From Marinovum sp. (lineage in GTDB: Bacteria > Pseudomonadota > Alphaproteobacteria > Rhodobacterales > Rhodobacteraceae), in assembly GCF_034669705.1 (NCBI RefSeq), contig NZ_JAXMOR010000002.1:50601-114600 (forward strand): DNA of 64,000 nt, read 5' to 3'. The position numbers and the translations under genes were made by a program. Every line of letters starts with the position of its first letter. Within the stretch, counting starts at the first letter, position 1. Of this stretch, positions 1 to 64,000 are shown piece by piece. Below the pieces are notes generated by a model. The model was not told where the DNA came from. It did no database searches and saw only the letters and a list, made by a program, of their open reading frames with translations.

Positions 1-86
1 GGAAAGACTTACGCCTGCGGCGGGAACAAGTCCATTATCGCGCGCCCACAAACTGTCACTCCGATCTGCACAAGTCCCTGTGCATT

Positions 87-169
87 TTTGCAAAAACTCC
101 CCTTGGCCGTGGGAAAGCTATATTTGCAAATATTCCAATCTCCCTGCAAGCTTATTTGCAAATATTCCA
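87..169. promoter_or_regulatory. PccR (ScfR-family) operator array upstream of pccB
   Basis: Perfect TTTGCAAA palindromes at 87-94, 123-130 and 155-162. CCTGCAAG-ctta-TTTGCAAA (143-162) fits the TTTGCAAA-N4-TTTGCAAA PccR site known upstream of pccB in Rhodobacter sphaeroides. Confidence 0.75.
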
Positions 170-229
170 CCTTATCCTTGTGTCGTCGCTGCATCGCAGT
201 ATGGTCTCGCGGAACCAGACAAGGGGCCG

Positions 230-1765
230 ATGATGACCGACATTCTTCAGGAACTCGAAGACCGCCGCCAGGACGCCCGCATGGGCGGCGGACAGAAACG
301 CATCGACGCGCAGCACGCCAAGGGCAAGCTGACCGCGCGCGAGCGCATCGAGCTCCTGCTCGACGAGGAGAGTTTCGAGGAATACGACACCTTCGTCACC
401 CACCGCTGCACCGATTTCGGCATGGAGGACAACCGTCCCGCCGGCGACGGCGTGGTCACCGGCTGGGGCACGGTCAACGGCCGCATGGTCTATGTCTACA
501 GCCAGGATTTCACCGTCCTCGGCGGCTCGGTCAGCGCCACCCATGCACAGAAGATCTGCAAGATCATGGACATGGCGGTTCAGAACGGCGCGCCGGTGAT
601 CGGCCTCAACGACTCTGGCGGCGCCCGTATTCAGGAAGGCGTCGACGCGCTCGCCGGCTACGCCGAGATCTTCCAGCGCAATATCATGGCCTCCGGCGTG
701 GTGCCGCAGATCAGCGTGATCATGGGCCCCTGCGCCGGTGGCGCGGTCTATTCGCCGGCGATGACCGATTTCATTTTCATGGTGAAGGACTCGTCCTACA
801 TGTTCGTCACCGGCCCCGACGTGGTCAAGACCGTGACCAACGAGCAGGTCACCGCCGAAGAACTGGGCGGCGCGTCGACCCACACCAAGAAGAGCTCAGT
901 GGCCGACGGCGCCTTTGAAAATGACGTCGAGGCGCTGGCCGAGGTGCGCCGGCTGGTTGACTTCCTGCCGCTCAACAACCGCGAGAAGCCGCCCGTCCGG
1001 CCGTTCTTCGACGATGTGAACCGGATCGAGGACAGTCTCGACACGCTGGTGCCGGAAAATGCCAACACGCCCTACGACATGAAGGAGCTGATCCTGAAGG
1101 TCGCGGATGAGGGCGATTTCTACGAGATCCAGGAAGAGTTCGCCAAGAACATCATCACCGGCTTCATCCGGCTCGAAGGCCAGACCGTCGGCATCGTCGC
1201 CAACCAGCCGATGGTGCTGGCCGGCTGTCTCGACATCGACAGCTCGCGCAAGGCGGCGCGATTCGTGCGGTTCTGCGATGCCTTCGAGGTGCCGATTCTC
1301 ACCTTCGTCGATGTCCCGGGCTTCCTGCCCGGCACCTCCCAGGAATACGGCGGCGTCATCAAGCACGGCGCCAAGCTGCTGTTTGCCTATGGCGAGGCGA
1401 CAGTGCCCAAGGTGACGGTGATCACCCGCAAGGCCTACGGCGGCGCCTATGACGTGATGGCCTCGAAACACCTGCGCGGCGACATGAACTATGCTTGGCC
1501 CACCGCCGAGATCGCGGTGATGGGGGCCAAGGGGGCGACCGAGATCCTCTACCGCTCGGAACTGGGCGACAAGGAAAAGATCGCCGGGCGCACCAAGGAT
1601 TACGAGGACCGCTTCGCCAATCCCTTCGTGGCGGCCGAGCGCGGCTTCATCGACGAGGTGATCATGCCGCATTCGACCCGCAAGCGGGTGAGCCGGGCGT
1701 TTGCCGCGCTGCGCGGCAAGAAGCTGACCAACCCGTGGAAGAAACACGACAACATCCCGCTGTGA
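230..1765 (+). CDS. pccB: Propionyl-CoA carboxylase beta (carboxyltransferase) subunit
   Basis: [19 protein letters not shown] and DVPGFLPG motifs, C-terminal KHDNIPL; next to pccA and the mutase. Start trimmed to ATG 230/233 after a GG-rich RBS. Confidence 0.95.
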
Positions 1766-1820
1766 GCGCCCCGGCGGCACCGCGCGAAGAGACGAAGAGG
1801 GACCGCAGGGCCCCGAGGAG

Positions 1821-2183
1821 ATGCCCGTGAGCAAACCCTGGCACATACGCCGCGACGCTGGCGGGCTGACCCTGTCGCGCCAGCCGGTGGCGCAGTTCGA
1901 CGTCTCGGCCAGCGCCGGGTTCCCGCCGCTGAGGATGCTGCGGCTGGCGCAGATGATTCGTCAGGACATGTGGCGGCGGCTGCAGGGGCTGCGCGGCTTC
2001 TCGCCGGTGGTGCAGGTGCGCCGCGGCGACGACGGGCTTTGCGTCACGGCCGGTGGCGCGGTTGCCGGTCGGTTTCCAAAGGCGCACACCGAGGCGCAGA
2101 TCGACGCGCTTCTGCACGACCCGGCGCTGCGCGCCCGCTGGCAGCGATGTGCCCTGTTGACCCATGGGAAAGTTCTGGTATGA
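1821..2183 (+). CDS. Hypothetical protein (~120 aa)
   Basis: GAGGAG RBS (start may be GTG 1827); stop overlaps the next start (ATGA at 2180-2183); resembles the conserved Rhodobacteraceae ORF after pccB (recall). Confidence 0.7.
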   Translation: MPVSKPWHIRRDAGGLTLSRQPVAQFDVSASAGFPPLRMLRLAQMIRQDMWRRLQGLRGFSPVVQVRRGDDGLCVTAGGAVAGRFPKAHTEAQIDALLHDPALRARWQRCALLTHGKVLV

Positions 2184-2671
2184 CCTTGTGCGACATCAAG
2201 TTCAATGCGGCGCGAGGGGGACCTGAACGCCGCGCAGCCCCACCGGGAGGAGCCCGGAAACGGGGGTGGGGCTGCCACTTGATTTTCCCTGCGATTGCAA
2301 TGCTCTGGGCCAACAGCCTGCCGGCGGCCGCCAGCGATCCGTCGCGTTTCGAGGTGCCGTCTGGCCTGCAGGTCTCCCTGCAGGAATACCGCGACGAGAC
2401 CGAGACCCCGCTGGCGATCTTCCGCGCCCGATTCGTGGTGCCGGATCTCGAACAGGCCTCCGAGGACATGGAATCGGTTTTCGCCGACATGGAGCACCTG
2501 TGCGCCGAAGTGGCCCTGCCCGAGCTTGAGCGCCGCGGTCTGCCCGCCCAACGCATCGTCATATCACTTAGTTCCAAGCCGCTTGAATTCGGCACCATCG
2601 CACCCGACGTGGCGCAGTTCTTCGAGAGCTATGCCATCGAGGATGCCATCTGTATCTGGGAGTTGTTCTGA
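2180..2671 (+). CDS. Hypothetical exported protein, DUF6497-like
   Basis: Coupled ATG at 2180 in frame with ORF 1970-2671; hydrophobic segment then VPSG..., RARF, DMEHLC, FFESY...CIWELF, which I recall from DUF6497. Confidence 0.65.
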   Translation: MTLCDIKFNAARGGPERRAAPPGGARKRGWGCHLIFPAIAMLWANSLPAAASDPSRFEVPSGLQVSLQEYRDETETPLAIFRARFVVPDLEQASEDMESVFADMEHLCAEVALPELERRGLPAQRIVISLSSKPLEFGTIAPDVAQFFESYAIEDAICIWELF

Positions 2672-2885
2672 TGCGGCTACTATATCTTGCGGCGTCCGCG
2701 CCGAGACCGCCCAGAAATGCGGCTTTCGCGCCACATGCCGGCAACCGCGTCGAAAAGCCGTATATTTTCGGGCGGTTATTCACTAACGTTAAGGCGGGTT
2801 ACACCCAAGTGACCTTACCTTTGTGTCGGCATGGGGCCTCGCTGCGTGCGCGGATCCATGCCGTTGTGACTGACAGGAGAACTTT

Positions 2886-3029
2886 ATGTCCAAGAGCATC
2901 AAGCTCATCGCAGCACTTGGCCTCTTCACCGCTGTCGCGGCTTGCTCGCAGCAGCAGGAAGAGGAATACATCGTTGTCGATCCGGCACCGATTTCGGTCG
3001 AACCGGTCTACACCGGCAAGTACAAGTAA
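2886..3029 (+). CDS. 47-aa small lipoprotein (not in ORF track)
   Basis: AGGAGA RBS at 2875-2880; MSKSIKLIAALGLFTAVAAC-SQQQEEEYIVVDPAPISVEPVYTGKYK*; lipobox VAAC. Confidence 0.85.
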   Translation: MSKSIKLIAALGLFTAVAACSQQQEEEYIVVDPAPISVEPVYTGKYK

Positions 3030-3039
3030 CTTACCAACG

Positions 3040-3061
3040 GGACAGGCCCCCGGGCCTGTCC
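3040..3061 (+). terminator. GC hairpin after the lipoprotein gene (terminator or stabiliser)
   Basis: GGACAGGCCC-cc-GGGCCTGTCC, 10 nt after the stop; weak U tail. Confidence 0.5.
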
Positions 3062-3110
3062 TGCTTGCGCCCGCCGCGCACCGGCCCCTCGCAGGCCAGG
3101 AGGGCGCGGC

Positions 3111-3470
3111 ATGATCAAGCATCGCGGTTTCCCCGGCCGCCTTCCCGGCACCGATTTCCAGTTCACCGTTCGCCGCCCCAACCCAAAGGGCGCGACGCCG
3201 ATCATCCGGCGCGAGCGCTACCGCGACCGCCGTGCCCCCGACCGGCGCGCCGACCTGTGGTTCCTGGCCGCGCTCTGGCAGAACTTCGGCCCCGAACCCT
3301 TCGAACGCGGCAACCTCGACGCCGGCCGCCTCAGCTGGCTCTTCGGCCGCGAGGTGCTGCCCTATGACGATCCCTTCGATCCCAAGGACTACGAGGCCCG
3401 CCTGATCATCGACGAAGAGGCCGCCCGCGCCGCCTTTCCAGAGGCCTTCGACGAGGGCGCGACCTGGTGA
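3111..3470 (+). CDS. Conserved hypothetical protein (119 aa)
   Basis: GGAGGG RBS; protein-like composition (FQFTVRR, ERGNLDAGRLSWLFGREV); in the pccB-pccA interval. Confidence 0.75.
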   Translation: MIKHRGFPGRLPGTDFQFTVRRPNPKGATPIIRRERYRDRRAPDRRADLWFLAALWQNFGPEPFERGNLDAGRLSWLFGREVLPYDDPFDPKDYEARLIIDEEAARAAFPEAFDEGATW

Positions 3471-3783
3471 TGAGCGCCTTTCTGCCAAGGATCGCGACAA
3501 ACACGCGGAGCTCTGCCGATCGCCGCGCCACTGCGCGACAGCGCTTGGCAGCGGGCCGCAGCGCTCGCAGTGTCACCGACATAACCGTGTGGTCGGGCTG
3601 CCAATCGTTCCCGATCGATCACCGTTACCCTTTGACCTGCGGGCGGTATTGCGTGTCCCCTGCGCAACCGCCCGCGTCTTTTCCCCCGATCGCTCCGCCG
3701 CTCACAGGCCTGGACCCACTCTCGACGCATGTGCTGCGGCCGGGCCGGTCCGCCGATGTCAGCCCCATCAAGAAGGACACCTC

Positions 3784-5829
<2,046 letters not shown>

Positions 5830-5919
5830 TCGCGCGATGGCAATGCCGGGCTGGACAGAGGTGACAGGGCACGGCGGGGCGCAGGTGCGGCCCGCCATGG
5901 TGCGCGTCCGGCTGCCGGG

Positions 5920-6516
5920 TCAGCCGCCAGTGCGGCGGTCGCGGATTTCCTGCTGGCGCAGCGGCAGCTTGTCGATCGACCGGGTGATCTCGCGCACCGA
6001 CCAGGGGAAGGGCTTGCGCAGGTATACCGATCCGTCCTTGCCGATCAGCACCAGCATGAAACCGCGCGGCCGCAGCTTTTCGCGCAGGGGGGTAAGCACC
6101 GAGGCATCGGTGTCGGTGAGCACCACCACGTCGCGCTGCGCCAGATCGTCCAGCCGCTCGCGCAAGAGGTCCATCTGCTGGTTGAATCGCGGGTCGGCCG
6201 GGCTGTCGGCAAAGACCACCACCGGGCGCTTGAGCCAGAGGTATTCCTCGAGCTCATGCACCCCCGCCGGCTGGATCACCGGCACCTCGACCGGGACGCC
6301 TTCGGGCACGCCCTCTTGCACGGCCTCTGGCGCGCCCTCTGGCAGGGTCTCTGGCTGGGTCTCTGGCTCCGCATCGGGCGCCACGGCCTCTTCGGGGCCT
6401 TGCGGCCCCTCCTCGGCCGGCAGCGGCCGGGTCTGGGCCACAGCCAGTTCCTGCGCCGCGACGCTGCTGGCAGCCGCGGCAAGGATCATCGTCAGAACGC
6501 GGTACATCTGGGCCAT
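5920..6516 (-). CDS. DUF4174-like exported protein with Pro/Glu-rich linker
   Basis: GGAGG RBS, signal peptide, then RPVVVFAD...LIGKDG...IDKLPLRQQE typical of DUF4174. Confidence 0.75.
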   Translation of the reverse strand: MAQMYRVLTMILAAAASSVAAQELAVAQTRPLPAEEGPQGPEEAVAPDAEPETQPETLPEGAPEAVQEGVPEGVPVEVPVIQPAGVHELEEYLWLKRPVVVFADSPADPRFNQQMDLLRERLDDLAQRDVVVLTDTDASVLTPLREKLRPRGFMLVLIGKDGSVYLRKPFPWSVREITRSIDKLPLRQQEIRDRRTGG

Positions 6517-6644
6517 GGGTCCTCCTTGTACCCAGCATATAGGCATTAGGCATCTGATTACGACTGAGAATGGCGTGAGCCCGCGCCAATGCAACCGATT
6601 TTGCAGGCGCGCATGCTGCCCTGCCGCAAAGAAAGGACAAGGCG

Positions 6645-8774
6645 ATGAGCCAGACCAAGGATGACTGGAAGGCATTGGCGGAAAAGGAACTGCGCGGCCG
6701 GCCGCTCGAGGATCTGACCTGGAAGACGCTGGAAGGCATCGAGGTCAGCCCGCTCTACACCCAGGAAGACACCGCCGGGCTGCCGCATATGGGCACCCTG
6801 CCCGGCTTTGCGCCCTTCACCCGCGGCCCGAAGGCCACGATGTACGCCGGCCGGCCTTGGACGATCCGGCAATATGCCGGCTTTTCGACCGCCGAGGAGA
6901 GCAACGCCTTCTACCGCCGCAACCTCGCCGCCGGCCAGCAGGGCGTCTCGGTCGCCTTCGACCTCGCCACCCACCGCGGCTATGACAGCGACCATGCGCG
7001 CGTGGTGGGCGATGTCGGCAAGGCCGGCGTGGCGATCGATTCGGTCGAGGACATGAAGCTGCTGTTCGACGGCATCCCGCTTGATCAGGTCTCGGTCTCG
7101 ATGACGATGAACGGCGCGGTGATCCCGATCCTCGCCAGTTTCATCGTCACCGGCGAGGAACAGGGCCATGACAAATCGGTGCTCTCGGGCACGATCCAGA
7201 ACGACATCCTCAAGGAGTTCATGGTCCGCAACACCTATATCTACCCGCCGGAACCCTCGATGCGGATCATCTCGGATATCATCGAATACACCTCGAACGA
7301 GATGCCGCGGTTCAACTCGATCTCGATCTCCGGCTACCACATGCAGGAGGCCGGCGCGAACCTTGTGCAGGAGCTGGCCTATACCCTCGCCGACGGCCGC
7401 GAATACGTGCGCGCCGCGATCGAGGCGGGGATGGATGTCGACAAGTTCGCCGGAAGGCTGTCGTTCTTCTTTGCCATCGGCATGAACTTCTTCATGGAGG
7501 CCGCCAAGCTGCGCGCCGCCCGGCTGCTCTGGCACCGCATCATGACCGAGTTCGGGGCCAAGAACGACCGCTCGAAGATGCTGCGCACCCACTGCCAGAC
7601 CTCCGGCGTGTCCCTGCAGGAGCAGGACCCCTACAACAACGTCATCCGCACCGCCTATGAGGCGATGTCGGCCGTCCTCGGCGGCACCCAGTCGCTGCAC
7701 ACCAACGCGCTGGACGAGGCGATTGCCCTGCCGACGGACTTTTCGGCCCGCATCGCGCGGAATACCCAGCTGATCCTGCAGGAAGAGACCGGGGTGACCA
7801 ATGTGGTCGATCCGCTGGCCGGCTCCTACTACGTCGAAAAGCTCACCCATGACCTGGCCGAGAAAGCCTGGGCGCTGATCGAGGAGGTCGAGGAAATGGG
7901 CGGCATGACCAAGGCGGTGGCCTCGGGCATGCCGAAGCTGCGTATCGAGGAGACCGCCGCCACCCGCCAGGCGATGATCGACCGCGGCTCAGAGGTGATC
8001 GTGGGCGTCAACAAGTACCGCAAGGACAAAGAGGATCCGATCGACATTCTCGACGTCGACAACGTCAAGGTGCGCGAGAGCCAGATCGCCCGGCTCGAGC
8101 GGATCCGCGGCAGCCGCGACCAGGCAGCCTGCGACGCGGCCCTGGACGAGCTCAGCCGCCGCGCCAAAGAGGGCGGCAACCTTCTGGAAGCGGCGGTCGA
8201 GGCCGCGCGTGCCCGGGCCAGCGTAGGAGAAATCAGCATGGCGATGGAAAAGGTATTCGGACGGCACCGCGCCGAGGTGAAGACCCTCGCCGGGGTCTAT
8301 GGCGCGGCCTACGAGGGCGACGAGGGCTTTGCCGCGATCCAGAAATCGGTCGAGGAGTTCGCCGAGGAGGAAGGCCGCCGGCCGCGGATGCTGGTGGTCA
8401 AGATGGGTCAGGACGGGCATGACCGCGGCGCCAAGGTGATCGCCACCGCCTTTGCCGATATCGGCTTCGACGTCGACGTCGGACCGCTGTTCCAGACGCC
8501 CGAGGAGGCCGCGCAGGACGCGGTCGACAACGATGTGCATGTGGTGGGGATCTCGTCGCAGGCCGCCGGCCACAAGACGCTGGCGCCGCAGCTGATCGAG
8601 GCGCTGAAGGCCAATGATGCGGGCGACATCATCGTGATCTGCGGTGGGGTCATTCCGCAGCAGGACTACGATTTCCTCAAGGGTGCCGGGGTGAAGGCGA
8701 TCTTCGGGCCGGGAACGAATATTCCGACCGCGGCGCAGGATATTCTCCGGCTGATCCGTGAGGCGCGGGGCTGA
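6645..8774 (+). CDS. scpA: Methylmalonyl-CoA mutase (B12-dependent)
   Basis: [16 protein letters not shown]12-binding [10 protein letters not shown] motif; AAGGA RBS. Confidence 0.95.
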
Positions 8775-8826
8775 GGCTGGGAGGGGCGCGAGCCCCCCGC
8801 TCGGTCTGCTTGGTCGGATGTCGGAG

Positions 8827-9067
8827 GAGCGGGCGCGTGCGACTGTGAGCTTTGGCGCGCGGGGCCGGCGTCGGCGCGAGGGGGGGCCAGCCCCCCGGCC
8901 TGCGGCCTCCCCCTGGAGGTTTACTCGACAAGATGAAGGGGAGCGGAGGCGTGCGACTGTGAGCTTTGGCGCGCGGGGCCGGCGTTGGCGCATGGGGGGC
9001 CAGCCCCCCGGCCTGCGGCCTCCCCCCGGAGGTTTACTTGGCAAGATGAAGGGGGAGCGGGGGCGTG
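8827..9067. repeat. 114-bp tandem repeat (2 copies + fragment) containing repeat family B
   Basis: GCGTG(C) recurs at 8835, 8949 and 9063; GAGCGG at 8827, 8941 and 9055. Confidence 0.9.
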
Positions 9068-9098
9068 TGGGTGCGGGCTTTGGTGGTCTGGGCCGGCG

Positions 9099-9794
9099 TC
9101 AGCGGTGCGCCTTGCGCCAGCCGGCACGGCGGGCCTCGGCCTCGGTGCAGAACCAGCGTTCGCCCTTCTGTAGTGAGATTGCCGTTCTGGCGTAATCGCG
9201 CTGTCCCTCGACGTGGAAGATCCGCTCGCCGCTGGACGCGATGTTGCCCTTGATCGTGCAGCCCGCCCGCGTCGGCACCACCGGCTGCACCCTGGCGCGC
9301 TTCTGGCTGCGGAAGGCCTCGGGGCGCAGCACCACCGAAGTCCAGAGGCCGCGTCCGGCGGACAGCGCGCGGGCCTCTTGCGGGACGTAGCGGGTCGAGT
9401 ATGTCTTGTAGGCGAAGGCCAGGCCGGCGCTGACCAGCGCTTCGCCCACGTCGGTGCCGCCCAGGTGACAGGTGGCGACGATGCGGCCGTAACGGTCGGT
9501 GTCTTCGCGGGTGCAGCGCAGGGTCTTGCCGTCAAGCCAGGTGGCGACCTCTCGGGTCACCTCGCGGCCGCAGGGCCAGGTGCCGCGCGACGGGTGGCGG
9601 CAGGTCTGGTCGCGCTCGACCGAGTCGATGCCAAAGAGGCGGATGCGTTTGCCCCCCACATCGAGCGTGTCACCGTCGATCACCCGGACAAGGCCCGAGA
9701 TCTCTGCCTGTGCCGCATGCGCCACAGGCAGAGCGATGAGCCCGGCGCAAAGCGTGCCCAGAAGAAGCACAAAGGGTAAACAAAGTCTTAACAT
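9099..9794 (-). CDS. Secreted thermonuclease (SNase-like) with C-terminal ExoI-like Cys/His domain
   Basis: Signal peptide, DGDT and DRYGR motifs, C-terminal CTIKGNI...FH...GERWFCTE...GWR. Confidence 0.88.
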   Translation of the reverse strand: MLRLCLPFVLLLGTLCAGLIALPVAHAAQAEISGLVRVIDGDTLDVGGKRIRLFGIDSVERDQTCRHPSRGTWPCGREVTREVATWLDGKTLRCTREDTDRYGRIVATCHLGGTDVGEALVSAGLAFAYKTYSTRYVPQEARALSAGRGLWTSVVLRPEAFRSQKRARVQPVVPTRAGCTIKGNIASSGERIFHVEGQRDYARTAISLQKGERWFCTEAEARRAGWRKAHR

Positions 9795-9802
9795 CTGGTT
9801 AA
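9788..9802. promoter_or_regulatory. CtrA-type box TTAA-N7-TTAA
   Basis: TTAA-CATCTGG-TTAA overlapping the nuclease start codon; a second TTAA-N6-TTAA at 9839-9852. Confidence 0.6.
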
Positions 9803-9856
9803 TGTGCGGCGGAAGACCCGCCGGCACAAGGTGAAATGTTAAGAAAGGTTAAGCGC

Positions 9857-10900
9857 TCAGAAGGGCATCGGATGGGCGCGGTTGAGCGCGTCGATCTCCT
9901 TGAGCAGCTCGTCCGACAGGGTGATGTCGGCGGCGTCGAGCGCGTGGTCGAGCTGCGCCAGCGTCGTCGCGCCAAAGATCGACGACGCCACGAAAGGCCG
10001 CTGCACGGTCCAGGCCAGCGCCATATGCACCGGGTCAATCCCGTGCTTGTTGGCGAGGGCGACATAGGCATCGGCCACCGCCAGCGCCCGGTCGCCCTGG
10101 CGCCCGCCCATGTCGGGGTTGATCGACATCCGCGAGGCCTCTGGCACCGCGCCGCCGCTGTACTTGCCGGTCAGGTAGCCGCAGGCCAGTGGCGAGAACG
10201 GCAGCAGGCTGACCTCTTCATTGCAGCACACCTCGGCCACGTCGGTATCGGCCAGGCGGCACATCAGCGAGTATTCGTTCTGCAAGGTCGCCACGCGCGG
10301 CCCGCCAATGCGGTTCGCCGCCTCGATCCACTGGGTGGTGCCCCAGGCGCTCTCGTTCGACATGCCGAAGGCGCGGATGGTGCCGCGCTCGACCTCGCGC
10401 TGCAGGGCGCCGAGGCAGTCCTCCATGTCGGCGATCACCGCGGCGCGGTCCTGGCCAGAGGGGTCGTAGCGCCAGTTCTTGCGGAACATGTAGGAGCCGC
10501 GGTTGGGCCAGTGGAACTGGTAGAGGTCGATCACGTCGGTCTTGAGCCGCTTCAGCGAGCCCTCGATCGATCGCGGAATGGTGGCCGAGGTGATCGGTCC
10601 GCCGTCGGGCGACTGGTTCGAGCCCTCGCCCAAGTGCTTGGTGGCCAGCACCACCTCTTGCCGGCGGCCGCTGGCGGCGATCCAGTCGCCGATGATCGCC
10701 TCGGTCAGGCCGGTGGTCTCGCGCGTCTTTGGGTTGACCGGGTACATCTCGGCGGTGTCGATGAAATTCACCCCGCGCTCGAGTGCGCGGTCGATCTGGG
10801 CATGGGCGGCCGCGGGTGGGGTCTGGGTGCCGAAGGTCATCGTCCCGAGGCACAGCTGCGACACCTCGAGGCCGCTGCGGCCGAGCTTTGTCATCTTCAT
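9857..10900 (-). CDS. Aldo/keto reductase (Tas-like)
   Basis: LCLGTMTFG, DTAEMY, LATK, DLYQFHWP, LQNEYSL motifs. Confidence 0.9.
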   Translation of the reverse strand: MKMTKLGRSGLEVSQLCLGTMTFGTQTPPAAAHAQIDRALERGVNFIDTAEMYPVNPKTRETTGLTEAIIGDWIAASGRRQEVVLATKHLGEGSNQSPDGGPITSATIPRSIEGSLKRLKTDVIDLYQFHWPNRGSYMFRKNWRYDPSGQDRAAVIADMEDCLGALQREVERGTIRAFGMSNESAWGTTQWIEAANRIGGPRVATLQNEYSLMCRLADTDVAEVCCNEEVSLLPFSPLACGYLTGKYSGGAVPEASRMSINPDMGGRQGDRALAVADAYVALANKHGIDPVHMALAWTVQRPFVASSIFGATTLAQLDHALDAADITLSDELLKEIDALNRAHPMPF

Positions 10901-10992
10901 GGTTCATGTCCCCTGTTCAGTTGCGCCGGAACCTAACGCGCGCGCCGGAAAGTTAAACCCCGGATCGAACCGCCCGGTCGTCGCCATGGCCC

Positions 10993-11020
10993 TTGAGAAC
11001 ATAGCGCGAACATTTACAAT
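10993..11020 (+). promoter_or_regulatory. Sigma70-type promoter overlapped by an alphaproteobacterial LexA (SOS) box
   Basis: TTGAGA (10993-10998)-N16-TACAAT (11015-11020); GAAC-atagcgc-GAAC at 10997-11011 is an exact GAAC-N7-GAAC. Confidence 0.8.
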
Positions 11021-11026
11021 GGCGGC

Positions 11027-11650
11027 ATGAGTCGTCACCACGCCCTTCTGACCCGCGCGCCGCACCGGACGCGCCCTGCCCTGTCGGTGATGGGCGAGCT
11101 GTCGTTTTCGCAGATGCGGGTGCACGAGCTCTGCGGCAGGGCGCGGCGCACGCTGGCGGCCTGGGTCGCCGGTGCGGTGCAGGCGGCCGGGCCCGGACCG
11201 GTGATCTGGGTGGCGCCGGCCTGGGAAAAGGACGCGCTCTTTGGCCCCGGCCTGGCCGCGCTCTGTGCGCCCGAGCGGTTCCTCTTCGTGCATCCGACCC
11301 GGCCCGAGGATGTGCTCTGGACGCTGGAGGAGGTGCTGCGCTCCGGTGCGGCGCCGCTGGTGGTGGGCGATCTGCCGGGCCTGCCCAGCCTGACGCAGGT
11401 GCGGCGCATGCATCTGGCGGCCGAGACCGGGGCCGAGGCCTTTGGCGGCCGTCCGCTGGGGCTCTTGCTGACACCGGGGGCCGAGGGCGGCGCGCCGGGG
11501 GTGGAGAGCCGCTGGCGGCTCGATCCGGCGCATGCACCGGAGGCGCCGGGCTGGCGGCTGACCCGGCTGCGGGCGCGCACCGCGCCGGTGCGTGACTGGC
11601 AGGTGCGACAGGGCGCAGCCGGGCCGGAACTGGCCGCCGCCGCCGGCTGA
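11027..11650 (+). CDS. imuA: ImuA-family RecA-like mutasome protein
   Basis: RVHE, VIWV, EDVLWTLEEVLRSG, VRRMHLAAE, ESRWRL motifs; upstream SOS box supports the call. Confidence 0.75.
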   Translation: MSRHHALLTRAPHRTRPALSVMGELSFSQMRVHELCGRARRTLAAWVAGAVQAAGPGPVIWVAPAWEKDALFGPGLAALCAPERFLFVHPTRPEDVLWTLEEVLRSGAAPLVVGDLPGLPSLTQVRRMHLAAETGAEAFGGRPLGLLLTPGAEGGAPGVESRWRLDPAHAPEAPGWRLTRLRARTAPVRDWQVRQGAAGPELAAAAG

Positions 11651-11694
11651 CCGTCGCCTGAGCGACGACCGGCACCGACACCAAAGCAGGCCGG

Positions 11695-12051
11695 CTAGCT
11701 GCAGTAATACTCGTAGAGCAGCCCGATCATCCGCCGAGTGCGCGCGTCGGCCAGCGAATAATGGATCACCTTGCCCTCGCGTCGGGTGACCACCAGCCCC
11801 TCGTCGCGCAGCCGGGCCAGCATCTGGCTGACCGCCGCCTGCCGCATGCCGAGGGTCGTCTCGAGCGCGCCAACCGACATCTCGCCCTGCACCAGATGGC
11901 ACAGGATCATCAGCCGGCCCTCATGCGCCAGCGTCTTGAGATAGCCCGCGGCGGCCTTGGCATTCTCGGCCATGTCGCGCGGTTCGGGATCGGGAGAAGG
12001 GGCGCTCACGAGGCCTGGCTGCTGCTTGTCAGATTGCATCGCAACTGACAT
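11695..12051 (-). CDS. ArsR/SmtB regulator, SqrR/BigR (two-Cys) type
   Basis: LKTLAHEGRLMILCHL, AVSQMLARLR HTH, C-terminal YYCS; start uncertain (12051, 12039 or 11973). Confidence 0.85.
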   Translation of the reverse strand: MSVAMQSDKQQPGLVSAPSPDPEPRDMAENAKAAAGYLKTLAHEGRLMILCHLVQGEMSVGALETTLGMRQAAVSQMLARLRDEGLVVTRREGKVIHYSLADARTRRMIGLLYEYYCS

Positions 12052-12090
12052 ACCACGCCGCCTGACCCAACGGCAATCGGCTTTGCCGGA

Positions 12091-13323
12091 TCAGTCCTGA
12101 CGCACCGGCGCGCCGCCGGCAAAGACGTTGCCCGAGACGTAATCGCAGGGTGCCTCCTGCATCTCGAGGTGCAGCCCCTCGCCCTCGTAGGGATGCGCGC
12201 GGGCCAGCGCCTCGTCGACCTCGATGCCGAGGCCGGGCGCGGTGGGCGGGGTGACAAAGCCGCCCTCCACCTGCAGCGCACCGCCGATCAGGTCGAGGTG
12301 AAAGGGGGTCTCGATGGTCTCGATCATCAGCAGGTTGGGGATCGTCACGGCAAGCTGCACATTGGCCGCCCATTCCACCGGCCCGGCATAGAGATGCGGC
12401 GCCACCTGCGCGTTGAAATGCTCGGCCAGGGCGGCGATCTTGCGGGTCTCCCAGAGCCCGCCGGCGCGGCCCAGCGCCGGTTGCAGGATGCTGGCGCCGC
12501 CGGTCTGCAGGACGGTGCCGAACTCGGCGCGGGTGGTCAGCCGCTCGCCGGTGGCCAGCGGGATGCGCACCGCCTCGGCCACCTTGCGGAACTCGAGCAG
12601 GTTGTCGGGCGGGATCGGCTCTTCGTACCACAGCGGCTGGTAGGCCTCGATCGCCTGCCCCAGCCGGATCGCGCCGCCGGTGCTGAACTGGCCATGGGTG
12701 CCAAAGAGCAGGTCGGCGCGGTCGCCCACCGCCTCGCGGATCGCCTCGCAGAACCGCACTGACAGCGAGATGTCGCTGAGCGCCGGCTGATGCCCGCCGC
12801 GCAGGGTGTAGGGGCCGGCGGGATCGAATTTGACCGCCGTATAGCCCCGCGCCACCAGATCGCGCGCACTGTCCGCCGCCATCTCGGGCGAAACCCAGAA
12901 CTCCGGAAGCTTGTGGTGTTTCAGCGGGTAGAGGTAGGAATAGGCCCGGATGCGTTCGTTCATCATGCCGCCCATCAGCGCCCAGACCGGCCGGTCGCGA
13001 GCCTTGCCGAGGATATCCCAGCAGGCGATCTCGAGGCCGGAGAAGGCGCCCATGACGGTGAGATCGGGGCGCTGGGTAAAGCCCGAGGAATAGGCGCGGC
13101 GGAACATCCGCTCGACGTTCTCCGGGCTGTCGCCGGCCATGTGGCGCTCAAAGACGTCGCGGATCACCGCCTCCATCGCCCGGGGGCCGACCGAGGCGGC
13201 ATAGCATTCGCCCCAGCCGGTGAGGCCGTCATCGGTGGTCAGCTTGACAAGGATCCAGTAGCGCCCGCCCCAGCCCGGGGCCGGCGGAGCGGTGACAATC
13301 ACGTCGAGATCGGCGAGTTTCAT
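12091..13323 (-). CDS. Mandelate racemase/muconate lactonizing enzyme (enolase superfamily)
   Basis: GWGE, EIACWDILGK, AVKFDP, WYEEP, ATGE, APH motifs; start trimmed to MKLADLDV. Confidence 0.9.
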   Translation of the reverse strand: MKLADLDVIVTAPPAPGWGGRYWILVKLTTDDGLTGWGECYAASVGPRAMEAVIRDVFERHMAGDSPENVERMFRRAYSSGFTQRPDLTVMGAFSGLEIACWDILGKARDRPVWALMGGMMNERIRAYSYLYPLKHHKLPEFWVSPEMAADSARDLVARGYTAVKFDPAGPYTLRGGHQPALSDISLSVRFCEAIREAVGDRADLLFGTHGQFSTGGAIRLGQAIEAYQPLWYEEPIPPDNLLEFRKVAEAVRIPLATGERLTTRAEFGTVLQTGGASILQPALGRAGGLWETRKIAALAEHFNAQVAPHLYAGPVEWAANVQLAVTIPNLLMIETIETPFHLDLIGGALQVEGGFVTPPTAPGLGIEVDEALARAHPYEGEGLHLEMQEAPCDYVSGNVFAGGAPVRQD

Positions 13324-13350
13324 GGCAGGCTTTCTGTTCGGGGATCGGTC

Positions 13351-13779
13351 ATGCAGGTTCGTATTCTTGGCGCGCAAGATATCGCGCTGTTGGAGAATGT
13401 CACCCCGGGGCTCTTCGATCATGCGCTGCGCCCCGATCAGGCACGCGCCTTTCTGATGAGCCCGTTGCAGGCGATGGCCGTGGCGACAGAGGCTGGCGAT
13501 CTGGTGTCATTTGCCTCCGGCACGGTGCTGTTGCATCCCGACAAGCGGCCGGGGTTCTTTGTCAACGAGGTCGGCACCCGCGAGAGCCACCGTCGCCGGG
13601 GCCTGGGACGGGCAGTGACCGAGGCGCTGTTCGCCCATGTGCGCGCGATCGGCTGCGCCGGCATCTGGCTCGGCACCGAGCCCGACAACACAGCGGCGCT
13701 GGCGCTCTACCGGTCGCTTGGCGGTGACGAACAGCGGTTTGTCGGCTTTGGCTGGGATGGCGCTTTCGACCTGGAATGA
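13351..13779 (+). CDS. GNAT acetyltransferase
   Basis: 3' part of ORF 12790-13779: HPDK, EVGTRESHRRRGLG (AcCoA motif A), N-x-x-A-x-x-LY. Confidence 0.85.
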   Translation: MQVRILGAQDIALLENVTPGLFDHALRPDQARAFLMSPLQAMAVATEAGDLVSFASGTVLLHPDKRPGFFVNEVGTRESHRRRGLGRAVTEALFAHVRAIGCAGIWLGTEPDNTAALALYRSLGGDEQRFVGFGWDGAFDLE

Positions 13780-13784
13780 TTCCC

Positions 13785-14879
13785 TCACGCCGGGCGGTCG
13801 AAGACGATGACATTGCGCCGGGCGGCGCCGGACTTGGTGTCGGCGATGGCCTCGTTGATCTGGTCCAGCCGCCAGCGGCCCGAGACCAGCTCATCGAGCT
13901 TCAGCCGGCCCTGACGGTAGAGATCGGCCATCCAGGGGATGTCGCGGGCAATCACCACGTCGCCCATCTTGGAGCCGACCATCGACGAGCCCATGAAGGC
14001 ATTCACCACCGGCTCGTATTGCGCCATGGCGCCGCTGTGCGGCATGCCTACCATGACCATCCGCCCGCCCCAGCCGAGATAGCGCTGCGCGTCGTCATAG
14101 GCGCGGATCGCGCCGACCGTCACCGCCACCACATCGGCCCCGCGTCCGTCAAGCAGCGTCATCGCCTCTTGCCACGGTGCCTCGCCAGTGGCCAGAATCC
14201 CATGTGTGGCTCCAAAGTCGCGCGCCATAGCGAGCTTTTGCTCGCTCATGTCGACGGCGATGATCCGCCGCGCGCCGGCGATCCGCGCGCCCTGGATGGC
14301 GTTGAGCCCGACGCCGCCGGCACCGATCACCACCACGTCCTCGCCGGGGCGCAGCCGGCCGGCGTTGATCACCGCGCCGACGCCGGTGATGACGCCGCAG
14401 GCCAGCAGCGCCGCGCTCTCGGCCGGCAGGTCCTGGGGCAGTTTCACCACCTGATTGGCACCGACCACGACCCGTTCGGCGAAGGCGCCGCAGTTCATCG
14501 CCGCGCCCACGACAGCGCCCTCGCCGTCGGTGAGCTTCGGCGGCTCGATGGTGGGCGTCTCGCAGATCGTCGGCTTGCCGGAGCCGCAGCTCGGACAGCT
14601 GCCGCAGGGCTTGATCAGGGTGACGACCACGAAGTCGCCCGCGGCCAGCCCGGTCACCCCGGCGCCGAGCGCGGTCACCCGTCCCGCCGCCTCATGGCCA
14701 TAGACCGCCGGCAGCGTGCCGCCCCAGCCGCCCTCGGCAAAGGAGATGTCGGAATGGCAGATCGCCACGGCATCGAGCGTGACCTCGATCTCGCCGGCCC
14801 CGGGATCGCGCAGCGTGACCTCCTCAATCGCCAGCGGCGCGCCGAAGGCCCTGAGCACGGCAGCTTGGATTTGCGGCAT
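13785..14879 (-). CDS. Zn-dependent alcohol dehydrogenase (MDR)
   Basis: CHSD, GHE, structural CxxCxxC...C, GAGGVG Rossmann motif; GGGAGG RBS. Confidence 0.9.
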   Translation of the reverse strand: MPQIQAAVLRAFGAPLAIEEVTLRDPGAGEIEVTLDAVAICHSDISFAEGGWGGTLPAVYGHEAAGRVTALGAGVTGLAAGDFVVVTLIKPCGSCPSCGSGKPTICETPTIEPPKLTDGEGAVVGAAMNCGAFAERVVVGANQVVKLPQDLPAESAALLACGVITGVGAVINAGRLRPGEDVVVIGAGGVGLNAIQGARIAGARRIIAVDMSEQKLAMARDFGATHGILATGEAPWQEAMTLLDGRGADVVAVTVGAIRAYDDAQRYLGWGGRMVMVGMPHSGAMAQYEPVVNAFMGSSMVGSKMGDVVIARDIPWMADLYRQGRLKLDELVSGRWRLDQINEAIADTKSGAARRNVIVFDRPA

Positions 14880-15030
14880 GGTGTCCCTCCCTGTGAAGGC
14901 TCCACCCAATCAAACGGCGGGCGGCGAGAAAAGCCGGAAAGTCACGTCAGACGATTGATGACGCAAGGTCATGTCACGCCCTGCACAGAAGGGAGGCCGC
15001 GCGAAATACGATGCATTACTCACCTTCCAA

Positions 15031-15822
15031 TCAGACATGGCCGATCTCCCTCAGAAACCCCGACAGCAGCGCCGCATAGGCCTCTGGCCGTTCCACCGGC
15101 GCCATGTGTCCGGCGCGGCGCAGCAACGCGAAGCGGGCGCCAGGAATCAGCTCGACGGTTTCCCGCACCAGATCGGCCGGGGTGGAGCCGTCCTCGCTGG
15201 CGGCGATGCCGAGGCAGGGCAGGCGCAGCCCCGAGGTGGGGGTATAGAAATCCGTGCCAGAGATCGCGGCGCAGCAGCCGGCATAGCCTTCGCCCGGCTG
15301 GCGTTCGACCATGCTGCGGATCGCCTGCGCCGGCGGGCTGTCGCGGAAGGCCCTGGTGAACCAGCGCGGCATCAGCGTATCGGTCAGCGCCGCCGGCCCC
15401 CCTGCCCCGACCGCATCGATCCGCTGCTGCCACTGGGCGGCGGTGCCAATTCGGGCGGCGGTGTTTGACAGCACCACGGCGCGCAGCAGGTCGAGCCGCT
15501 TGACCGCCAGCCCCTGAGCCACCATGCCGCCCAGCGACAGCCCGACAAAGACCGCCTCGCGCACCTGCAGCGCATCGAGCAGCGCCTCGGCGTCGCGCAC
15601 CAGGGTGCCCATCGCATAGGGCCCTGGCGGACAGTCCGAAAGGCCATGGCCGCGGGTATCGTAGCGGATCAACCGCAGGCCGGGCGGCAGATGCGGCAGC
15701 ACCGCGTCCCAGATCCGCATGTCGCAGCCCAGGGCGTTGCCGAAGACCACCGGCGGGGCGTCCTTGGGGCCTGCGTCATCGATGTGCAGGCGGATGCCGT
15801 TGGCGGTGATGAACTGGGGCAT
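15031..15822 (-). CDS. pcaD: 3-oxoadipate enol-lactonase-like alpha/beta hydrolase
   Basis: FGNALG, YDTRGHG, GLSLGG nucleophile, DFY...LRLP, GH motifs. Confidence 0.8.
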   Translation of the reverse strand: MPQFITANGIRLHIDDAGPKDAPPVVFGNALGCDMRIWDAVLPHLPPGLRLIRYDTRGHGLSDCPPGPYAMGTLVRDAEALLDALQVREAVFVGLSLGGMVAQGLAVKRLDLLRAVVLSNTAARIGTAAQWQQRIDAVGAGGPAALTDTLMPRWFTRAFRDSPPAQAIRSMVERQPGEGYAGCCAAISGTDFYTPTSGLRLPCLGIAASEDGSTPADLVRETVELIPGARFALLRRAGHMAPVERPEAYAALLSGFLREIGHV

Positions 15823-15869
15823 GGCGGGGGGTCCTTTTGCGGGCGGCGGCGGGTGTGGTGGATGTCGGA

Positions 15870-15932
15870 GCGGGGGTTTTGCACCCCCGCACCCCCGCAG
15901 AGGTTTGTTTGGCAAGATGAACGGGGGAGCGG
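15870..15932 (+). repeat. Repeat family B copy
   Basis: GCGGGGG...CCCCCGC hairpin, then CCCCCGCAGAGGTTTGTTTGGCAAGATGAACGGGGGAGCGG, matching the copies at 8881 and 8995. Confidence 0.8.
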
Positions 15933-15936
15933 TGGA

Positions 15937-17142
15937 TCAGTCCTGGGTCAGGCGCATATGGGCGATGATCTGGCCGTGGTCCGAGGCGAGCTTGTTGTAG
16001 GGCGCCTCGGGGTGGCTGCCGTCGGTCAGGTGGTCGTTGAGCACGCTGAAATACGCCATCTCGCCGATGCGGTTGCCGTAGTCGGGATGGAAGTGGCGCG
16101 AGAGGTAAATCTGGTCGATGCTCTCGAAGGTGCCGCCGAAGGAAGTGGTATAAACCATGTCGCGCAGGGACTTGCGGACGAAGAGCTTTTCGGCCGAATG
16201 CAGGCGCACCCGTTCGACATCCTCGGTGATGCGGCGGGCCTCTGTCTCGCTGTAGCGGTCGGCGCGGTGCTGCGCGTCGTGGCGCAGCATCCAGGCGTAG
16301 TTGCGGAACGGCACCTCGCCCGAGACGATCTCGGAGCTGACCGCATGTTCGCCATCATTGAGATCCCCCAGCGCGATCACCGGGTGGCCGGCGTCAAGCT
16401 CGGCCAGGATCTCGCGGCGCAGCACCCAGGCCTCGGCCATGCGGCGGGTGGCGGCGCGCAGGCTGCCCATGACCCGGCCGAGCGGGTCGTATCGGGTGAG
16501 GTCCTGCTCGGGGGCGAAGGCCGCGCCCGCCGGGGGGATGTATTCGCCGAGCTTGGACTTCAGGTGGCAGTTGAATACGGTGACCACATGGCCGCCCACC
16601 GGGATGCGCGCCTTGAGGATCGGGCGCGACAGCCGGCGCAGGGTGAAGTGACCGCTGTCGCTGCCCTCGAGACCGCGCAGCGGGCTGAAGGGGATGGTCA
16701 GCGGCGTCTCGAGGTCCTGGATCACCTCGGGGTCTTCGGCAAAGCCCCTGCGCGACAGGATGGCCACGCCGGGGCGACGTTCGCCCGGCACCCCCGCGTC
16801 GGCGGCATTGGCGGCAAAGGCCAGCGAGGCGTCCTCGTAGGTGCGATAGGCCAGCTTGCGGAAGATCGCCTTGCGGTGATAGCGCCGCGAGGCATCCGGG
16901 ATCGCGGCGGCATTGAGTGCCGCGCCGCGGGCGTCGGCCTCTTCGATCACCGCGGTCAGCGCCTCTTCTTCGAAGATCTCCTGGAAGCCCACGATATCGG
17001 CGTCCATGGTCAGCAGCTGGTCGGCCAGCCAGTCGGTCTTCCAGGCGTATTCCTCGGGGGTGTAGCTCTGGTAGCGGTAGTATTCGCGGTCCGGCCCGAT
17101 CAGGTTCTTGACGTTGAACGAGGCAATCGTGAAGTCGGTCAT
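15937..17142 (-). CDS. Endonuclease/exonuclease/phosphatase (EEP) family protein
   Basis: ASFNV, GFQE, HLKS, LGDLND, IDQI, SDH motifs. Confidence 0.85.
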   Translation of the reverse strand: MTDFTIASFNVKNLIGPDREYYRYQSYTPEEYAWKTDWLADQLLTMDADIVGFQEIFEEEALTAVIEEADARGAALNAAAIPDASRRYHRKAIFRKLAYRTYEDASLAFAANAADAGVPGERRPGVAILSRRGFAEDPEVIQDLETPLTIPFSPLRGLEGSDSGHFTLRRLSRPILKARIPVGGHVVTVFNCHLKSKLGEYIPPAGAAFAPEQDLTRYDPLGRVMGSLRAATRRMAEAWVLRREILAELDAGHPVIALGDLNDGEHAVSSEIVSGEVPFRNYAWMLRHDAQHRADRYSETEARRITEDVERVRLHSAEKLFVRKSLRDMVYTTSFGGTFESIDQIYLSRHFHPDYGNRIGEMAYFSVLNDHLTDGSHPEAPYNKLASDHGQIIAHMRLTQD

Positions 17143-17229
17143 CGCGCGCTCCCCCTTGGCTGCGGCATCGAGGGAAGCACCCGCCGGGCCGGCACGCAAG
17201 CCCGATTTCATCGGCCGCGCGCGTGGCCC

Positions 17230-18204
17230 TCAGTCGGGGCCACGGGCCAGGGCCCTGGCAAAGACCTCGGCGTCAACATTGCCGCCGGAGATGGTGCAGA
17301 TCACCGTGTCACACTCCAGCTCAGCGCCGTGAAACAGCGCCGCCGCCAGCGCCACCGCGCCGCCGGGTTCGGCCACCAGCTTAAGATGGGCGAAGGCCAG
17401 CGCCATGGCGCGCAGGGCCTCGTCGTCACTGACCACCACGCCGGGGCCGCAGAGCCGGTGCAGGATCGGAAAGGTCAGCGCGCCCGGGCTGGGGGTCAGG
17501 ATCGCATCGCAGAGCCCGCCGGCCTCGGTGGCATTGCGCTCGCGTTGGCCGGAGCGCAGCGAGCGGGTGGTATCGTCATAGCCCTCGGGCTCGACCGGGC
17601 GGGCGCGCATGGCGGGCGCATGGGCCTCGAGCGCCAGGGCGATGCCCGAGGTCAGCCCGCCGCCGCCGCAGCAGGTCAGCACCTCGGCCCGGGTGATGCC
17701 GAGCGCGGCCGCCTGTTCGGCGATCTCCAGCCCGCAGGTGCCCTGCCCGGCAATCACCTCCGGATCGTCGAAGGGGCGGATCAGGGTCAGGCCGCGCTCG
17801 GCCGAGAGCCGGTCGCCCAGAGCGTCGCGATCGTCGACGCCGCGGTCGTAGAGCACCACCTCGGCGCCATAGGCGCGGGTGTTGGCGATCTTCATCGCCG
17901 GAGCGTCGGAGGGCATGATGATCACTGCTGGCACGCCGAAGCGCCGGGCGGCCAGCGCCACGCCCTGGGCGTGGTTGCCGGAGGAAAAGGCGATGACGCC
18001 GCGGGCGCGCACGTCCTCCGGCAGGGCCGAGACCGCCGACATGCCACCGCGGAACTTGAAGCTGCCGGTGAGCTGCAGGCACTCCGGTTTCACCAGAACG
18101 CGGCGGCCGGCGATCTCGTCGAGCAGCGGCGCCGAGAGCAGCGGGGTGCGACGGACGGCGCTCTTGATGCGGTCACGGGCGGCTTCGATGCGGTCGATGT
18201 TCAT
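17230..18204 (-). CDS. PLP-dependent threonine/serine dehydratase family protein
   Basis: SFKFRG (PLP Lys), SSGNH, GGGGL, SGGN motifs. Confidence 0.9.
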   Translation of the reverse strand: MNIDRIEAARDRIKSAVRRTPLLSAPLLDEIAGRRVLVKPECLQLTGSFKFRGGMSAVSALPEDVRARGVIAFSSGNHAQGVALAARRFGVPAVIIMPSDAPAMKIANTRAYGAEVVLYDRGVDDRDALGDRLSAERGLTLIRPFDDPEVIAGQGTCGLEIAEQAAALGITRAEVLTCCGGGGLTSGIALALEAHAPAMRARPVEPEGYDDTTRSLRSGQRERNATEAGGLCDAILTPSPGALTFPILHRLCGPGVVVSDDEALRAMALAFAHLKLVAEPGGAVALAAALFHGAELECDTVICTISGGNVDAEVFARALARGPD

Positions 18205-19025
18205 GTCAGCTCCTTCAGCCAGGCGGTCAGCGCCGAGAGCGCCTCGGGTTCGTCGAGAAAGGGCACATGGCCGCGGTCTGGCACCACCGCGACATGGGCA
18301 TCGGGGCGGCGGGCCTGCATCTCGGCCAGGGTGTCTGGCGAGAGCAGGTCGGAATTGGCACCACGAATGATGGCCAGAGGCTTGCCGGCCAGCGCATCGA
18401 ACATCGGCCAGAGGTCGGGCACCGGCTGGGCTCCGGCGGCGATCACCGCATCGCGCAGCTTCGGGTCATAGGTGAGCGCGAGGCCCGCGTCGGTCTGGTC
18501 GAAGAACTTCTCGACCTCGGCGCGCCAGCGGCTGGCGGGCACGTTGGCAAAGCCCTTCATCACCGCCGGACGGGCGGCTGCGGCCTGGTCGTAGCTTGTC
18601 CACACCGGGGGCTTGCCGAGGTAGCCCATGATCACCTCGAGCCCGCCCGGAGCGATCACCGGGCCGATGTCGTTGAGCGCCACGCCGCACAGCACGGCCG
18701 GTGCGCCCATCGCCAGCCCCATCGCCACCAGCCCGCCGCGAGAGGTGCCGAGCACGGCAACCTGTGCCAGACCCAGATGCGCCAGCAGTTCCAGCACGTC
18801 CTGCGCCTCGCGCGGGATGGTGTAGCTGAGCGGGTCGGGCGCGAAATCGGATTTGCCGCGGCCGCGATAGTCGAGGCGGATCACCCGGCAGCCGGTCAGA
18901 TGCGGCAGCAGATAGTCGAAATCGCGGCTGTCGCGGGTCAGGCCCGAAAGGCAGAGCAGCGGCAGGCCATCGCCCTGGTCGTCGTAGTAGAGCGACAGCC
19001 CGTCGGAAGTGGTGAACCGCGCCAT
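18201..19025 (-). CDS. Alpha/beta hydrolase
   Basis: DYRGRG, GTSRGG nucleophile, GH; coupled to the dehydratase (ATGA overlap). Confidence 0.88.
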   Translation of the reverse strand: MARFTTSDGLSLYYDDQGDGLPLLCLSGLTRDSRDFDYLLPHLTGCRVIRLDYRGRGKSDFAPDPLSYTIPREAQDVLELLAHLGLAQVAVLGTSRGGLVAMGLAMGAPAVLCGVALNDIGPVIAPGGLEVIMGYLGKPPVWTSYDQAAAARPAVMKGFANVPASRWRAEVEKFFDQTDAGLALTYDPKLRDAVIAAGAQPVPDLWPMFDALAGKPLAIIRGANSDLLSPDTLAEMQARRPDAHVAVVPDRGHVPFLDEPEALSALTAWLKELT

Positions 19026-19026
19026 C

Positions 19027-19713
19027 TCAGGCGCCTGCGAGGTCTGGGATGCGGGTCAGGTCGGACAGCACCTCGCCGGGGCGGCCCGGCAGACGGTCCA
19101 TCGGTTCGCCGGCGCGGTTGACCCAGACGGTGCGGAAGCCATAGGCCGAGGCACCGGCCGCATCCCAGCCGTTCGACGAGACGAAGAGCACCTGGTCGGG
19201 GCGGCAGTCAAACCGCGCGCCGACCATGTCATAGACCTGCCGCGCCGGCTTGAAGATGCCGACGCTCTCCACCGAAAGCACGTCGTCGAGCAGCGCCTCG
19301 AGCCCGGCGCTGCCCACTGCGCCATTGAGCATGTCTGGCGAGCCGTTCGACAGGATCGCGGTGTTCAGCCCGGCGGATTTCAGCGCCGCCAGCATCTCTG
19401 GCACCTCCGGGTAGGCCTGCAATTCCCAGTAGAGCGCCAGCAGCCGCTCGCGCAGTTCGGCATCGCCGTCGAGCCCCTGTTGCTCCAGCGCCCAGTCGAG
19501 GCCCTCCTGCGTGACTTGCCAGAAATCGCAGTGATCGCCGGTGATCGCCCGCAGCCAGGTGTATTGCAGCTGCTTGGCCCGCCAGTCGGCGGCCAGTGCC
19601 GGCCATTTTCCCGCCCAGTGGTCCTGCCCCGGCGCCTCGGCGGCCAGGCGGGCAGCGGCGGCGACGTCGAACAGCGTGCCATAGGCATCGAAGATGCAGG
19701 TGGTGATGGTCAT
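19027..19713 (-). CDS. Haloacid dehalogenase type II
   Basis: DAYGTLFDV, WRAKQLQY, LSNG, FKP, SSNGWD motifs. Confidence 0.9.
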   Translation of the reverse strand: MTITTCIFDAYGTLFDVAAAARLAAEAPGQDHWAGKWPALAADWRAKQLQYTWLRAITGDHCDFWQVTQEGLDWALEQQGLDGDAELRERLLALYWELQAYPEVPEMLAALKSAGLNTAILSNGSPDMLNGAVGSAGLEALLDDVLSVESVGIFKPARQVYDMVGARFDCRPDQVLFVSSNGWDAAGASAYGFRTVWVNRAGEPMDRLPGRPGEVLSDLTRIPDLAGA

Positions 19714-19805
19714 GGGCGTGGCCTTTGGTCATGTCGGTCGCCGCCATCATGCCGATGGGCGCGGCAATTGCCAGCCCTCCCGTGTCACAGCCGGTGGGGG
19801 CGATT

Positions 19806-21212
19806 TCAGCTTGGCAGGCTGAAATGCTCGTCAGGCACCCGGATCGACCATGTCACGCCGTCGCGGCCGATGTCGTATGCGCTTTGCGCCGCCAGCATCG
19901 AGGGCGCCAGCGTGGTCAGCACGGTGCTGCCGAAGCCCTTGGCGGCGGGCGCCACCGGGGCCATCGGCACGCCGGTCTCGTCCCAGCAGAGGTGCAGCCT
20001 GGCATCCGCGCCGGCTTCCAGCGACCAGCGGATGCCGATCCGGCCATGGCCGTCGCGCAGGGCGCCGTGCTTGACCGAATTGGTCGCCAGCTCGTGCAGC
20101 GCCATGCCGATGGTCTGGACGCATTGCGGCCGCAGGTCGATGTCGGGGCCGATACGCTCGATCCGGCCGTCGCCCAGCTCGATGAAGGGTTCGAGATGGC
20201 GGTCGATCAGCTGGCTGAGCGAGACCGTGGTCCAATTGCTCTGCACCAGCAGGTCGGTGCTTTGCGACAGCGAGCGCAGCCGCGCCTCGAAGGCGGTGTT
20301 GAATTCCTCGAGTGAGCCGGCCCGCCGCGCGGTCTGGCGCTGGATTGCCATGACGATGCTCAGCATGTTCTTGGCGCGGTGGATCACCTCGCCGGCAATT
20401 ACCTCGCGGGCCTTTTCGGCGCGGCGGATCTCGGTGACGTCGCGGTGGATGTTGGAGATCGCCACCACCTCGCCCTCGGGGCTGCGGATTGGCGCACAGG
20501 CAATCCAGACCTCGTGCACGGTGCCATCCTTGGCCACCCGCGGCGCCTCGAACCGCTCGAGCCGCCCGGCGATGATCTCGTCGCGGTACTGGCTCACCGG
20601 CTTGGGCCAGCCCTCGGGATAGATCAGCTCGAGCGGGCGGCCCACCGCCTCGTCGGCGCGGTAGCCATAGAGCCGCTCGGCCGAGGGGTTCCATGTGATG
20701 ATCCGCCCCCGCAGGTCATAGCTGATGATCGCGTCGTTCGAGGTGGCGATCAGCGCGGTCATCGCGCTGGCCTTGATGAAGGCCTCCTCGACCTCGCGCT
20801 GCTCGCTCTTGCGGGTGGTGATGTTGCGGTGCTGAACGATGAGATAGACCGCGCCGTCATGTTGCAGCCGGTTGGCCGTCAGCTCGAACCAGCGTTTCAG
20901 CGTCGGGCTGTCGCAGGGGTATTCGCAGCGGAACGGTTGGCCGTTGATCAGCACCTTCTGCAACCCTGTCGCGATCAGCCGCGCCTCGGCGCTCGAGTCG
21001 CCTTCGGCGGTGTTGCAGGTCTGGAAATAGCTCTGGCCGAGATAGCAGGTGTCTTCGTCGCCGCCGTTCTCGATGCAGAACCGCCGCCAGGCCGCGTTGA
21101 CCGCGACGATCCGGCCGGTGGCATCCAGCATCACGACCTCGTCATGCATCGCCTCGAGCAGGTCAAGGGCACCAAGCCCGGCAAGCGCCCCGGGGTCGAA
21201 ATTCAGTGCCAA
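19806..21212 (-). CDS. PAS-PAS HWE histidine kinase
   Basis: Two PAS segments (VNAAW, WNPSAE), H-box HRAKN, ELATNSVKHG, W-x-E motif; no receiver domain. Confidence 0.88.
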   Translation of the reverse strand: MALNFDPGALAGLGALDLLEAMHDEVVMLDATGRIVAVNAAWRRFCIENGGDEDTCYLGQSYFQTCNTAEGDSSAEARLIATGLQKVLINGQPFRCEYPCDSPTLKRWFELTANRLQHDGAVYLIVQHRNITTRKSEQREVEEAFIKASAMTALIATSNDAIISYDLRGRIITWNPSAERLYGYRADEAVGRPLELIYPEGWPKPVSQYRDEIIAGRLERFEAPRVAKDGTVHEVWIACAPIRSPEGEVVAISNIHRDVTEIRRAEKAREVIAGEVIHRAKNMLSIVMAIQRQTARRAGSLEEFNTAFEARLRSLSQSTDLLVQSNWTTVSLSQLIDRHLEPFIELGDGRIERIGPDIDLRPQCVQTIGMALHELATNSVKHGALRDGHGRIGIRWSLEAGADARLHLCWDETGVPMAPVAPAAKGFGSTVLTTLAPSMLAAQSAYDIGRDGVTWSIRVPDEHFSLPS

Positions 21213-21504
21213 GCAACCGTCTCCGTCCTATGCGTTTTTTTCGCCGTCTTTCGAAACGGGAAACCGAACCGCAAGGCAGACTGCTTCAATTGTATAGTAA
21301 AGCGCCCCACCGCGCCAGATTCAGTTTATCCCCGCGCGAAACCCCGCCGCGGCCGGGAACAATCGGCGCGCTTGAGGCTTTAGGCGGACAGGACGCGTGA
21401 TTTGCCAATCAGGGCGCAGATCGTTACTGTGGCGCGTCATAAACCCGGAGCACCCGTCAGAGCGGCGGCCTCCCCCTCTCATTCCCCCCAGTTTTGGAGC
21501 TTTC

Positions 21505-21939
21505 ATGACCCAGGTCAAATCTGGCGACACCGTTGCCATTCACTATACCGGAACGCTGGAAGACGGCGTCACCTTCGACAGCTCGCAGGGCCGCGATCCG
21601 CTGGAATTCACCGTCGGCTCCGGCCAGATCATCCCCGGCCTCGACAAGGCGATCCCGGGCATGGAAGTGGGCGACAAGAAGGTCGTCGACGTGCCGGCCG
21701 ACGAAGCCTATGGCCAGGCCGATCCCAACGCCCGCCAGGCGGTGCCGCGCGCCGACATCCCGGCCGAGATCCCGCTCGACATCGGCACGCAGCTGCAGGT
21801 GCAGACGCCCACCGGTCAGGCGATGCCGGTGACCGTGGTCGACGTGACCGAAGAGCAGGTGACGCTCGACGCCAACCACCCGCTGGCCGGCAAGGACCTG
21901 AAGTTCGCCATCGAGCTGGTCGAGATCAAGGCCGCCTGA
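21505..21939 (+). CDS. slyD: FKBP-type peptidyl-prolyl isomerase (SlyD-like, no His-rich tail)
   Basis: HYTGTL, FDSS, IIPG, AYG, DANHPLAGK motifs. Confidence 0.9.
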   Translation: MTQVKSGDTVAIHYTGTLEDGVTFDSSQGRDPLEFTVGSGQIIPGLDKAIPGMEVGDKKVVDVPADEAYGQADPNARQAVPRADIPAEIPLDIGTQLQVQTPTGQAMPVTVVDVTEEQVTLDANHPLAGKDLKFAIELVEIKAA

Positions 21940-21955
21940 GGCAAGAACGACCGAG

Positions 21956-21978
21956 GACCCGCCGCTCTGCGGCGGGTC
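21956..21978. terminator. GC hairpin between slyD and the convergent pseudogene
   Basis: GACCCGCCGC-tct-GCGGCGGGTC, perfect 10-bp stem. Confidence 0.6.
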
Positions 21979-22460
21979 TCATGCCGCCCGCAGCGGCAAA
22001 TCGAAATGGGCGCGGATCTCCTCAGCGGCCGCCTGCGCCGAGAGCTGCCCGGTGTCGAGCCTGAGACAGCCGTCCCGCGGGACAGGGGCGATTTTGCGCC
22101 GCGCCACGCGAGACGCAGCCGTGACCCGCGCCATCATGATCTCTTCCGGACAGGACAGAAAGACCGGCAGCAGCGTGCCGCCTTCTGCCAGGAGCGCAGC
22201 CTCACATGCCTCGAAAACCGGCAGGTCCGCGGGATGATGATAGGCGTTGGTGGTGATCAGCAGGGGCCTCCCGGTGCGGGCCGCGATGGCGCCGCGATCA
22301 CCAGATCCCAGAACCCCGGCGCGCCGAATTCGAAGACTGACCGCGCCAGATCGATACTCACGTGGTTGTCGAACAGCCGGCCTCCGGTCGGTGACGCGAG
22401 GGCCTGGCCCACCGTCAGCTTGCCGGTCGCGGGGGCGCCGTGAAGAAAAACCAAATTCAT
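21979..22460 (-). pseudogene. Frameshifted P-loop kinase/AAA_33-like gene
   Basis: MNLVFLHGAPATGKLT (Walker A) frame ends at 22257; a shifted frame from ~22290 continues RPLLITT...PVFLSC...RRKI...LDTG...EEIRAHF to a stop at 21979. Confidence 0.7.
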
Positions 22461-22500
22461 CGCCCGAGGCTACGGTTGGCCGGGGCGCGGAGCAACCGGG

Positions 22501-23430
22501 CTAGTAATGCACCGTCACGACAACGCTGTCGCCATAGCTACCTGCCGGCGCCTGCTGACCCGCGTGGATGCGGCCATAGACCGTGAACCTCTGGCCATAG
22601 CCGGTGCCGGTGGCGCTGTTGCGCTGGTTGGCCGCCTCGCCCCAGACCAGGCTGCGGGCAGGGTCGCGGTAAAGCCCGTAGGCCAAGGTGCCCAGCGCCC
22701 CCTGCATCCGCCGCAGTGCCGGGTCCGACACGCCGGGCCCGTCCCCCAGGCCCATCGAGACCGAATACCCGGTACCCGAGGTGCAACGGATATCGACCGC
22801 GGCAGTGGCGTCCGCCGGAGCGGCGAGGTTGCTGATCTGACCGAAATCGAGCGATCCGACATCCAGCTCGCAGCTCGCCACGGTCTGCGCCGAGACGGCG
22901 AAATCCGACACCGGGTGGCTCTGGCCGAAGAGCTCGCAACTGACGATGCCGTAGCTCATCTCGATATGCGGCAGTCCGGAGAAGGTCGACTGGTAGGCGC
23001 CGGTGACGAACTCGGTGCCATTCGCCAGCAGCTCGGCATAGATCGGGATCGTCACCTGTCCGGCAGAGCTGACCACGGCAACCGGCAGGTAGACCTCGTT
23101 CAGCGTGCCATGCACCGCACCGTGTCCGCCAAGGCGCAGCTGATAGGCCAACGACTGGCCGGTCGGGCCGGACATGAAGCGCGGCGCATTGCCGGGCCCT
23201 GCCCCGCCGCTGCCGGCACCGAAGCGGAGGCAGACGCCAACCGTCTCGTTCAGGAGACCCGCGCAGGTCACGGTCAGCGTCCCGGAGGTGCGGTTGACCT
23301 CGCCGGAGCGCAGGCTGACGGCGCCGAAATCGATGTCGCTCATGTTGGCTTCGCAGGTCGCTGCGCGCAGCGGCGTGGTCATCAGCAGGAGGAGGCACAG
23401 GGCCGCGATGACAACCAGGATACGCAGCAT
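22501..23430 (-). CDS. Two-domain spore coat U/CsuE-like pilus tip adhesin
   Basis: Signal peptide, two SCPU-like domains (C...IDFG, C...LDFG, YGLYRD, YGRI), ends VTVHY; ATG overlaps the usher stop (TGATG). Confidence 0.85.
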   Translation of the reverse strand: MLRILVVIAALCLLLLMTTPLRAATCEANMSDIDFGAVSLRSGEVNRTSGTLTVTCAGLLNETVGVCLRFGAGSGGAGPGNAPRFMSGPTGQSLAYQLRLGGHGAVHGTLNEVYLPVAVVSSAGQVTIPIYAELLANGTEFVTGAYQSTFSGLPHIEMSYGIVSCELFGQSHPVSDFAVSAQTVASCELDVGSLDFGQISNLAAPADATAAVDIRCTSGTGYSVSMGLGDGPGVSDPALRRMQGALGTLAYGLYRDPARSLVWGEAANQRNSATGTGYGQRFTVYGRIHAGQQAPAGSYGDSVVVTVHY

Positions 23431-25829
23431 CAAAGGCACTCCACCGGATCGATCACCGCCTGCAGCGCCGCCGAGGGGCGGTAGGCGAAGCGCGCGGTAC
23501 AGGTCCCGCCGGCGATCTCGGCGGTGATGCTGTTGCTGGCTGCGGGCGTCTCGATCCAGGCCTCGCCGTCATAGCCGACATAGGTCTCCGAGCCGCTGCC
23601 GTTGACATGGATCACCGTGCCCGCCGGCAGCACCGCGCCGCTGGCATCGCGCAGCACCGCCAGCACCCCGCCTTCGGTCGTGCCGCCAAAGCTGACGTAG
23701 TGCCCGGCCCCGCGCGCCGGCACCATCTCGGCCGCCGAGACGCCGAGCGAGGCCGTGTCAGGCAGGTCGCGCACATTGACCGAGAGCCGGTTGCGGCGAT
23801 AGGCGTTGAGCCCGTTGACCAGCACCCGTCCGCGGGCATTGGTGCGCGCCACCGGGCGATTGTCGAGATAGACCGGCACATCTGAAACGCCGAGGTCGAC
23901 CACCGCGAAGCCGTCCTTCACGGTATTGCCCATGGCGAACTCGCGCCCTGCAAGCGCCGCCGCGCCGTCGATCTGGCCGCGCAGATAGGCTCCGTCTCCC
24001 TGGGTCTGAACCTCGGCCGTAAGCTCGCCGTAGCGGCTGCGGTAGTCGCCCTTCAGCCGCACCGGCACCCGGTCGCCGCGCTGCGCCGCCTGCAGGTGAT
24101 AGCCCCAGGCGCCGATGCCCTCGCCGCGGGTCCGGCTGAGGGTCAGGTCGCGGGTCTCGCGGCCGGTGCTGTCGCGATAGGCGGTGGCCTGGCCATGGGT
24201 GCGCTTGCCCAGCTTCATCGACAGGCCGGCCGTGATCCGGGTGTCGTGGGTCTCGAAGCTGTAGCTGCCGTTGAGGCTGAAGGCGCCGCGCCCGCCGCGG
24301 ATCGGCGTGCCAAAGGAGATCGAGGCCAGTTCGTCGCGCGAGGTCTCGCGGCGGGCGCTGACATAGGACAGGCCGAGCCGACGGTTCGACTTGCTGAACG
24401 GAATCGACAGGCTGACCACGTCCTGCGCAAGCGGCACTTCGAGTAGCGAGCCGGCGGTGCCGCCGGAGGTCTCGAGGTAATCGAGCCCGGTGACATAGGC
24501 GAGATCGGCAAAGCCCGGGTCGGTGCGGCTGCTCGAGGTGCGGAGATCGACCTTGCCGATCTGGGTCTGCAGGTCGAGTTGGGCGAAATTGCCTGTGCGG
24601 CCCATGAAATCGCTGCTTGCCAGCGCCAGCCGCACCTCGCCCAGTGACAGCGGCACCGCGGTCAGCCCCACGCCCGCCAGCTGCAGCCGGTCGGTGGCGC
24701 CGAAATGGCCGTCGACGGTCAGCGTCTTGCTCAACCCGTAGCGCAGGCTGGCGGTGAAGATACCGTCGTTGCCGTAATCGTTGCTGGTGACGCCAAAGCC
24801 TTCGCGGGCGCGGCCAAAGGCCAGCGCATAATCCGCCATCCCCGGCTTGAGCAGCCCGTCGGAGCTGAAGAAGCTGACCGTGCGCCGGCTGATCCGGCCA
24901 TCGATGCCGCGCACCACGATCTCGGCGTCGCCGCCACCCTGCACCGGCACATCCTCGAGCCGAAAGGGGCCATCGGTGACATTGGCGGAAAACACCCGGC
25001 TGTTCTCGATGAAGACATCGACCGACGAGGGCACCGCCGCGGCGCCGGAATAGGAAAACCGCTGGTCGGTCACCAGATCCCTGCGCAGCGAGAAGTCCCG
25101 CCGCAGCTCGATGCCGGCCATGCGGATCGGCCGGGTCCAGCTGGGCCCGGCGGTGGTGAAATCGCCCAGCGTCAGGCTCAGCGCCGGTTCCGGCAGGTCG
25201 GTGGTGAACGAGGTCTCGAGCCGCAGCGAGCGGGCCTCGCCCCCGGGGCCGAGGTCTTGGGTGAAATAGCCTGAACTCGCCAGCCGGCCCAGCGGCGCAA
25301 ATACCCAACCATCGAGGTTGGCCGAGAGGGTGCCGTCGTAATGTTCGAAACTGTCGCCAAAGCCGGTGTCACCGACCAGCGAGTAATTCAGCACCGCACC
25401 CCAAGCGCCTTCGGAGGCTTCGAACTCGGGCGCAAAGGCGGCCGAGACCACTTCTGGCAGCAGGCCGTCATGCGGCACGGCGATATGAATCAGCTGGTTG
25501 GCGGGATCGTATTGATAGCTCAGCCCCTCGATCGACGAGAGCCGCACCATCCGAGCGGTGCCGAGCGGCGGCCGGATGCCCAGCTCCTGCAACTCGCTGC
25601 GCGGCGCGGCCATGTTGCTGCCGTCGAGATCGGCCGAGAACTCGGCGATCAGCTCGGTGTCGAGCCCGTTGACCGTCACTGCGAGATAGAGCGGCACCGC
25701 TTCAGCGTCGAGGTCCTCTGACACCTCGGCGGTGAGCAGCAGATCGGACATCATGTCGGTCTGGGCCACCGCGGCAGTCAGCCCGAGGCCTATGGCGCCG
25801 GCAGTGAGGGTCAAGCGGATCGCATACAT
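23430..25829 (-). CDS. Fimbrial outer-membrane usher (CsuD/PapC-like)
   Basis: VLNY, RLET, GIELRR, PSSVDVFIEN, GPF, DG, TNARG motifs, C-terminal Cys pair; GGAGA RBS. Confidence 0.92.
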   Translation of the reverse strand: MYAIRLTLTAGAIGLGLTAAVAQTDMMSDLLLTAEVSEDLDAEAVPLYLAVTVNGLDTELIAEFSADLDGSNMAAPRSELQELGIRPPLGTARMVRLSSIEGLSYQYDPANQLIHIAVPHDGLLPEVVSAAFAPEFEASEGAWGAVLNYSLVGDTGFGDSFEHYDGTLSANLDGWVFAPLGRLASSGYFTQDLGPGGEARSLRLETSFTTDLPEPALSLTLGDFTTAGPSWTRPIRMAGIELRRDFSLRRDLVTDQRFSYSGAAAVPSSVDVFIENSRVFSANVTDGPFRLEDVPVQGGGDAEIVVRGIDGRISRRTVSFFSSDGLLKPGMADYALAFGRAREGFGVTSNDYGNDGIFTASLRYGLSKTLTVDGHFGATDRLQLAGVGLTAVPLSLGEVRLALASSDFMGRTGNFAQLDLQTQIGKVDLRTSSSRTDPGFADLAYVTGLDYLETSGGTAGSLLEVPLAQDVVSLSIPFSKSNRRLGLSYVSARRETSRDELASISFGTPIRGGRGAFSLNGSYSFETHDTRITAGLSMKLGKRTHGQATAYRDSTGRETRDLTLSRTRGEGIGAWGYHLQAAQRGDRVPVRLKGDYRSRYGELTAEVQTQGDGAYLRGQIDGAAALAGREFAMGNTVKDGFAVVDLGVSDVPVYLDNRPVARTNARGRVLVNGLNAYRRNRLSVNVRDLPDTASLGVSAAEMVPARGAGHYVSFGGTTEGGVLAVLRDASGAVLPAGTVIHVNGSGSETYVGYDGEAWIETPAASNSITAEIAGGTCTARFAYRPSAALQAVIDPVECL

Positions 25830-25889
25830 GGCAGGTCTCCGGCGCCGCCGTCCGACGAGGGCAACGCCGCCTTGGAGGTCAGGGATCGG

Positions 25890-26333
25890 TCACGACGAAA
25901 AACACAGCGGCACCGAGTGGCGCACCTGAAGTTTCACGGCCTTGCCGGACTGCTCCTTGCCGGGCAGCCGGTCGACCAGCACGCGGTAGCATTCCTGCCC
26001 CCGCACCGGGCGCCGGTTGGTTCGCACCACGCGCACCGTCAGCTCCTGCCGGGGACGCAGCTTGGCGATCGGCGGGCTGACCACCACATCACGGGTGGCG
26101 CTGACCCGGTCGGGGCCATGCCGCGGGTTCCAAGCCACCACCCGCAGCTGCACGACCGAGAGCTCGCGGCCGCCGGCCTTGATCGTCAGCGTCGTCTGCT
26201 GGCCCTTGCCGGGCACCGCCAGACGCGTCGGAGAGACCGACACGCTGTCGGCCAGTGTGAGGCCGGGCGCCGAGATCAGCGCCGCAGCCAGAAGCGCGTG
26301 TTTCGCGCCGTAGAGGAACCTGGAAATTGTCAT
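25890..26333 (-). CDS. Fimbrial chaperone, PapD-N domain only (147 aa)
   Basis: Signal peptide, VSPTR, VVSPP, QELTVRV, YRVLVDRLP, HSVPL; stops right after the G1 strand. Confidence 0.85.
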   Translation of the reverse strand: MTISRFLYGAKHALLAAALISAPGLTLADSVSVSPTRLAVPGKGQQTTLTIKAGGRELSVVQLRVVAWNPRHGPDRVSATRDVVVSPPIAKLRPRQELTVRVVRTNRRPVRGQECYRVLVDRLPGKEQSGKAVKLQVRHSVPLCFSS

Positions 26334-26365
26334 GAATCTACCTTTTCGATTAATTGCACGGGCCA

Positions 26366-26863
26366 TTAGTTGGTGCCGTAATTCAGCGTCACCAGCAGCG
26401 TGTCGTCATAGGTGCCGGCGGTGTAGCTGCCCGCGGGGATCTGGCCGTAGACTTGGATCGCCTTGGGGGTCAGCGCCTGGACCGCGCCGGAATAGACCGC
26501 ATCGTTGACCCCGACCTCGGTCGAGCGGGCACTGGAATCAAAGACCTTGTAGGGCATCAGCGCGCCGCTGGTGGACTTCATGTGGCGAGCGCCGCCGCTG
26601 ACATTCGAGCCGCCGCCGAGCGTGACAGAAACTGACTGGTGCGTCCCGGTGCAGGTCACCGTGATCAGGCCCTGGGTGGTCTCGTTGGTGGCTTGGCTGG
26701 TGCTGATCGAGGCAAAGCTCATGCCGGTCCCGGCAGCCAGAAGACAGGTGTCGGCGACGATCGCCTGTACCCCGAGGTTGGCGGTGGATTGCGCGGCACT
26801 GGCAGGTGCGGCAAGGATCGAGAGAGACAGGCAGAACGCGCCTGCGAGCAGTTTGGTGGTCAT
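26366..26863 (-). CDS. Major pilin, spore coat U/CsuA-B-like
   Basis: AAGGAG RBS, signal peptide, Cys pair (DTC...VTC), YGQIP, YDDTLLVTLNY. Confidence 0.88.
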   Translation of the reverse strand: MTTKLLAGAFCLSLSILAAPASAAQSTANLGVQAIVADTCLLAAGTGMSFASISTSQATNETTQGLITVTCTGTHQSVSVTLGGGSNVSGGARHMKSTSGALMPYKVFDSSARSTEVGVNDAVYSGAVQALTPKAIQVYGQIPAGSYTAGTYDDTLLVTLNYGTN

Positions 26864-27049
26864 TTGCGTCTCCTTGGTTGAGGCACGTCCCGGCGGTTTC
26901 GTCGGGGAAAACGTGCAGTTCAGGTGCATCTATTTCTGGGTCGCGATTGCGCCGGAAATGTGTCTCGGAAACGCATTGATTCTGTCTGATTTGGAGGCTT
27001 GTTTGACTAAACCCTTTATAAACCGGCTGGATAAATAGGCCGCGAAACG

Positions 27050-27074
27050 AAAAACCCCCGGCGCGAACCGGGGG
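27050..27074 (-). terminator. Rho-independent terminator of metG
   Basis: Minus strand CCCCCGG-ttcgcg-CCGGGGG followed by TTTTT. Confidence 0.8.
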
Positions 27075-27120
27075 TGACTGGTGTCAATTCAAAGGCGTTT
27101 TGGCCGGCGCGCGGCGGCCT

Positions 27121-28839
27121 TCAGTCGCGGGTGCCGGCGAATTTTTCCTGCCAGCCGGCGCGCTCGTCGTCGGTGATCTTGCGGAAGGTCACATCCGGCA
27201 CGGTAAAGCCGTGCCCCGGCGCCAGCTCGGCCAGTGCCGCGTCCAGATCGTCGGGCCAATCACTGGCCTCGCTGTGCATGGCCGCCATCAGCTGCTCGCA
27301 GGCGTCCGGGATGAAGGGGCTTGAAATCACAGCGTAAAACCGGATCAGACTGAGCGCCAGCCGGATCTGCGCCGCCGCCTGCTCGGGGTCGGTCTTGAAG
27401 GTCGACCAGGGCGCGGCGTCCTGCAGGTACTCGTTCCCGGCGACCCAGATGGCCCGCAGTTCCTGCGCCGCCTTGCGCACCTCGATCGCCTCCATATGGC
27501 CTTCGTAGGCGCGCAGGCGGGTGGTCAGATCGGCAATCAGCTGCGCCTCGCGCGGGCCGAAGCTGCCGCCTTCCGGCACCTCTTCGCCGAACTTCGAGCG
27601 GCAGAACTTGGTGACCCGGCTGACGAAGTTTCCGAGCACGTCGGCCAGGTCCTTGTTGACCGAAGCCTGGAAGTTCTCCCAGGTGAACTCGCTGTCGGAA
27701 CTTTCCGGAGCGTGGCTCAAAAGCCACCACCGCCAATAGTCCGCCGGCAGGATCGCCAGCGCCTGGTCCATGAATACCCCCCGGCCCTGAGAGGTCGAGA
27801 ACTGGCCGCCGTCGTAATTGAGGTAGTTGAACGACTTGATGTAGTCGACCAGCTTCCACGGCTCGCCAGAGCCCAGGATCGTCGCCGGAAAGCTGAGGGT
27901 GTGGAACGGCACGTTGTCCTTGCCCATGAACTGGGTGTAGCGCACGTCCTCCGCGCCCTTGTCGGTGCGCCACCAGCGCTGCCAGTCGGCCTCGCCCTTC
28001 CCGTTGGCCTCTGCCCATTCACCGGCGCAGGCGATATATTCGATCGGCGCGTCGAACCAGACGTAGAACACCTTGCCCTCCATCCCGGGCCAGTCCTCGT
28101 CGCCCTTTTTGACCGGGATGCCCCAGTCGAGATCGCGGGTAATGCCGCGGTCCTGCAGCCCGTCACCGTCGTTCAGCCATTTCCTGGCGATCGACGTCGT
28201 CAGCACCGGCCAGTCGGACTTGCCGTCGATCCAGTCGTTCAACTGACCGCGCATGCCGGATTGCTTCAGGTAGAGGTGCTTGGTCTCGCGCACCTCGAGA
28301 TCGGTCGAGCCGGAGATCGCGCTGCGCGGCTCGATCAGGTCGGTCGGGTCAAGCTGCTTGGTGCAGTTCTCACACTGGTCGCCGCGGGCGCGGTCGTAGC
28401 CGCAGTTGGGACAGGTGCCCTCGATGTAGCGGTCCGGCAGGAAGCGGCCGTCCGCGTGGGAATAGACCTGCTTCTCGCTGACCTCGCGGATCAGCCCCGC
28501 CTCGGCCAGCCGGCCGGCGAAATGTTGGGTCAGCGCGTGGTTCTGCGGGCTCGACGAGCGGCCGAAGTGATCGAAGCTGAGGCGGAAGCCGCGGGCGATC
28601 TCGGCCTGTGTCGCATGCATTTCGGCGCAGTATTCCGCGACCGGCTTGCCGGCCTTGGCCGCGGCCAGTTCCGCCGGGGTGCCATGTTCGTCGGTGGCGC
28701 AGAGAAACATCACCTCCTGCCCGCGGGCACGCTGGTAGCGGGCGAAGAGATCGGCCGGCAGCTGGGAGCCGATCAGGTTGCCCAGATGCTTGATCCCGTT
28801 GATGTAGGGAATGGCAGAGGTGATGAGGTGGCGTGTCAT
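27121..28839 (-). CDS. metG: Methionyl-tRNA synthetase
   Basis: AIPYIN...HLGN, DEHG, Zn knuckle CPNC...CENC, YVWFDA, GKDN, FSTS. Confidence 0.97.
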
Positions 28840-29003
28840 GAGCGTCCCCGCAAATCGTTTGGCCCCGTTTAACGCAGGCCGCCACGGGGGGCCAGAGGCT
28901 CAGTCATGATGTTGCCGTGCCGCGCGCCGGACCGGGGAATGGGGGGCTTCTGGCTGCGTCCCGGCACACATCGCCGGCGTTCCCGCCCCCATGCGCCACG
29001 TGA

Positions 29004-29143
29004 GCCGGGCCAGCGCCGTCCCGCGGGGGGCACCCTTCAGTCTCAGTCTGGCAGTGTATCCCGGCAAAGCCCGTGGGTCCTCTCAGGATCGCGGGAACGC
29101 AAGCCAAAGCGCCGCCCCGGGGGGGGGACGGCGCTGGCCCGGC
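29004..29143. repeat. 19-bp perfect inverted repeat pair flanking ~100 bp
   Basis: GCCGGGCCAGCGCCGTCCC (29004-29022) and its reverse complement (29125-29143). Confidence 0.8.
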
Positions 29144-29173
29144 GGCTTCGCCTTTGTTCCGGGCCGGGATGCC

Positions 29174-30406
<1,233 letters not shown>

Positions 30407-30499
30407 GGTGCACCTGTATCGGTTTCGCCGCTCTGAATATAGCCGCGGGGCGCGGAAGGAAAGCCTTTGTGCGGCGTGGTCTGCCACCGGAACCGCGCC

Positions 30500-30780
30500 C
30501 GTCCCGGGCCTGCCCCGGGACCTCTTTCAATGGCCTCGCGGCGCCCGAAATCAAGTCGGGGGCGTGAACCGAAGCCTTTGCGCCGCGCGAGTGGCGCCAC
30601 CTCCTCCGCCGTCCCGGGCTCGGCCCGGAACCTCTTGCGGAGACCGCGAGGCCCCGGATCAAGTCCGGGGCGTGAACCGCAGCCCATGCGCCGCGCGAGT
30701 GGCGCCATCTCCCCCGCCGTCCCGGGCCTGACCAGGGACCTCCCGCGGCGACCGCGAGACGCCGGAGCAGGTCCGGGGCC
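30500..30780. repeat. ~110-bp tandem array of inverted REP pairs (repeat family A)
   Basis: CGTCCCGGG recurs at 30500, 30610 and 30718; partner GAGGCCCCGGATCAAGTCCGGGGCG. Confidence 0.85.
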
Positions 30781-30802
30781 AAGCGGCACGGGAAACGCAA
30801 AA

Positions 30803-30824
30803 CGGCGCGCCCCGGGGGCACGCC
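30803..30824 (-). terminator. Terminator of the atp F1 operon
   Basis: Minus strand CGGCGTGCCC...GGGCGCGCCG hairpin followed by TTTTGCGTTT. Confidence 0.6.
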
Positions 30825-30850
30825 GCTTCATAATCACTGGCCGGTGAGGC

Positions 30851-31285
30851 TCAGAGGTTCGGCTGTTGCGAGGACAGGCCGATCTCGCCGCCCATGGCGA
30901 CCATGTCCGCCACCAGCTTGACCGCCTCGTCGACGGCATTGGTGTCGGGCTCTTTCGCGTCCTTGGCCGATTTGTGCACGGCGGCGGCCTCGGCGATCAT
31001 CTCGTCGAGCAGCTCCTGCGTCATCTCGGCGCGCGGAATGGCGCGTTCGGCCAGCACGGTCACGCCGTCGGACTTGATCTGGGCGAAACCACCGGTGACG
31101 ACATATTCCGCCGTCTCGGCACCTTCGATCCGCAGAACGCCGGGGCGCAGCGTGGTGATGGTCGGCGAATGATCGGCCATCGCCGTCATGTCACCGTCCG
31201 CACCGGGGATCTGGACCGCGGTCACCTTCAGCGAAGCAAGGCTGCGCTCGGGGCTGACCAGGTCGAATTGCATTTCGTCTGCCAT
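30851..31285 (-). CDS. atpC: F1 ATP synthase epsilon subunit
   Basis: FDLVSPE, PG..GDM, H.P.ITTL.PG, GGF motifs. Confidence 0.95.
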
Positions 31286-31357
31286 GTTCTTCTCCTTGGG
31301 AGAGGTCGTCCCTCTGCGGGCCCGGGCGGGCCCTCATCGGGACGACCGGCCGTTTCC

Positions 31358-33684
<2,327 letters not shown>

Positions 33685-33696
33685 TGCCCTATCTCC

Positions 33697-35235
33697 TTAT
33701 GAGAAGTCGGCGGCGAATTCGTCCAGTGCGGCGCGGATCTTGTCCTCGGCTTCACCTTTGATCTTGGGGTCTTCCTCGGTGATGTAGTCCAGAAGGTCGG
33801 CGTGCTTGGAGCGCAGGTGCTGCAGCAGGCCCTTCTCGAAACGACCCACGTCCGAGACCTTGATCTTGTCGAGGTAGCCCTTGGTGCCGGCGAAGATGAC
33901 GCAGACGATCTCGGCGTTGGTCAGCGGCGAATACTGCGGCTGCTTCATCAGCTCGGTCAGACGCGCACCACGGTTCAGCAACTGCTGGGTCGCGGCGTCG
34001 AGGTCGGACCCGAACTGCGCAAAGGCCGCCATTTCGCGGTACTGCGCCAGTTCCAGTTTCACCGGGCCGGCGACCGATTTCATCGCGTTGGTCTGGGCGG
34101 ACGACCCCACCCGCGAGACCGACAGACCGGTGTTCACGGCCGGGCGGATACCCTGATAGAACAGCTCGGTTTCGAGGAAGATCTGGCCGTCGGTGATCGA
34201 GATCACGTTGGTCGGAATAAACGCCGACACGTCGCCGCCCTGGGTTTCGATGATCGGCAGAGCGGTCAGCGAGCCCGAACCGTTGTCTTCGTTCAGCTTG
34301 GCCGAACGCTCCAGAAGGCGGGAGTGGAGGTAGAAGACGTCACCCGGATAGGCTTCGCGGCCCGGCGGACGACGCAGCAGCAGCGACATCTGACGGTAGG
34401 ACACGGCCTGCTTGGAGAGGTCATCATAGATGATCAGCGCGTGCTTGCCGTTGTCACGGAAGTACTCGGCCATCGCGGTCGCGGCATAGGGCGCGAGGAA
34501 CTGCATCGGCGCCGGCTCGGAAGCGGTGGCGGCAACGACGATCGAATAGTCGATGGCGCCGGACTCCTCGAGACGCTTCACCAGCTGCGCCACGGTCGAA
34601 CGCTTCTGGCCGATCGCGACATAGACGCAGTAGAGCTTCTTGCTCTCGTCGTCGCCGGCGGCGTCGTTGTAGGATTTCTGGTTCAGAACCGCGTCGAGCG
34701 CGACGGCGGTCTTGCCGGTCTGACGGTCGCCAATGATCAGCTCGCGCTGGCCACGGCCGATCGGGATCATCGAGTCGACGGCCTTGAGGCCGGTCGCCAT
34801 CGGCTCATGCACCGATTTACGCGGAATGATGCCGGGGGCCTTCACGTCTGCAATGCGGCGCTCGGAGGCATTGATCGGACCCTTGCCGTCGAGCGGGTTG
34901 CCGAGACCGTCGACCACCCGGCCCAGCAGCTCGGGGCCGGCGGGGACGTCCACGATCGAGTTGGTGCGCTTGACGGTGTCGCCTTCCTTGATGTCCCGGT
35001 CGGAGCCGAAGATCACCACGCCGACGTTGTCGGTCTCGAGGTTGAGCGCCATGCCCATGATGCCGCCGGGGAATTCGACCATCTCGCCCGCCTGGACGCT
35101 GTCGAGGCCGTAGACCCGCGCGATACCGTCACCGACGCTGAGCACGCGGCCCACTTCGGCGACTTCGGCTTCTTGCCCGAAGTTCTTGATCTGCTCCTTT
35201 AGGATCGCAGAAATCTCGGCTGCTTGGATACCCAT
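33697..35235 (-). CDS. atpA: F1 ATP synthase alpha subunit
   Basis: [27 protein letters not shown]. Confidence 0.98.
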
Positions 35236-35796
35236 TTATCCGACCTCTTTCATTGCATTCTGGAGGGAATTGAGCTTCGCGCGGATCGACGTGTCGATCA
35301 TCTTGGAGCCCACCTTGACAACAAGACCGCCGATGAGGCTCTCATCGACGGTCGCATTCACTTTGACATCCTTGCCCACGGATTTCTTGAGCGACGCGGC
35401 CAGCGCATCGGCCTGCGCCGGGGTCAGTTCCTTGGCGGTGGTCACATCCGCGGTGACCTCGCCCTTGTGCTCGGCGATCCGGGCGCGCAGCTGGGCCACC
35501 AGTTGCGGCAGCACGAAGAGGCGGCGCTTGGCCGCCATCAGGCCCATGGTGTTGACGAGCACCTCGAGGAGATCCATCTTCTTGCCGATGGCAAGGATTG
35601 CATCCTGCTGGTCGTCACGGGAATACAGCGGGTTGCCGATCAGGTCGCGCAGATCCTCGCTGCTGTCCATCGTGGCAGCCAGATCGTCGAGGCTGGTTTC
35701 AAGTTCGGCGAGGTTGCCGTTCTCATTGGCAATCTCGAACACGGCCGTCGCATAGCGATCGGCAATACCCGAGGAAATCGAAGCTGGTTCGGACAC
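35236..35796 (-). CDS. atpH: F1 ATP synthase delta subunit
   Basis: GTG start after GGAAGGG; RYATA, LIGGL, IDTS motifs. Confidence 0.95.
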
Positions 35797-36075
35797 GTCC
35801 ACCCTTCCGACTATCTGGCCCCGGTTTGCCACAGTCCTGTGGCGTCCGGGGGCGTTTCCCGGCCCTGACAACTCTCAAGGCGCTAAATCACGCCGGATGT
35901 AGCAGAGCCTTCCCAACCCCGCAACATACTTGAGGGTTTTTAAGGTTGGTGGATAAATGAGTAAAATCAGATATTTGCTCGATGTGCGACCGAATGCGCA
36001 CCCGCAAGCCGTTCAAAAACCTTTCATTTTCGTGAACGGTGACGATTCCCGGGGTGGAAATTTCACCGTTAGCGC

Positions 36076-36822
36076 CTAAACCGGCTTGGCTTCTTTCGCC
36101 GGTTTCGGGCTCAGAACCTCTAGCGGGCTGGGCACCCGGACCCCGACACCGGGGTCATGCGGGGCCTGCACCCGCTTGCTGGCCTCGACCATCAGCACGC
36201 CGGCCGGCAGCGGCAGGCCAAAGCGCTGGCCCGAACTTTCCCAGAGCCGCCCGGTCTTCATCCAGAACCGCCGCGGCGACGGCGGCTGATAAAGCGCGGT
36301 GGCGTGTTTCTCGGGCATGAAGCCATGGGTGCGCAGCTGGATCTCGAGCTGGCTCTGGGTATAGGGCCGGCCAAAGCCGAAGGGCGTGGCATCGCTGCGC
36401 GACCAGAGCCCGGCGCGGTTGGGCACCACGAAGAGCACCTTGCCCCCCGGCCCCAGCACCCGGTGGCATTCCTCGAGCAGCACCGAGGGCCGCTCAGAGG
36501 TTTCCAACCCGTGCATCACCACCAGCTTGTCGATCCGCCCGGTCTCGACCGGCCAGAGGGTTTCCTCGGTCAGCACCGAGACATTGGGCATCCCGGCCGG
36601 CCAGCGCATCACCCCCTGAGGCCCCGGCATCAGCGCCATCACCCGCCGCGCCTCGGCCAGGTAGGGCCGCAGCAAGGGCACCGCAAAGCCGAACCCCGCC
36701 ACCGTCTGCCCCTTGGCCTCGGGCCAGAGCCGCAGCATGCGCTGGCTCACCGCCTTCTGCGCCGCCCGGCCAAGCGCGCTGCGGTAATAGAAATTCCTCA
36801 GGTCCTGTACGTCCAGGTGCAT
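36076..36822 (-). CDS. Class I SAM-dependent methyltransferase (YafS-like)
   Basis: GFGF, HGLE, PGG..LFVVPNR; divergent from gloB as usual. Confidence 0.85.
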
Positions 36823-36885
36823 TGCGATCCGCGTCGGCTTGGGTCAGACTTGAGGGCCACTCTAGCAACGGAGCCGCGAATTGCC

Positions 36886-37656
36886 ATGCCCCTTGAGCTT
36901 GTCACCATTGCCTGCCTGACTGACAACTACGCCTATCTCGTGCATGACGACAAAAGCGGCGAGACGGCGGTGTTCGACGTGCCGGAGGCCGGGCCGATCC
37001 TGGACGCGCTCGCGGCGCGCGGCTGGACCCTCAGCCACGTCTTCCTGACCCATCACCACCCCGACCACGTTCAGGGCACCGCCGAGCTTCTGGCCAGCGC
37101 GCCGGCGCGGGTGATCGGTGCCGCCGCCGACACCCACCGCCTGCCGCCGCTCGACATCGAGGTGTCCGAGGGCGACGTCGTTGCGCTTGGCGGCGAGAGC
37201 GTCGAGGTGCTCGAGGTGCCGGGCCACACCGTGGGCCATGTCGCCTATCACCTGCCGACCTCGGCGATCCTGGTGACAATGGACAGCCTGATGCACCTGG
37301 GCTGCGGCCGGCTGTTCGAGGGCACGCCGGCGCAGATGTTCGACAGCCTGTCGCGGATGGCCGCCCTGCCCCCCGAGACCACTGTCTGCTCGGGCCATGA
37401 ATATGCCGAAACCAATGTCCGCTTTGCCCTGACCATTGAACCCGACAATGCGCGACTTATCTCTCGCAGAGACGAGATTGCGGCGGCGCGCGCAGCGGGG
37501 CGCGCCACCGTCCCCACAACCCTTGCACTCGAGCTCGACACCAACCCGTTTCTGCGCTGCCATGTCCCGGCGGTTCAGGCGACGGTCGGTCTGGCAGACG
37601 GCGATCCCCTGGCCGTCTTTACCGAGGTTCGGAAGCGTCGCGACAGCTTCTCCTAG
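36886..37656 (+). CDS. gloB: Hydroxyacylglutathione hydrolase (glyoxalase II)
   Basis: DNYAY, THHHPDH, PGHT, GCGR, GHEY, E..TNPF. Confidence 0.95.
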   Translation: MPLELVTIACLTDNYAYLVHDDKSGETAVFDVPEAGPILDALAARGWTLSHVFLTHHHPDHVQGTAELLASAPARVIGAAADTHRLPPLDIEVSEGDVVALGGESVEVLEVPGHTVGHVAYHLPTSAILVTMDSLMHLGCGRLFEGTPAQMFDSLSRMAALPPETTVCSGHEYAETNVRFALTIEPDNARLISRRDEIAAARAAGRATVPTTLALELDTNPFLRCHVPAVQATVGLADGDPLAVFTEVRKRRDSFS

Positions 37657-37732
37657 GCTTCGCTGCGCTGCCGCATATCACGGCGCTGTGCACACACAGT
37701 TTGGAAATGTGACCGGTAACGCAAAGAAAAAA

Positions 37733-37761
37733 CTTGAAGCGGTGCCGGGATCGACCAAACT
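37733..37761 (+). promoter_or_regulatory. Possible RpoH-type promoter of clpA
   Basis: CTTG(AA)-N18-CCAAACT; -35 fits well, -10 only partly. Confidence 0.4.
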
Positions 37762-37830
37762 TTAACCTTATGAGGCCACGGTTGGCAGGGCGTCTTTCGC
37801 CGCCGACACAGATCAGAAGGAGCACGCAGA

Positions 37831-40161
37831 GTGCCTTCATTCTCTAATACGCTTGAACAGGCGATCCACGCGGCCCTGGCCCTGGCCAACAGCCGCTCGC
37901 ATGAATTCGCAACGCTGGAGCACCTGCTGCTGGCGCTGATCGACGAACCCGACGCAACCCGCGTGATGAAGGCCTGCTCGGTCGACACCGAGGAGCTGCG
38001 CACCAAGCTGGTGGAATACGTCGACACCGACCTGTCGAACCTGGTGACCGACATCGAAGGCTCCGAGGCGGTGCCGACGGCGGCGTTCCAGCGGGTGATC
38101 CAGCGCGCGGCGATCCACGTGCAATCGTCGGGCCGCACCGAGGTGACCGGCGCCAACGTGCTGGTGGCGATCTTTGCCGAACGCGAGTCGAATGCCGCCT
38201 ATTTCCTGCAGGAGCAGGACATGACGCGCTATGACGCGGTGAATTTCATCGCGCATGGCGTCGCCAAGGACCCCGCCTATGGCGAGGCCCGTCCGGTGAC
38301 CGGCGCGCAGGACATGGACGACGACAGCCAGTCCACCGACAGCACGCCAGAGGCCGATCAGAAGGAAAGCGCGCTCGGCAAATACTGTGTCGACCTGAAC
38401 GAGAAGGCCCGCCTTGGCGACGTCGATCCGCTGATCGGCCGCGAGAGCGAGGTCGAGCGCTGCATCCAGGTGCTCTGCCGCCGGCGCAAGAACAACCCGC
38501 TGCTGGTGGGCGACCCCGGTGTCGGCAAGACCGCCATCGCCGAGGGCCTGGCCCGCAAGATCGAGTCCGGCGAGACCCCCGAGGTGCTGGCAAACACCAC
38601 GATCTATTCGCTCGACATGGGCGCGCTTCTGGCCGGCACCCGCTATCGCGGTGACTTCGAGGAGCGGCTGAAGGCGGTGGTCAACGAGCTTGAGGAACAC
38701 CCCGACGCGGTGCTCTTCATCGACGAGATCCACACCGTGATCGGCGCCGGTGCCACCTCTGGTGGGGCGATGGACGCCTCCAACCTGCTGAAACCGGCGC
38801 TTCAGGGCGGCAAGCTGCGCACTATGGGTTCCACCACCTACAAGGAGTTCCGCCAGCATTTCGAGAAGGACCGGGCGCTCGCGCGGCGCTTCCAGAAGAT
38901 TGACGTGGTCGAGCCTTCGGTCGAGGACTCGGTGAAGATCCTCAAGGGCCTGAAGCCCTATTTCGAGGATCACCACCACATCAAGTACACCGCGGACGCG
39001 ATCAAGACGGCCGTGGAGCTCTCGGCGCGCTACATCACCGACCGGAAACTGCCCGACAAGGCGATCGACGTGATCGACGAGGCCGGGGCGGCGCAGCATC
39101 TGGTGGTGGAGAGCCGCCGCCGCAAGACCATCGGCACCAAGGAGATCGAGGATGTGGTCGCCAAGATCGCCCGCATTCCGCCGAAGAACGTCTCGAAGAA
39201 CGATGCCGAGGTGCTCAAGGATCTTGAAGCCAGCCTGAAACGCGTGGTCTTTGGCCAGGACGATGCCATCGTGGCGCTCAGCTCGGCGATCAAGCTGGCC
39301 CGTGCCGGCCTGCGCGAGCCTGAAAAGCCGATCGGCAACTACCTCTTTGCCGGCCCCACCGGCGTCGGCAAGACCGAGGTGGCCAAGCAGCTGGCGGATA
39401 CGCTGGGCGTGGAACTGCTGCGCTTCGACATGTCGGAATACATGGAGAAACACGCGGTCTCGCGGCTGATCGGCGCGCCTCCGGGCTATGTCGGTTTCGA
39501 CCAGGGCGGCCAGTTGACCGATGGCGTTGACCAGCACCCGCATTGCGTGCTGCTGCTCGACGAGATGGAAAAGGCGCATCCGGATGTCTACAACATCCTG
39601 CTGCAGGTGATGGACCACGGCGCGCTGACCGATCACAACGGCCGGACGGTGGATTTCCGCAACGTGATCCTGATCATGACCTCGAACGCCGGCGCACAGG
39701 AACAGGCAAAGGCTGCCATCGGCTTTGGCCGCGACCGGCGCGAGGGCGAGGACACCGCTGCCATCGAGCGCACCTTCACGCCGGAATTCCGCAACCGGCT
39801 CGACGCGGTCATCAGCTTCAAGCCGCTGCCGAAAACCGTGATCTCTCAGGTGGTCGAGAAGTTCGTGCTGCAGCTTGAGGCGCAGCTGATGGATCGCAAT
39901 GTCACCATCGAGCTGTCCAAGGCGGCGGCCGAATGGCTGGGCGACAAGGGCTATGACGACAAGATGGGTGCACGCCCCCTCGCCCGCGTCATCCAGGAGC
40001 ACATCAAGAAGCCGCTGGCCGAAGAGCTGCTGTTCGGCAAGCTGGCCAAGGGCGGGATCGTCCGCGTCGGCGTCAAGGACGGCAAGATCGACCTGCAGAT
40101 GAGCGGCCCGGACAACCCGCGCCTGACCGGCAAGAAGCCGCCGCTGCTCACCGCGGAATGA
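37831..40161 (+). CDS. clpA: ATP-dependent Clp protease ATPase ClpA
   Basis: EHLLLAL N-domain, two Walker A (GDPGVGKT, GPTGVGKT), DMSEY, MGARP. Confidence 0.97.
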   Translation: MPSFSNTLEQAIHAALALANSRSHEFATLEHLLLALIDEPDATRVMKACSVDTEELRTKLVEYVDTDLSNLVTDIEGSEAVPTAAFQRVIQRAAIHVQSSGRTEVTGANVLVAIFAERESNAAYFLQEQDMTRYDAVNFIAHGVAKDPAYGEARPVTGAQDMDDDSQSTDSTPEADQKESALGKYCVDLNEKARLGDVDPLIGRESEVERCIQVLCRRRKNNPLLVGDPGVGKTAIAEGLARKIESGETPEVLANTTIYSLDMGALLAGTRYRGDFEERLKAVVNELEEHPDAVLFIDEIHTVIGAGATSGGAMDASNLLKPALQGGKLRTMGSTTYKEFRQHFEKDRALARRFQKIDVVEPSVEDSVKILKGLKPYFEDHHHIKYTADAIKTAVELSARYITDRKLPDKAIDVIDEAGAAQHLVVESRRRKTIGTKEIEDVVAKIARIPPKNVSKNDAEVLKDLEASLKRVVFGQDDAIVALSSAIKLARAGLREPEKPIGNYLFAGPTGVGKTEVAKQLADTLGVELLRFDMSEYMEKHAVSRLIGAPPGYVGFDQGGQLTDGVDQHPHCVLLLDEMEKAHPDVYNILLQVMDHGALTDHNGRTVDFRNVILIMTSNAGAQEQAKAAIGFGRDRREGEDTAAIERTFTPEFRNRLDAVISFKPLPKTVISQVVEKFVLQLEAQLMDRNVTIELSKAAAEWLGDKGYDDKMGARPLARVIQEHIKKPLAEELLFGKLAKGGIVRVGVKDGKIDLQMSGPDNPRLTGKKPPLLTAE

Positions 40162-41108
40162 TCCGCAGGCTCGCTGCCTGCCTGATTTCGGGCTCGGCCT
40201 CCCTCGTGGCGGCCGAGCCCTTTTCTTTGGTCTTCCCCGTCGACTGCACCCTGGGCGAGACCTGTCACATCCAGCACTATCTCGATCATGATCCCGGCCC
40301 GGGCGCGCGGGATTACACCTGCGAGGGGCTGAGCTACGACGGCCACCAGGGCACCGACATCGCCCTGCCCTCCATCGCGGACATGAGCGCCGGCGTCACC
40401 GTCCGCGCCGCCGCCCCCGGCGTGGTGCGGGGGCTGCGCGACGGGGTGGCCGACCGGCTGTATGACGGCCAGGACCTGTCGGGGCAGGACTGCGGCAATG
40501 GCATCGCCATCACCCACGCCGAGGGCTGGGAAACCCAGTATTGCCACCTGCGCAACGGGTCGGTGGCGGTGACGCCCGGCCAGCAGGTCGCCGCCGGTAC
40601 GCCACTGGGCGAAGTCGGGCTGAGCGGCCGCACGCAATTCCCGCATCTGCACCTGACCCTGCGCCGCGACGGCGAGGTCATCGATCCCTTTGCCCCCGAA
40701 GGGGCCGGGACCTGCGACAGCGCGGCAACGCTTTGGCAGGACACGCCGGCCTATCGCCCCGGCGGGCTGCTCTCGGTGGGATTTGCGCAGCGCGTCCCGA
40801 GCCTTGCCGAGATCACCGAGGGCAGCGCCGATGACGCCCCGCCCCGGCGTGACACCGCCCTGGTCGGCTTTGGCCAGGTCTTCGGCGCGCGCGCCGGCGA
40901 CAGCCTGCGGATCGTGATCGAAGGGCCTTCGGGCCGGGTGATCGGCCATGACGCGCCGATCGACAGGCCGCAGGCGGTGCTGTTCCGGGCCGCCGGCCGC
41001 AAGGCGCAGCCCGGAGGCTGGCCGGCCGGCAGCTACAGGCTGAGCGTGACGCTGCTGCGGGACGGCCAGAGCCTCGAGACCCGCAGCACGGCACTGAGAC
41101 TGGACTAA
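40158..41108 (+). CDS. M23 family metallopeptidase, exported
   Basis: HQGTD (HxxxD), CGNG, YCH, HLH; coupled to clpA (ATGA). Confidence 0.88.
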   Translation: MIRRLAACLISGSASLVAAEPFSLVFPVDCTLGETCHIQHYLDHDPGPGARDYTCEGLSYDGHQGTDIALPSIADMSAGVTVRAAAPGVVRGLRDGVADRLYDGQDLSGQDCGNGIAITHAEGWETQYCHLRNGSVAVTPGQQVAAGTPLGEVGLSGRTQFPHLHLTLRRDGEVIDPFAPEGAGTCDSAATLWQDTPAYRPGGLLSVGFAQRVPSLAEITEGSADDAPPRRDTALVGFGQVFGARAGDSLRIVIEGPSGRVIGHDAPIDRPQAVLFRAAGRKAQPGGWPAGSYRLSVTLLRDGQSLETRSTALRLD

Positions 41109-41902
41109 CCCAGCCGCAGGCCTTCGAGCATCTCCAGCTCGACCCGCGGAAAGCCCAAGGGGCCGAAATCGCGCGGATGCATCAGGAAGGGAAACAGCGA
41201 CAAGTAAAGCCGCTGCGCGTTCTCGCCCATGCGGGTGACGTTGCCGCTGCCGGGATGATAGGTCTCGACCTCAAGGCCACCGGCCTGCACCGCGGCATGG
41301 CGGCCGAGCGCCAGATGATAGACCTTGACCGCGCTCGGCGGCGTCACCTTGAAAACGCTCACCCCGTCAATGAAGTCCTGCAGCGGCGTCAGCACGTGGC
41401 CCTGGCCGTTGGCGGCACGGAACTGCGGCGGGTTGTGCAGGATCGCGGCACCGGGGCCAAGCACCACATCGTTGCCCGGACGGCCCATGCCAAAGGCCTC
41501 GGCGGTGACCCGGATCAGCCCGTCGAGCATGCTGCCCGGCTGCGCCTGCCCCGGCATGATCGCCGCCGACCCGATCCAGAGCACGCGCTGCGGCCCTTCA
41601 GAGGAATTGACCGTGTCGCCCGGCAGCAGATCCTCGATCGCCAGCGGCCCGTCCGGGGTGGCGAGCACCGTGCCGCGGGCAAAGCCCGAGACCGCACGCT
41701 CGAAGACCTCGGTCTGCGGCACCACGTGGCTCTGTTCCGCGATCTCGTAGTTGGACGTGAGCGACAGGGTTTCCATCCGCCGCATCATCGGCATGTCGCG
41801 GCGGGGTCTGGTCTCGGCGCGGGAAAAGCGTTCGACTGCGGGAACCGGCAGGTTCTGTGCGCCGGCGTTGCGCCGCTGGTGCGGCAAGAGGGGACTCGTC
41901 AT
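41105..41902 (-). CDS. Hint_2 (BIL-type) domain protein, N-terminal Cys absent
   Basis: FARGT.LATPDG, IEDL.PGD.V, V.WIG, YH, VETYHPG; GGGAG RBS. Confidence 0.82.
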   Translation of the reverse strand: MTSPLLPHQRRNAGAQNLPVPAVERFSRAETRPRRDMPMMRRMETLSLTSNYEIAEQSHVVPQTEVFERAVSGFARGTVLATPDGPLAIEDLLPGDTVNSSEGPQRVLWIGSAAIMPGQAQPGSMLDGLIRVTAEAFGMGRPGNDVVLGPGAAILHNPPQFRAANGQGHVLTPLQDFIDGVSVFKVTPPSAVKVYHLALGRHAAVQAGGLEVETYHPGSGNVTRMGENAQRLYLSLFPFLMHPRDFGPLGFPRVELEMLEGLRLG

Positions 41903-42202
41903 GATATGCTCCCAGAGTTTGGGTCACATCCGCGTCGGCCCCCACCGACAACGACAGATTGACTGTGAACGTCGCATCTAGCGCGACCAAAGAACCAGAT
42001 CGTCGCCGATCCGTCAAAGCCGGGCACCGATTGGATGGCCCGGGCCGACCAATCCGCCGCTGGCCGGCGGGATTGTCGCGGCGATGACAACACCGCTGCC
42101 ACATTTGCCGGCCCCCGCGAATCGGCCCGGCGCAACAGGCAAAAGCCGCGCCCTTGCACGGGAACGCGGCTTTTGCTCAAGCGGCCCAAGAGGGCAGCGC
42201 AG

Positions 42203-42340
42203 TCAGGCACTCTTGCGGACCTCGACGACCGGTTTGCGGCGGGCAATCATCTCGGCGCGGCGCTGGCCGCGGGCAAAGGGCAGATCGATCTTGCTCTCCC
42301 GCGCACGCTGCACGGCGGATGTGATGAACCGGGTTTTCAT
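42203..42340 (-). CDS. 45-aa small basic protein
   Basis: GAGG RBS, then MKTRFITSAVQRARESKIDLPFARGQRRAEMIARRKPVVEVRKSA*. Confidence 0.65.
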   Translation of the reverse strand: MKTRFITSAVQRARESKIDLPFARGQRRAEMIARRKPVVEVRKSA

Positions 42341-42591
42341 GTCGCTGACCTCATATGTGATCGGGCGGCAGGGGGCCGCGCTTGTGCGATCACTATGGCG
42401 AAGGTTTCCGGCAGACATGCGGCAGGCAGATGGATTTCCGAGGACATCGCCGCCGCCGCAACACCTCAATGGTGGCCGACGCGGAGGACGGTTTTTATTA
42501 AATCTTTCAGAAGGTTATTTCCATTCCGGCCGATCTGTCAGGTGACACTATGGCCGCACCAAGGCAGCCCCCCGCCCGGCCCCCGCCGCAA

Positions 42592-43347
42592 TCAGAGCCT
42601 TATCGCCGACATCAGCCGGCCATAGTCGGCCTCGCCGGCGTGGACCGAGCGGCGGTAGGAATAGAACCGGTCGGCATCGGCATAGGTGCAATGGCGGCAC
42701 CATTCGGCCTCGCCCACCCCGGCCAGTCGCAGCCGGTAAAGCCCGAAGCCCGGCAGATCAAACAGATAGCGGTCGCCCTTGCCGCGGGCAAAGAACTGCG
42801 CGCTCTGCGGGTCCTCCGCCATGAAGTCCTCGACGAACTCGGGACCGACCTCATAGGCGCTTTGCGAGATCGCCGGGCCAATCACTGCCTGCACGTCCTC
42901 GCGCGCGGCCCCCAGCGCCTCCATCGCGTCGAGCGTCGCCTCGAGCACCCCGTCGAGCGCGCCGCGCCAGCCGGCATGGGCCGCGCCGATCACCCCGGCC
43001 CGGTGGTCGGCAAAAAGCACCGGCTGGCAATCGGCGCTGAGCACCCCGAGGGCCAGCCCCGGTGTCGCCGTGACCAGCGCATCGGCGCGCGGCGGCGTGT
43101 CGAATGGGGCCTCGACCGGCACCGCCAGGGCGGAATGCACCTGGTACACCGTCACCAGCTGCTCCGGCGGCAGGTCGAGGCTCGCGGCCACCCGGCCGCG
43201 GTTGATCGCCACGATCTCGGACTGATCGGAGGAGCCCTGGCCGCAATTGAGCCCCTGGAACACCCCGGACGAGGCGCCGCCACGGCGGGTGAAGAACCCG
43301 TGTTTCAGCGGGGCAAGCAGATCGGAGGTGAGGATTTCCAGCGTCAT
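42592..43347 (-). CDS. pgeF: Peptidoglycan editing factor/laccase-domain protein (YfiH family)
   Basis: HGFFTRRGG, QVHS, ADALVT, SADC, AHAGWRG, CT, FYSYRR. Confidence 0.93.
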   Translation of the reverse strand: MTLEILTSDLLAPLKHGFFTRRGGASSGVFQGLNCGQGSSDQSEIVAINRGRVAASLDLPPEQLVTVYQVHSALAVPVEAPFDTPPRADALVTATPGLALGVLSADCQPVLFADHRAGVIGAAHAGWRGALDGVLEATLDAMEALGAAREDVQAVIGPAISQSAYEVGPEFVEDFMAEDPQSAQFFARGKGDRYLFDLPGFGLYRLRLAGVGEAEWCRHCTYADADRFYSYRRSVHAGEADYGRLMSAIRL

Positions 43348-44402
43348 GTGTCCAGTCCGGCTATCGGCGGGGCGCCCTCGGGCAGCAGCCCCAGCACTTT
43401 GAAGAGAGTTCCCATTTCCTCGGGGTGCGTCAACCGCCGATGTGCCGCCACATGGTTCTCAAGCGCGGCGCCCTGCAGGCCGGCGGCCAATTGCTGGGCG
43501 CGGGCGGTCACGCCAAGCCGCTCGAGAAAGACGCCCTGCGGCGTGAGGCGGGTATGGGCACAAGGCACAGCCGCGGTGATGGCTTCGAAGTCTACATGGG
43601 TGGTGAGATCGGCCTCGCCCGGCGCGGCCAGCGGGTCGACCCGTTCATGACGCCGCAACGCCTGCAGCGTGTCGCCCAGCGAGCGCCAGTCGCCGTAGTC
43701 GACGATCAGCGCCGCGCCGCCGTGATCGGCGATCCGCTGGCCGATGGCCTCGGCGATCGGCGGCAGGCTCGGGGTCAGTTCCACCACGTCGCCCTCGCGG
43801 GTGTCGTCGAGCCGATGCGCCAACGCCGCCACCTCCGTGGCCTCGGTCAGCCCCAGCACCAGCGCACCGTCGCGCGCCCCGACGCGGCGCTCGCACCAGC
43901 CGGTGCCGCGGCGCTCGAACTGGCGCACCGGCAGCGCGTCGAAGAACTCGTTGGCAATGAGCCAGAGCGGCGCCTGCGGCAGCTTGTCGGCGTGATCGGT
44001 CCAAGCCACCTGGTGACCCTCCAGCGCTGCCTTCTGACGGTCCCGCAGGTGCGGCGAGGCCTCAACCAGCACCACCTGGGCGGCGTCGAGAAATCCCGGC
44101 ACCTTGCGTCCGACCCGCAGGATATCGGCCATCAGCGTGCCCCGCCCCGGCCCCAGCTCGGCGAGGGTAAAGGCGGGCTGGCCCTGATCGATCCAGGCCC
44201 GCGCCAGCGCGAGGCTGGTCAGCTCGCCGAACATCTGGCTGATTTCCGGCGCGGTGGTGAAATCGCCCGCCGCCCCCAGCGGATCGCGTCCGGTATAGAC
44301 GCCGTGCTCGGGATGCAGCAGGCAGGTCGCCATGTAATCGGCCAGAGAGATCGGTCCTTCGGCGGCAATGCGTTCCCGCAGGATCGCCGTCAGGGCGCTC
44401 AT
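43344..44402 (-). CDS. NDUFAF7/MidA-family SAM methyltransferase
   Basis: [43 protein letters not shown]. Confidence 0.92.
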
Positions 44403-45283
44403 GCCGGACGGTTCCGTGCCACCAGCCAGAGCCCGATGACGATCATCGGCAGCGACAGAAGCTGCCCCATGGTCAGCCCCCAGCCGCCAACCTGAAAGGC
44501 CAGGCCCAGCGGGTTGCCGGCGGTGACGAACTGCGCGTCGGGCTGGCGAAAGAATTCGACAAGGAACCGCGCCGCGCCGTAGCCGGCAAAGAACAGCGCC
44601 GCGATCCGCCCCGGCGTCTTCAGCCAACCGCGCGCCAGCGCCAGCCAGAGCAGCAGCGCACCGAGCAGCAGCCCCTCGAGCCCGGCCTCGTAGAGCTGGC
44701 TCGGGTGGCGGCCGCAGAGCGCGCCCGCCGGCTGACCGCAATCCTGCGCCGCCGCGCCGGGAAAGGCCACCGCCCAGGGCAGATCGGTCGGCCGGCCCCA
44801 AAGCTCGGCGTTGACGAAGTTTGCCAACCGGCCAAACAGCAGCCCCGGCCAGGCGCCGAGCGCCATCAGGTCGGCCAGCGGCAGCCGGCGCACGCCGTTG
44901 CGCGCGCTCCAGATCCAGGCCGCGAGGGCGACGCCCAGAAGACCGCCGTGAAACGCCATGCCGCCCTGCCAGATCATCAGGACCTCGCCCGGGTGGCTCA
45001 GGTAGTAGCCCGGCTGATAGAACAGCACGAAGCCCAGACGCCCGCCAAGGATGATGCCGAGGATGATCCAGGTCATCAGGTCCTCGAGCTGCGCCGGGGT
45101 CAGCGGCGGGCTGTCGCCTTGCCACAGCGCGGGTCGTTTCAGCAGCCGCACCGCCAGCATCCAGCCGGCCACGATCCCGACGATATAGGCCAGCGCGTAC
45201 CAGCGCAGGGCAAAGCTCATGCCGAAGAGATCGATCGAGAAAATCTCGGGGCTGAGCGGGGGGAAGGGAATGGGTGATGCCAT
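44399..45283 (-). CDS. lgt: Prolipoprotein diacylglyceryl transferase
   Basis: [39 protein letters not shown]. Confidence 0.96.
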
Positions 45284-45375
45284 GCGGCTCCTTTGCCTTT
45301 CGCTTTTGCCGAGGTCAACCTTGTCGCCCGGGGTCCTGGGGGCCATATAGGTAACAAATGTAACGGAGAGACCCC

Positions 45376-45621
45376 ATGCAGACCCGCAACAAGGTATTCG
45401 ACGACCTGTCGCAACTGATGACCAACGCCATGGGCGTGGCCCAGGGCGCCCGGACCGAGGCCGAAACCGCGATGAAATCGATGCTCGACCGCTGGCTGGC
45501 GGATCGCGATTTCGTGACCCGCGAAGAGTTCGACGCGGTGCGCGGCATGGCCCAGAAGGCGCGCGAAGAGAACGAGATGCTGAAGGCCCGGCTCGACAAG
45601 CTGGAGAGCAAGCAGGGCTGA
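45376..45621 (+). CDS. ubiK: Accessory factor UbiK/BMFP family
   Basis: [10 protein letters not shown]-terminal coiled coil; GGAGA RBS; divergent from lgt. Confidence 0.88.
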
Positions 45622-45644
45622 TCGGTCGGCATCGGGTAGAAGTG

Positions 45645-45671
45645 AAAGGCCGGGGGAGACCCCGGCCTTTT
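45645..45671 (+). terminator. Terminator after ubiK
   Basis: AAAGGCCGGGG-gaga-CCCCGGCCTTTT with GNRA loop. Confidence 0.75.
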
Positions 45672-46047
45672 GGCGTTTTCCGGCCGAAACGTTCAGCTGC
45701 TGCGAGCTGCCGGACCCGGGGTCTTTTCGGAGCCGCGCATCGCCGTGCCGAGGGGGGCGTCCTGCCAGAGGCATGCCTTTGGCAGGACGATGCGCGGCGG
45801 GCTTGCTGCCCGCTGTTGACGCGCGGTGCCCAACAGCGGGCGGCTCAAAGCGGAGAACAACATGGGACAGACAACTCTGCCCTGACCTGAACAGCGGATC
45901 GTCAGGCTGCCATGCTCGCAAAACAACGAGCCAAAGCGCCAAATGACCGCTGCTGACGCTCGGGGCGAAACCGTCAATTGCTTCAATGCGCCGACGTGCC
46001 TCAGACCGCCCCGCTCAGCCCCCTGCCCGAAAACCGGCACCTTCCGT

Positions 46048-46076
46048 TTGAAATCAACGCCTTTTCCCGCTACCAT
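46048..46076 (+). promoter_or_regulatory. Sigma70-type promoter for the BCCT gene
   Basis: TTGAAA-N17-TACCAT. Confidence 0.65.
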
Positions 46077-46260
46077 CACTTGGGCGCGACCCGTTCGATC
46101 CCCCTCCGGGCCGTGCATCTCTGAGTGATCCGCAGGCCCCCGCCTGCGCGCCAAGGCCGGGCTTCCCCCGGCCTGTTTCGCTTGAACGCCCGGCCGCCTT
46201 CCCGGTGCCGGCACCCGACGCAGACTGATGAAAGAACCCATAGGGCAAGGACATCATGCA

Positions 46261-47913
46261 ATGACAGACACCACCACCGATCAGGGCATTCCCGCGCCGG
46301 AGGGCGCGGCGAATGTCATCGACACCGACTACGAGGTCGGACAGGACAATATCGAGACCAGCGTCGGCCCGATCGGCCTCGATATCCACAATCCCGTCTT
46401 CCTGATCTCGGGCCTCTCGATCGTCGCCTTCGTGGCCTACGCGCTGCTGGCACCCGCCCAGGCCGAAGAGTTCTTCGGCTGGCTGCGCCCGGCGCTGACC
46501 TCCAACTTCGACTGGTTCTTCCTCTGGTCGGCCAATATCTTCGTGCTGTTCTGCCTGTTCCTGATCGTTTCGCCCTGGGGCTCGGTGCGGCTGGGCGGGC
46601 AGGATGCCACCCCCGACTACGGCTACCCCGGCTGGTTCGCCATGCTGTTTGCCGCCGGCATGGGCATCGGGCTGATGTTCTTCGGTGTGCTGGAACCGGT
46701 CTATTACTTCGGCACCCCCTGGGGCGACGAGCCGCTGGGCGTGGTGCGCCCGTTTGCCGAGGATGGCACGCTGATCGAGGCCAATGTGGCCGAGGCGCGC
46801 CGCATGGCGCTGGCCGCGACCTCCTATCACTGGGCGCTGCACCCTTGGGCGATCTATGCCGTGGTGGCGCTGGCGCTGGCGCTTTTCACCTACAACAAGG
46901 GGCTGCCGCTGACCATCCGCTCGGCCTTCTACCCGATCTTCGGTGAACGGGTCTGGGGCTGGACCGGCCATGTCATCGACACCCTCGCGGTGTTTGCCAC
47001 CCTCTTTGGCCTCGCCACCTCGCTGGGCTTCGGCGCGCAACAGGCCAACGCCGGGCTGGAATACGTCTACGGCGTGCCGATGAGCGTGACGGTACAGGTG
47101 GTGCTGATCGTGGCGATCACCGCGGTTGCGCTGATCTCGGTGCTTCGCGGTCTTGACGGCGGCGTCAAGGTGCTGTCCGAGATCAACATGGTGATCGCCC
47201 TGCTGCTCTTGCTCTTCGTCCTCGTGGCGGCCGGGGCCGGCACCATCCTGACCGAGTTCGGCCGCGGCATCCTGGCCTATTTCCAGGAGGTCATCCCGCT
47301 GTCGAACCCGCACGGCCGTGAAGACACCGGCTACATGCAGGGCTGGACCGCCTTCTACTGGGCGTGGTGGATTTCCTGGTCACCCTTCGTCGGCATGTTC
47401 ATCGCCCGGGTCAGCCGCGGCCGCACGGTGCGCGAATTCGTGACCTGCGTGCTGATCATCCCGTCGTTTGTCTGCCTGCTGTGGATGGCGGTCTTCGGTG
47501 GCGCGGCAATCGAACAGGTGATCGCAGACCCCGCCGCCAGCGCGGTCAAGGCGCAGGTGATCGACAGCTACAACCCACCTCTGTCGCTCTTTGCCATGCT
47601 CGAAGGCCTGCCCTTCGCGGCGATCACCTCGACCATCGGCATCATCCTCGTGATCGTGTTCTTCGTAACCTCGTCGGACTCGGGCTCGCTGGTGATCGAC
47701 ACCATCACCGCCGGCGGCAAGGTCGACGCACCGATGCCGCAGCGGGTGTTCTGGTGCACCTTCGAAGGCCTCGTGGCCATTGCCCTGCTGCTCGGCGGCG
47801 GGCTGGTCTCGCTGCAGGCGATGGTGATCTCGACCGGTCTGCCGTTCACGGTGATCCTGCTGATGATCTGCGTCGCCATCGTCAAGGGCCTGCGCTCCGA
47901 ACCGCGCGGCTGA
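46261..47913 (+). CDS. BCCT (betaine/carnitine/choline) transporter
   Basis: MLFAAGMGIGLMF, HWALHPWA.Y, WTAFYWAWWISWSPFVGMFIAR aromatic box, TSSDSG; start could be 46228. Confidence 0.95.
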   Translation: MTDTTTDQGIPAPEGAANVIDTDYEVGQDNIETSVGPIGLDIHNPVFLISGLSIVAFVAYALLAPAQAEEFFGWLRPALTSNFDWFFLWSANIFVLFCLFLIVSPWGSVRLGGQDATPDYGYPGWFAMLFAAGMGIGLMFFGVLEPVYYFGTPWGDEPLGVVRPFAEDGTLIEANVAEARRMALAATSYHWALHPWAIYAVVALALALFTYNKGLPLTIRSAFYPIFGERVWGWTGHVIDTLAVFATLFGLATSLGFGAQQANAGLEYVYGVPMSVTVQVVLIVAITAVALISVLRGLDGGVKVLSEINMVIALLLLLFVLVAAGAGTILTEFGRGILAYFQEVIPLSNPHGREDTGYMQGWTAFYWAWWISWSPFVGMFIARVSRGRTVREFVTCVLIIPSFVCLLWMAVFGGAAIEQVIADPAASAVKAQVIDSYNPPLSLFAMLEGLPFAAITSTIGIILVIVFFVTSSDSGSLVIDTITAGGKVDAPMPQRVFWCTFEGLVAIALLLGGGLVSLQAMVISTGLPFTVILLMICVAIVKGLRSEPRG

Positions 47914-47956
47914 CCGCCAGCATGACTGCGGGCCCCGGTGCAGACCGGGGCCTCGC

Positions 47957-49105
47957 CTACCGCGCCAGTTCCTCCATCGGAATCGCGATCTCGTGGTGCG
48001 GACCGTCCGCCAGCCAGTCGCTCTTCAGCGTGCCGCGCAACTGGCCTGTCACCGTCATCGAGATCAGCCTGCTGCCAAAACCCTGCCGCTGTGGCGGCCA
48101 CTCGCTCGCTGGGCCACCGGTTTCGCGCCAGCTCAGCCGGAACTGGCCGGCGTCTTCCCGCCACACGATGCTCAGCCGCCCCTCGGGCACCGAGAGCGCG
48201 CCGTACTTCGCCGCATTGGTCGCCAGCTCATGCACCACCAGCGCCAGCTGGGTGGCACAGGAGGCGCCGAGGATCAGGTTCGGCCCGTCGAGCGTCATGT
48301 GATTGCCGCCGGGCACAACATGCGGCTCGATCAGCGTCGCCAGAAGCGTCGAGACCACCGCGTCGCCGCTGCTCACCGCCTCGCCGGTGATGGCCGGGCG
48401 GATGATGTCATGCGCCTGTGACAGCGCCGCCAGCCGGCCCTGCAGGGCGGTGGTCATTTCGTCCTTGGTCTCTGTCATGCGGGCGGTCATGGTGATCATG
48501 CCACCGGTGATGGTGAACAGGTTCTTGACCCGATGATGCAGTTCCTCGGCCAGCATCTGGCGCATCTGCACCTCATGGCGCAGCCTGAACTCGGCCTCGA
48601 GCAGCTCTGACAGCCCGGTCAGGATGCGCAGCTCGCGCGCGGTCCACTCACGCGGCTGGCTGTCGATGGCACAGAATGATCCCAGGGGCTGACCATCCGG
48701 CGCATGCACCGGCACGCCGGCATAGGCAATCACGTCGAGATCCTCGATCGCCATGTTCTCGCGCAACAGCGGATGCTCGCGGGCATCCGTGACGGTCAGC
48801 GGCGTGTCGAGGCTGACGACATATTGGCAAAAGGAATGCGACAGCGGCGTCTGCCGGGCGCGGGCCGTCTCCTCCGGCAGACCGATCTGCGCCTTGAAGA
48901 ACTGCCGCTGGCCGTCGACCAGCGACAACAACCCCACCGGCACACCGATCGCCTCGGTGGCGATGCGCACCGTGCGGTCGAACACCGCCTCGGTCTCGCT
49001 GTCCATCAGCCGGGTGCGGGCAAGCGCCGCCAGTCGGTTCGGATCGACCAGCCTTGCTCGATGCGCAGGGGTCTCTTCGGTCGGAAACTCGCGGTCCTTG
49101 GTCAT
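47957..49105 (-). CDS. GAF-HWE histidine kinase
   Basis: GAF (SFCQYV, AYAGVP), HHRVKN, ELATNAAKYGALS, WRETGGP; no receiver domain. Confidence 0.9.
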   Translation of the reverse strand: MTKDREFPTEETPAHRARLVDPNRLAALARTRLMDSETEAVFDRTVRIATEAIGVPVGLLSLVDGQRQFFKAQIGLPEETARARQTPLSHSFCQYVVSLDTPLTVTDAREHPLLRENMAIEDLDVIAYAGVPVHAPDGQPLGSFCAIDSQPREWTARELRILTGLSELLEAEFRLRHEVQMRQMLAEELHHRVKNLFTITGGMITMTARMTETKDEMTTALQGRLAALSQAHDIIRPAITGEAVSSGDAVVSTLLATLIEPHVVPGGNHMTLDGPNLILGASCATQLALVVHELATNAAKYGALSVPEGRLSIVWREDAGQFRLSWRETGGPASEWPPQRQGFGSRLISMTVTGQLRGTLKSDWLADGPHHEIAIPMEELAR

Positions 49106-49300
49106 TGCGCCGGTTGGCCCCTTCCATGATGAACCCCGCCGGCGTGGGCCAGACCGACCCTACCCTGCCGCAATCGCCGGCGCATCCCCTTTTTGCCCCC
49201 GGGGCCCGCTGGGGGCAGACCCGGAAGCCTGTGCAAAAGTTTAGTGCTCTGCACCATTCCATCCACAACTTATTGAGGGGGTCACCGAAATATCGCTTTA

Positions 49301-49327
49301 CTTGAGAGGGGCCGACCGTCACCATAT
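49301..49327 (+). promoter_or_regulatory. RpoH-like promoter upstream of ybjN-proC-csaA
   Basis: CTTGAG-N13-CACCATAT. Confidence 0.5.
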
Positions 49328-49425
49328 CAGGTAGGGGCAGCGGATACGCCCACCGCCCCTAGAGCAGGCACCTAGCGCTTGGGGCGCTGCCACCCCCTCG
49401 CGCTATCAAAACAAAGAGGTGGCGC

Positions 49426-49926
49426 ATGGCACTTTCCGAGCAGTACCTGGAGGACGATCTCCACCCGATCGACATCGTCGAGCATATCGCCGACCACAAC
49501 GATTGGGACTTCGACCGCATCCACGACGACCAGATCGCCATGGCCGTCGAGGGCCAGTGGCGCACCTATTCGATCACCCTGGCCTGGTCCGCCTATGACG
49601 AGACGCTGCGGCTGATCTGCAGCTTCGAGATGGAGCCGCCGGAGGAGAAGACCCCGCAGCTCTGCGAGGCGATCAATGCGATCAACGACCAATGCTGGGC
49701 CGGCGCCTTCACCTGGTGGGGCGAGAACCAGCTGATGGTCTATCGCTACGGGCTGGTCCTGGCCGGCGGACAGGTCGCGAGCCCGGAACAGATCGACACG
49801 ATGATCAGCGCCGCGGTGACCAGCGCCGAGCGCTACTACCCGGCGCTGCAGCTCGTGGTCTGGGGCGATCGCAGCCCGAAAGAAGCGCTGCAGGTTGCCA
49901 TTGCAGAGGCCTACGGCCGCGCGTAA
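49426..49926 (+). CDS. YbjN-domain protein
   Basis: G.WR.Y, W..GAF, ERY.PA.Q.V.W; conserved position before proC. Confidence 0.88.
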   Translation: MALSEQYLEDDLHPIDIVEHIADHNDWDFDRIHDDQIAMAVEGQWRTYSITLAWSAYDETLRLICSFEMEPPEEKTPQLCEAINAINDQCWAGAFTWWGENQLMVYRYGLVLAGGQVASPEQIDTMISAAVTSAERYYPALQLVVWGDRSPKEALQVAIAEAYGRA

Positions 49927-49960
49927 CACTCGCCCCCGAATGCAAGGACAGGAGGGGGCG

Positions 49961-50776
49961 ATGACCTCGAACGATCTGGCCCGTCGCGGCCTCGTGCTAT
50001 TGGGCTGCGGCAAGATGGGCTCGGCCATGCTGCAGGGCTGGCTGAGTGACGGTCTGCCCGCCACATCGGTGCATGTGATCGATCCCGCCCCGTCCGACTG
50101 GCTGCAGGCCACCGGCGTCAGTCTCAACGCCGAGTTGCCGGCCTCACCCGCCATCGTGCTGATCGCCGTCAAGCCGCAGATGATGGGCGATGCCCTGCCC
50201 GCGATCCAATCCATGGCCAGCGGCGAAACGCTGTTTCTCTCGGTCGCCGCCGGCGTCACCCTGGCGCGCTTCGAGGCGGTGCTGGGCACCGAAAGCCCGA
50301 TCATCCGCGCCATGCCCAACACCCCCGCCGCCGTCGGCCGCGGCATCACCGCGCTGATCGGCAATGCCCGGGTCTCTGAGGAGCACATGGCGCTGGCCGA
50401 AAGCCTGCTGCAGGCGGTGGGCCAGACCGTGCGGCTTGAGGACGAGGGCCAGATGGACGCGGTCACCGGCGTCTCCGGCTCCGGCCCGGCCTATGTCTTC
50501 CACCTGATCGAGACCCTGGCCGCCGCCGGCGAAGCCCAGGGCCTGCCCGCCGGGCTGGCGATGCAACTGGCGCGCGCCACCGTCGGCGGCGCCGGCGTGC
50601 TGGCCGAGACCGCCGAGGACAGCCCGGCCCAGCTGCGCAGGAATGTCACCTCGCCGAATGGCACGACGCAAGCCGCGCTCGAGGTGCTGATGGATGCCGA
50701 GACCGGCTTCGGGCCGCTGCTGAACCGCGCGGTCAGGGCCGCGACCGAGCGCTCGAAGGAGCTCAGCAATGGCTGA
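49961..50776 (+). CDS. proC: Pyrroline-5-carboxylate reductase
   Basis: GCGKMG, AVKPQ, RAMPNTP, SGSGPAY, VTSPNGTT. Confidence 0.96.
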   Translation: MTSNDLARRGLVLLGCGKMGSAMLQGWLSDGLPATSVHVIDPAPSDWLQATGVSLNAELPASPAIVLIAVKPQMMGDALPAIQSMASGETLFLSVAAGVTLARFEAVLGTESPIIRAMPNTPAAVGRGITALIGNARVSEEHMALAESLLQAVGQTVRLEDEGQMDAVTGVSGSGPAYVFHLIETLAAAGEAQGLPAGLAMQLARATVGGAGVLAETAEDSPAQLRRNVTSPNGTTQAALEVLMDAETGFGPLLNRAVRAATERSKELSNG

Positions 50777-51107
50777 GATCAGCTTCGACGATTTCCTCAA
50801 GGTCGACATCCGCGCCGGCACCATCCTGCGCGCCGAACCCTTCCCGGAGGCGCGCAAACCCGCGCTCAAGCTCTGGATCGATTTCGGCCCCGAGATCGGC
50901 GAGAAGAAGACCTCGGCCCAGATCACCGACCATTACACGCCCGACAGCCTGATCGGCCGACAGGTGATGGCGGTGGTCAACTTTCCACCGCGCCAGATCG
51001 GCCCCTTCATGTCAGAGGTTCTGACCCTTGGCCTCAGCGACGCCGCCGGCGGCGTCGTCCTTCTGGCCCCCGACCAACCGGTCGCCAACGGCGCACGGAT
51101 GCACTGA
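50769..51107 (+). CDS. csaA: tRNA-binding/secretion chaperone CsaA-like protein
   Basis: DIRAG, IDFG, SAQIT, VVNFPPRQIG, SEVL. Confidence 0.9.
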   Translation: MAEISFDDFLKVDIRAGTILRAEPFPEARKPALKLWIDFGPEIGEKKTSAQITDHYTPDSLIGRQVMAVVNFPPRQIGPFMSEVLTLGLSDAAGGVVLLAPDQPVANGARMH

Positions 51108-51128
51108 GGGCGCACATCGCGCCCCTTG

Positions 51129-51188
51129 CTTCTTCTGTTCAAAAATACCCTCGGGGGGGTCGCCGCAGGCGACGGGGGCAGAGCCCCC
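51129..51188 (-). repeat. Repeat family B copy
   Basis: Minus strand GGGGGCTCTGCCCCC-GTCGCCTGCGGCGAC-CCCCCCGAGGGTATTTTTGAACAGAAGAAG. Confidence 0.85.
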
Positions 51189-51197
51189 TCTGCCGCC

Positions 51198-52523
51198 TCA
51201 GCCCCGCGCCTTGACCACCTGCAGGAGCGGCATCACGTCGGACATGTCCGGCCCGCGCTCCATGCCGGTCAGCGCCTTCCTCAGCGGCATGAACAGCCCC
51301 CGCCCCTTGCGTCCGGTGGCGGATTTGACCTCGCCGGTCCAGCGGCCCCAGGTCTCGCCATCGAACGGACCCGCCGGCAGCAACGCCATCGCCTCGGCCA
51401 CGAACGCCGCGTCCTCCTTGGCAATCACCGGCTCGGCGCCGTCGCGGAACATCTCCCACCAGGCCTTGAGCTCGCTCTTGGTCGAGATGTTCTCGCGGGT
51501 CACCATCCAGAACCGTTCGGCCTGATCGTCCGGCACGCCCAGCGCGCGGATGTCCGCGGCCACGTCGGCAAAGCTCAGGGTCTGCAGGAAGCGGCCGGTC
51601 AACGGATAGAGGTCCTGCTCGTCGAACTTGGTGGGGGCCGAGCCGAATTTCGTCAGTTCGAAGCCCTCGATCAGCGCCGCCATGTCGGTGCGCAACTCGA
51701 CCGGGTCGGAGGAACCCAGCCGCGCCATCAGGCTCAGAAGCGCCATCGGCTCGACCCCGCGCGCGCGCAGGTCGCGCAGCGACAGGGTGCCCAGGCGTTT
51801 CGACAGCGCCTCGCCCTGCGGCCCGGTGAGCAGCGAATGGTGGGCAAAGGCAGGCGCGGTGCCGCCCAGCGCCTCGATGATCTGGATCTGGGTGGCGGTA
51901 TTGGTGACGTGGTCGGAGCCGCGCACCACATGGGTCACGCCCATTTCGGTGTCATCGACCACCGAGGCCAGGGTATAGAGCATCTGGCCGTCGGCGCGGA
52001 TCAGCACCGGGTCCGAGACCGAGGCCGCGTCGATCGAGATGTCGCCGAGGATGCCGTCGCGCCACTCGATCCGCTGCTGGTCGAGCTTGAAGCGCCAGAC
52101 GCCGGGGCCGCGCTCCTCGCGCAGTTTTGCCTTATCGGCGTCAGACAGCGCCAGCGCGGCGCGGTCATAGACCGGCGGGCGGCCCATATTGAGCTGCTTC
52201 TTGCGCTTGAGGTCGAGCTCGGTGGGGGTCTCGAAGGCCTCGTAGAACCGTCCCTTGTCGCGCAGCGTCTCGGCGGCGGCCTGATAGCGCTCAAGCCGTT
52301 CGGATTGCCGTTCCACCCGGTCCCATGTCAGACCAAGCCATTCGAGGTCTTGCTTGATGGCGTCGACGTAGTCCTCTTTCGACCGCTCCGGATCGGTGTC
52401 GTCGATGCGCAGGATGAAGGTGCCGCCAGCCTTGCGCGCGATCAGCCAGTTGAACAGCGCGGTGCGCAGGTTGCCGATGTGGATATAGCCGGTGGGCGAC
52501 GGGGCAAAACGGGTGGTGGTCAT
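51198..52523 (-). CDS. gltX: Glutamyl-tRNA synthetase
   Basis: RFAPSPTG..HIGN, LRIDDTD, VRG.DH, LSKR, FMPLR.ALTG...GP. Confidence 0.95.
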   Translation of the reverse strand: MTTTRFAPSPTGYIHIGNLRTALFNWLIARKAGGTFILRIDDTDPERSKEDYVDAIKQDLEWLGLTWDRVERQSERLERYQAAAETLRDKGRFYEAFETPTELDLKRKKQLNMGRPPVYDRAALALSDADKAKLREERGPGVWRFKLDQQRIEWRDGILGDISIDAASVSDPVLIRADGQMLYTLASVVDDTEMGVTHVVRGSDHVTNTATQIQIIEALGGTAPAFAHHSLLTGPQGEALSKRLGTLSLRDLRARGVEPMALLSLMARLGSSDPVELRTDMAALIEGFELTKFGSAPTKFDEQDLYPLTGRFLQTLSFADVAADIRALGVPDDQAERFWMVTRENISTKSELKAWWEMFRDGAEPVIAKEDAAFVAEAMALLPAGPFDGETWGRWTGEVKSATGRKGRGLFMPLRKALTGMERGPDMSDVMPLLQVVKARG

Positions 52524-52632
52524 GGGGGTCTCCTGTTGGCCCGAGCCTTTCCCATGATCCGCCGCTCTTGTCCAGCTTTCCCGCCAGCCCGACACGGCGC
52601 TTCGGTCCTGCGCCGGACCCTCCCGGCCCCGG

Positions 52633-52740
52633 CGCCCCCGACCTGATCCAGCTCGCCCGGTCGCCGCGCACCAACCCCGACGCGGACCTGATGCGACCCG
52701 CCCGCACCCCCCCCGCGCCCCGGACCTGATCCGGGGCCTC
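52633..52740. repeat. Repeat family A: one intact and two degenerate copies in a C-rich tract
   Basis: CGCCCCGGACCTGATCCGGGGCCTC at 52716-52740; GACCTGAT cores near 52640 and 52685. Confidence 0.7.
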
Positions 52741-52910
52741 TCCCTCACCTCCAGCCCCGACGCCAACCAAGACCGCGCCCCGGCCCCAACCCCGCGGCCC
52801 GGCCTCGCGCCGGGGCCTCACCGCCCGCCACACGCGCGCCGTGCGGTCCGCGCCCTCTCTCGCCAGGAGGCCCCGGCGCAAGGCCGGGCCGCGGCCCTGT
52901 CTCGGCCCGC

Positions 52911-53345
52911 TCAGGTCGGCGCCACCGGCCAGTGGCCCTGCAGATCCCGCAGCCCGGCACGGATCAGCTCGGACAGCACCGCGAGGTCGATATCCGCCAG
53001 CTTGTTGACATAGAGACAGGAGACCCCGGTCTTGTGCTTGCCCAGCCGGTCCAGCAGATCGGCGAAATTGGCATAGCCCGGCATGATGTAGATCGACAGG
53101 CTGGCCTTGCGGGGGGAAAACCCGGTCGCCAGAAAGTCGCCCTCCCGGCCGCTGGCATAGCGATAGTGGTAGCGCCCGTAGCCGATGATGCTCTCGCCCC
53201 ACATCTGCGGCGCGAAGCCCGTCACCTCGCGGAAGAGCGTATCAAGCGCCTGCGCGTCCGCCCGCCGCCGTACCGGCGTCACCCCGGCCAGAAACTCCGC
53301 CACCGAAGCGCCGGTGGGTTGGGTCTTGTTGTCTGACTGTGCCAT
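52911..53345 (-). CDS. DUF1801-domain protein
   Basis: NKT.PT, MWG.SIIGYG.Y.Y, GFSPRK, GKHKTG.SCLY. Confidence 0.85.
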   Translation of the reverse strand: MAQSDNKTQPTGASVAEFLAGVTPVRRRADAQALDTLFREVTGFAPQMWGESIIGYGRYHYRYASGREGDFLATGFSPRKASLSIYIMPGYANFADLLDRLGKHKTGVSCLYVNKLADIDLAVLSELIRAGLRDLQGHWPVAPT

Positions 53346-53388
53346 CCGGTCTCTCCTCGCGGACCCCCGCCGTCACGAAATTGTGAGC

Positions 53389-53405
53389 GACAGGGTAACC
53401 CTGTC
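53389..53405. promoter_or_regulatory. Palindromic operator candidate between divergent genes
   Basis: GACAGGG-taa-CCCTGTC in a 103-bp divergent gap. Confidence 0.45.
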
Positions 53406-53448
53406 ACAGCGTGTTACCTTTGTCCGCACATTGCAGGGAGAAAATTGC

Positions 53449-54369
53449 ATGACACCGAAACTGACCCGTCGGGGCCTTCTGGCCTCAGCCGCCGCGACAC
53501 CGCTTGCCGGACTCGCGGTCTCTGGCGTTCAGGCGCAGGCCGCGCAACAGGGCATCAACACCACCGATTACCGCCGGGTGAAGCTGGGCGACTTCGAGGT
53601 GACGACGCTGCTTGCCGGCACCCGCACCGTGCCGGACCCGCAGACCATCTTCGGTCTAAACGCCAGCGAGGAGGAATTCGCCGCGGCCTCGCAGCAAGCG
53701 CATATCCCGACCGACAAGGCGCAGTTCTTCTTCACGCCGACGCTGGTCAACACCGGGTCCGAGCTGGTGCTTTTTGACACCGGGCTCAACCCCGAGGGCA
53801 TCACCGCCGCGCTCGAGGCCGCCGGCCATGCGCCCGGTGACATCGACGTGGTGGTGCTGACCCACATGCACGGCGACCACATCGGCGGGCTGGCCGGCGA
53901 GGCCGGGACGACCTTCGCCAACGCCCGCTACGTCACCGGTGCCACCGAATTCGACTATTGGTCAAACGCCGGCAACGATGGCTTCGAGGCCAAGGTGCGG
54001 CCGCTGGCCGAGCAGATGGAGATGCTTTCCGGCGGTGACAGCGTCGCCTCTGGAATCGAGGCGGTCGAAGCCTTCGGCCATACGCCCGGCCACATGGCCT
54101 ATCGGCTGGAAAGCGGCGGCCAGAACCTGATCATCGGGGCCGATTTCGCCAATCACTACGTCTGGTCGCTGGCCCACCCCGAGTGGGAAGTGAAGTTCGA
54201 CATGGACAAATCCGCCGCCGCCGCCACCCGCAAGGAGCTTCTGGACATGATGGCCGCCGACAGGCTGCCCTTCATCGGCTATCACATGCCCTTCCCCGCA
54301 ATCGGCTACGTCGAGGCGCGCGATGGCGGCTATCACTACACGCCAATGTCCTATCAGTTGATGCTGTGA
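53449..54369 (+). CDS. Tat-exported MBL-fold metallo-hydrolase
   Basis: TRRGLL twin-arginine signal, THMHGDH, GHTPGH, ADF, YH; GGGAG RBS. Confidence 0.9.
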   Translation: MTPKLTRRGLLASAAATPLAGLAVSGVQAQAAQQGINTTDYRRVKLGDFEVTTLLAGTRTVPDPQTIFGLNASEEEFAAASQQAHIPTDKAQFFFTPTLVNTGSELVLFDTGLNPEGITAALEAAGHAPGDIDVVVLTHMHGDHIGGLAGEAGTTFANARYVTGATEFDYWSNAGNDGFEAKVRPLAEQMEMLSGGDSVASGIEAVEAFGHTPGHMAYRLESGGQNLIIGADFANHYVWSLAHPEWEVKFDMDKSAAAATRKELLDMMAADRLPFIGYHMPFPAIGYVEARDGGYHYTPMSYQLML

Positions 54370-54375
54370 CGAAAC

Positions 54376-54437
54376 GGGGGCTCTGCCCCCGCCCGGCAGA
54401 GCCGGACTCCCCCGAGGGTATTTGTGAACAGAAGAAG
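54376..54437 (+). repeat. Repeat family B copy
   Basis: GGGGGCTCTGCCCCC-(CCGGC aga GCCGG)-CCCCCGAGGGTATTTGTGAACAGAAGAAG. Confidence 0.85.
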
Positions 54438-54521
54438 GCGGATCGGAGTGGCAGGGGGTGGGGTCAGGCTGTTTTGCCGGACCCCAGCCAGGAAAGGCCC
54501 GTCTGCGGCCCCGGTCTTCGC

Positions 54522-55073
54522 TCAGCGGAAGGCCGGGCCATGGGCCCAGATGGTCAGGGACTGCCGCGCGCCGCGGGTGACCGGGGTGACCCGGTGCAGC
54601 AGGAAAGAGGGAAACAGCGTCGCCGTGCCGCATGCGCGGTTCGCCACCACCACGTTGGCCGAGCGCATGACCTCGAGCGCGCCGCCGTCATAGGCCGCGC
54701 CGCCGGCCAGTTGCACCACCATGGTCAGCTTGCGCCGGGCCGCCAGCGGGCCGTCACCGATATCGGCATGCCAGTCGAAATGTCCTTCGCGCTCGGCGCC
54801 ATAGCGCGCCACCTGGGCGCTTTCCGAGAAATCCTGCAGGTCGAAGCCGAACACATCGCGGTTTGCCCCGCGCACAAGGTCGATGACCCGGTCCATCACC
54901 CAGTCAGCGCCCGCCACCCCATCGAGCCAGACCAGATCGGCGCGCCGCAGATTGTGGTCGCGCAATTGCCCGACGAGACGTGCATCGCGGGCCTCGGAGG
55001 CGGCGGCAAGGGTCACGATGTCGTGGCATTCGGCGGGCGAGAAGGCGCCGGCCACCTGGTGGACTGCGATCAT
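54522..55073 (-). CDS. 2OG-Fe(II) oxygenase (P4H/PKHD-like)
   Basis: WHAD, RKLT, GG.LE, FPS, HRVTPV..G.R.SL. Confidence 0.88.
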   Translation of the reverse strand: MIAVHQVAGAFSPAECHDIVTLAAASEARDARLVGQLRDHNLRRADLVWLDGVAGADWVMDRVIDLVRGANRDVFGFDLQDFSESAQVARYGAEREGHFDWHADIGDGPLAARRKLTMVVQLAGGAAYDGGALEVMRSANVVVANRACGTATLFPSFLLHRVTPVTRGARQSLTIWAHGPAFR

Positions 55074-55255
55074 CTGGGGGTTCCGGTTGGCGGCTCAGCC
55101 GGTGCCATGCCCGGAAACGCCCCCCTCCGCGCGGCGAATAGCGACGCCGCGGGTGGAAAACGACAGAAATCTGCACTGCCAGGGCTGGAAAACAGCGGCG
55201 GAGAGTGAGACTGTGAGCGCTAACTGCGGCGAGCCGCGCGCATATCGGAACCCAG

Positions 55256-56206
55256 ATGCAGACCAATATCCTGACCATCACCCTCAACCCGGCGGTCGAT
55301 TTCGCCACCTCGGCGCCGCGGGTCTATCCCGAGCACAAGCTGCGCTGCACCGATCCCTCGATCGACCCCGGCGGTGGCGGCATCAACGTCGCCCGCGCGG
55401 TGCAGATGCTGGGTGGCCATGCCACCGCGCTGATCGCCATCGGTGGCGCCACCGGCGCGCAGCTCCTGCAGCTGCTGGCGCTCGAGGGGGTGCCGACGGT
55501 GGCTTTTCAGGGGCCGGGCGAGACCCGGACCAGCTTTTCGGTCACCGACCAATCCGACAATCAGCAATACCGCTTCGTGCTGCCAGGCGACGCCTGGGGC
55601 GAGGAAGACGTCGCCCGGGGCCTGCGCAGCATCGATCAGGCGGCGGCGGACAATACGCTGGTGGTGCTCTCGGGCTCGCAGCCGCCCGGCGTGGCCAAGG
55701 AGTTTCCGTCGATCCTGGCGGCCCATATCAAGGGCCGCGGCGCGCAGATCATCGTCGACACGTCTGGTCCGGCGCTGTTTCAGCTGGCGCGCGAGCCGCA
55801 TGAGACCATCTTTGCCCTGCGCATGGATGGACCCGAAGCCGAAGAGCTGGCCGACCGCCCCCTGCCCACCCGCGAGGACAGCGCCGCCTTTGCCCAAAGC
55901 CTTGTCGAGCGCGGCGTGGCGAAAAACATCATCGTGGCGCGGGGCGCCGATGGCTCGGTTCTGTCGAACGCCGAGGGGTCTTGGCACGCGGTGGGGCCGA
56001 AGATCGAAGTGGTCAGCAAGGTCGGCGCCGGCGACAGCTTTGTCGGCGCCTTTGCCCTGGCGCTGGCGCGGGGCGAGCCGGTGGAGGACTGCCTCAAGGT
56101 GGGCGTGGTCGCCGCCGGCGCGGCCTGCATGACGCTGGGCACCCGGCTTTGCGAAAAGGCCACCGTCGACCGGCTGTTGCCGGACGCCACGCTCACCCGG
56201 CTGTGA
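55256..56206 (+). CDS. 1-phosphofructokinase-family (PfkB) sugar kinase
   Basis: TITLNPAVD, GGGGINVAR, SGS.PPG, DTSG, GAGDSFVG. Confidence 0.92.
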   Translation: MQTNILTITLNPAVDFATSAPRVYPEHKLRCTDPSIDPGGGGINVARAVQMLGGHATALIAIGGATGAQLLQLLALEGVPTVAFQGPGETRTSFSVTDQSDNQQYRFVLPGDAWGEEDVARGLRSIDQAAADNTLVVLSGSQPPGVAKEFPSILAAHIKGRGAQIIVDTSGPALFQLAREPHETIFALRMDGPEAEELADRPLPTREDSAAFAQSLVERGVAKNIIVARGADGSVLSNAEGSWHAVGPKIEVVSKVGAGDSFVGAFALALARGEPVEDCLKVGVVAAGAACMTLGTRLCEKATVDRLLPDATLTRL

Positions 56207-56589
56207 CCCCCGACGCCGAGGGCTTCGAACACCTGGCGGCAGAGGCGATCGACGCCCTGCCCGATCCGTTTGCCGCGGCCGCGCGGGCGGTCATCATCCA
56301 GGTTGTCGACTGGCCGTCTGACGAGATGCTCGAGGCGCTGGACATCGATCATCCGCTCGACCTCACCGGGCTTTACGAAGGCATCCCGCTGACCGAGAAG
56401 TCGAGCTTGGACCAGCCGCTGACACCGGACATGATCTGGCTGTTCCGCGAACCGATCCTCGCGGAGTGGCGTGACCGGGGCGATATCGACCTGGCTGATC
56501 TGGTCCGCCACGTGCTGGTGCACGAGCTTGCGCATCATTTCGGCTGGTCCGACGACGACATCGCCTTAGTTGACAGATGGTGGGAGTGA
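56203..56589 (+). CDS. Zinicin-like metallopeptidase (DUF1025-like)
   Basis: GTGA coupling to pfkB; GLYEG, FREPI, HELAHHFG (HExxH). Confidence 0.85.
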   Translation: MTPDAEGFEHLAAEAIDALPDPFAAAARAVIIQVVDWPSDEMLEALDIDHPLDLTGLYEGIPLTEKSSLDQPLTPDMIWLFREPILAEWRDRGDIDLADLVRHVLVHELAHHFGWSDDDIALVDRWWE

Positions 56590-56616
56590 GCGGCTCCCCT
56601 TGATGCGAGGTGAGAC

Positions 56617-57279
56617 ATGACGCGGTTCCTGGTGCTTTTGGCCTTTGTTCTTCAGCCGGTTCTGGCCGGCGCGCAGGAGCGGGTGCTGGTGATCGGCGAC
56701 TCGATCCTCTGGTGGAACCAGCTCAGCGGCAACTCGATCCCGCAGCTGCTTGGCACCCTGCCGCGCTATGATGTCACCAACCGTGCCGCACCGGGGGCGG
56801 CGTTTTCGCATTCCGGCAACTTCCGCTCGATGCTGCAACGCGAGATCCGACAGCAGCTGACCGGCGGGCCATGGGACATCATCATCCTCAACGGTGGCGC
56901 CAACGACCTGGCCCGCGAATGCGACTGCCGGCGCTGCGACCAGACCCTGAGCCGGATGGTCAGCCCGGACGGGCGCCAAGGCGAAGTGCCGGCCTTTCTT
57001 GATCTGCTGCGCAGCCGGGCGGCGCGGGTGGTCTGGATGGATTACTATCCCGGGTCGGTGCGCGGCGGGCCGTTTGCCGGCTGCACCGACGAGCTGGCAG
57101 ACTACCAGATCCGGATGAAGCGCGCGTCGGACCTGCGGCCCTGGGTGCGCTTCGTCGACGCGGGCGATGTCTATGACCCGCGCGATCTGTCGCTCTATTC
57201 CCGCGACCTGGTGCATCCGACGCCCAAGGGCGGCGCCCGCATCGCCAACCAGTTGGCCCGCGCCCTCGCCGGGCGATGA
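56617..57279 (+). CDS. SGNH/GDSL hydrolase, exported
   Basis: Signal peptide, GDS, G, GAND, D.VHP blocks. Confidence 0.88.
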   Translation: MTRFLVLLAFVLQPVLAGAQERVLVIGDSILWWNQLSGNSIPQLLGTLPRYDVTNRAAPGAAFSHSGNFRSMLQREIRQQLTGGPWDIIILNGGANDLARECDCRRCDQTLSRMVSPDGRQGEVPAFLDLLRSRAARVVWMDYYPGSVRGGPFAGCTDELADYQIRMKRASDLRPWVRFVDAGDVYDPRDLSLYSRDLVHPTPKGGARIANQLARALAGR

Positions 57280-57319
57280 TCCGCGATGACAGGCCGCAAG
57301 GGCTGGAAAAGCGGCCGCG

Positions 57320-58978
57320 TCAGGAGGGGTCGCGCCAGCCGTTGATGATCGGGTAGCGGCGGTCGAGCCAGAAGGCGTGCTTGCTCAACCGCGTGCCCGG
57401 CGCCGACTGGTGGCGCTTGTACTCGCTGATGTAGAGCAGGTGCTCGACCTTCTTCACCGTCGCCCGGTCAAAGCCCGCCGCCACGCAATCCTCGACCGAG
57501 CCGTCGTCGTCGACGAGGATCGTCAGGATGGCATCGAGCTCGGGGTAGTCGGGCAGCGAATCGCTGTCCTTCTGATCGTCGCGCAGCTCGGCCGAGGGCG
57601 GTTTTTCGATGATCGACACCGGGATCACCGCGCCCTCGGGCCCCTGCATCCAGTCGCGGTGGTTGGCGTTGCGCCAGCGGCACTGCTCGAAGACGCGGGT
57701 CTTGTACAGATCCTTGATCGGGTTGTAGCCGCCGGCCATGTCGCCATAGATCGTGGCATAGCCCACCGCCACCTCGGATTTGTTGCCGGTGGTCAGCAGC
57801 ATCTCGCCGAACTTGTTAGAGATCGCCATCAGCAGCAGCCCGCGCAGCCGCGACTGGATGTTTTCCTCGGTCAGCCCCGGCTCGGTGCCCTCGAACAGCG
57901 GCGCCAGCGTGTTGGTGATCGCCGCCCGCCCCTCGGAAATCGGCACGTAGTCGTAGCGGCAGCCGAGCCGCTCGGCCAGCTCCCTGGCGTCGTCGAGCGA
58001 ACCCTGAGAGGTGTATTCCGACGGCAGCATCACGCAGCGCACGTTTTCGGGCCCCAGCGCATCCGCCGCGATCACCGCCACCAGCGCCGAGTCGACGCCC
58101 CCCGAGAGGCCCAGCAGCACCTTGGAAAAGCCGGTCTTGCGCAGGTAGTCGCGCACCGCCAGCACCATGCAGTTGTAATCCTGCTCCCAGTCGCCGGGAT
58201 GCTGCACCACCTCGCCGGGCCGGATGCGCCAGCCCTCGGCGGTGCGGTCAAGGTCGACATGCGCCAGCCCGGCCTCGAACACCGGCATCTGGAAGGCGAT
58301 CTCGCCATGCGGGTTGATGCCGAAGGTGCCGCCGTCGAACACCTGGTCATCCTGTCCGCCGACGCAGTTGAGATAGATCAGCGGCAGCCCGGTCTCGACC
58401 ACCCGGCCGACCATGTGGCTCAGCCGGACGTCGAACTTGCCGCGGTAATAGGGCGAGCCGTTGGGCACCAGCAGGAACTCGGCGCCGGTCTCGGCATGGG
58501 TTTCGGCCACATCGGGAAACCAGGCATCCTCGCAGATCGGGCTGCCGATGCGGAGCGGGCCAAGGCCGTAGGGCCCCTGCATCGGGCCGCTGTCAAAGAT
58601 GCGCTTTTCGTCGAATACCGTCTCGTTGGGCAAGTGATGCTTGAGCTGGGTGGCGACGATCTCGCCGCCCTTGCAGATCAGGTAGGCGTTGTAGAGCTCG
58701 GCCCCCTCGACCCAGGGGCAGCCCATGGCGATCGCCGGACCCTCGGCACAGTCGCGCGCCAGCGCCCGCACCGCCTCGATCGCGGTGGTGTGAAAGGCCG
58801 GCTTCATCACCAGGTCCTGGGCGTTGTAGCCGGCGATGAACATCTCGGGAAAGGCCACCAGATCGGCGCCGGCCGCCCTGCCCGCCTCCCAGGCCTCGCG
58901 TGCCAGAGCCGCGTTGCCGGCGATATCGCCCACCATCGGGTTGAGCTGCGCCAGCGTGATGCGGAATGTGTCGGCCAT
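57320..58978 (-). CDS. nadE: Glutamine-dependent NAD+ synthase
   Basis: Nitrilase domain (FPE, K, ICEDAW) plus synthase SGGVDSA, ENIQSR, TTGNKSE, PSAEL, DSD. Confidence 0.96.
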   Translation of the reverse strand: MADTFRITLAQLNPMVGDIAGNAALAREAWEAGRAAGADLVAFPEMFIAGYNAQDLVMKPAFHTTAIEAVRALARDCAEGPAIAMGCPWVEGAELYNAYLICKGGEIVATQLKHHLPNETVFDEKRIFDSGPMQGPYGLGPLRIGSPICEDAWFPDVAETHAETGAEFLLVPNGSPYYRGKFDVRLSHMVGRVVETGLPLIYLNCVGGQDDQVFDGGTFGINPHGEIAFQMPVFEAGLAHVDLDRTAEGWRIRPGEVVQHPGDWEQDYNCMVLAVRDYLRKTGFSKVLLGLSGGVDSALVAVIAADALGPENVRCVMLPSEYTSQGSLDDARELAERLGCRYDYVPISEGRAAITNTLAPLFEGTEPGLTEENIQSRLRGLLLMAISNKFGEMLLTTGNKSEVAVGYATIYGDMAGGYNPIKDLYKTRVFEQCRWRNANHRDWMQGPEGAVIPVSIIEKPPSAELRDDQKDSDSLPDYPELDAILTILVDDDGSVEDCVAAGFDRATVKKVEHLLYISEYKRHQSAPGTRLSKHAFWLDRRYPIINGWRDPS

Positions 58979-59271
58979 GTCCTGCCCTTTCGGTAACCCG
59001 CCCTTCCCTTACCCGGACCGACCGGCAGGGAAAAGACCCGCCGCCGCCGGCTGTCGCAAAACCGCGGCGTCCGGAGGGTGTCCTGCCTGCGCGCCGGGCA
59101 GTCCCCTGACAGGCGCGCCCCGGGACCGGCGCGCGGCAGAAACCCGCCGTCCCCGGCTCGAAAGGTGAAGAAACCCGTCAGATCAATCGCCTGCGGTCAA
59201 AAGGCATTGTCTGCACTGGCCCGCTCCTTTACCTTCCTCGAAAAGCACAATCCGGGGGCAAGTTGGGGCAC

Positions 59272-60729
59272 ATGAAGCAAACCATCCGCATCGCAGGCGT
59301 GACGCTGGCACTGCTCGTCGCCTATCCGGCCCTGTCGCAGGATGGCGATGTGCTGACCAAGCAATATGACGATGGCGGGGTCTACGAGGGCACCTTTCAG
59401 GACGGGCTTCAGCATGGCGAGGGCAGCTACCGGCTGCCCAACGGCTATGAGTACCGCGGCCAGTGGGTCGCCGGCGAGATCAAGGGCCGCGGCGTGGCGC
59501 GCTTTCCCAACGGCTCGATCTACGAGGGCGAGTTCGCCAAGGGCAAGCCGCATGGCATCGGCAAGATCACCTTTACCGACGGCGGCACCTACGAGGGCAC
59601 CTGGGCCGATGGCGAGATCACCGGTCAGGGGGTGGCGATCTACGCCAATGGCGTGCGCTACGAGGGCAGTTTCCGCAACGCCATGCACCACGGCCGCGGC
59701 ATCATGACCAGCCCCGGCGGCTATGTCTATGACGGCGACTGGGTCAATGGGGTCAAGGAGGGCAATGCCACGATCTCCTATCCCGATGGCTCCACCTACG
59801 AGGGCCGGGTCTCGGACGGGCTGCGCGACGGCCAGGGCAAGCTGGTGATGATCGACGGTCTGATCTACGAGGGGCTCTGGCGCGCCGGCCAGATCTCCGG
59901 CAGCGGCAAGCTGATCCAGCCCAACGGCGATGTCTACGAGGGCGAGCTGGTCGAGGGCCGCCGCGCGGGCCAGGGCCGGGTGACCTATGCCAATGGCGAC
60001 GTCTACGAGGGCCAGTTCCGCGAGGACCAGCGCAACGGCAAGGGCGTCTTCACCGGCGAGGACGGCTATCGCTACGAGGGCGACTGGCAGGACGGCAAGA
60101 TCCAGGGGGTCGGCACCGTCACCTATCCCGACGGCTCGATCTACGTCGGCGAGTTCCGCAACGATCTGGCGCATGGCATCGGCAATATCACCTATCCCGA
60201 CGGCTCGACCTACGAGGGCCAGTGGGTCGACGGGGTGATCGAGGGCGAGGGAAAGGCCACCTATCCCAACGGTCTGGTCTACGAGGGCGGCTTCAGGAAC
60301 GCCCGCAACCACGGCTTCGGCGTGATGACCTATGCCGACGGCTACCGCTACGAGGGCGAGTGGGAACGCGGCCGCCGCCACGGCAAGGGCACCGCCACCT
60401 ATCCCGACGGCACGGTCTATATCGGCCAGTTCAGCGACGGCCAGCGCCACGGCGAGGGCGAGATCTCGATGCCCGACGGGTTCAAGTACATCGGCGACTG
60501 GCAGAACGGCGAGATCTCGGGCCAGGGCGTGGCGACCTATGCCAATGGCGATGTCTACGAGGGCACTTTCGTCGCCGGCAAGCGCCAAGGCGAGGGCACC
60601 ATGCGCTATGCCGCCGGCCAGGAGGCCTCTGGCGAGTGGAAGAACGGCGCGCTGGTGCAGGCCGACGAGCCCGAGACGCCAGCCGAGGAGAGCGCCGAGG
60701 ATGAAGAGGCGCCGGCCCCGGCGGAGTGA
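59272..60729 (+). CDS. Exported MORN-repeat protein
   Basis: Signal peptide, 18 full and 1 partial 23-aa YxGx(F/W)xxGxxxGxG repeats, acidic tail. Confidence 0.92.
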   Translation: MKQTIRIAGVTLALLVAYPALSQDGDVLTKQYDDGGVYEGTFQDGLQHGEGSYRLPNGYEYRGQWVAGEIKGRGVARFPNGSIYEGEFAKGKPHGIGKITFTDGGTYEGTWADGEITGQGVAIYANGVRYEGSFRNAMHHGRGIMTSPGGYVYDGDWVNGVKEGNATISYPDGSTYEGRVSDGLRDGQGKLVMIDGLIYEGLWRAGQISGSGKLIQPNGDVYEGELVEGRRAGQGRVTYANGDVYEGQFREDQRNGKGVFTGEDGYRYEGDWQDGKIQGVGTVTYPDGSIYVGEFRNDLAHGIGNITYPDGSTYEGQWVDGVIEGEGKATYPNGLVYEGGFRNARNHGFGVMTYADGYRYEGEWERGRRHGKGTATYPDGTVYIGQFSDGQRHGEGEISMPDGFKYIGDWQNGEISGQGVATYANGDVYEGTFVAGKRQGEGTMRYAAGQEASGEWKNGALVQADEPETPAEESAEDEEAPAPAE

Positions 60730-60771
60730 GCGGGGTGTTCGGGGGTCGGGCGGCCACCCACTGCGCCCCCA

Positions 60772-61230
60772 CGTCCCGGACCTGATCCGGGACCTCCTCG
60801 TCAGCCAAGAGGCCCCGGATCAAGTCCGGGGCGCGCGGAAGGGGGCGCGCTGAATACTTGATCTCTGCGCGGGCCATATTCGCTCAACGCGGCAGGCGCG
60901 CAACTGACCGCCTCACAGTCTGCCGCACTGCTGTATCGCGACCACCGCCGCGCCAAGCCAGCCCCACGCGAGCCCGCGTCCCGGACCTGATCCGGGACCT
61001 CACCGTCAGCCAAGAGGCCCCGGATCAAGTCTAGGTCGCGCGGAAGGCGGCGCGATGAATACCTGATCTCTGCGCGGGCCATATTCGCTCAACGCGGCAG
61101 GCGCGCAACTGACCGCCTCACAGTCTGCCGCACTGCTGTATCGCGACCACCGCCGCGCGATGTCAGCCCCACACGAGCCCGCGTCCCGGACCTGATCCGG
61201 GACCTCTACGTCAGCCAAGAGACCCCACGC
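60772..61230. repeat. 205-bp tandem array (2 full units + partial) built on family A REP pairs
   Basis: CGTCCCGGACCTGATCCGGGACCTC at 60772, 60977 and 61182. Confidence 0.92.
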
Positions 61231-61264
61231 CACCTGGGGCGCACGCGCGCCTGCCCGGCCCGTG

Positions 61265-62791
61265 TCACACCACCTCGCCGGCGCTCATCCGCTCCAGAAA
61301 CGCCTCCGCCTCCTCCAGAATTTGCGCCCGTTTGCCCGCGTCAATCCGGTCCCAGGTGCGGTACATGTTGCCCATCCGGCCATTTCCCTCCAGCCGGTCG
61401 CGCTGACGATCGAGGAAATGCCAGTAGAGCAGGTTGAACGGGCAGGCGCCCTCGCCCAGCTTGGTCTTCACGTCATAGGCGCAAGAGCCGCAATAATCCG
61501 ACATCCGGTCGATGTAAGCCCCTGACGAGACATAGGGTTTCGAAGCAAACAGCCCGCCGTCGGCAAACTGGCTCATGCCCACCACATTGGGCGCCTCGAC
61601 CCACTCATAGGCATCGGCGTAGACCGCGAGATACCATTCGTGCACCTCGGCCGGGTCGATCCCCGCCAGCAGCGCGAAATTGCCGGTCACCATCAGCCGC
61701 TGAATGTGATGCGCATAGGCCTCCTCGCGGGTCTGCTCCACGGTCTTGGCCAGACAGGTCATTCGCGTCTCGCCGCCCCAGTAGAGCCAGGGCAGTTTCC
61801 GCTGCTGGTTCAGCTTGTTGTTGCGCGGATAGTCCGGCCCTTCAAGGAAATAGACCCCACGCACGAACTCGCGCCAGCCGATGACCTGGCGGATGAACCC
61901 TTCGACCGCGTTCAGCGGCGCATCGCCGGCGCGATAGGCCTCTTCCGCCGCCGCGCAGACCTCGCGCAGGTCCAGAAGCCCGATGTTCAGGTACGGCGAG
62001 ATCAGCGCGTGATAGAGAAACCGGTCGTCGTTCAGCATTGCATCCTGGTAATCGCCGAACTTCGGCAGCGCGTGCTTGATGAAATGCGCCAAGGCCCGGC
62101 GCGCCTGCCCGCGGTCGGTGGCAAGGGTGAACGGCCTGAGGCTGCCGAAGTTGTCGCTGAAGCGTGCCTCGACAAGGTCGAGCACCGCCTCGACCGTCGC
62201 ATCCGGGGTGAAGGCCATCGGCCCACCAAAACCCACCTCGCCCGGCGGCGGCTTGCGGTTCTCCTTGTCGTAGTTCCATTGCCCGCCCTCAGGCTTGTCA
62301 CCATCCATCAGATAGCCGGTCTTGCGCCGCATCTCGCGGTAGAAATACTCCATCCGCAGGCTCTTGCGGCCCTCGGCCCAGCTCTCGAACGCCTTGTGCG
62401 AGGCCAGAAAGCGGTCGTCCTCGAGCAGGCTGACCGGGATCGGCGCCTCCTGCAGGGCGGTGATCAGCCGCCATTCGCCGGGCTCGGTGGCCAGCACCTC
62501 GCTGGCGCCGGTCTCCTCGGACCGGCGCAGAAGTTCGCCGACGATCGAGCCGGCGTTCTCGCTGTCATCCAACTCGCTGTAGCGCACCTGCCAGCCGTCA
62601 TCGCGCAGGCGGGCGGCGAACTTGCGCATCGCCGCCAGCACCAGCGCGATCTTCTTGGGGTGATGCGGCACATAGCCGGTCTCGTCAGTGACCTCGGCCA
62701 TCACCACGATGTCGCGGTCCTTGTCCGCCACCTTCAGCGCGGCGATTTCCGGGCTCAGCTGGTCGCCCAGAACCAGCACCAGCCGGCTCAC
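61265..62791 (-). CDS. Fe-S cluster cryptochrome/(6-4) photolyase (PhrB/CryB class)
   Basis: LVLGDQL, MEYFYR.MR, YQDAM, TRMTC, YAHHIQRLM, SDYCGSC, ACPF (four Cys). Confidence 0.92.
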   Translation of the reverse strand: MSRLVLVLGDQLSPEIAALKVADKDRDIVVMAEVTDETGYVPHHPKKIALVLAAMRKFAARLRDDGWQVRYSELDDSENAGSIVGELLRRSEETGASEVLATEPGEWRLITALQEAPIPVSLLEDDRFLASHKAFESWAEGRKSLRMEYFYREMRRKTGYLMDGDKPEGGQWNYDKENRKPPPGEVGFGGPMAFTPDATVEAVLDLVEARFSDNFGSLRPFTLATDRGQARRALAHFIKHALPKFGDYQDAMLNDDRFLYHALISPYLNIGLLDLREVCAAAEEAYRAGDAPLNAVEGFIRQVIGWREFVRGVYFLEGPDYPRNNKLNQQRKLPWLYWGGETRMTCLAKTVEQTREEAYAHHIQRLMVTGNFALLAGIDPAEVHEWYLAVYADAYEWVEAPNVVGMSQFADGGLFASKPYVSSGAYIDRMSDYCGSCAYDVKTKLGEGACPFNLLYWHFLDRQRDRLEGNGRMGNMYRTWDRIDAGKRAQILEEAEAFLERMSAGEVV

Positions 62792-63471
62792 CAGATCACC
62801 GCCTTGCCGGCCCAGTCGTAAAACCCGCCGGTCTGCTCCGAACCAAGACCGTCGATCACCGCGAGCAGGTTCTCCGCCGCCTCGTCCGGGAGCACCGCGG
62901 GATGCCGGCCGAGGTACTTTTCGGTGAAGGCCGTGGCCACGGTGCCGGGGTGCAGCGCCACGCAGAGCGCCTGCCGGTGGCTGCGTGCCAATTCGATGGC
63001 GAAGCTGTGCACCATCTGGTTCACCGCCGCCTTGGCGACCCGGTAGGCATACCAGCCGCCCAGCCGGTTGTCGCCAATCGAACCGACCCGCGCCGAGAGC
63101 ACCGCGATCACCGCCCGCCGGTCCCTGGGCAGCAGGGGAACCGCGTGTTTCAGCACCATCGCCGGGCCGATGGCATTGAGCGCGAATTGCGCCGCCATCG
63201 CCCCGGGCGTCAGGTCGCGGATGGTCTTTTCCGGCGCGGCACCGTCGATCTCCAGCGCGCCGGTGGCGACGAGGATCAGATCAAACGGCCCCGCCAGCGC
63301 GCCCAGTTGCCGCCCCACCGCGGCCTCATCGGTCACGTCGAGCCCATCTGCGGAGCGCGACAGCCCGGTCACCTCCACGCCGCGCGCCCCGAGCGCCGCC
63401 ACCACCGCGCCGCCGATCCCGCCGGAGGCGCCGATCACCAGCGCCCGCTTGATGTCATGTTGTCTGTCCAT
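62788..63471 (-). CDS. Short-chain dehydrogenase, C-factor/CsgA-like
   Basis: GASGGIG, SARVGSI.DN, YRVAK (YxxxK), HPGTV.T; coupled to the photolyase (GTGA). Confidence 0.88.
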   Translation of the reverse strand: MDRQHDIKRALVIGASGGIGGAVVAALGARGVEVTGLSRSADGLDVTDEAAVGRQLGALAGPFDLILVATGALEIDGAAPEKTIRDLTPGAMAAQFALNAIGPAMVLKHAVPLLPRDRRAVIAVLSARVGSIGDNRLGGWYAYRVAKAAVNQMVHSFAIELARSHRQALCVALHPGTVATAFTEKYLGRHPAVLPDEAAENLLAVIDGLGSEQTGGFYDWAGKAVIW

Positions 63472-63553
63472 TCCGGCCAAAATAGCGCGTCCGCGCCGCA
63501 AATCCCGGCAAAAAGGCACTTTTCATTCGGGACCACCGGCGTATAGTCGCCCC

Positions 63554-63640
63554 ATGTTGACCAAAGGCCATATCCCGACCCTGTCCCGCGCCCCCCGCGC
63601 GGCGCTGTCGCTCGGCCTGCTTCTCCTAGCCCGCCTCTGA
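63554..63640 (+). CDS. Leu-rich leader peptide of leuA (28 aa)
   Basis: [28 protein letters not shown], 9 Leu including CTG CTT CTC CTA; TATAGT -10 at 63542-63547. Confidence 0.8.
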
Positions 63641-63669
63641 GCGTGCCGTCAGGCGCGACCGCTCAGAGG
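63634..63669 (+). promoter_or_regulatory. Attenuator helix of the leuA leader
   Basis: CCTCTGAGCG (63634-63643) pairs perfectly with CGCTCAGAGG (63660-63669) and covers the leader stop. Confidence 0.65.
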
Positions 63670-63719
63670 AGGCCCGTTCGCGCCCGAACCCCGGAGAATA
63701 TCTTTCAAGAGACAAGAGC

Positions 63720-64000
63720 ATGACACAAGACGACAAGAACCGCGTGTTGATCTTTGACACGACCCTTCGCGATGGCGAGCAGAGCCCCGGCGCGACAATG
63801 ACCCATTCGGAAAAGCTCGAAATTGCCGAGCTGCTTGACGACATGGGGGTCGACATCATCGAGGCCGGCTTCCCCATTGCCTCGGAAGGCGATTTCGCCG
63901 CCGTCTCGGAGATCGCCCAACGCTCGAAATCGGCGGTGATCTGCGGCCTCGCCCGCGCGCAACTTCCCGACATCGACCGCTGCTTCGAGGCGGTCAAAAA
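63720..64000 (+). CDS. leuA: 2-isopropylmalate synthase, 5' part (runs off the window)
   Basis: [24 protein letters not shown]...IIEAGFP...ICGLAR read directly from the sequence. Confidence 0.93.

Follow-up and report, generated by a model that had tools for sequence, protein, structure and literature searches.

The gene at positions 26333..25890 (minus strand) of the window, by which we mean the whole 64,000-nucleotide stretch of Marinovum sp. DNA that was analyzed, probably specifies a working periplasmic chaperone that naturally has a single domain and serves an archaic (Csu/SCPU-type) pilus. That it acts as a chaperone is deduced from homology, conservation, its place in the operon, and its status as the only copy. 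To our knowledge, the structurally described chaperones of chaperone-usher systems are all two-domain boomerangs. The short protein represents an architecture that is genuine, conserved, and unexpected within a known system, and natural chaperones can apparently do without the second domain. Literature searches on single-domain or truncated chaperone-usher chaperones, on PapD-like single-domain proteins, and on alphaproteobacterial archaic chaperone-usher systems returned nothing relevant, and the database names that these proteins carry (e.g., "fimbrial biogenesis chaperone") are automatic.

In archaic and alternative systems, domain 2 is directly involved in subunit anchoring (PMC4654587). 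If our reading is true, conserved sole-copy single-domain chaperones would mark domain 2 as dispensable and would define a minimal donor-strand-complementation module, which could be used in engineering pilus display. The family would also provide a small system for dissecting subunit capture and handover to the usher, with two independent domain losses and two-domain sisters that share a Cys pair as natural controls. It would bear, in addition, on how the abundant marine bacteria of the Roseobacter group build adhesive fibres; in a field study of two uncultured Rhodobacteraceae lineages, one expressed the SCPU-pilin genes of an SCPU-type chaperone-usher system at a higher level in situ (PMC10203303).

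The chaperone gene lies in an archaic (Csu/SCPU-type) chaperone-usher operon of four genes, all on the minus strand, that encode a pilin, the chaperone, an usher, and a tip subunit with two SCPU domains. The major pilin gene (26366..26863) belongs to an open reading frame of 187 aa that extends to 26929, with a likely start at MTTKLL (26863) and an SCPU domain (Pfam E = 9.9e-23). Between the chaperone and usher genes lies a spacer of exactly 60 bp (25830..25889), with GGAG ahead of the usher ATG at 25829. The outer-membrane usher (23430..25829) is intact, is 799 aa long, and matches Pfam Usher (E = 1.3e-36) and PapC_C (E = 7.5e-07). It is followed by a 312-aa subunit (22501..23439) that ends in VVVTVHY and is probably the tip or adhesin, with SCPU matched in two stretches (E = 5.2e-42). 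Pfam finds Usher and PapC_C in the next gene and SCPU in both flanking genes, so that SCPU pilins and an usher share one operon with the chaperone, as is characteristic of archaic chaperones.

Read from the upstream ATG (26366), the minus-strand reading frame at 25890..26366 encodes 158 aa; the second ATG at 26333, with AAAGGTAG just before it, yields a chaperone of 147 aa. The upstream in-frame ATG overlaps the pilin stop codon as TAATG (26364-26368), and the downstream ATG has the better ribosome-binding site and agrees with the lengths of the homologues. Residues 1 to 28 (26250..26333) are a predicted Sec signal peptide with a putative cleavage site between GLTLA and DSV, leaving a mature protein of ~119 aa; this region is modeled by AlphaFold2 as a helix (residues 4 to 20) of low pLDDT and is variable among homologues. 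The C terminus reads ...KLQVRHSVPLCFSS and ends in HSVPLCFSS, with the TGA at 25892..25890, and the chain stops 3 aa past the G1 strand. Exactly two Cys are present, C115 in QECYRV (codon 25991..25989) and C144 in PLCF (codon 25904..25902). A preliminary description of this DNA had reported the same length and C terminus, the 60-bp gap, and the positions of the two Cys at the start of F1 and the end of G1, all of which we read from the sequence as well.

The only Pfam domain in the chaperone is PapD_N (E = 6.6e-15; residues 42 to 155 of the 158-aa form, profile positions 2 to 119 of 126), and a domain of ~100 aa cannot fit into a spacer of 60 bp. The window's genome (99.9% complete) holds one PapD_N match, which is this gene, and zero Pfam matches to PapD_C. 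Since Pfam PapD_C barely detects the archaic domain 2 (only PF00345 is recorded for the two-domain relatives), the empty PapD_C result says little by itself, and a family-specific profile was built on 24 domain-2 sequences taken from the closest relatives that have two domains. This profile found nothing at E ≤ 10 in the three near-complete genomes that carry the short form, namely the window's genome, G054, and G100; in the positive control, the two-domain genome G059, it scored 1e-23. PapD_N likewise matches nothing but the short gene in G054 and G100. The view that domain 2 is absent rather than frameshifted is thus borne out by the small gap, the PapD_N-only architecture, and the lack of a domain-2 match in the genome, and the dependence on another full chaperone that would have spoken against it is removed as far as sequence searches in three genomes can remove it. 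A frameshifted or read-through domain 2 was considered as well and is excluded, there being too little space for it and zero match in six frames.

An AlphaFold2 model computed with a 120-sequence alignment contains one confident Ig-like domain (mean pLDDT of 84), with blocks of the mature part at ~88 to 96. By DSSP, strand F1 spans residues 113 to 123 and strand G1 spans residues 137 to 146, reaching the C terminus. The F1 assignment (QECYRVLVDRL, 25965..25997, including C115 and R117, the latter at 25985..25983) is consistent with the alignment to CsuC and with residue invariance. The loop between F1 and G1 (~124 to 136) and the start of G1 have a lower pLDDT (~71), which is what a free donor strand should show. 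The top Foldseek matches are to domain 1 of CsuC (6fq0 and 5d6h; E of about 1e-10, best 1.6e-10; 25 to 26% identity), followed by domain 1 of FimC, Caf1M, SafB, and others, and when PDB sequences were searched with a family profile, the alignment covered CsuC residues 9 to 120 (E = 4.8e-18).

CsuC (PDB 5D6H, 6FQ0, and 6FJY), which serves the archaic Csu pilus in Acinetobacter baumannii as chaperone, is therefore the best match in both structure and sequence, and it shares the operon logic of SCPU pilins and usher. With CsuC residue numbers and donor residues taken from Pakharukova et al. 2015 (PMC4654587), P87 in the D1 strand, the invariant proline of the superfamily, aligns with Pro59; R117 aligns with Arg89, the carboxylate anchor of domain 1; and S140 aligns with Ser117, which hydrogen-bonds Arg89. 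In the short family P87 is invariant, and R117 and S140 are invariant or nearly so. The donor segment of G1 (residues 132 to 146, AVKLQVRHSVPLCFS, 25896..25940, including S140 and C144) keeps the alternating donor residues, with V133, L135, V137, and H139 at the positions of Val110, Phe112, Met114, and Tyr116. In archaic chaperones the register-shifted G1 donor motif closes with a conserved aromatic at P0, which is Tyr116 in CsuC (PMC4654587), whereas the residue here is His139; the P0 position is H in 78% and Q in 20% of the short clade and Y, H, or Q (38, 34, and 20%) in the two-domain relatives. CsuC differs further in having Ser87 at the position of C115, with no role reported for it and no F1-G1 Cys pair, and in its tandem Ig-like domains, the second of which provides Tyr196 and Arg174. 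The short chaperone has the PapD_N Ig-like domain with its proline but neither the C-terminal Ig-like domain that forms the cleft of the PapD-like boomerang nor a counterpart of the Tyr196/Arg174 pair.

Among 5.8 billion proteins searched, 209 homologues were recovered; the 120 listed have lengths of 107 to 164 aa, contain no Pfam domain but PF00345, and belong to Marinovum, Aquicoccus, Roseovarius, Sulfitobacter, Lentibacter, Cypionkella, Loktanella, and other Rhodobacterales. More than 125 homologue clusters from ~60 Rhodobacterales genomes end 1 to 5 residues beyond PLCF, and 129 sequences with the Cys pair end within 12 aa of the motif. The alignment of 120 clusters has 18 invariant columns, 21 more at ≥90%, and an identical end point. 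A scan of a genome collection, which is biased in that its search patterns included Cys motifs, located 60 short-chaperone loci, all in Rhodobacterales. The complete operon of pilin, short chaperone, usher (~795 to 810 aa in a single alignment), and tip subunit is present in ~55 of the 60. The SCPU pilin is kept upstream of the chaperone in ~50 related loci and the tip subunit downstream of the usher, with chaperone-usher spacers of 7 to 145 bp. The short chaperones evolve under purifying selection, the mature part having a dN/dS of 0.05 to 0.12 in most of the closest pairs (dS of 0.2 to 0.55). A strain-specific truncation, which the preliminary description had expected to show itself in closest homologues of ~230 to 250 aa, is ruled out by the conserved end point, the intact operons, and the purifying selection; the homologues that the description had called for, ending at the same place with both Cys in intact operons, exist in ~55 Rhodobacterales loci.

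The short form is nevertheless a clade-specific exception: of 400 alphaproteobacterial genomes sampled evenly, 16 have a related chaperone, and in every one of these but the window's genome its open frame is 243 aa or longer. Its spread within its own family is patchy (4 of the 151 genera sampled). Both architectures coexist within one family, as genome G059, from the window's family, carries an ordinary two-domain chaperone of 235 aa with Ala and Phe at the Cys positions (L005, 1477-2184). At six loci (L007, L032, L035, L048, L063, and L064) the usher is shortened or aligned in several pieces, the one of Roseovarius sp. C7 being interrupted over about 1 kb; these breaks may be pseudogenes, insertions, or assembly errors.

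An exhaustive profile hidden Markov model search of 1.84 billion cluster representatives separated the relatives into sharp tiers. Short proteins with the Cys pair make up the top tier; at E values of about 1e-35 and weaker, the matches are two-domain proteins of 235 to 245 aa with S, A, N, or T at position 115 and Phe at 144. The exceptions are P0124 (246 aa; L066, 905-1645) and P0193 (241 aa), true two-domain proteins with both Cys. Their operons are of the same type, and the usher that accompanies P0124 has 802 aa, versus 799 aa in the window. The two-domain archaic chaperones of other Alphaproteobacteria (e.g., P0124, P0193, and L005) are ~45 to 53% identical in domain 1 and resemble the short forms in the four-gene operon and, for P0124 and P0193, in the Cys pair. 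They alone have the domain 2 of ~100 aa with its conserved GYVLG, and they keep E113, Q70, and, except in the Cys-pair forms, F144. The tyrosine motif GYVLG in domain 2 reads AVVLG in P0193.

A tree of domain 1 was inferred by a quick search from 116 columns, with the two Cys columns removed, and was rooted at the midpoint. In it, the short sequences with the Cys pair group into a single clade (SH-aLRT of 95), which is nested in a Cys-pair clade (SH-aLRT of 97) whose only other members are P0124 and P0193. Because these two proteins carry the pair and branch just outside the short clade, the Cys pair is older than the domain loss, a conclusion that needs only a root among the 129 two-domain outgroup sequences. 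P0124 and P0193 look like evolutionary intermediates, and the tree is read most simply as a Cys pair gained by a two-domain ancestor, followed by a single loss of domain 2.

Three short representatives without Cys fall elsewhere in the tree, as a separate clade among the two-domain proteins (SH-aLRT of 97); single-domain chaperones thus arose at least twice. A search with one of these, P0219, retrieved ~105 more proteins of 140 to 145 aa that have PapD_N only and a Cys-free mature part. They originate from Hyphomicrobiales (e.g., Hoeflea, Brucella endophytica, Pseudorhizobium, and Flavimaribacter), and their C terminus, RHAIPLYFE(P), reaches the same structural end point, with Y, H, or R at position 144. 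In one complete example (L068, 472-900), an open gene of at least 465 aa with no recorded annotation follows directly and, judged by its position, is probably the usher. The second family is thus like the first in its single PapD_N domain and end point and unlike it in forming its own clade and having no Cys; a disulfide is accordingly unnecessary for the single-domain state.

Both C115 and C144 are invariant or nearly so across the short-family alignments. Side-chain parity assigns Y116, V118, and V120 of F1 and V141, L143, and F145 of G1 to the core, so C115 and C144 share the outer face, which would look toward the cleft and domain 2. The DSSP strand ends in the AlphaFold2 model (113/146 and 123/137) are compatible with an antiparallel register that places 115 opposite 144. 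In a register scan based on mutual information with average product correction (APC), this register has the highest mean covariation, much of which is the 115-144 pair itself, confounded by phylogeny, although the result holds without that pair, via 123-136 and 125-134. DsbB and four proteins of the DsbA family are encoded in the window's genome as well. Strand limits, side-chain parity, and covariation together make it likely that C115 and C144 lie opposite each other on F1 and G1 and form a disulfide; the Arg89-Ser117 hydrogen bond of CsuC leaves some room for a register shift of two residues, with the Cys then diagonal instead. The suggestion that the two Cys are cross-strand neighbours is therefore probable. 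As to the further suggestion that they staple a purposely minimal chaperone, the staple is the part that stands, a disulfide being likely; the tie to the minimal architecture is loosened by the presence of the pair in the two-domain P0124 and P0193 and by its absence from the second short family. That the pair is an adaptation to the domain loss is rejected, the pair being older than the loss.

A conserved F1-G1 disulfide is known from the FGL subfamily of classical chaperones (Caf1M, SafB, and DraB), where it is required for the chaperone-subunit complex (PMC4133393, Table 2). The likeness extends to the presence of Cys on F1 and G1; the FGL chaperones differ in having two domains, an F1-G1 loop of ~24 residues, an N-terminal extension, and classical pilins (PMC4133393). 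Here, in an archaic lineage, the loop is about 10 residues long and the mature N terminus begins at A1. The FGL Cys on G1, which we take to align with S140 (partly on the basis of Caf1M numbering), would lie 4 residues before C144. Given the archaic lineage, the short loop, and a G1 Cys four residues farther along, we regard the pair as analogous and not homologous to that of the FGL chaperones. Membership in the FGL class was considered and rejected, as the long loop and N-terminal extension are both lacking.

The two short families have diverged from the two-domain proteins at several of the same positions. Position 144 is Phe in 96% of the two-domain sequences, Cys in 100% of the short Cys-pair clade, and variable (Y, H, or R) in the second short family. 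Position 113 is Glu in 94% of the two-domain sequences, R, Q, or E in the Cys-pair clade, and R, K, or T in the second family; the two-domain P0124 and P0193 retain Glu there. In the C1-D1 hairpin, which extends toward domain 2 in CsuC (PMC4654587), position 70 (Gln in 92% of the two-domain sequences) is variable in both short families, and position 73 (Gly in 91%) is variable in the Cys-pair clade and G or N (58 and 31%) in the second family. All four positions (144, 113, 70, and 73) presumably face domain 2. The opposite trend is seen at position 97, which is E or D (33 and 28%) in the two-domain proteins, Glu in 100% of the Cys-pair clade, and Glu in 99% of the second family. The exchange of Glu for Arg, Lys, or Gln at residue 113 (window positions 25995-25997) thus occurs in both single-domain families, and Glu97 is fixed in both; these parallel changes may represent convergent compensation for the lost domain 2.

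In CsuC, the carboxylate of the subunit is anchored by Arg89 of domain 1 and by Tyr196 and Arg174 of domain 2, and mutagenesis indicates that Tyr196 and Arg174 matter for subunit capture, Y196F being as damaging as R89A (PMC4654587). The short chaperone keeps all contributions of domain 1 and lacks two of the three known anchors, both from domain 2. Natural single-domain forms are unexpected for this reason, as two of the three carboxylate anchors sit in CsuC domain 2. Residue 113, His139, or dimerization may replace the lost anchors, or they may have no replacement at all. The preliminary description had taken domain 2 to be the usher contact, a premise at odds with the archaic literature, which puts a predicted usher-binding patch on domain 1 and documents domain 2 as a carboxylate anchor (PMC4654587).

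The mechanism that we propose would have the lone Ig-like domain do the job of CsuC domain 1 after Sec export. G1 (V133, L135, V137, and H139) and A1 would complete the SCPU pilin fold by donor-strand complementation, and R117, held by S140 as Arg89 is by Ser117 in CsuC, would bind the C-terminal carboxylate of the pilin. A conserved hydrophobic patch on the G1-F1-C1-D1 sheet would then dock the complex on the usher, where donor-strand exchange would free the chaperone. Domain 2 would have been lost once, in an ancestor of the Rhodobacterales-wide clade that already had the Cys pair at the start of F1 and the end of G1. In its most likely state, oxidized to a disulfide, the pair would clamp and stiffen the base of the donor hairpin. 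With somewhat more confidence than doubt, we favor the reading that an Ig domain of ~119 residues suffices for capture, assembly competence, and usher targeting. On this reading, the minimal state was reached at least twice in Alphaproteobacteria, with the same remodeling both times (Phe144 replaced, Glu113 changed to Arg, Lys, or Gln, and the C1-D1 hairpin unconstrained), and the Cys115-Cys144 clamp would be a preadaptation of one lineage rather than a requirement.

Two copies of the chaperone, or the chaperone together with part of the usher or of the tip subunit, might instead rebuild a two-lobed cleft in place of domain 2. A substitute is plausible, given that domain 2 supplies two of the three CsuC anchors (PMC4654587), and the change from acidic to basic or neutral residues at positions 113 and 122 in both short families could reflect a new interface. 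We nevertheless consider this unlikely: the usher matches that of a two-domain Cys-pair chaperone in domains and in length, the operon has no extra conserved gene, and the positions that face domain 2 turn variable instead of staying conserved. It is very unlikely that another periplasmic protein, unrelated or highly divergent and encoded elsewhere, stands in for domain 2 in trans. Such a partner may escape profiles, as Pfam sees the archaic domain 2 poorly, but the family-specific profile that recovered the control was empty in all three genomes, and the loss of constraint at F144, Q70, G73, and E113 counts against a domain-2-like partner that still docks. A decaying operon whose short gene persists as a fixed pseudogene remnant and plays no part as a chaperone, as the patchy distribution and the six fragmented ushers might suggest, is most unlikely in view of the identical end point and invariant columns of the 120 clusters, the intact usher and both pilins in ~55 loci, the low dN/dS in most close pairs, the independent second family of the same architecture, and the in situ SCPU-pilin expression in a Rhodobacteraceae lineage (PMC10203303, where chaperone size is not mentioned).

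A further observation concerns the C termini of the pilins. The major pilin in the window ends in LLVTLNYGTN, three residues past the C-terminal aromatic (26366-26377). Most homologous pilins terminate exactly at Y or H, a subset has GP, AP, or TGP tails, and the tip subunit terminates exactly at Y.
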